From IMG/VR virus record IMGVR_UViG_3300008262_000052: DNA of 17,945 nucleotides, one strand, 5' to 3'. This document shows, piece by piece, positions 1-17,945 of the stretch. The stretch is from a virus. Lineage: Duplodnaviria; Heunggongvirae; Uroviricota; Caudoviricetes. The notes beneath the pieces were generated by a model. The model saw nothing but the letters and a program-made list of their open reading frames with translations. It did not search any database and was not told the origin of the DNA. The position numbers were made by a program, and so were the translations under genes. Numbering within the stretch: the stretch's first letter is position 1; the number at the start of each line of letters is the position of its first letter.

Positions 1-1
1 C

Positions 2-127
2 AGTCAGGGTGATATTGGGTTTACTGGATCACAAGGCGTTATTGGATTTACTGGCAGTCAGGGTGATATTGGGTTTACTGGCAGTCGAGGGGATATCGGC
101 TTTGTTGGTTCGCAAGGGCCGCAGGGA
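2..127 (+). repeat. Gly-X-Y collagen repeat block 1 (GFTGSQGDI-type)
   Basis: In-register Gly every third codon from the window start to GPQG. Confidence 0.9.
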
Positions 128-1471
128 AATTTTGGCGGTGTTACTTTTGACTATACATTTGATTCTGAAACTAGCAATGCTGATCCTGGTGCAGGTAAAT
201 TGCGACTCAACAATGCAGCAATAGTGTCTGCAATGCAGTTATACATACACAACACAGACGACGCCAACGCTAACTTAGATGCATATTTAACCACAATCGA
301 TGACAGTACCAGTCAATTAAAAGGTCACGTTAGAATTAGCAACAAGGCAGATTCAAATGATTTTGCAATTTTTTCTATAACTGGCATAAGCACAAACAAT
401 ACAACATACTTTACAGTACCAGTGGCATTTGTATCTGGTACAGCAACTGGATTCAACAACTTAGAAGATATTATCGTCACGTTTGCAAGAACTGGAGATA
501 AGGGTGATATTGGATTTACTGGCTCACAAGGTTTTATTGGATTTACAGGTAGTCAAGGAGATACGGGTTATACTGGATCACAAGGTGTTACTGGGTTTAC
601 AGGCAGTGTTGGATTTACTGGCTCACAAGGCGATATTGGGTTTACTGGCAGTGTTGGATTTAGTGGCAGTCAAGGTGAAACAGGATTTACAGGCAGTGTT
701 GGATTTACTGGCTCACAAGGCGATATTGGGTTTACTGGCAGTGTTGGATTTAGTGGCAGTCAAGGTGTTACTGGGTTTACAGGCAGTGTTGGATTTACTG
801 GCAGTGTTGGATTTAGTGGCAGTCAAGGTGAAACAGGATTTACAGGATCTAAAGGCGACCAAGGCTTCACTGGTAGTGTTGGATTTACTGGCAGTGTCGG
901 CTTCACTGGATCGCAGGGCGACACAGGTTATACTGGTTCTAAAGGAGATCAGGGCTTCACTGGTAGTGTCGGCTTCACTGGATCGCAGGGCGACACAGGT
1001 TATACTGGTTCTAAAGGAGACCAGGGCTTCACTGGCTCAGTCGGTTTCACTGGTTCAGTCGGCTTCACTGGTTCAGTTGGCTTCACAGGATCAGCAGGAA
1101 CAACTGGATTTACTGGCAGTGTTGGTGCCAATGGTAATAGAAGCGTAATGTTGGCCCAGGAAGGATTGTTAGTAGTTAGGGAAGGCACTGCAAGATGGTA
1201 TGCTCCAGCAGCATTAACTATCTTGCAAATAACTTTTAGATTAGATGTAGCAGCAGATCAAGAAGCAACAATTGTGATAAAAAAGAATGGGGTCGCTACT
1301 AGAACTCTTGTTATGCCTGTTGCGTCCTTAAAAACAGTAAATACTACAGCGTTTAGTATGGCAGAAGATGATTATCTAACTGTTGATGTAACCACTAGTG
1401 GTTCAGCAGGATCAACTACACAAGGCTCGGGATTAAACGTAGTATTTTTGTATCAATTTACAAGTATATAA
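2..1471 (+). CDS. Collagen-like (Gly-X-Y) tail/virion fibre protein with C-terminal beta-sandwich head; 5' partial
   Basis: The frame is open from position 2 (SQGDIGFTGSQ...GPQGNFGGVTFDYTF...GAGKLRL), so the TTG at 200 is not the true start. There are two Gly-X-Y blocks separated by a globular domain, and a beta-rich C-terminal domain (RWYAP...KKNG...DYLTVDVT). Confidence 0.85.
   Translation, partial: SQGDIGFTGSQGVIGFTGSQGDIGFTGSRGDIGFVGSQGPQGNFGGVTFDYTFDSETSNADPGAGKLRLNNAAIVSAMQLYIHNTDDANANLDAYLTTIDDSTSQLKGHVRISNKADSNDFAIFSITGISTNNTTYFTVPVAFVSGTATGFNNLEDIIVTFARTGDKGDIGFTGSQGFIGFTGSQGDTGYTGSQGVTGFTGSVGFTGSQGDIGFTGSVGFSGSQGETGFTGSVGFTGSQGDIGFTGSVGFSGSQGVTGFTGSVGFTGSVGFSGSQGETGFTGSKGDQGFTGSVGFTGSVGFTGSQGDTGYTGSKGDQGFTGSVGFTGSQGDTGYTGSKGDQGFTGSVGFTGSVGFTGSVGFTGSAGTTGFTGSVGANGNRSVMLAQEGLLVVREGTARWYAPAALTILQITFRLDVAADQEATIVIKKNGVATRTLVMPVASLKTVNTTAFSMAEDDYLTVDVTTSGSAGSTTQGSGLNVVFLYQFTSI
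494..1141 (+). repeat. Gly-X-Y collagen repeat block 2, 72 uninterrupted triplets (GFT/GSV/GSQ)
   Basis: Counted from the translation. It includes a 90-nt tandem unit (596, 686, partial 776) and a 72-nt tandem unit (896, 968). Confidence 0.95.
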
Positions 1472-1484
1472 TGGAGAATAAAAT

Positions 1485-1754
1485 ATGACCGCACTTACAC
1501 AAGAACAAAAAACTTTTTTAAATAATACTTTTGGTGTAGACTTAGATTCTTTAGGAGAATCTAACTACTCGGTTTTTCATCAAATGAATTATCAAGTTGG
1601 TCCAATCAACATGTACATAGATGGAGATGGTCAGATTTTTTCAACAGAGGCGGCTGGAAAGTTAGTTTGTTTAGTAATGCATAATGGAAATCCTGTTGTT
1701 AAATCTGATCAGTGCTTGTTGCAAGACGGGTTTAATCCTTCGGAGATTGTGTAA
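1485..1754 (+). CDS. Hypothetical protein (89 aa), possibly fibre-associated or a chaperone
   Basis: GGAGA SD upstream; TAATG overlap with the next gene. Confidence 0.7.
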   Translation: MTALTQEQKTFLNNTFGVDLDSLGESNYSVFHQMNYQVGPINMYIDGDGQIFSTEAAGKLVCLVMHNGNPVVKSDQCLLQDGFNPSEIV

Positions 1755-2845
1755 TGTATTGTAGAATAAAATTCACATCGGCTGGTAATAGTTTTAACAC
1801 CGGTACTTTCACTGCAGGGGGGGTGACTGCTTCAATTGCACAATGGATAGCACGGGTATTAAATGGAACAACACTACCTTCTGCTTTACCGCCGGCTGTG
1901 TTTGACATCAACAATTGTTCAATAACAGGATCATTACCAGCCGGTATTACCGTAACTGGACAAGGCGTTGCCGGCACATCGGCTGGAAATTATGTACAGT
2001 TTACAAAACAACACAGTCAAAATTCAAATTTTGTTAGTCTATTTAGAATATATCAATCAAATATAAATGCTGGCTATGCACACGGAATACCTAGAATGCT
2101 GAGTTCAAACAGTACAAATGAAGTGCCCGCCGCCTCGGGCACTAGCAGTTATTGGTTTAATGCTGGCACTGAATCAAATTATATGAGTGCCACTCTAGCC
2201 AATGTAGAATATCAATTTTTTATATCTGCACATTGGGTAATTTGGAGTGTACTAAACACAAGTGGCAATGGCGGCACAGCAGGATTATTTGATGTAGAAT
2301 CAACAGGATCCGATGTTTGGGCTAGAACTCTCAATAGTTTGTATTCTCCACAGATTCTTATATCTTGTCATGGAAACAGTTGGCCATCTTCGGCAACTCT
2401 GCAAACTACAGAGACCGCAGCCCGCAACCAAGCAATCTACCACAACCTGGCCTACAACGGCGACACCCTATTTAATAGTAAATCCTACCTTACGTCCTCC
2501 AGCCATGCCATTTCAGCCTCCAGCGAATTACCTCAACTTTATCCTAATATATCCAATGCATTCTTTTCCACTCGAGACTCTATTGGAGACACACAAAATT
2601 ATATGATACCTGTATATTATTTCACTGGATTTCCAATATCAACCACTGGAAGTTCTAGTCGTGCTGTATTAAACGGTAGAATACCTTATCTGTGGAGAAC
2701 CACAGATAATGCAGGTCAAACTGGACAAACAGCAACAGTAAGTGGAGTTGAATATAGGTTTGTAAGATTACATAACGTCGGCAATGGTACTACTGGTGTT
2801 AACGCAGGTACATATATGGTTCCTACAACAATAGGAGGAATATAA
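1754..2845 (+). CDS. Putative fibre-associated/receptor-binding protein (363 aa, S/T/G/N-rich)
   Basis: Long ORF coupled by TAATG overlaps at both ends; beta-rich composition; lies downstream of the fibre gene. Confidence 0.65.
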   Translation: MYCRIKFTSAGNSFNTGTFTAGGVTASIAQWIARVLNGTTLPSALPPAVFDINNCSITGSLPAGITVTGQGVAGTSAGNYVQFTKQHSQNSNFVSLFRIYQSNINAGYAHGIPRMLSSNSTNEVPAASGTSSYWFNAGTESNYMSATLANVEYQFFISAHWVIWSVLNTSGNGGTAGLFDVESTGSDVWARTLNSLYSPQILISCHGNSWPSSATLQTTETAARNQAIYHNLAYNGDTLFNSKSYLTSSSHAISASSELPQLYPNISNAFFSTRDSIGDTQNYMIPVYYFTGFPISTTGSSSRAVLNGRIPYLWRTTDNAGQTGQTATVSGVEYRFVRLHNVGNGTTGVNAGTYMVPTTIGGI

Positions 2846-3906
2846 TGTTTATAGAATTTCAGACTACTGACACTGGTTCCGGACGGGGTTTAATTCCCTT
2901 TGCTAACATTATTGATTATGCTATGACCAATACCGCTGAGAGTTTGTCAACAGCACAACCTAACCTATCTTATTATCAATTATTTTCTGATGCAAATCCG
3001 GGTGCTTGGACCAGAAGAGAAACAGTTGGAACCTTTAGTACTGTTAATAATTACTGGGCGTGGAGTCAGTCTGTAACAGGAAAATCTGATCAAGCATTTT
3101 TTCACAAAGGTTTTGCCTTAAGATATAATGGTGATGCGACTACAACCATAGCCAACAACTATTATAATGGATTTATGGGTGCATTTCAAGATCCAGCAAG
3201 CAGAACAACTTTTGCAGGGTTTGACTTTGCAAGGCCGTTGAATCATAATTTTACTACTAGCACTGGCGGGATTACTGCCAGGTACGATACTCTGAGCAGC
3301 TCCGTCAGGGGTATTTATCAGGACAGATTTATTGTGTCGGCAGCCAACGGTTATTTGTTTATAGGAAATGTTACTCAAGCTACTTTTTGGGCCGTGTGTA
3401 ATGGAACAGCTCTTCCAATACATCAATTTTCTACTTCTGCATCTATTCCTATGATTGGATTGACCGGACTAGGAGACGCTACTACCTCATTGACTAGGCA
3501 CGATTTAAGAGTTCATGTACACAAGTATGATAGTGGATCCGGTACTGCATATAATGAGTTGTCAAGCTTCAACCAACAATTAAACAGCGACAGCACTGCC
3601 GCGCCTAACACTACCAATTTCTTAAATCTTTATCCATATTCTCTATCCAATCAAGGATTTCTTGATAGATATGATGCTGATGGTAAAAAAACTACTGCGA
3701 TATATCCTATTATTATTGGCAATCCTATCAAAGGAAACGCATACCAAACTGTTGACGGATTGGTTATTCTCAGTGGACAGAATCATGAAACTGGACAAAC
3801 TTTTTATATAGGAGCAAATAGATATTACAAGTTTGTTTGCACACACGATAGGACCAGTAGACAGCCTGCCTTTGCTGGATTAACAATAGGGGTCCCAATA
3901 AGGTAA
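2845..3906 (+). CDS. Putative fibre-associated/receptor-binding protein (353 aa), likely a distant paralogue of 1754..2845
   Basis: Similar length; both C-termini contain TGQT-x2-(V/I)-x4-Y and end near a Pro. Confidence 0.65.
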   Translation: MFIEFQTTDTGSGRGLIPFANIIDYAMTNTAESLSTAQPNLSYYQLFSDANPGAWTRRETVGTFSTVNNYWAWSQSVTGKSDQAFFHKGFALRYNGDATTTIANNYYNGFMGAFQDPASRTTFAGFDFARPLNHNFTTSTGGITARYDTLSSSVRGIYQDRFIVSAANGYLFIGNVTQATFWAVCNGTALPIHQFSTSASIPMIGLTGLGDATTSLTRHDLRVHVHKYDSGSGTAYNELSSFNQQLNSDSTAAPNTTNFLNLYPYSLSNQGFLDRYDADGKKTTAIYPIIIGNPIKGNAYQTVDGLVILSGQNHETGQTFYIGANRYYKFVCTHDRTSRQPAFAGLTIGVPIR

Positions 3907-3910
3907 GACA

Positions 3911-4174
3911 GTGTCATATATTACTCTAACAGAATCTCCATCATTGACTTTTACATCAGCAACGCTGAGTGTGATTGATTTGACCAGTGTTGATAATGTA
4001 CTTTATATTGAAATATTATCTCCGGCCCAAAAATACACATTTAATCTAGGAACATCTTCTAGTGTGCTGTTGGAAGTTCGACAACTTCTTACTATAGATT
4101 TTGTTAGTATTACATCGTTTAACACAACAGAAATTCTAGATTTTGATGCTCCGCAATATTGGATAGGGGCCTGA
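3911..4174 (+). CDS. Small hypothetical protein (87 aa), paralogue A
   Basis: GTG start; shares LTFTS, IDL and DFVSITxFN with the next ORF. Confidence 0.75.
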   Translation: MSYITLTESPSLTFTSATLSVIDLTSVDNVLYIEILSPAQKYTFNLGTSSSVLLEVRQLLTIDFVSITSFNTTEILDFDAPQYWIGA

Positions 4175-4176
4175 TC

Positions 4177-4443
4177 GTGGCACTGTATGAACAACTATCC
4201 GGTGATAGCAACTTAACATTTACTAGTCTTACAGATCTTAACATAATAGATCTATCAGTTGTTACTCACATGCTTGAAATAACACTGCTAACTGTAGACG
4301 ACATATACATTTTTAGCCGTGGAATAGAAGAATCTACGATACTATCTGGCAAGGTTTTTGTTTCAGTTGATTTTGTAAGTATAACAAATTTTAACCTACC
4401 TGCTCCGGTGCCGCTCACGTTTTTAGAAAGGTGGGCAGGATAA
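4177..4443 (+). CDS. Small hypothetical protein (88 aa), paralogue B
   Basis: GTG at 4177, in frame with the track ORF 4159..4443, aligns its N-terminus with paralogue A and removes the overlap. Confidence 0.7.
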   Translation: MALYEQLSGDSNLTFTSLTDLNIIDLSVVTHMLEITLLTVDDIYIFSRGIEESTILSGKVFVSVDFVSITNFNLPAPVPLTFLERWAG

Positions 4444-4488
4444 AATCGTAATAATTGGCTGTCTAAAAAATGCTAGATAATTACAGTT

Positions 4489-7400
4489 ATGAAGATAGCA
4501 ATCATAGACATCATTGGTATACCCTATGATGGCACAACAGTATACAAACAAGGACTGGGTGGCTCAGAAAGTGCTGTTACTTTCGTCAGCGAACAACTGG
4601 CCAAACTGGGTTTTGGTGTAACAGTATTCAACAACTGTGATTCAGAAGACACACAGCCTGGCACATACAACGGCGTTGTCTACAGACCCACAAGAGATCT
4701 AGCCAAAGACTGGGAATTTGATATTGTAATCAGTTCAAGAACTGTAATACCTTTCACCGATCCCAAAGACTATCCACAGATGAGAGACAACAGAGCAGTA
4801 CCATTTCAACAGATTGATCTCTACAACAGAATACTCAGCAAAGCCAAAATGAGAATACTGTGGATGCACGACACATTCTGTTTAGGAGATTCGCTGATAG
4901 AAAAACTTGCAACTGAAAACAGAATCACAGACATCTTTACACTGAGCGACTGGCATCTAACCTATATTACCAACTGTGATCACGGTGCAAGACGCAACTT
5001 CGAAGTGCTTAAACCCAAAGTTTTTATAACTAGAAACGGCGTTAACATCTACGATACGCAGACGGACCTAAAAAGCAAAGACCCTGATCTGTTTGTATAC
5101 AACGCCAGTGTTACCAAAGGCATGGTACCCTTGGTTAAAGAAATTTGGCCCAGAGTCAAACAACAGTTGCCCAATGCTAAACTAAAAATAATAGGCGGAT
5201 ACTATAGATTTGGCAAAAGCAGTGCTCCTGATCAACAGGAACAGGATTGGCATGTTATGGCTAACGATACTGTAAACCAACAGTTGGACATAGAGTTTAC
5301 AGGTGTCATATCACAAAAGTCTATTGCACACATACTTCAAAAATCTAGCTTTATGATCTATCCAAGTGCGTTTCCAGAAACGTTTGGTATCAGTTCAGTG
5401 GAAAGCCTCTGCTACAACACACCGTTGATAACCTGCAGATTCGGAGCACTGGAAGAAATAGCACTAGCCGAAGCCTGCTACGTGATTGATTATTCTGTAG
5501 TGCCAAACAATCTGTTTCCTAATATCGACTCGCCACAACAGATTGAAAAGTTTGTTGCTACAACTGTACAGGCATATCGTGACCGATATCTACATCAACA
5601 AAAACAAAACTATTGTAATATAATAAAAGACGTAGTAGGTTGGGACACAGTGGCTCTACAGTGGAAACAGCATTTCTATTACAAATTAAAACAGCATCTA
5701 CCTGTGGATGAATACAGAGCAGTGCAAAAAATAAATCAACGCATACACAAGATATGGAAAAGACGCTATACCAATCCTTGTGAAATGTCGCACACAGCCA
5801 GTTATCCACAGCAGAAGATAGAGATTGTAAGTCCTTTCTATAATGCAGAACACTACTTAGAAAATCACATACTCAGTGTTGCTGCACAGGACTATGACAA
5901 CTGGGAACACACGCTGATTGATGACTGTTCTACAGATCAAAGCGTTGCTGTAATAGAACAGACTATTGCATCTTTGCCTGAACATATACAAAGCAAGTTC
6001 AAAATTGTAAAGAGAACTGGTCACTACGGTGCAGTGAGAAATCAAATTGAAACTGTTAGAAGTTTAGAAACAGACAGCATTGTCATGCTACTGGATGGCG
6101 ATGACAGTTTAACCAATGACAACAGCATATTTCACTACTACAACGATCGATACCTAGACGGAGCAGAGTTTACCTATGGCAGTTGTTGGAGCATAGCAGA
6201 CAACATTCCTTTGATAGCACAGGAATATCCACAGCACATCAAAGAAACACGAGCATATAGAACACACCATTTCAACTGGATACTGCCCTATACACATCTA
6301 AGAACATTTAGAAAAAGTCTAATAGACAGCGTAGATGACACACTGTTCAAAGATAACAAGGGCGAATGGTACGGCGCCGGTGGCGATGGCAGTGTATTCT
6401 ATGCATTGATAGAGCAGGCTGATCCTAACAGTGTACAGGCAGTACAAGACATAATGGTAAACTACAATGACGTTAATCCACTTAATGATTACAAAGTAAA
6501 CAGCACAGAACAGAACAAAAATGCAAGAGAGATTGTCAACATGAATCAACAAAAAAAAAAGATCCTGATAGCGATACCCACAGCCAAGTATATAGAACCG
6601 GAAACCTTCAAGAGTATATACGATCTGGACGTTCCAGAAGGCTATCAGACAGTGTTTCAATACTTCTATGGTTATAACATAGATCAAATACGAAATCTAA
6701 TTGCAGACTGGGTAGTCAAAGGATATGACTATCTACTGAGTGTAGACAGCGACATTGTACTACCAAGAGACACACTGAGAAGATTTTTATCACATGACGT
6801 TGACATGGTCAGCGGCTTGTACATACAACGCAAGCCAGGGCAGCACACTTTAGAAATATACGAAAACAATGACCGAGGCGGTGTTAGCAACATACCTTAC
6901 GGTAAAATCAAAGACCGCGGACTTGTGCCCATTAACGGCTGTGGCTTTGGATGTGTACTAATTAAAAAGTCTGTGTTTCAAGCAATACCCTATCCACACT
7001 TTGTTTATCACAGCGCACTGAATCACGCCAATACTATTAGTGAAGATGTAGACTTCTGTGCCAAAGCACTTAAGAAAGGATTTAAGATCTACGCCGACAC
7101 TGCTATTAAGTGTAGACACATAGGTCAGGGCGAGTTTACCGTAGACGATTCAATACCTGCTATAGACAACAGTATAGAACTACGATTGAGAGATCTAAGT
7201 TCGCAGAGATTGTTACCAAAACCGCATGTAGATTATTTGCAACAATTAAAGGATGGAGGATTTACTCCAAAAACTATTTACGATGTAGGTGCATGTGTAC
7301 TGCATTGGACCAACGAAGCAAAACAGATTTGGCCAGACAGTACTGTTATAGCATTTGAAGCCATGCCCAGTTGTGAGTTTCTTTACAAAGAAAACAACAT

Positions 7401-7839
7401 GATGTATCATGTTGGCGTACTAAGTGATGAGAGTGGCAAAACTGTAGAGTTCTATCAGAATGATTGGCACCCTGGCGGCAACAGTTATTATATTGAAAAC
7501 AGTGACATCAATGCCAACAGTGCATTTTACTTTAATGAAACACACAAGCGCACTTATCAAACAGTAACACTGGATGCAGTGCATAGATTAAAACAGTTGC
7601 CCGAGCCTGAACTGTTAAAAATGGATGTACAGGGCGCAGAACTCGATGTACTGCGTGGTGCAGCAGAAGTGTTAGAAACTGTAGAACATGTTATACTAGA
7701 ACTGCAAAGCGTTGAATATAATAAAGGTGCGCCTCTAAGAGAAACTGTGTTTGAATATATGCACAGCATAGGATTTGAGTTGGTAGCACAGTTTACAAAC
7801 TATGGCCCCGATGGTGACTATCACTTTAAGCGTAGATAA
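4489..7839 (+). CDS. Multidomain glycosyltransferase-methyltransferase: GT4 (GT-B) + GT2 + GT2-like + FkbM-family methyltransferase
   Basis: GT4 E-x7-E motif YPSAFPETFGISSVE. GT2 motifs IVSPFYNA..IDDCSTD and LDGDD from about aa 441. Second GT-A domain ILIAIPT..SVDSD..GCGFGCVLI..SEDVDFC from about aa 689. FkbM motifs IYDVGA and LKMDVQGAELDVLRG from about aa 927. Confidence 0.88.
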   Translation: MKIAIIDIIGIPYDGTTVYKQGLGGSESAVTFVSEQLAKLGFGVTVFNNCDSEDTQPGTYNGVVYRPTRDLAKDWEFDIVISSRTVIPFTDPKDYPQMRDNRAVPFQQIDLYNRILSKAKMRILWMHDTFCLGDSLIEKLATENRITDIFTLSDWHLTYITNCDHGARRNFEVLKPKVFITRNGVNIYDTQTDLKSKDPDLFVYNASVTKGMVPLVKEIWPRVKQQLPNAKLKIIGGYYRFGKSSAPDQQEQDWHVMANDTVNQQLDIEFTGVISQKSIAHILQKSSFMIYPSAFPETFGISSVESLCYNTPLITCRFGALEEIALAEACYVIDYSVVPNNLFPNIDSPQQIEKFVATTVQAYRDRYLHQQKQNYCNIIKDVVGWDTVALQWKQHFYYKLKQHLPVDEYRAVQKINQRIHKIWKRRYTNPCEMSHTASYPQQKIEIVSPFYNAEHYLENHILSVAAQDYDNWEHTLIDDCSTDQSVAVIEQTIASLPEHIQSKFKIVKRTGHYGAVRNQIETVRSLETDSIVMLLDGDDSLTNDNSIFHYYNDRYLDGAEFTYGSCWSIADNIPLIAQEYPQHIKETRAYRTHHFNWILPYTHLRTFRKSLIDSVDDTLFKDNKGEWYGAGGDGSVFYALIEQADPNSVQAVQDIMVNYNDVNPLNDYKVNSTEQNKNAREIVNMNQQKKKILIAIPTAKYIEPETFKSIYDLDVPEGYQTVFQYFYGYNIDQIRNLIADWVVKGYDYLLSVDSDIVLPRDTLRRFLSHDVDMVSGLYIQRKPGQHTLEIYENNDRGGVSNIPYGKIKDRGLVPINGCGFGCVLIKKSVFQAIPYPHFVYHSALNHANTISEDVDFCAKALKKGFKIYADTAIKCRHIGQGEFTVDDSIPAIDNSIELRLRDLSSQRLLPKPHVDYLQQLKDGGFTPKTIYDVGACVLHWTNEAKQIWPDSTVIAFEAMPSCEFLYKENNMMYHVGVLSDESGKTVEFYQNDWHPGGNSYYIENSDINANSAFYFNETHKRTYQTVTLDAVHRLKQLPEPELLKMDVQGAELDVLRGAAEVLETVEHVILELQSVEYNKGAPLRETVFEYMHSIGFELVAQFTNYGPDGDYHFKRR

Positions 7840-7846
7840 AGATTAA

Positions 7847-7900
7847 CCCCTGTTAGCGTTACACTCGATCTAAACAAGTGTGTGTTTTTGCTAACAGGGG
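7847..7900. terminator. Extended intergenic hairpin, probable terminator or processing structure
   Basis: CCCCTGTTAGC (7847-7857) pairs with GCTAACAGGGG (7890-7900); inner ACACT/AGTGT stem; lies between convergent genes. Confidence 0.5.
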
Positions 7901-7924
7901 CTGCTTTTGATTAATATAATAAAC

Positions 7925-7944
7925 GGGCTATGCCCTCTTTTTTA
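7925..7944. terminator. Short GC hairpin with flanking T/A tracts, possibly bidirectional terminator
   Basis: GGGC-TAT-GCCC followed by TCTTTTTT on the plus strand and by GTTTATT on the minus strand. Confidence 0.5.
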
Positions 7945-7962
7945 TAAGATTAAAAATATAGT

Positions 7963-8271
7963 TTATTTAGTGTCAGTCTTACCGTTTACAAAGTTATAAA
8001 ACTTTTCTGCCGCAGCCAATACTTCGTCGGCACCCGGTACTTTTGGCATTTCTACTTTGGTAACAACTTCTTTACCATCTTTGGCAACTGATGCTTCGAA
8101 GGCACCTAACCTAGCGTGGAAGTCTTGCCAAACTTGGCCTTGCGCCATTTCTAAAACTTGGGCTCGAATTTCGTATCCATTTTTATTAAAAGTAACTTTG
8201 GGCATTGCTGCCTTTAGTTGTTCGCCGAATGTCGCAGCGGCTTCCTGCATTTGTTTTGCGTAATCGTTCAT
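7963..8271 (-). CDS. Hypothetical helical protein (102 aa; KNGYEIR...EKFYNFV)
   Basis: AGGAG SD, its own sigma70-like promoter, and an amphipathic helical pattern. Confidence 0.8.
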   Translation of the reverse strand: MNDYAKQMQEAAATFGEQLKAAMPKVTFNKNGYEIRAQVLEMAQGQVWQDFHARLGAFEASVAKDGKEVVTKVEMPKVPGADEVLAAAEKFYNFVNGKTDTK

Positions 8272-8306
8272 TTGTTTTCTCCTGTGTCTGTGTTTGCTAT
8301 ATTGTT

Positions 8307-8335
8307 AATATAGTTGATTATTTATTGTTTGTCAA
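8307..8335 (-). promoter_or_regulatory. Sigma70-type promoter TTGACA-N17-TATATT with TAAATA in the spacer
   Basis: The minus strand reads TTGACA aacaataaataatcaac TATATT, upstream of the ORF starting at 8271. Confidence 0.75.
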
Positions 8336-8390
8336 CGGGTTTAGATTCTTTTTTTGAAGTATCTTCGCCGTAGTATGGAATATGACTCAT
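8322..8390 (-). CDS. Micro-ORF, 22 aa (MSHIPYYGEDTSKKESKPVDKQ)
   Basis: ATGA overlap with the upstream ORF stop; last member of the coupled chain. Confidence 0.45.
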   Translation of the reverse strand: MSHIPYYGEDTSKKESKPVDKQ

Positions 8391-8506
8391 AGATTTTCTC
8401 CTAGCATGATCTTACGAGCAAGATCATGATGTCCTTGACGTGCTAGTTCGGCAGCGGCTCTAGCACGACCTGTGCGTTCAAATAAGTTAATAATGCGTTG
8501 CCACAT
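8387..8506 (-). CDS. Small protein, 39 aa (MWQRIINLFERTGRARAAAELARQGHHDLARKIMLGENL)
   Basis: TAATG overlap upstream and ATGA overlap downstream; Arg/Ala-rich helical pattern. Confidence 0.7.
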   Translation of the reverse strand: MWQRIINLFERTGRARAAAELARQGHHDLARKIMLGENL

Positions 8507-8568
8507 TACTTGCCGCCTGCTTTCTTTTCGTTCTTGTCGCGAAGATAACTGTGATCTGGGTCTAACAT
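8506..8568 (-). CDS. Micro-ORF, 20 aa (MLDPDHSYLRDKNEKKAGGK)
   Basis: Bridges two ORFs exactly, with TAATG overlaps at both ends. Confidence 0.55.
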   Translation of the reverse strand: MLDPDHSYLRDKNEKKAGGK

Positions 8569-8759
8569 TATATCCATCCTTTTAAATTTTGATTTGCTCT
8601 TAGTTGCCAAGGTGCTTCACCTCTGCTGATTGAACGCTGTCTGCGTTCTAGGTCTTCTAAACTGATGCTGTCTGCTAGATACTCTTCTACAAATTGTTTT
8701 TCAGTGCGAGTATTGAGCAAATCTTTGAACATGTTTTTAAGCATTACTGTACCCAACAT
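8568..8759 (-). CDS. Small protein, 63 aa, DUF3563-like
   Basis: EEYLADSISLEDLERRQR resembles the DUF3563 pattern (YLA-x5-DLERR); TAATG overlaps. Confidence 0.65.
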   Translation of the reverse strand: MLGTVMLKNMFKDLLNTRTEKQFVEEYLADSISLEDLERRQRSISRGEAPWQLRANQNLKGWI

Positions 8760-8917
8760 TATCGTATTCCATATGCTGCTTCACTGGCAATAACTGGAAT
8801 CATGTCTGGCGAAAGTCCAAGATCGCGTAACTGATGATAGTTAAGCGAATTTAACTCTCTTAGAGTTTGCTTATAGGTTTTATGACGAACAAGCCAAGTT
8901 TTAAATTTTGCGATCAT
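8759..8917 (-). CDS. DUF1127 (YjiS-like) small protein, 52 aa
   Basis: Manual translation MIAKFKTWLVRHKTYKQTLRELNSLNYHQLRDLGLSPDMIPVIASEAAYGIR. It has the DUF1127 core T-x-RELxxL-x3-LxDLGL-x4-I. Absent from the ORF track because of its size. Confidence 0.85.
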   Translation of the reverse strand: MIAKFKTWLVRHKTYKQTLRELNSLNYHQLRDLGLSPDMIPVIASEAAYGIR

Positions 8918-9081
8918 TCTGTTGCTCCCATACTAGGAGCCACGCCAAATTCTTTCATATGATGATAGGCAAATGTAGAATCTTTTTTGTATTCTATACG
9001 AGCCCAAGTTTCTAGGTCTTTGTCTGCTGGACGTGGAGCAAGGCTACGAACCCAACCGTCAAATAGTTTTAGTGTTAACAT
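8914..9081 (-). CDS. Small protein, 55 aa (MLTLKLFDGWVRSLAPRPADKDLETWARIEYKKDSTFAYHHMKEFGVAPSMGATE)
   Basis: AGGAAGAG SD; ATGA overlap with the DUF1127 gene; first gene of the chain. Confidence 0.7.
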   Translation of the reverse strand: MLTLKLFDGWVRSLAPRPADKDLETWARIEYKKDSTFAYHHMKEFGVAPSMGATE

Positions 9082-9111
9082 TTTTCTCTTCCTGTGTTTC
9101 TGTATCTTACA

Positions 9112-9140
9112 TATTTAGTGCTAATACTTGACAAAATCAA
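9112..9140 (-). promoter_or_regulatory. Candidate promoter for the small-ORF operon (TTGATT-N17-TAAATA; TAAATA also matches the late motif)
   Basis: Read from the minus strand upstream of 9081; the -10 is non-canonical for sigma70. Confidence 0.45.
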
Positions 9141-9156
9141 GCGTGATTTGTGCAAT
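9128..9156 (+). promoter_or_regulatory. Sigma70-like promoter TTGACA-N17-TGCAAT directed toward pstS
   Basis: Perfect -35, 17-nt spacer and a 4/6 match at -10. Confidence 0.5.
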
Positions 9157-9161
9157 TCCGA

Positions 9162-9178
9162 TATGCAGTTCGTGCATA
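9162..9178. promoter_or_regulatory. Palindromic operator TATGCA-N5-TGCATA containing a LysR-type T-N11-A
   Basis: Dyad symmetry, with T9164-N11-A9176. Confidence 0.4.
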
Positions 9179-9187
9179 CCTAGAAAT

Positions 9188-9205
9188 ATGAAATTTTTGT
9201 AACAA
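9188..9205 (-). promoter_or_regulatory. Second, inverted Pho-box-like site TTGTTAC-AAAA-ATTTCAT
   Basis: 7-4-7 layout with 11-bp period, about 13/18 to the E. coli-type consensus; no -10 at the canonical distance. Confidence 0.45.
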
Positions 9206-9212
9206 CAGTAGA

Positions 9213-9246
9213 ATTTCATAAATCTGTTACAATTTTTTGTTATACT
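9213..9246 (+). promoter_or_regulatory. Pho box promoter of pstS: ATTTCATAAATCTGTTAC-N10-TATACT
   Basis: 15/18 match to CTGTCATA(A/T)A(T/A)CTGT(C/A)A(C/T), located exactly 10 nt upstream of a TATACT -10, which is the canonical PhoB-activated geometry. Confidence 0.8.
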
Positions 9247-9307
9247 AACGACTATATAGTTTTGTATAGGAGAGACCTATGCACTATACGCACAGAAGGA
9301 GACATAT

Positions 9308-10270
9308 ATGCGTTCATTTGCTATCGCTGCCGTTGCAGCCCTAGTACTATCCACACCAGCACTTGCAAGAGACAATGTTCAAGTTACTGGTTCATCTACA
9401 GTTCTACCATATGCAACCATTGTTGCTGAAGCATTTGGAGAAAATTTTGAATTTCCGTCGCCAGTAGTTGAAGGCGGTGGTTCAGGCGCTGGCCGTAAGA
9501 AATTATGCGAAGGCGTTGGTGAAAACACTGTTGACATTGCAAACAGCAGTTCAAAGATGAAAGAAGAAGAATGGGCCAAGTGCGAAGAAGTTGTTGGTCC
9601 TATTACAGAAGTTAGAATTGGTTACGATGGCATTGTATTTGCATCTAACATTGATCAACTCAACATTGATGACTTGACTGTAGTTCAACTGTACACTGCA
9701 CTACACGCAGACAGCACTGCAAAACTATGGAGTGATGTTGATCCTGCTCTACCAGCGGTAGAGATTCTTGCTTATATTCCAGGTACCAAGCACGGCACTA
9801 GAGAAGTGTTTGATGTAAAGGTTATGGAAGCAGGTTGTAAAGAAGCACTAGGTGTTGAAAAACTAGACGACGATCAGAAGAAGGCTTGTGTTAAGGTTCG
9901 CACTGATGGCGCAGCAATTGATATCGACGGCGACTACACTGAGACACTTGCACGTCTTGCAGCGAATAATACAGCACTGGGTGTGTTTGGTCTTAGTTTC
10001 TATCAGAACAACACTGACAAGCTAGAAGTTGCTACAGTAAGCGGCGTATTCCCCAGCGTAGAAACAATCTCAAGTGGCGATTATCCAATCAGCCGTCCGC
10101 TTTACTTCTATGTCAAGGATGCACACCTTGAAGTAATCCCAGGACTGAAAGAATACGTACAATTCTTCGTAAGTGATGAAATGGCAGGCTCAGACGGTGC
10201 TCTAGCACAATACGGTCTTGTTCCAGATCCAGAACTTGCAGCAACTCAAGCAGAGTGGGCTAACAAGTAA
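9308..10270 (+). CDS. pstS: Phosphate ABC transporter periplasmic binding protein (auxiliary metabolic gene)
   Basis: Signal peptide ending ALA-RD; motifs GSSTVLP, GGGSGAG, DIANSS, HGTREVF and YPISRPLYFY; AAGGAGA SD. Confidence 0.93.
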   Translation: MRSFAIAAVAALVLSTPALARDNVQVTGSSTVLPYATIVAEAFGENFEFPSPVVEGGGSGAGRKKLCEGVGENTVDIANSSSKMKEEEWAKCEEVVGPITEVRIGYDGIVFASNIDQLNIDDLTVVQLYTALHADSTAKLWSDVDPALPAVEILAYIPGTKHGTREVFDVKVMEAGCKEALGVEKLDDDQKKACVKVRTDGAAIDIDGDYTETLARLAANNTALGVFGLSFYQNNTDKLEVATVSGVFPSVETISSGDYPISRPLYFYVKDAHLEVIPGLKEYVQFFVSDEMAGSDGALAQYGLVPDPELAATQAEWANK

Positions 10271-10280
10271 TCGAAATACT

Positions 10281-10308
10281 CAAGGAGCAGGATTAATCCT
10301 GCTCCTTG
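10281..10308. terminator. Bidirectional terminator (perfect 28-bp palindrome)
   Basis: CAAGGAGCAGGA-TTAA-TCCTGCTCCTTG lies between the convergent pstS and lipase genes. Confidence 0.7.
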
Positions 10309-11057
10309 TTCCATGCTTCTATATTGGCAATATAGTTTGACATTGAGTGATCTGAAAAGTTATCAATACTACCTTTCTTAATACCCATCCACATACCGCG
10401 CCAACGATCCTTTACACGCTGCCATCCTGTGTTCTTTCGTACCTGTCCATAGGCGTTCATATAGTGTTCTGTACCGTGATGACGATAGCCCATGATATTT
10501 AATGGTACACGAGTAACAACATCATTGTTGTTTACCCAACGGTGATGTTCGACACCAAGATGAACAACATAACCCTTCCAACCTACACGCGGTGAACCAA
10601 ATGTGTAGAGTTCTACAGGATCAGGTAGTTCCTCGCAATACAAACAACGGCTGGCCATAATGGTTGCCATTGCAGCACCAAGACTGTGTCCAGTGAACCA
10701 AAGCGATTGCTCGGCACGTTTGGCCGATAGGTCTTCGACAACCATAGGCCAAAGATCGTCAACTTCTCGTTTGAATCCTCTGTGTACACGACTGACTGTT
10801 TCTGCTATAACAGGTATTGCTTTTAAATCTGCTTTGATGTCGTTGAAGCAAGTGGGTTCTGTACCTCTACATGCAATAACTAGATCATTTTTGTTTTGGA
10901 AACGGTAGGCTTGTGCGCCGTCTTTATTGTAAAATTCTACAGTAGTGAAGCCCAATTCTTTGGCTTGCTTTTTTACTTCTTTGAGATTGCCATATGCAAT
11001 GGCAGATAGTCTAGCGAATAAGAGGCTACGCTCTTTAAAATTTAGATCCTTTATCAT
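10293..11057 (-). CDS. Lipase class 3 (alpha/beta hydrolase)
   Basis: GHSLG nucleophile elbow, CRGT oxyanion region, VHRGF, DVV Asp and DHSM His. ATG at 11057 with a GAGGG SD is the likelier start than 11072. Confidence 0.88.
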   Translation of the reverse strand: MIKDLNFKERSLLFARLSAIAYGNLKEVKKQAKELGFTTVEFYNKDGAQAYRFQNKNDLVIACRGTEPTCFNDIKADLKAIPVIAETVSRVHRGFKREVDDLWPMVVEDLSAKRAEQSLWFTGHSLGAAMATIMASRCLYCEELPDPVELYTFGSPRVGWKGYVVHLGVEHHRWVNNNDVVTRVPLNIMGYRHHGTEHYMNAYGQVRKNTGWQRVKDRWRGMWMGIKKGSIDNFSDHSMSNYIANIEAWNKEQD

Positions 11058-11337
11058 TTTTTTTGCCCTCAAGTTGATCTAGACGCTGTTCAATTGCGTC
11101 AATTTTAGCTGTTATTTTTGGATATTTTTTTCGCCATGCGTCTTCTGGTTGTTCTAACCATTTTAATCCCCAGTGTTCTACTAGATAATCCACAATACGA
11201 TCAAAGTGTGCATAACCCCACAATCCGATTCTAGTAGTGCTTAGATATGCAAGTACTATTGCACCTATAATACTACCAGCAATACTTGTGTAAATCCACA
11301 ATGTATCGCCAAACATTTTATCAATTATTTCCCACAT
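11035..11337 (-). CDS. Membrane protein with N-terminal TM helix and C-terminal coiled coil (100 aa)
   Basis: Hydrophobic stretch LWIYTSIAGSIIGAIVLAYL; GAGGG SD; TATAAATA upstream. Confidence 0.75.
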   Translation of the reverse strand: MWEIIDKMFGDTLWIYTSIAGSIIGAIVLAYLSTTRIGLWGYAHFDRIVDYLVEHWGLKWLEQPEDAWRKKYPKITAKIDAIEQRLDQLEGKKNDKGSKF

Positions 11338-11359
11338 AGTTTGCCCTCACTTATCTAGA

Positions 11360-11367
11360 TATTTATA
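11360..11367 (-). promoter_or_regulatory. T4-type late promoter TATAAATA
   Basis: Exact T4 late consensus, 22 nt upstream of the ATG at 11337. Confidence 0.7.
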
Positions 11368-11379
11368 TGCAAAGGTAAC

Positions 11380-11385
11380 TAAATA
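11380..11385 (+). promoter_or_regulatory. Late promoter motif TAAATA
   Basis: Upstream of 11403. The same motif recurs before genes at 13632, 14548, 14864 and 16523. Confidence 0.6.
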
Positions 11386-11402
11386 CTACAAGGATCGATA
11401 AA

Positions 11403-11657
11403 ATGAAAAAAAGAACTCGTGGTATTTTAGAAGAACTATCCAGTGTAGGCCGCAAGGACTATGCTGATGCATTTATTCAGACAACTGGCAATAATATTAT
11501 AGAATCAGCAATCAATTTATTAACAAAAATACACGAGAGTTATCCAGAAGACACTGCCGTAGATCTAGAACGTAGATTTATCAATGCTATTCGCAGTGCC
11601 AATCCACAAAAGTTCAAGACCGGAGTGGACAAGATCATCGAAAGTAAAAAGAAATGA
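11403..11657 (+). CDS. Hypothetical helical protein (84 aa)
   Basis: AAGGA SD; ATGA overlap with the next gene. Confidence 0.8.
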   Translation: MKKRTRGILEELSSVGRKDYADAFIQTTGNNIIESAINLLTKIHESYPEDTAVDLERRFINAIRSANPQKFKTGVDKIIESKKK

Positions 11658-12397
11658 AACTCAACGAAGGTGGCAATGTTTTTGACGGAACATCAGACTT
11701 TGATCATGCAGTTATTCCGCAACTAACAAAGGCCGTTAACTCAGTTCTAGACAATATAAAGATCAAAGGTTATCCAATTGGTTCTGGAGCCACACCAACA
11801 CCTGGAAAGAAGAGTGGCGATTTAGATATTATTGTAGATCAGGATGCTGTAATGACAGCATTGGGCACAGACAAGCCTCTACCCACCAAAAAAGCACTAG
11901 AAGACTTATTCAAACGTGCAGGTTTCGAAACAAAAGTTATTGGCATAAACGTACACGTAAAAGTTCCGGCTGGCAATACTGCTCATCAAGTTGACTTGAT
12001 GTTAGTACCCAACAGCGAAGCAGTTAGTAAATTTCACATACACAATATTCCTAAAGGCAGTCCGTATAAAGGATTGAACAAGCAGTTAGCAATGGCTAAA
12101 TTGGCCAAAGAAAAAGACATGAAGTGGAGTGCGTTTAAGGGGTTGCTAAACAGAGCAGATGATAGTATAGTATCAACAGACATAGATGAAATTGCCAAGA
12201 TACTGATAGGACCAAATGCATCTGCAAAAGACCTAGGTTCAGTAGAAGCCATTGTTGCAGCACTTGGTCCTAACGGAGATCAATTCTTATCTGGTCTAAG
12301 AGCCGATCCAGCATGGAAAGAAGTACAGCCTACGGAAACTTTAGATGACAAGCACCTTAATAGAATTAAGGAATTAACGGCAAGGTTGATGCAATGA
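11654..12397 (+). CDS. Pol-beta superfamily nucleotidyltransferase
   Basis: GS...GDLDIIVD motif (GSGATPTPGKKSGDLDIIVD) and a third acidic residue in QVDLM. Confidence 0.75.
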   Translation: MKLNEGGNVFDGTSDFDHAVIPQLTKAVNSVLDNIKIKGYPIGSGATPTPGKKSGDLDIIVDQDAVMTALGTDKPLPTKKALEDLFKRAGFETKVIGINVHVKVPAGNTAHQVDLMLVPNSEAVSKFHIHNIPKGSPYKGLNKQLAMAKLAKEKDMKWSAFKGLLNRADDSIVSTDIDEIAKILIGPNASAKDLGSVEAIVAALGPNGDQFLSGLRADPAWKEVQPTETLDDKHLNRIKELTARLMQ

Positions 12398-13584
12398 GAT
12401 ATCAAGAGATAGTAACAGAAGCGTGGAGCCAAAAGTATAAACGCAGCATCGATTGCAGCAACCCAAAAGGTTTTAGTCAACGTGCTCATTGTGCTGGAAG
12501 AAAGAAAAACGAAAGTATCAACGAAGAAGCCAAGGTTGGTAGAGAATATCAACACTTGGAAGATCTTGTATTTGTAGATGGTGCTGCTGGTGCAATAGAA
12601 GCAGCAGACATACTGGATCGCATGGCTGGCGGCACTGAATCTATTTCTATCAAGTGGGACGGCAATCCTACTGTCTACTTTGGTAGAGAGCCGGACGGAA
12701 CATTTGTATTAACAGGCAAGAACGGCTGGGGACGCAATCAAAGCACCAGCCCAGAAGACCTTGCAAACTTTATTAAAAGCACAGGCAAAGGCGAAGACTG
12801 GAGAGAACAGTTTGGCAATGACATGGCGGAGATATTCCGAACTGTACAAGCAAGTTTTCCCAAGAACTTCGAAGGATACTTGTTTGGAGACTTACTGTAT
12901 CATCCAGGCAAACCAGTACAAAAAACAGAACAAGGCTACACATTTACCCCTAACAAAGTTACCTACACCGTTGACCCTAATAGCGAAATCGGCAAGCGAA
13001 TCGGCGCTAGTAAGATTGGTGTAGTGGTGCATAGCAAATACTCTGCATTTGGACAGAAGGATGGTACTCCTATAGAGGATGTATCAAACCTAAACAGTCG
13101 AGATGTGGTTGTTTTAGGACAGACTTACGTAACTCACCAGCCCAAGATTGACAACAGCGAAACTGATAGTATTAGAAAGTTTGCAAAAGCAAACAGCAGA
13201 ATCATTGACAGTTTCCTAGCACCGCAGGCTGGATTGAGTGATCTTAAAAACATCATCTACACTTTTGTTAATCAAATGGCAAAAGCAAAACAACTGAATC
13301 AAGTTAATCCAAACGGCTTTTTCAATTGGCTCAAAACCAGCAAGATAAGTCAACCCAAGCAACTCAAGATATTTGATATGCACAAAAACAATGCTGACGG
13401 ATTGACTGCTATCTTTAAATTGGTAGGTAGAATTCAAGCAGCAAAGAATCATTTGATTGATCAACTGGATTCTGCTCCTGCTGATGTACGAGCATCAACT
13501 GGTGATGAAGCAGGTGGCGAAGGCTATGTATCAACTGGTAGTAAGGTTAAGTTGGTTCCAAGACATCGCTGGACACCAAACTGA
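12394..13584 (+). CDS. KxDG ligase-like/covalent nucleotidyltransferase protein (recalled as DUF6267-like), with an N-terminal basic Cys cassette
   Basis: HLEDL, SIKWDGNP, GDLLY and C-terminal GEGYV..KVKLVPR motifs. Confidence 0.6.
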   Translation: MRYQEIVTEAWSQKYKRSIDCSNPKGFSQRAHCAGRKKNESINEEAKVGREYQHLEDLVFVDGAAGAIEAADILDRMAGGTESISIKWDGNPTVYFGREPDGTFVLTGKNGWGRNQSTSPEDLANFIKSTGKGEDWREQFGNDMAEIFRTVQASFPKNFEGYLFGDLLYHPGKPVQKTEQGYTFTPNKVTYTVDPNSEIGKRIGASKIGVVVHSKYSAFGQKDGTPIEDVSNLNSRDVVVLGQTYVTHQPKIDNSETDSIRKFAKANSRIIDSFLAPQAGLSDLKNIIYTFVNQMAKAKQLNQVNPNGFFNWLKTSKISQPKQLKIFDMHKNNADGLTAIFKLVGRIQAAKNHLIDQLDSAPADVRASTGDEAGGEGYVSTGSKVKLVPRHRWTPN

Positions 13585-13631
13585 TCAATCTCGTTTTTAC
13601 ACCATATTACCCCGTATTTCTATCTCCGTGC

Positions 13632-13665
13632 TAAATAATAATAACAACATCTACGGAGCGTAGAT
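13632..13665 (+). promoter_or_regulatory. Late promoter TAAATA followed by 5'-leader hairpin ATCTACG-GAG-CGTAGAT
   Basis: Direct sequence reading; strong TAAGGAGA SD before 13696. Confidence 0.65.
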
Positions 13666-13695
13666 TTGTAGCCATAGAGTATAAGGAGATTTAAA

Positions 13696-14073
13696 ATGGC
13701 AGACGTAACAAGTTTAGCAGTTGGTGCAACAACAGTTGGTGCCAACTACAACAAATTCGTAATTAACACATCAGACGCAGGTCGTGAACTCATTGTCAAG
13801 TTTGCTCTAACAAACATGACCAATGCTAACCTACTTGCTTTCTACAATGCAATCACTCAAGCAGGTGGTGCTAGTGGTGTTCTACCATCTAACACTGGCG
13901 ATGCTTTCACTGTAGCAGGTTTTGGTACTGCCAACGGTTCAGCGTTTGTAAGCGGTACAACTGACATTGTATACTTCCGTGTACAAGGTACTGGTACTTT
14001 CGATACCACTGACGCAGCAGCAGGAACTGGTGCTACTGTAACTGTTGAAGCAGTATTTCAACCAGCTCTCTAA
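13696..14073 (+). CDS. Putative capsid decoration or abundant virion protein (125 aa, A/G/T-rich)
   Basis: Stand-alone cassette with promoter, hairpin, strong SD and terminator; composition typical of small structural proteins. Confidence 0.65.
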   Translation: MADVTSLAVGATTVGANYNKFVINTSDAGRELIVKFALTNMTNANLLAFYNAITQAGGASGVLPSNTGDAFTVAGFGTANGSAFVSGTTDIVYFRVQGTGTFDTTDAAAGTGATVTVEAVFQPAL

Positions 14074-14094
14074 TAGTTGAATAACTATTTGAAA

Positions 14095-14122
14095 GGGTTC
14101 GCGTTTTGCGGACCCTTTTTTT
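14095..14122 (+). terminator. Rho-independent terminator
   Basis: GGGTTCGC-GTTTT-GCGGACCC followed by T7; preceded by a second hairpin AATAGTT-GAAT-AACTATT (14072-14089). Confidence 0.85.
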
Positions 14123-14140
14123 ATGGCTGATAAGTACGTT

Positions 14141-14542
14141 ATGAGATTCCAATTACTAACACTTGTTGATATAACTAGAACAAATGCAAGACGCGGCGAC
14201 GATCCTTATCTGCAAAAGCAACAACAAAACTATCTTACAGCATTACAAACTATAAGTTTAAGAGCAAATCCTGTTATCAATTCAGCACCAACCTCAGAAG
14301 AGAAGTTGATAAAAGATTTGGGTTTTGGATCCAAGTACACTGGCAAGCAACGTATATGGAAACTGAACTTTGGATTTGAATCCGATGAACAACACAACTT
14401 GGACTATCTTGTACATGATTTTAATTACGTTCCTATCATTGACAGTCTTGATGAAACCATCAACTTCACTGATGCAGCCTTTATAACAACGTCTGCAGAA
14501 CATAAAAACATTGTGTTTGTTAAACTAGAAGATTTCAACTGA
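14141..14542 (+). CDS. Hypothetical protein (133 aa)
   Basis: Track ORF 14123..14542. ATG 14141 is preferred because it follows a GATAAGTA late-type motif, while ATG 14123 abuts the terminator U-tract. Confidence 0.75.
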   Translation: MRFQLLTLVDITRTNARRGDDPYLQKQQQNYLTALQTISLRANPVINSAPTSEEKLIKDLGFGSKYTGKQRIWKLNFGFESDEQHNLDYLVHDFNYVPIIDSLDETINFTDAAFITTSAEHKNIVFVKLEDFN

Positions 14543-14613
14543 TCTCATAAATATTAAAAAGGCATCATAGGCATCACATCGAAAAGGCTATTTCCTATCG
14601 TTTAACGGAGAAT

Positions 14614-14856
14614 ATGATGACTATCGCACAATCAACAGATCTTGAAAAAGAGAGTCTAGAAGCACACGTGGACCTGTGCGCCATAAGATATGCTCAACTT
14701 GATCAGCGTTTAACCAAAGTTGAAGACAAACTAGACAGCATTGCCCTTGATATGAAGAACGGCAACGACAGTCTTATTAAAGTTATTGTGGGTGCAGCAG
14801 GCAGCATTGTAGCGGGCCTGCTTTCTACTATTATAGTAATGATCACACAATTTTAA
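14614..14856 (+). CDS. Coiled-coil protein with C-terminal TM anchor (80 aa)
   Basis: Heptad region followed by VIVGAAGSIVAGLLSTIIVMI; GGAGA SD. Confidence 0.75.
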   Translation: MMTIAQSTDLEKESLEAHVDLCAIRYAQLDQRLTKVEDKLDSIALDMKNGNDSLIKVIVGAAGSIVAGLLSTIIVMITQF

Positions 14857-14874
14857 ATCACGATAAATAACTTT

Positions 14875-15150
14875 ATGTTATTACGTGAATTATTTGACAT
14901 AGAACTAGATGAAAAGCAAGTGTGGGGGCGCCGCGGTACAAACGTGGTTCGCAAGTACCGTTGCACTGGCGGTCGTAGACACGGTAGAGTTGTGGCCAAG
15001 ATGGCACAATGCTATGCACCAATTGACATCAAACAGAGTATGCGTTTCAAAAGACTAAAACAAAAGATTGGTGGTCGTATGAGTCGCAAGGCAAAACGAA
15101 CCAAACGTGTCAATCCAGCAAGTCGTAGATTAAAGGCTATGAATAGATAA
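14875..15150 (+). CDS. Highly basic putative internal head/DNA-binding protein A (91 aa)
   Basis: Acidic leader then R/K-rich body; paralogous to the next ORF. Confidence 0.75.
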   Translation: MLLRELFDIELDEKQVWGRRGTNVVRKYRCTGGRRHGRVVAKMAQCYAPIDIKQSMRFKRLKQKIGGRMSRKAKRTKRVNPASRRLKAMNR

Positions 15151-15446
15151 TGTTAGTAGAAGAGATCGTAGAAGGATGGAAGCCAGTTTGGGGTCGCGGT
15201 AAGAAGGGCGTTGTACGTCGTTATCGTTGCACAGATGGTAAGAAAAAAGGCCGTGTGGTGGCAAAACCTGCTACCTGCAACACAGCAGTATCTATGAGCA
15301 AGAGTGCTACTCTTAAAAAGACACGTAGAACCAAGGGCAAAGCACAAGCAATTAAACAGATTTCTAGATTAAAACATCCTACCAGCAAAAGAATTAAAAA
15401 ACTTAACAAGCCAAGACCAAAGTACAAAAGGAAACTTCGCAAATGA
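15150..15446 (+). CDS. Highly basic putative internal head/DNA-binding protein B (98 aa)
   Basis: Shares VWGR..VVRxYRCTxG..GRVVAK...C with protein A; TAATG overlap. Confidence 0.75.
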   Translation: MLVEEIVEGWKPVWGRGKKGVVRRYRCTDGKKKGRVVAKPATCNTAVSMSKSATLKKTRRTKGKAQAIKQISRLKHPTSKRIKKLNKPRPKYKRKLRK

Positions 15447-15904
15447 GAGCCGACGAGTTTATCAAAGAAGATACAAAACTAGACGAAATACTCCCATTGG
15501 TAATCGGTGCTGCAAGAGGTTTAGCAGCAGGTGCTAAACTAGGTGCTAAGGCTGTTGGCGCAGCATCAAAGATCGGCGGGCAGGTAGCAAAGGCAGTGGG
15601 TTCAACAACATCTAAAGTAGGGCAAGCCTTGGGCAGCACAGGATCCACCACAGTTTCTAATCCTCCTCAACAGCCCAATCAAGCACAAAATCGCGATATT
15701 GAACAAGCAAAAGATAAATTGATTCAACCGGGTAAACAAATTCCACTGCCCAACACAGCCAAAGGTGGCGTACAAAATTATAAAGTAACCAAAGTACAAG
15801 GTGACGATGTAGAAATCGAAAACCCTGACGCACTAAAAGACCCAACTGCACCTAAAAAAGTCGTTTATAAGAAGCAAGATCTAAAAAGGTCGATAGCAAT
15901 ATGA
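15443..15904 (+). CDS. Putative internal head/ejection protein (153 aa)
   Basis: MRADEFIKE..LDE leader, Gly/Ala/Lys amphipathic segment and small beta-rich C-terminal domain. Confidence 0.7.
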   Translation: MRADEFIKEDTKLDEILPLVIGAARGLAAGAKLGAKAVGAASKIGGQVAKAVGSTTSKVGQALGSTGSTTVSNPPQQPNQAQNRDIEQAKDKLIQPGKQIPLPNTAKGGVQNYKVTKVQGDDVEIENPDALKDPTAPKKVVYKKQDLKRSIAI

Positions 15905-16107
15905 AATTAAACGAATTATTAAAAGATTTTGATATTCATACCAGCAATGAAGAACGTTCAATGCTTGACAAGATAAAATCTCCGTGCTATATTGAGACAT
16001 TCACCGAAAGAGAAAAGTTCGTTATCGAAAACTTAATACGCAAAAGTCTTCTTTCCAAGGTGTATCATAAAGGATCAATGGTGGTACTTCCAAATGAAAA
16101 ATCTTGA
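15901..16107 (+). CDS. Hypothetical protein (68 aa)
   Basis: ATGA overlap; MKLNEL N-terminus. Confidence 0.75.
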   Translation: MKLNELLKDFDIHTSNEERSMLDKIKSPCYIETFTEREKFVIENLIRKSLLSKVYHKGSMVVLPNEKS

Positions 16108-16525
16108 ACAGGCTGTTTCAGAACTAGAAAATCTTATAGAATTTAAAATCAAAGATTACTTAATACCAGAACACAAAGGTAATACTATTCGTATTGACAG
16201 TATTCTTATTAGACCTAGCAAAACGCATGGGTACATTTTGGTTGATACAAAAAACAACAAAACTGTTACTACAACCTTTAGTAAGATCGGTGCCGTTGCA
16301 GTTGCAAAGGCATATGCTAAATCAAAGCCCTGGCGTGGATTAATGCACTACGATCGAGTGATAGAGAAAAACTATAACGATAGTCAATTTTATAATCATA
16401 TTATTGAAACCACAGAAAACCATCCACGACGTGTGGCAATGGAATCTCTGCTGGAGATATCCACAGACAAGATCGATAATGCAAAACGTGTTCTAGACGG
16501 GTTCATTCTTTCCGACATTAGATAA
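16094..16525 (+). CDS. Hypothetical protein (143 aa)
   Basis: Overlaps the previous gene by 14 nt and continues the operon. Confidence 0.75.
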   Translation: MKNLEQAVSELENLIEFKIKDYLIPEHKGNTIRIDSILIRPSKTHGYILVDTKNNKTVTTTFSKIGAVAVAKAYAKSKPWRGLMHYDRVIEKNYNDSQFYNHIIETTENHPRRVAMESLLEISTDKIDNAKRVLDGFILSDIR

Positions 16526-16556
16526 ATAAAAATAAAGCATTATAGGAAACCCAACT

Positions 16557-17387
16557 ATGCAACTTAGAGAATTCGCAAAACCAGTCACTGCCAAGTCATT
16601 AAACGAAAGCCTAGCCGCACGTTTTGGACAAAAAATCAATCTAGAGCGTTTCACGCTAGAGCAACTTCAAGATGTTCGTAACAGAATACGTACACAGTTA
16701 AGTCAAGTTGAAACCAATGAATCATTTGATTCAGTACACAACGAAACTTATCAAAAGTCAAAACTAATGTTAGATGTATTAAATGCAGCAATCAGTGAAC
16801 GTGGACATGTGGATGACGAATCATTAGAAGAAAGCACATTGCGTGAGGGCGCAGAGGACACAGCCGAATTGGTCATGGCTGCAAAAGAAATGGTCGATCG
16901 TATCACCAGTTGGATGGAAGATACAGCAGAAATGCAAACAGAAAGCATGTTAGAACTTGCAGACGCTATTCGTGACGAAATGGGTCAAGAGTCAGCAGAC
17001 AGTTTCACCAATGCAGTTAGACCTGCACTGGAAAGCCTTTATGCTGCATTGGAATCAACTCGCACAGCACTAACTGGCGGTGTTGGCACACTAACAGGCG
17101 AAGGTGGTCCAATGCCAATGGGCGGAGAAGATGACATGGACATGAGCATGGAACCAACTGTGGACGACGAGATGCCCACAGACGACATGGATGCAGGCAT
17201 GGACATGGATGAACCTGCAGATGACGAGTTCGGTGCAGCAGAGCCAGCAACCGGCGGTGAAGAGCCAGCAGGTCGTGCCAAGCGGGAATCAAAAAGTTAC
17301 AACATGAGTAAGATTCTTGGACGTGTCAAAGCAAACGAAACTGTTAACCCAACTCGTTTAGCAAGTATCCTTTCAAAAAAAAAGTAA
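16557..17387 (+). CDS. Acidic coiled-coil protein, possibly head scaffold or core (276 aa)
   Basis: TAAATA at 16523 and AGGA SD; long helical region, D/E/M-rich low-complexity linker, ends SKKK-stop. Confidence 0.7.
   Translation: MQLREFAKPVTAKSLNESLAARFGQKINLERFTLEQLQDVRNRIRTQLSQVETNESFDSVHNETYQKSKLMLDVLNAAISERGHVDDESLEESTLREGAEDTAELVMAAKEMVDRITSWMEDTAEMQTESMLELADAIRDEMGQESADSFTNAVRPALESLYAALESTRTALTGGVGTLTGEGGPMPMGGEDDMDMSMEPTVDDEMPTDDMDAGMDMDEPADDEFGAAEPATGGEEPAGRAKRESKSYNMSKILGRVKANETVNPTRLASILSKKK
17375..17387 (+). other. Candidate -1 frameshift / slippage site (A9 run; A_AAA_AAG followed by TAA)
   Basis: In-frame X_XXY_YYZ heptamer at 17378-17384; the -1 frame is open from 17348 to 17692. 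Confidence 0.65.
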
Positions 17388-17692
17388 CTGAGAATATCGA
17401 TACAGACAAGTTGTATCAGGTGTTAACCCTTTTGAAAAACAAAGGGTTAACAAAATTTAACATCCAACAATTAGATAGATATATGCAAAACGTAGGCGGA
17501 CAACAGTTCTCTTACGATGTGTTCAAAGCAGCATATGACTCAGATGACAAGATCCGTGGTCTAATAAAAGATTTCAATCAAGATTCTATTACACTAAAGA
17601 CACGTGAACTTGATGATGTTGGCGGTGGTACTGCGTCTAAAAAAGATGTCGTTGGCCAAATGGCCAAACGTGCTACCAAAATAGGCTCTTGA
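17381..17692 (+). CDS. Downstream coding region in the -1 frame (KVTENIDTDKLYQVLTLL...), probably translated as a frameshift extension
   Basis: Track ORF 17411..17692 starts at a TTG with no SD; the frame extends upstream through the A-run. Confidence 0.65.
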   Translation, partial: KVTENIDTDKLYQVLTLLKNKGLTKFNIQQLDRYMQNVGGQQFSYDVFKAAYDSDDKIRGLIKDFNQDSITLKTRELDDVGGGTASKKDVVGQMAKRATKIGS

Positions 17693-17717
17693 CTTCTTTA
17701 GAAAAAAATGTTATATT
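17689..17717 (+). promoter_or_regulatory. Sigma70-type promoter TTGACT-N17-TATATT with extended TGn
   Basis: Direct sequence reading; GGAGAG SD before ATG 17738. Confidence 0.75.
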
Positions 17718-17737
17718 AAGTCAAACTGGAGAGACCC

Positions 17738-17944
17738 ATGACTGAAAGAACAAAAGAAGTAATTAGTGAAAACATCAAACAAATTTTAAATGAGTATGTA
17801 CAACCATATGTGGAACAACACGGCGGCGAAGTTCGTTTTGTAGAGTACGACAACGGCCGAGTGAAACTAGAAATGAGTGGTGCATGTTCTGGTTGCTCAG
17901 GTAGCACAGCAACACTTCAATTTGGTATTAAAAATCTATTAACC
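17738..17944 (+). CDS. Nfu/NifU C-terminal domain Fe-S cluster carrier protein; 3' partial
   Basis: Manual translation MTERTKEVISENIKQILNEYVQPYVEQHGGEVRFVEYDNGRVKLEMSGACSGCSGSTATLQFGIKNLLT has the VxPxVxxHGG..GACxGC..TL Nfu signature. Confidence 0.88.
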   Translation, partial: MTERTKEVISENIKQILNEYVQPYVEQHGGEVRFVEYDNGRVKLEMSGACSGCSGSTATLQFGIKNLLT

Positions 17945-17945
17945 A

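Follow-up and report, generated by a model that had tools for sequence, protein, structure and literature searches.

Small proteins of the widespread DUF1127 family have a disputed function, with RNA binding and binding of sensor kinases as the rival views. The family has a conserved D-I/L-G-L core motif (PMC11707872) and a mean arginine content of about 14% (PMC12501420). CcaF1 (RSP_6037) from Rhodobacter/Cereibacter sphaeroides binds many RNAs and alters their turnover; its N-terminal 21 residues are dispensable, and a natural short form of 50 aa is active (PMC8034643). SDP1-3 from Agrobacterium tumefaciens and YjiS from E. coli bind the sensor kinase PhoR and damp the Pho regulon. CcaF1 can replace these proteins and, in an Agrobacterium mutant, brings pstS repression back to normal, an effect ascribed to PhoR (PMC12501420). 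These papers do report what an earlier sequence-only reading of the present DNA cited them for, namely PhoR binding (PMC12501420) and RNA binding by CcaF1 (PMC8034643). A phage-borne pstS gene behind a host-type Pho box is known from cyanophages (PMC10976474, PMC3037559). PF06568 proteins are present in the cultured Methylophilales phage Melnitz, Sinorhizobium phages phiM12 and Phosso and Roseobacter phage CRP-738; the literature searched on DUF1127 in these phages discusses no function.

The window is the whole stretch of DNA that was analysed, 17,945 nt. It is from a T4-like or jumbo phage that is large, aquatic and non-cyanobacterial, and region 7900–11400 has no DNA match among GenBank phages. 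The nearest relatives of its PstS and DUF1127 point to Paracoccaceae as possible hosts, but the phage has 40% GC. Like Melnitz, phiM12, Phosso and CRP-738, the phage encodes a PF06568 protein, but these four have no PstS-family gene. The locus (Table 1) probably represents two self-contained units that are neighbours through insertion of pstS, with no dedicated circuit between them, as judged from sequence and gene order.

Table 1. Positions of the pstS unit, the small-protein operon and associated elements in the window
Feature	Position	Strand	Evidence
orf102, last operon gene	7963..8271	-	conserved position, codon pattern
orf39, small protein with GRARAAAEL motif	8387..8506	-	conservation, codon pattern, weak phrog_2093 match
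orf34, possible small gene overlapping DUF3563 3' end	8506..8610	-	open frame in relatives
DUF3563 small protein, 63 aa	8568..8759	-	PF12086, E 6.1e-7
DUF1127 small protein, 52 aa, CcaF1-like, without N-terminal extension	8759..8917	-	PF06568
orf55, operon gene 1, motif W-A-R-x-E-Y...A-Y	8914..9081	-	conserved clusters, codon pattern
-10-like TAAATAT, putative operon promoter	9111..9117	-	in conserved upstream block
Palindrome TATGCA-N5-TGCATA, candidate operon operator	9162..9178		conserved upstream
Weak second Pho-box-like site facing the operon	9188..9205	-	matrix rank 2, 11.2 bits, 13/18
Pho box, two 7-nt direct repeats 11 nt apart	9213..9230	+	consensus and matrix matches, conserved
-10 hexamer TATACT, pstS promoter (predicted)	9241..9246	+	read from sequence
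pstS, periplasmic phosphate-binding protein with signal peptide	9308..10270	+	PF12849
12-bp hairpin after pstS, overlapping lipase 3' end	10281..10308		folding energy versus shuffles
Class-3 lipase/esterase gene, convergent with pstS, part of inserted block	10293..11072	-	PF01764, phrog_21992

The sequence-only reading proposed that the DUF1127 gene and pstS share a divergent control region of about 225 nt. The two genes do flank a divergent non-coding spacer (positions 9082–9307, 226 nt), but the gene that borders this spacer opposite pstS is the 55-aa orf55 and not DUF1127. The order of the small-protein operon is orf55, DUF1127, DUF3563, (orf34), orf39, orf102. orf55 and the DUF1127 start share ATGA, which makes DUF1127 gene 2 of an operon and not the divergent partner of pstS. 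The start of DUF3563 overlaps the DUF1127 stop (TAATG, positions 8757–8761), and these two start/stop overlaps indicate that the operon is translationally coupled.

The pstS product matches PF12849 (PBP_like_2) with an E value of 2.6e-51 (175 bits); its score against TIGR02136, 146.5 bits, is under the subfamily cut-off of 206.6. Copies of pstS with 59–96% identity are found on 60 viral contigs, and phage PstS is 62–69% identical to PstS of Paracoccaceae. The hairpin that follows the gene has a delta G of -21.4 kcal/mol (z -5.3), and none of 200 shuffles folds equally well. The convergent lipase gene (PF01764, E 5.8e-20; phrog_21992, E 1.6e-27) accompanies pstS in L010/L012, L013, L016 and L061 and is missing from operon loci without pstS.

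PhoB-dependent promoters have an 18-nt Pho box of two 7-nt direct repeats and a 4-nt spacer in place of the -35 element, with the -10 about 10 nt downstream. The Pho box upstream of pstS, ATTTCATAAATCTGTTAC on the plus strand, agrees with CTGTCATAWAWCTGTCAY at 15 of 18 positions, and the TATACT hexamer begins 10 nt 3' of its end. It is the sole match with three or fewer mismatches on both strands of the window (expected number 0.15). A weight matrix made from 52 alphaproteobacterial pstS promoters also ranks it first in the window, with 18.5 bits compared with 11.2 for the next best site. Nine phage pstS upstream regions share an invariant TCA.A.A..TGT.ACA block. In phage relatives whose pstS has unrelated neighbours, no block 5' of the gene except the Pho box is conserved, and the box accompanies the gene at whatever position related phages carry it. 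The same type of box is found in 52 bacterial sites and before Paracoccaceae pstS. Matches of at least 14/18 are present in 20 of 54 phage pstS upstream regions, compared with 1.3% of background windows. Conservation across relatives, the Paracoccaceae form and this enrichment all favour the earlier proposal that pstS is on the host Pho regulon. Host PhoB most likely turns pstS on under phosphate starvation; with a host-type Pho box before a phage pstS, induction is expected in phosphate-starved hosts. Compared with the cyanophage genes, the box here is proteobacterial (CTGTCAT-N4-CTGTTAC), pstS has an alphaproteobacterial origin and relocates together with its promoter, and the phage is non-cyanobacterial. 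Gene and promoter would both derive from an alphaproteobacterial (Paracoccaceae-like) pstS.

More than one Pho box had been read in the spacer, of which this one stands. The second site, with its 11.2 bits, is near the top chance matches elsewhere (10.8), is about 70 nt from the operon -10 and has no conserved counterpart in L012, L013 or L016. No relative has a Pho box facing the operon, the best upstream scores of 10–13/18 being at background level. Pho control as a general feature of the operon was rejected, the second site being at noise level and not conserved.

The operon has conserved upstream elements of its own. The -10-like block 5' of orf55 is kept in all close relatives, whether pstS is present or not. 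The palindrome is kept 5' of the operon in L001, L004, L005, L009, L011, L014, L015, L183 and L190, and most relatives have a conserved stem-loop where the operon leader begins. We infer the promoters, the operator and PhoB control from these sequence patterns. Gene order is identical in L001–L016, L153, L154 and L183–L194.

Homologues of orf55 form 79 representative clusters at E ≤ 1e-3. Three of three distant relatives that were looked up adjoin a DUF1127 gene, with an orf39 homologue alongside. Codon-position differences (90:89:187) are in the pattern of a coding sequence. No Pfam, NCBIfam or PHROG match was obtained for orf55, and Protein Atlas leads are all sub-threshold; NCBIfam has no match for any small protein of the operon. 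Comparisons thus far place orf55 as a new small-protein family. orf39 is 65–97% identical in relatives (codon-position differences 24:18:59) and is homologous to gene 3 of the distant orf55/DUF1127 triads (BLASTP E 1e-14 and 3e-8). The orf34 frame is open in nine relatives with 56–79% identity, and its codon-position signal is ambiguous (74:56:82). orf102 has no Pfam or PHROG match; it is at the same place in relatives with 57–81% identity, and its changes are most frequent at the third codon position (15:12:34). As a set, these tiny proteins make up a new operon. A copy of a host operon was considered as its origin and rejected: DUF3563 is not beside DUF1127 in five Paracoccaceae genomes, and orf55 was not found in these genomes.

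The family assignment of DUF1127 made in the sequence-only reading holds by profile search (PF06568, E 8.8e-10, 38.6 bits with a curated cut-off of 23.3). The DLGL core is at residues 32–35; D32 and G34 are invariant and L33 nearly so in 39 phage sequences. Metagenomes hold 16 close homologues. The protein is in the same Pfam family and size class as SDP1-3 and YjiS. It shares the DLGL core and the EAAYG C-terminus with CcaF1 and its Paracoccaceae orthologues (CIN1 loci), and its length is like that of the active short form of CcaF1. Identity is 48–55% to Paracoccaceae paralogs that end in EAAYGK (CcaF1-type). Four paralogs of this class (L164–L167) match at E 1e-13 to 1e-10, a fifth paralog without the EAAYGK end (L161) matches more weakly (E 9e-10), and WNDARVTR-class paralogs give no match. 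By these comparisons the window DUF1127 is closest to CcaF1-type host paralogs, and CcaF1 is its nearest characterised relative. A tblastn search with the 52-aa protein gave no match at E ≤ 0.01, but a fused homologue as query did reach the cultured phages.

There are also differences from CcaF1. The phage gene is in a phage operon, where it is coupled or fused to DUF3563, and has no downstream CcsR sRNAs. The protein is not arginine-rich, with arginine at 4 of 52 residues (8%), compared with 10–14% in the CcaF1-type paralogs examined (14% in two of four). Phage homologues range from 4 to 11% arginine with a net charge of +1 to +5. This low arginine content and charge weaken the assumption that acidic partners are shared with CcaF1-type paralogs.

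DUF3563 scores 29.8 bits against PF12086 (curated cut-off 26.9). In 43 clusters with 51–100% identity, from T4-like phage contexts, DUF1127 and DUF3563 are fused in one protein of about 113 aa. The split proteins are colinear with the fused one, DUF3563 being its C-terminal half, and a T4-late-like CTATAAATA precedes the fused type. DUF3563 thus appears, from gene organization, as the constant partner of DUF1127, and the two would act as one two-part protein, coupled here and fused in many T4-like relatives. An AlphaFold2 model of the fused homologue P0017 is all-helical (pLDDT 75, pTM 0.37), and Foldseek with this model finds nothing in the PDB at E ≤ 0.001. A complex prediction of DUF1127 with DUF3563 from alignments, run without controls, has a score of 0.00, which weighs on neither side of the binding question.

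Linkage of pstS to the operon is inconsistent. The operon is within 4 kb at about 7 of 60 related phage pstS loci, in two arrangements, which goes against the linkage expected by the sequence-only reading. Conversely, 3 of 23 operon loci are beside pstS, whereas 18 of 23 are beside the DUF6267 module, the steady neighbour. The operon is found without pstS in L001–L009, L171–L173 and five further contigs of up to 137 kb. Mosig has pstS and no DUF1127, as does a complete 195-kb pstS phage. Four of ten long pstS contigs also carry DUF1127, and several phages of the group have both genes on one contig, from 0.2 to more than 100 kb apart; there may be a looser functional tie between the two.

These observations are consistent with two units. 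Unit 1 would be a mobile auxiliary pstS, with Pho box, -10, ribosome-binding site, pstS with signal peptide, and hairpin. Unit 2 would be a conserved phage operon with its own promoter and a palindromic operator-like site, and without a Pho box. The units would stand back to back because pstS inserted there. The DUF1127 part may be a short copy of host CcaF1-type proteins that captures their partners or competes for them; RNA and PhoR are the partners published so far. A PhoR role of the phage protein is possible by analogy, given the effect of CcaF1 on pstS repression in Agrobacterium. A phosphate-signalling effect would then be one possible output of the operon and not a circuit built with pstS.

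A rather unlikely alternative is that phage DUF1127(-DUF3563) is mainly a CcaF1-like RNA-binding factor that alters RNase E-dependent transcript processing or stability during infection. The RNA binding and the active short form of CcaF1 agree with this, as does the conserved stem-loop of the operon leader. The closest cellular relatives are CcaF1-type, and one of them (L167) has a CcsR1 sRNA downstream, which served as Rfam positive control at 73 bits. However, the Rfam search of positions 7800–9400 finds no CcsR/cuckoo or other RNA family at E ≤ 1, the arginine content reaches about half the level of the CcaF1-type paralogs richest in arginine, and Salmonella YjiS has no RNA association (PMC11707872).

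It is also doubtful that the operon encodes phage-specific small proteins (e.g., for assembly, membrane or anti-defence functions) unrelated to host DUF1127 partners, with the DUF1127 fold now serving a different contact, mainly with orf55, DUF3563 and orf39. In its favour, orf55 was not found in the 401 alphaproteobacterial genomes searched, and phage-type DUF3563 in just 1 of 301. The gene cluster is conserved as a set, the T4-late-like sequence precedes the fused type, and the DUF1127 part has low charge. Against this, the 50% whole-domain identity to one host paralog class and the kept DLGL and EAAYG motifs suggest that surface features are retained.

The sequence-only reading favoured a dedicated phosphate-signalling module, where phage DUF1127, by binding host PhoR, would feed back on the phage's own pstS. 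CcaF1 and other DUF1127 proteins, from four species in all, affect pstS via PhoR (PMC12501420), the adjacency recurs on six or seven contigs, the co-occurrence on long contigs is as given above, and the shared spacer contains both of the top Pho-like sites in the window. Such a module is nevertheless quite improbable. Adjacency is in the minority and inconsistent, the pstS and operon promoters are separate, the operon has no Pho box, and cultured DUF1127 phages have no pstS. SDP1-3 and YjiS damp the Pho regulon, and the phage gene shows no Pho-linked regulation. Published DUF1127 proteins lower pst expression and would work against a Pho-box-driven phage pstS, the wrong sign for a helper of this gene; such a braking effect speaks against a simple feedback loop. 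It is similarly very unlikely that the coupled or fused DUF1127-DUF3563 protein is a decoy of host DUF1127 proteins that docks on PhoR or another kinase, with DUF3563 blocking the phosphatase switch. If true, the Pho regulon, and phage pstS with it, would be locked on during infection at any phosphate level, and this would be the first known case of a phage small protein that reprograms a two-component sensor of its host.

Two 'phosphate-linked' genes that adjoin in one genome are not evidence of a circuit. Host Pho control of cyanophage pstS was already known and is now extended to large phages of alphaproteobacteria-like hosts, where pstS relocates as a cassette with its own Pho box. The conserved phage version of DUF1127 is fused to DUF3563 in many genomes and is in the constant company of two further tiny proteins, which points to physical partners, and the DUF1127-DUF3563 fusion offers compact constructs for pull-downs and complementation.

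The window is phage DNA. Its genes include one for a collagen-like tail fibre, homologues of virion proteins and a DUF6267 gene, and its relatives encode UvsX, gp32 and a gp41-like helicase. The collagen-repeat, tail-fibre-like protein (positions 2–1471, plus strand) is truncated by the window start. A run of small ORFs on the minus strand spans positions 9081 down to 7963, with an ATGA overlap between orf55 and DUF1127 and a TAATG overlap between DUF1127 and DUF3563. Codon-position patterns support coding in orf55, DUF1127, DUF3563, orf39 and orf102. The sequence-only reading had DUF1127 and pstS share a divergent control region. Both genes and the spacer are real, but the gene that borders the spacer is orf55, not DUF1127.

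Features of the operon and pstS region of the window
Feature	Position	Strand	Remarks
orf102	7963–8271	minus	
orf39	8387–8506	minus	
orf34	8506–8610	minus	possible gene
DUF3563	8568–8759	minus	PF12086, E 6e-7
DUF1127	8759–8917	minus	PF06568, E 8.8e-10
orf55	8914–9081	minus	small ORF
Spacer orf55–pstS	9082–9307		226 nt
TAAATAT	9111–9117		-10-like element, within conserved block upstream of orf55
TATGCA-N5-TGCATA	9162–9178		palindrome, within conserved block upstream of orf55
pstS	9308–10270	plus	PBP_like_2, E 2.6e-51
Strong hairpin	10281–10308		after pstS
Class-3 lipase/esterase	10293–11072	minus	convergent with pstS

Comparison of loci shows that the small-protein operon is conserved as a unit of its own. 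Proteins closely homologous to DUF1127 (67–98% identity) are all encoded in the order orf55, DUF1127, DUF3563, a protein of about 38 aa and one of about 103 aa. At the related loci L005–L009 the operon is directly divergent from counterparts of the genes at window 11403–13584 (orf84, orf247, DUF6267); relative to these, the window has an insertion consisting of pstS, the lipase gene and orf100. The 100–150 nt upstream of orf55 are maintained with or without an adjoining pstS, and a AAATCACGCT/TTTGTCA block is also part of this conserved region. Pho-box scores upstream of the operon reach no more than background level, 10–13 of 18 at best.

In most relatives, the stretch from the -10-like element to the start of orf55 contains a GC-rich stem-loop whose core is TGCTGCA-AG-TGCAGCA or a variant. 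This stem-loop is present in L010, L013, L016, L001, L005, L011 and L014 and is missing at about 9085–9105 in the window, where about 33 nt are deleted. Another type of upstream region, about 40–140 nt upstream of the DUF1127 unit in L171–L181 and L185–L188, carries conserved GCTATAACATAACCGAATACCG, a hairpin, TGTGTTATAAT (extended -10) and CTATAAATA (T4-late-like), and suggests early plus late expression in these phages. The window has a single exact T4-late-type motif, TATAAATA (11360–11367, minus strand), about 22 nt upstream of orf100 (11035–11337).

In L152, a single 113-aa ORF joins DUF1127 and DUF3563. This fused form is represented by 43 clusters (51–100% identity), most with both Pfam domains, and is colinear with the two window proteins. 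In T4-like phages it has the same location, following the DUF6267 module, and no pstS was found within 8 kb of it. A profile search with orf55 gave 79 small-protein clusters, and the distant relatives that were looked up (3/3) adjoin a DUF1127 gene and an orf39 homologue. The fused form and these distant triads indicate that the conserved association is orf55 / DUF1127(+DUF3563) / orf39. A search of 401 alphaproteobacterial genomes found no orf55, and phage-type DUF3563 turned up in just one of 301.

A bacterial DUF3563 gene (PF12086, E 1e-7) is located at L196 1274–1596 in G043, a 1.4-Mb alphaproteobacterial genome of 34% GC. The small ORF directly before it is weakly similar, over 28 residues, to orf55 of the phages (BLASTP E 3e-4), and the two may be a cellular relative of one part of the phage module. 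The longer DUF1127 proteins of the distant triads (L200 456–686, L203 812–1051) have the C-terminal tail N-x-N-[LI]-[KR]-G-[WF]-[VI]. The identical tail type closes phage DUF3563 proteins (NQNLKGWI; window 8568–8590) and might be a docking motif common to the C-termini of both. A 1116-aa ORF with GT1, GT2 and FkbM-methyltransferase domains (4489–7839, plus strand) is just upstream of the operon in the window; glycosyltransferase-rich regions are also downstream in relatives with the fused gene.

The 17.9-kb window has a single match to the E. coli Pho-box consensus with three or fewer mismatches (expected 0.15), at 9213–9230 on the pstS strand, with 10 nt between its end and TATACT. Paracoccaceae and other Alphaproteobacteria have the closest cellular PstS proteins (62–69% identity), encoded by genes whose promoters display CTGTCAT-N4-CTGTTAC(-N4-CTGTCAC) some 100 nt ahead of the start. 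In a scan with a weight matrix from 52 sites of alphaproteobacterial pstS promoters, 9213–9230 ranks first (18.5 bits vs 11.2 for the runner-up). PstS of 59–96% identity is encoded on 60 IMG/VR contigs; a Pho box of at least 14/18 is present in 20 of 54 scorable phage pstS upstream regions vs 1.3% of background 250-nt windows. When pstS upstream regions with unrelated left neighbours are aligned, the Pho-box block is the sole block kept. Of the Pho boxes first proposed from the sequence, this one is confirmed as a motif. Because of the match, the enrichment and the upstream conservation, we conclude that pstS moves as a cassette with its own predicted PhoB-type promoter, and we infer PhoB control of the phage gene. 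The lipase gene accompanies pstS in L010/L012, L013, L016 and L061 and is missing at operon loci without pstS; possibly it is a further auxiliary gene of this inserted block, with a role related to phosphorus or lipids.

DUF1127 and pstS are both common in this phage group, with no sign of joint retention. The operon is within 4 kb of pstS at about 7 of 60 pstS loci (6 contigs), divergently in the window, L012, L013, L016 and L061 and in tandem in L011/L063, L014 and L015. Among 23 operon loci with flanks of up to 10 kb, three have pstS and 18 have DUF6267. On longer contigs the DUF1127–pstS distance can be 12–17 kb or >100 kb. DUF1127 is on 4/10 long pstS contigs and was not found in one complete 195-kb pstS genome; pstS is on none of five further operon contigs. 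Among cultured phages, DUF1127 without any PstS family gene occurs in Melnitz, phiM12, Phosso and CRP-738, and Mosig has pstS and no DUF1127. The survey does not uphold the linkage that had been read as a phosphate-signalling module.

Paracoccaceae genomes have 5–7 DUF1127 paralogs each. Phage DUF1127 matches the class ending in EAAYGK (48–55% identity, E 1e-13 to 1e-10), matches paralog L161 more weakly and has no match to the WNDARVTR class. One EAAYGK-class member has a CcsR1 sRNA after it and is therefore a CcaF1 orthologue. Both the PstS and the DUF1127 comparisons would fit a Rhodobacter-like host. CcaF1 of Rhodobacter sphaeroides binds RNA, as the earlier reading had stated, and affects RNase E-dependent processing; its first 21 N-terminal residues are dispensable (PMC8034643). 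Most likely, phage DUF1127 would act on the partners of the host's CcaF1-type protein, as a copy of that protein. Binding of DUF1127 proteins to PhoR in Agrobacterium is also published; their loss raises the Pho regulon, and CcaF1 too restores pstS repression in the triple mutant (PMC12501420). Because of this restoration phage DUF1127 could, by analogy, touch PhoR. PhoR is an unlikely main target, and RNA, with about the same or slightly lower odds, is an unlikely one too. In the simplest model phage DUF1127 could act on PhoR as a helper of the Pho-driven phage pstS, but three observations count against it: DUF1127 proteins are published as damping pst, the wrong sign unless the phage form is a decoy; the phage protein has roughly half as much arginine as the CcaF1-type paralogs richest in it; and no cuckoo RNA is present.

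A few phage records carry a DUF1127 annotation. Our literature search yielded nothing on DUF1127 in phages and no mention of DUF3563 at all; the DUF1127–DUF3563 fusion and the orf55/orf39 association appear undescribed. Cyanophage pstS with Pho boxes is already established (PMC10976474, PMC3037559); the window adds a phage case in which both gene and box are of the alphaproteobacterial type.

Follow-up and report, generated by a model that had tools for sequence, protein, structure and literature searches.

A run of nine A's between two reading frames

In the window (the whole stretch of viral DNA analysed here, 17,945 nt, from an uncultured giant aquatic phage), a gene for a 276-aa protein ends in a run of nine A's just ahead of its stop codon, and the −1 frame continues open for 102 codons beyond it. 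The locus raises the question of whether these are two genes, or whether the second frame is entered from the first by a shift at the run, so that a minority of the protein carries an extra domain. We put the probability at about 80% that the pair is a single recoding unit, in which a selected run would give a rare −1 fusion, the core protein would bear the fusion into the head, a protease would release the extension, and the whole would have evolved from two genes.

ORF reading placed the 276-aa gene at 16557-17387, with ILSKKK as the last residues of its product. The final codons are TCA AAA AAA AAG TAA, with the A9 run at 17375-17383, the G at 17384 and the stop at 17385-17387, matching the original prediction of an in-frame A_AAA_AAG before the stop and inside an A9. 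In the −1 frame, a TAA at 17345-17347 is followed by an open frame up to the TGA at 17690-17692, and the predicted opening from 17348 to 17692 was confirmed in this way. A −1 shift on A_AAA_AAG would give ...SKKK-VTENIDTDKLYQVL..., and the arithmetic of the two proposed forms holds (276 + 102 = 378 aa). In the window, no ATG, GTG or TTG occurs in the −1 frame upstream of the run. The earliest start candidates are TTG 17411, GTG 17420, TTG 17432 and ATG 17483, all without an SD. The original prediction had named an SD-less TTG as the sole start; the lack of an SD was borne out, and the claim was slightly too narrow in that GTG 17420 and ATG 17483 are candidates as well.

The features of the locus are as follows.

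16521..16528, + strand: candidate T4-late-promoter-like box GATAAATA, 28 nt upstream of the ATG; a mere resemblance to TATAAATA
16557..17387, + strand: zero-frame gene for a 276-aa acidic, all-helical protein of head-core/internal type (P0001), with a leader-like N-terminal MQLRE...LNE
17375..17384, + strand: slip site A9G; the heptamer A_AAA_AAG lies at 17378-17384 in the zero-frame register
17384..17692, + strand: −1-frame extension, 102 codons and TGA, with predicted entry solely via the upstream gene
17384..17392, + strand: Val-Thr-Glu junction, a predicted prohead-protease site of the form [V/I/L]-x-E, to be cut after Glu
17385..17387, + strand: zero-frame stop TAA, abutting the slip site
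17399..17417, + strand: hairpin 1, 7 bp, 14 nt past the slip site
17402..17596, + strand: winged-helix-like domain in the AlphaFold2 model, extension residues 7-71
17421..17452, + strand: hairpin 2, 12 bp, stronger than hairpin 1
17648..17677, + strand: C-terminal motif V-x-x-M-A-K-R-A-T of the extension, marked by conservation

The window is AT-rich and gives three hits for an A9 run against 0.99 expected, a number reached in 28 of 200 shuffles. The run alone is thus unremarkable, and its significance rests on its conservation.

Conservation of the run at the nucleotide level

Related loci were collected by a viral-contig scan (80 loci) and via the downstream ORF (one more), leaving 63 non-identical loci with a protein identity of 50-77%. 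An A8-A10 run in a register compatible with the heptamer was found in 58 of the 63. Orthologues thereby retain both the slip site and the −1 overlap, as the original prediction would have it. The states of the site were distributed as follows.

NNA AAA AAA AAG: 51 of 63 loci
NNA AAA AAA AAA, then the stop (A10): 4 of 63 loci
TCT AAA AAA AAG G (A8): 2 of 63 loci
TCT AAA AAA AAA G (shifted A9): 1 of 63 loci
without the run: 5 of 63 loci

Among the run-bearing loci, 56 of 58 have A9 or A10 and two have A8, and a zero-frame A_AAA_AAG or A_AAA_AAA heptamer is present in all 58, including the clade in which the run has moved by one base. The codon preceding the Lys run is mostly TCA, and CCA and TTA also occur, indicating that the ninth A is retained despite a change of amino acid. 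As a control within the same gene, the other conserved Lys columns showed a ratio of AAA to AAG of about 65:35, and the conserved Ser columns used four to six codons. These synonymous columns vary while the run is kept, which indicates that selection acts at the level of the nucleotides on the A9G run with which the 276-aa gene ends.

The surroundings of the run were also compared. The stop directly adjoins the run in 45 of the 58 loci and lies no more than 13 nt away in all of them; in the other 13 loci the run is set back one to four codons from the stop, showing that the run, and not the stop, is the constant. The base directly after the run is G in 54 of the 58 loci, and in nearly all loci a stop in the +1 frame comes within one to seven codons. 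In the wider family of the 276-aa protein (3646 homologues), the terminus SKKK was found in 117 of the 120 best, and the index of the assembly collection lists the exact 276-aa product itself in 74 blocks.

The −1 frame as a coding continuation

In all loci the −1 frame stays open over 98-128 codons. Upstream of the run, back to the preceding −1 stop, an ATG, GTG or TTG in this frame was found in none of the 58 run-bearing loci. Past the run, the first such codon lies anywhere from codon 0 to codon 39, with none within 45 codons in four loci. An SD-like 4-mer precedes at least one of the first three candidates in just 4 of the 58 loci. Column entropies after the slip were 1.01, 0.82 and 1.45 for the three codon positions, a periodicity that sets in with the first −1 codon. 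Amino-acid conservation begins at the same place, first with [V/I/L]-x-E and then with a K-L-Y-Q-V-L helix. The junction Glu is kept in at least 90% of the extension alignment (A2), and in its codon the third base varies and the first two are invariant. Taken together, the alignments indicate that the 102-codon −1 frame is under purifying selection and is a start-less, protein-coding continuation that begins at the run. Some of the core protein is, on this evidence, very probably made with a tail of 102 residues that is predicted to fold as a winged helix.

We searched 1.8 billion cluster representatives exhaustively, without a profile, and obtained 128 relatives of the extension. These are short, with starts spread over query residues 1-62, or have the domain in tandem or at the N terminus of a longer protein, and an in-frame fusion behind the core protein was found in none of the 128 representatives. 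No fused form was found among longer proteins either, a result that by the type of search is weak evidence. Gene callers start the downstream ORF at GTG 17420 in the window and at varied codons in the relatives. If the pair is one unit, thousands of metagenomic annotations of it are wrong in the same manner, since the callers split the unit and give its second half arbitrary starts.

Polymerase slippage and ribosomal slippage

Most expression events would stay in frame and a minority would shift by −1 at the run to give the 378-aa fusion, and two routes could lead there. RNA polymerase may add one A on the A9 tract, or the ribosome may slip back on A_AAA_AAG ahead of the adjacent stop, and the protein would be identical. 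Of the programmed −1 frameshift in the original prediction, the conserved site and the start-less frame that codes from its first codon stand. Its assignment to the ribosome is less secure: what selection keeps is a full A9 run, which taken alone speaks for slippage of the polymerase, an alternative that the prediction had itself raised. In our judgement both routes probably operate, and we lean slightly toward the polymerase for the larger share because nine A's, and not seven, are conserved.

That the slippage is mainly transcriptional, with the host RNA polymerase reiterating A on the phage late template and the A10 mRNA giving the fusion, is a plausible reading that falls just short of an even bet. 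The length of the run equals that of the RNA:DNA hybrid, and runs of nine A/T slip efficiently in bacteria in vivo (PMC5009743). The ninth A is kept across Ser, Pro and Leu codons, and A10 variants are tolerated in four lineages. The early closure of the +1 frame (within one to seven codons in nearly all loci) would render other slippage products harmless. A precedent is tssM of Citrobacter rodentium, in which two length variants arise from a poly-A run (PMC4256274). Two loci with only A8 fit this reading poorly, and it leaves the heptamer register, the G, the adjacent stop and the downstream structure unexplained; the register and the G (54/58) fit a ribosomal shift equally well or better.

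A mainly ribosomal event, by tandem tRNA-Lys slippage on A_AAA_AAG or by P-site slippage on A_AAG awaiting the release factor, with a negligible share for the polymerase, is possible, though we regard it as on the doubtful side. It draws on the zero-frame heptamer in 58 of 58 loci (the clade with the moved run included), on the G after the run and the stop adjoining it (54 and 45 of 58), and on A_AAA_AAG being the most shift-prone heptamer in E. coli (PMC5009743). It also draws on an excess of RNA structure downstream: in the 85 nt after the run, the 58 loci had a mean z of −2.25 against shuffles, compared with −0.1 to −0.7 for control segments. In the window, hairpin 1, which the original prediction had reported and which is real (7 bp), is accompanied by the stronger hairpin at 17421-17452 that it had omitted, and together they reach −20.8 kcal/mol (z −3.9).

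Several observations count against the ribosome as the main agent. Seven bases would suffice for it, yet nine A's are conserved, the synonymous wobble A included. The hairpins do not have the canonical spacing of 5-9 nt (at least 14 nt in the window), their registers vary, and they are absent in some loci; RNAalifold gave no consensus for the 17 hairpin-bearing loci. An upstream SD-like stimulator, which is not obligatory for −1 frameshift sites, was seen in 3 of 58 loci versus 8% in control windows, and no Rfam frameshift element was found at E up to 1. The near-complete related genome G002 encodes a tRNA-Lys(CUU), which should stabilise the decoding of AAG, and the G that follows the run has another possible explanation, since the junction Val codon starts with it. 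No intrinsic terminator was predicted in 16300-17945. A T-rich tract follows hairpin 2 in some relatives.

The core protein, its extension and the predicted release

The 276-aa protein matched phrog_14154, 'virion structural protein', at 9e-16. Its model consists of long helices and a disordered acidic stretch at 183-247, with low confidence (pLDDT 61), and an N-terminal L-N-E is invariant in its family. Distant orthologues in phage CBB were seen in virions by mass spectrometry, and this, with the phrog_14154 match, supports the original prediction of a head-associated protein.

For the extension, AlphaFold2 gave an H-E-H-H-E-E topology over residues 7-71, in blocks with pLDDT of 84-92, followed C-terminally by a disordered linker. 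Helix 1 of this predicted domain covers residues 7-19, and its beginning precedes all possible start codons. The topology fits a winged helix; the top structural matches were all winged-helix domains and were weak (Foldseek E 0.03 at best, VIA Z 6.8), so we claim no function for it. In its C-terminal motif, A94 and A97 are invariant and V90 and M93 occur in at least 90% of alignment A2, and the motif is present in Salmonella phage PHA46 too. No Pfam family scored above the cut-off for the extension. Pfam HBM for the extension and NERD for a neighbouring gene fell below the cut-off and were discarded.

The original prediction had likened the VTE at the junction to the cleavage motif of neighbouring leaders, and the likeness was upheld across the family. 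In all 63 loci a [V/I/L]-x-E is found no more than nine residues from the slip, and it aligns with the [I/V]xE leader ends of relatives in which the small protein has a separate gene. Neighbouring genes in the window start with T4-like targeting leaders of the type M-K-x-x-x-E-F-I-x-E. PF03420, the family of the T4 prohead protease gp21, was found at 91 bits in G001 and G002, near-complete related genomes of 330 and 358 kb that both carry the A9G pair; the protease is thus located in relatives of the window phage. We propose that the core-protein part would carry the fusion into the prohead, where a gp21-type protease would cut after the junction Glu (VTE|N) and free a winged-helix protein of about 99 residues in the capsid; relative to the core protein, its amount would be low and fixed. 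From the motifs, the head protease probably cuts the 102-residue tail off inside the capsid.

It is also conceivable, although unlikely, that the fusion is made and stays uncleaved, with the winged helix as the C-terminal domain of a minor core form, for example as a tether for DNA or another component. The case for cleavage is a motif inference, and T7 10B and the lambda gpGT fusion function without cleavage. The near-invariant junction [V/I/L]xE, aligned with the leader end of the separate-gene relatives, argues against an uncleaved form, as does a clade that has reverted to separate genes, in which the module would work as a free small protein.

Relatives with separate genes

The five run-less loci form one clade, in which the core protein is 33 residues shorter, the two genes overlap in TAATG, and the small protein begins M-K-I-S-D-I-I-N-E. 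More distant metagenomic relatives have TAATG, ATGA or TGA-ATG junctions and leaders such as M-R-F-S-D-I-V-K-V-I-T-E. Among cultured phages, neither ORF had a DNA or protein match at E 1e-3; matches at E of about 0.3 to Rak2-like phages were later backed by profile comparison. In the Rak2-like jumbo phages the same pair precedes a homologous exonuclease gene (44% identity, E 4e-58). The core protein aligned with the 210-aa virion protein of PHA46 with a probability of 96% (hhalign, E 3e-9). The 109-aa protein of PHA46 has its own SD and ATG, an M-R-F-S-D-L-T-E-E leader and the same C-terminal motif, with no A run. Profile scores of the extension against CBB_299 and this 109-aa protein were weak (58-72% probability) and are joined by synteny. 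CBB_298 and CBB_299, the syntenic pair of phage CBB, were both detected in CsCl-purified virions by ESI-MS/MS (PMC5259590).

In a maximum-likelihood tree of the core protein, the outgroups have separate genes, the ingroup bears the run, and the five run-less loci are nested inside it (support 99/94). It follows from this arrangement that the frameshift replaced an own start and leader and that one lineage reverted. Orthologues with an own start and without a slippery site, which the original prediction had named as evidence against a frameshift, do exist, and they stand as outgroups and as one nested secondary reversion. Placed on the tree, such orthologues show what the frameshift would have replaced, rather than refuting it. 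The ancestor would have had two coupled genes, the small protein carrying a cleavable leader of the form M-K/R-I/F-x-D/E...[I/V]-x-E. Our fullest reading, which we hold tentatively and at slightly less than even odds, is that a large clade of uncultured jumbo phages dropped the start and the leader and came to load the small protein into the prohead as a recoded, protease-freed C-terminal extension of a head-core protein, with the slippage rate on A9 setting its copy number, and that one lineage reverted. The family thereby offers natural controls, namely the separate-gene outgroups, the one reversion and the A8, A9 and A10 variants, with which the choice between ribosome and polymerase and the metering of a minor capsid cargo become directly testable.

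Were the downstream ORF translated on its own, whether through a weak or non-canonical start codon or through termination-reinitiation, the run would be kept merely for the C-terminal Lys-Lys-Lys. The TAATG, ATGA and TGA-ATG junctions suggest that coupling is ancestral, a GTG stands directly after the run in two loci, and the callers do assign starts, GTG 17420 in the window and a variety of codons among the relatives. We nevertheless consider such translation very improbable. There is no conserved start, four loci lack any in 45 codons, and the usual junction codon, GTA, differs from AUG at two positions. Conservation and periodicity set in with the first −1 codon, ahead of all candidate starts, and helix 1 would be lost from a product begun downstream. 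A need for Lys-Lys-Lys, moreover, fixes neither AAA AAA AAG nor the preceding wobble A. A homopolymer error of sequencing or assembly hiding a single 378-aa ORF, or a decaying gene, is hardly credible at all, for although homopolymers are error-prone on some platforms, the same product recurs in the 74 blocks of the collection, the same −1 offset occurs with A9G, A10 and A8 in 58 diverged loci, no fused ORF was found among the 128 representatives or the longer proteins, and decay would not leave the downstream frame under purifying selection.

Comparison with known systems

A full-text literature search found no published report of recoding in head-core or internal proteins of T4-related jumbo phages. 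By its conservation, the site is in our assessment a widely conserved addition to the known class of poly-A recoding sites, and it adds a deeply conserved recoding site in the head-core/internal gene class of these phages.

Two precedents come from dnaX, where E. coli uses a −1 ribosomal frameshift on A_AAA_AAG and Thermus thermophilus uses transcriptional slippage on a run of nine (PMC5009743). The phage site shares the heptamer of the one and the nine-base homopolymer of the other, and in each case there would be two products that share their N-terminal part and are made in a set ratio; the two dnaX genes illustrate that one purpose can be achieved by either mechanism. In dnaX the shifted frame runs into a stop almost immediately and yields the shorter protein, whereas here it would add a 102-residue domain that is predicted to fold. 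The E. coli dnaX site is flanked by an SD-like element on its upstream side and by a hairpin 6 nt downstream, neither of which was found at the phage site. The coding-region poly-A run of tssM in Citrobacter rodentium likewise gives two length variants and is reported to rescue an interrupted gene in one species (PMC4256274), whereas the phage site is conserved across a large clade.

Among phage structural genes, T7 10A/10B, lambda G/GT and other tail chaperones, and the capsid and tail genes of Listeria phage are similar in being late genes with a minor, C-terminally extended form made in a fixed ratio. They differ from the present pair, a head-core/internal gene whose slip site is poly-A and whose junction has a predicted protease site, in that their extensions are not cleaved free. 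In T4, the internal proteins IPI-III and Alt have a capsid targeting sequence that is removed by gp21. The leaders of the neighbouring genes and of the separate-gene relatives, the [L/I/V]-x-E sites and the gp21-family protease in relatives resemble this arrangement. Here, in contrast, the whole upstream protein would replace the leader, and there is no sequence similarity to the T4 internal proteins. We know of no T4 internal protein that arises by recoding.

CBB_298/CBB_299 and the 210-aa/109-aa proteins of PHA46 are the same pair in the same place before the exonuclease, with a small protein of the same length, leader type and C-terminal motif. Their members are separate genes with SD and ATG and without an A run, unlike the present pair, and the similarity of the small proteins is weak.

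The logic proposed here is that of Gag-Pol in retroviruses, Ty elements and totiviruses, in which the structural ORF ends near a −1 slip site and recoding sets the ratio. There, the structural part brings the minor fusion into the particle and the viral protease cuts at its junction, steps that for the phage are inferred from motifs. Gag-Pol belongs to eukaryotic RNA viruses and retro-elements, has an enzyme as cargo and uses a pseudoknot or hairpin as stimulator, whereas in this dsDNA phage the cargo would be a small winged-helix protein. If loading of the Gag-Pol kind does take place, the core protein could be used to carry foreign proteins into such capsids.

Junction variants and other arrangements of the extension among relatives

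Five related loci from viral contigs, L046 (positions 2555-2560), L053, L059, L063 and L064, formed one clade nested within the frameshift clade, that is, the loci bearing the A run at the junction. In this nested clade, the A run was gone, the core protein was shorter by its last 33 residues, and a TAATG-coupled start had been regained, with the downstream product opening on the leader M-K-I-S-D-I-I-N-E. In two other loci, L086 (about 40-70) and L051 (about 3360-3370), GTGA directly followed the run, such that a GTG start and a stop overlapped exactly at the slip site. This overlap is possibly an intermediate between coupling and recoding.

The winged-helix module was also arranged otherwise than as a -1 extension, in three related proteins:

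P0202, 206 aa: the module as a tandem in-frame duplicate, with the joint ...K-K-V-S-E...
P0151, 261 aa: the module as the N-terminal domain of a longer protein, with an M-K-I/L leader
P0213, 463 aa: the module as the N-terminal domain of a longer protein, with an M-K-I/L leader

Hairpin and possible transcription signals around the recoded pair

Downstream of the slip site, a strong hairpin was located at 17421-17452 (+) of the window, and strong hairpins were found at the same place in L003, L006, L008, L013, L027 and L060. The centre of these hairpins was formed by the codons for Leu-Lys-Asp/Asn-Lys-Gly, the stem sequences differed and the registers were slightly shifted. In some loci, a T-rich tract lay 3' of the hairpin, which is terminator-like.

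A sigma-70-like promoter was observed at 17689-17717 (+), consisting of TTGACT, a 17 nt spacing and TATATT, with TG preceding the second hexamer. It begins where the -1 ORF ends, directly upstream of a NifU-like gene (17738), and from this placement in the sequence, the recoded pair, the 276-aa gene with its extension, looks like the last part of its own transcription unit. At the other end, the 276-aa gene has GATAAATA at 16521-16528 (+), 28 nt ahead of its ATG, a sequence similar to the T4 late promoter TATAAATA.

A second A run and the tRNA genes of related genomes

Elsewhere in the window there is another long A run, an A10 with a G after it, whose register reads CAA AAA AAA AAG:

4489-7839: GT1/GT2/FkbM-methyltransferase ORF, 1116 aa
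6551-6560 (+): A10G run, within this ORF

The run is placed between the GT2 domain and the methyltransferase domain, and a -1 shift here would append 38 residues, with the methyltransferase then lost from the product.

In the tRNA islands of two near-complete related genomes carrying the A9G pair, ARAGORN called two genes of tRNA-like type whose anticodons have four bases (tgat and tatg):

L089, 7169-7240: in the tRNA island of G002
L092, 9229-9302: in the tRNA island of G001

For tRNA-Lys, G002 had CUU and UUU anticodons and G001 had UUU only.
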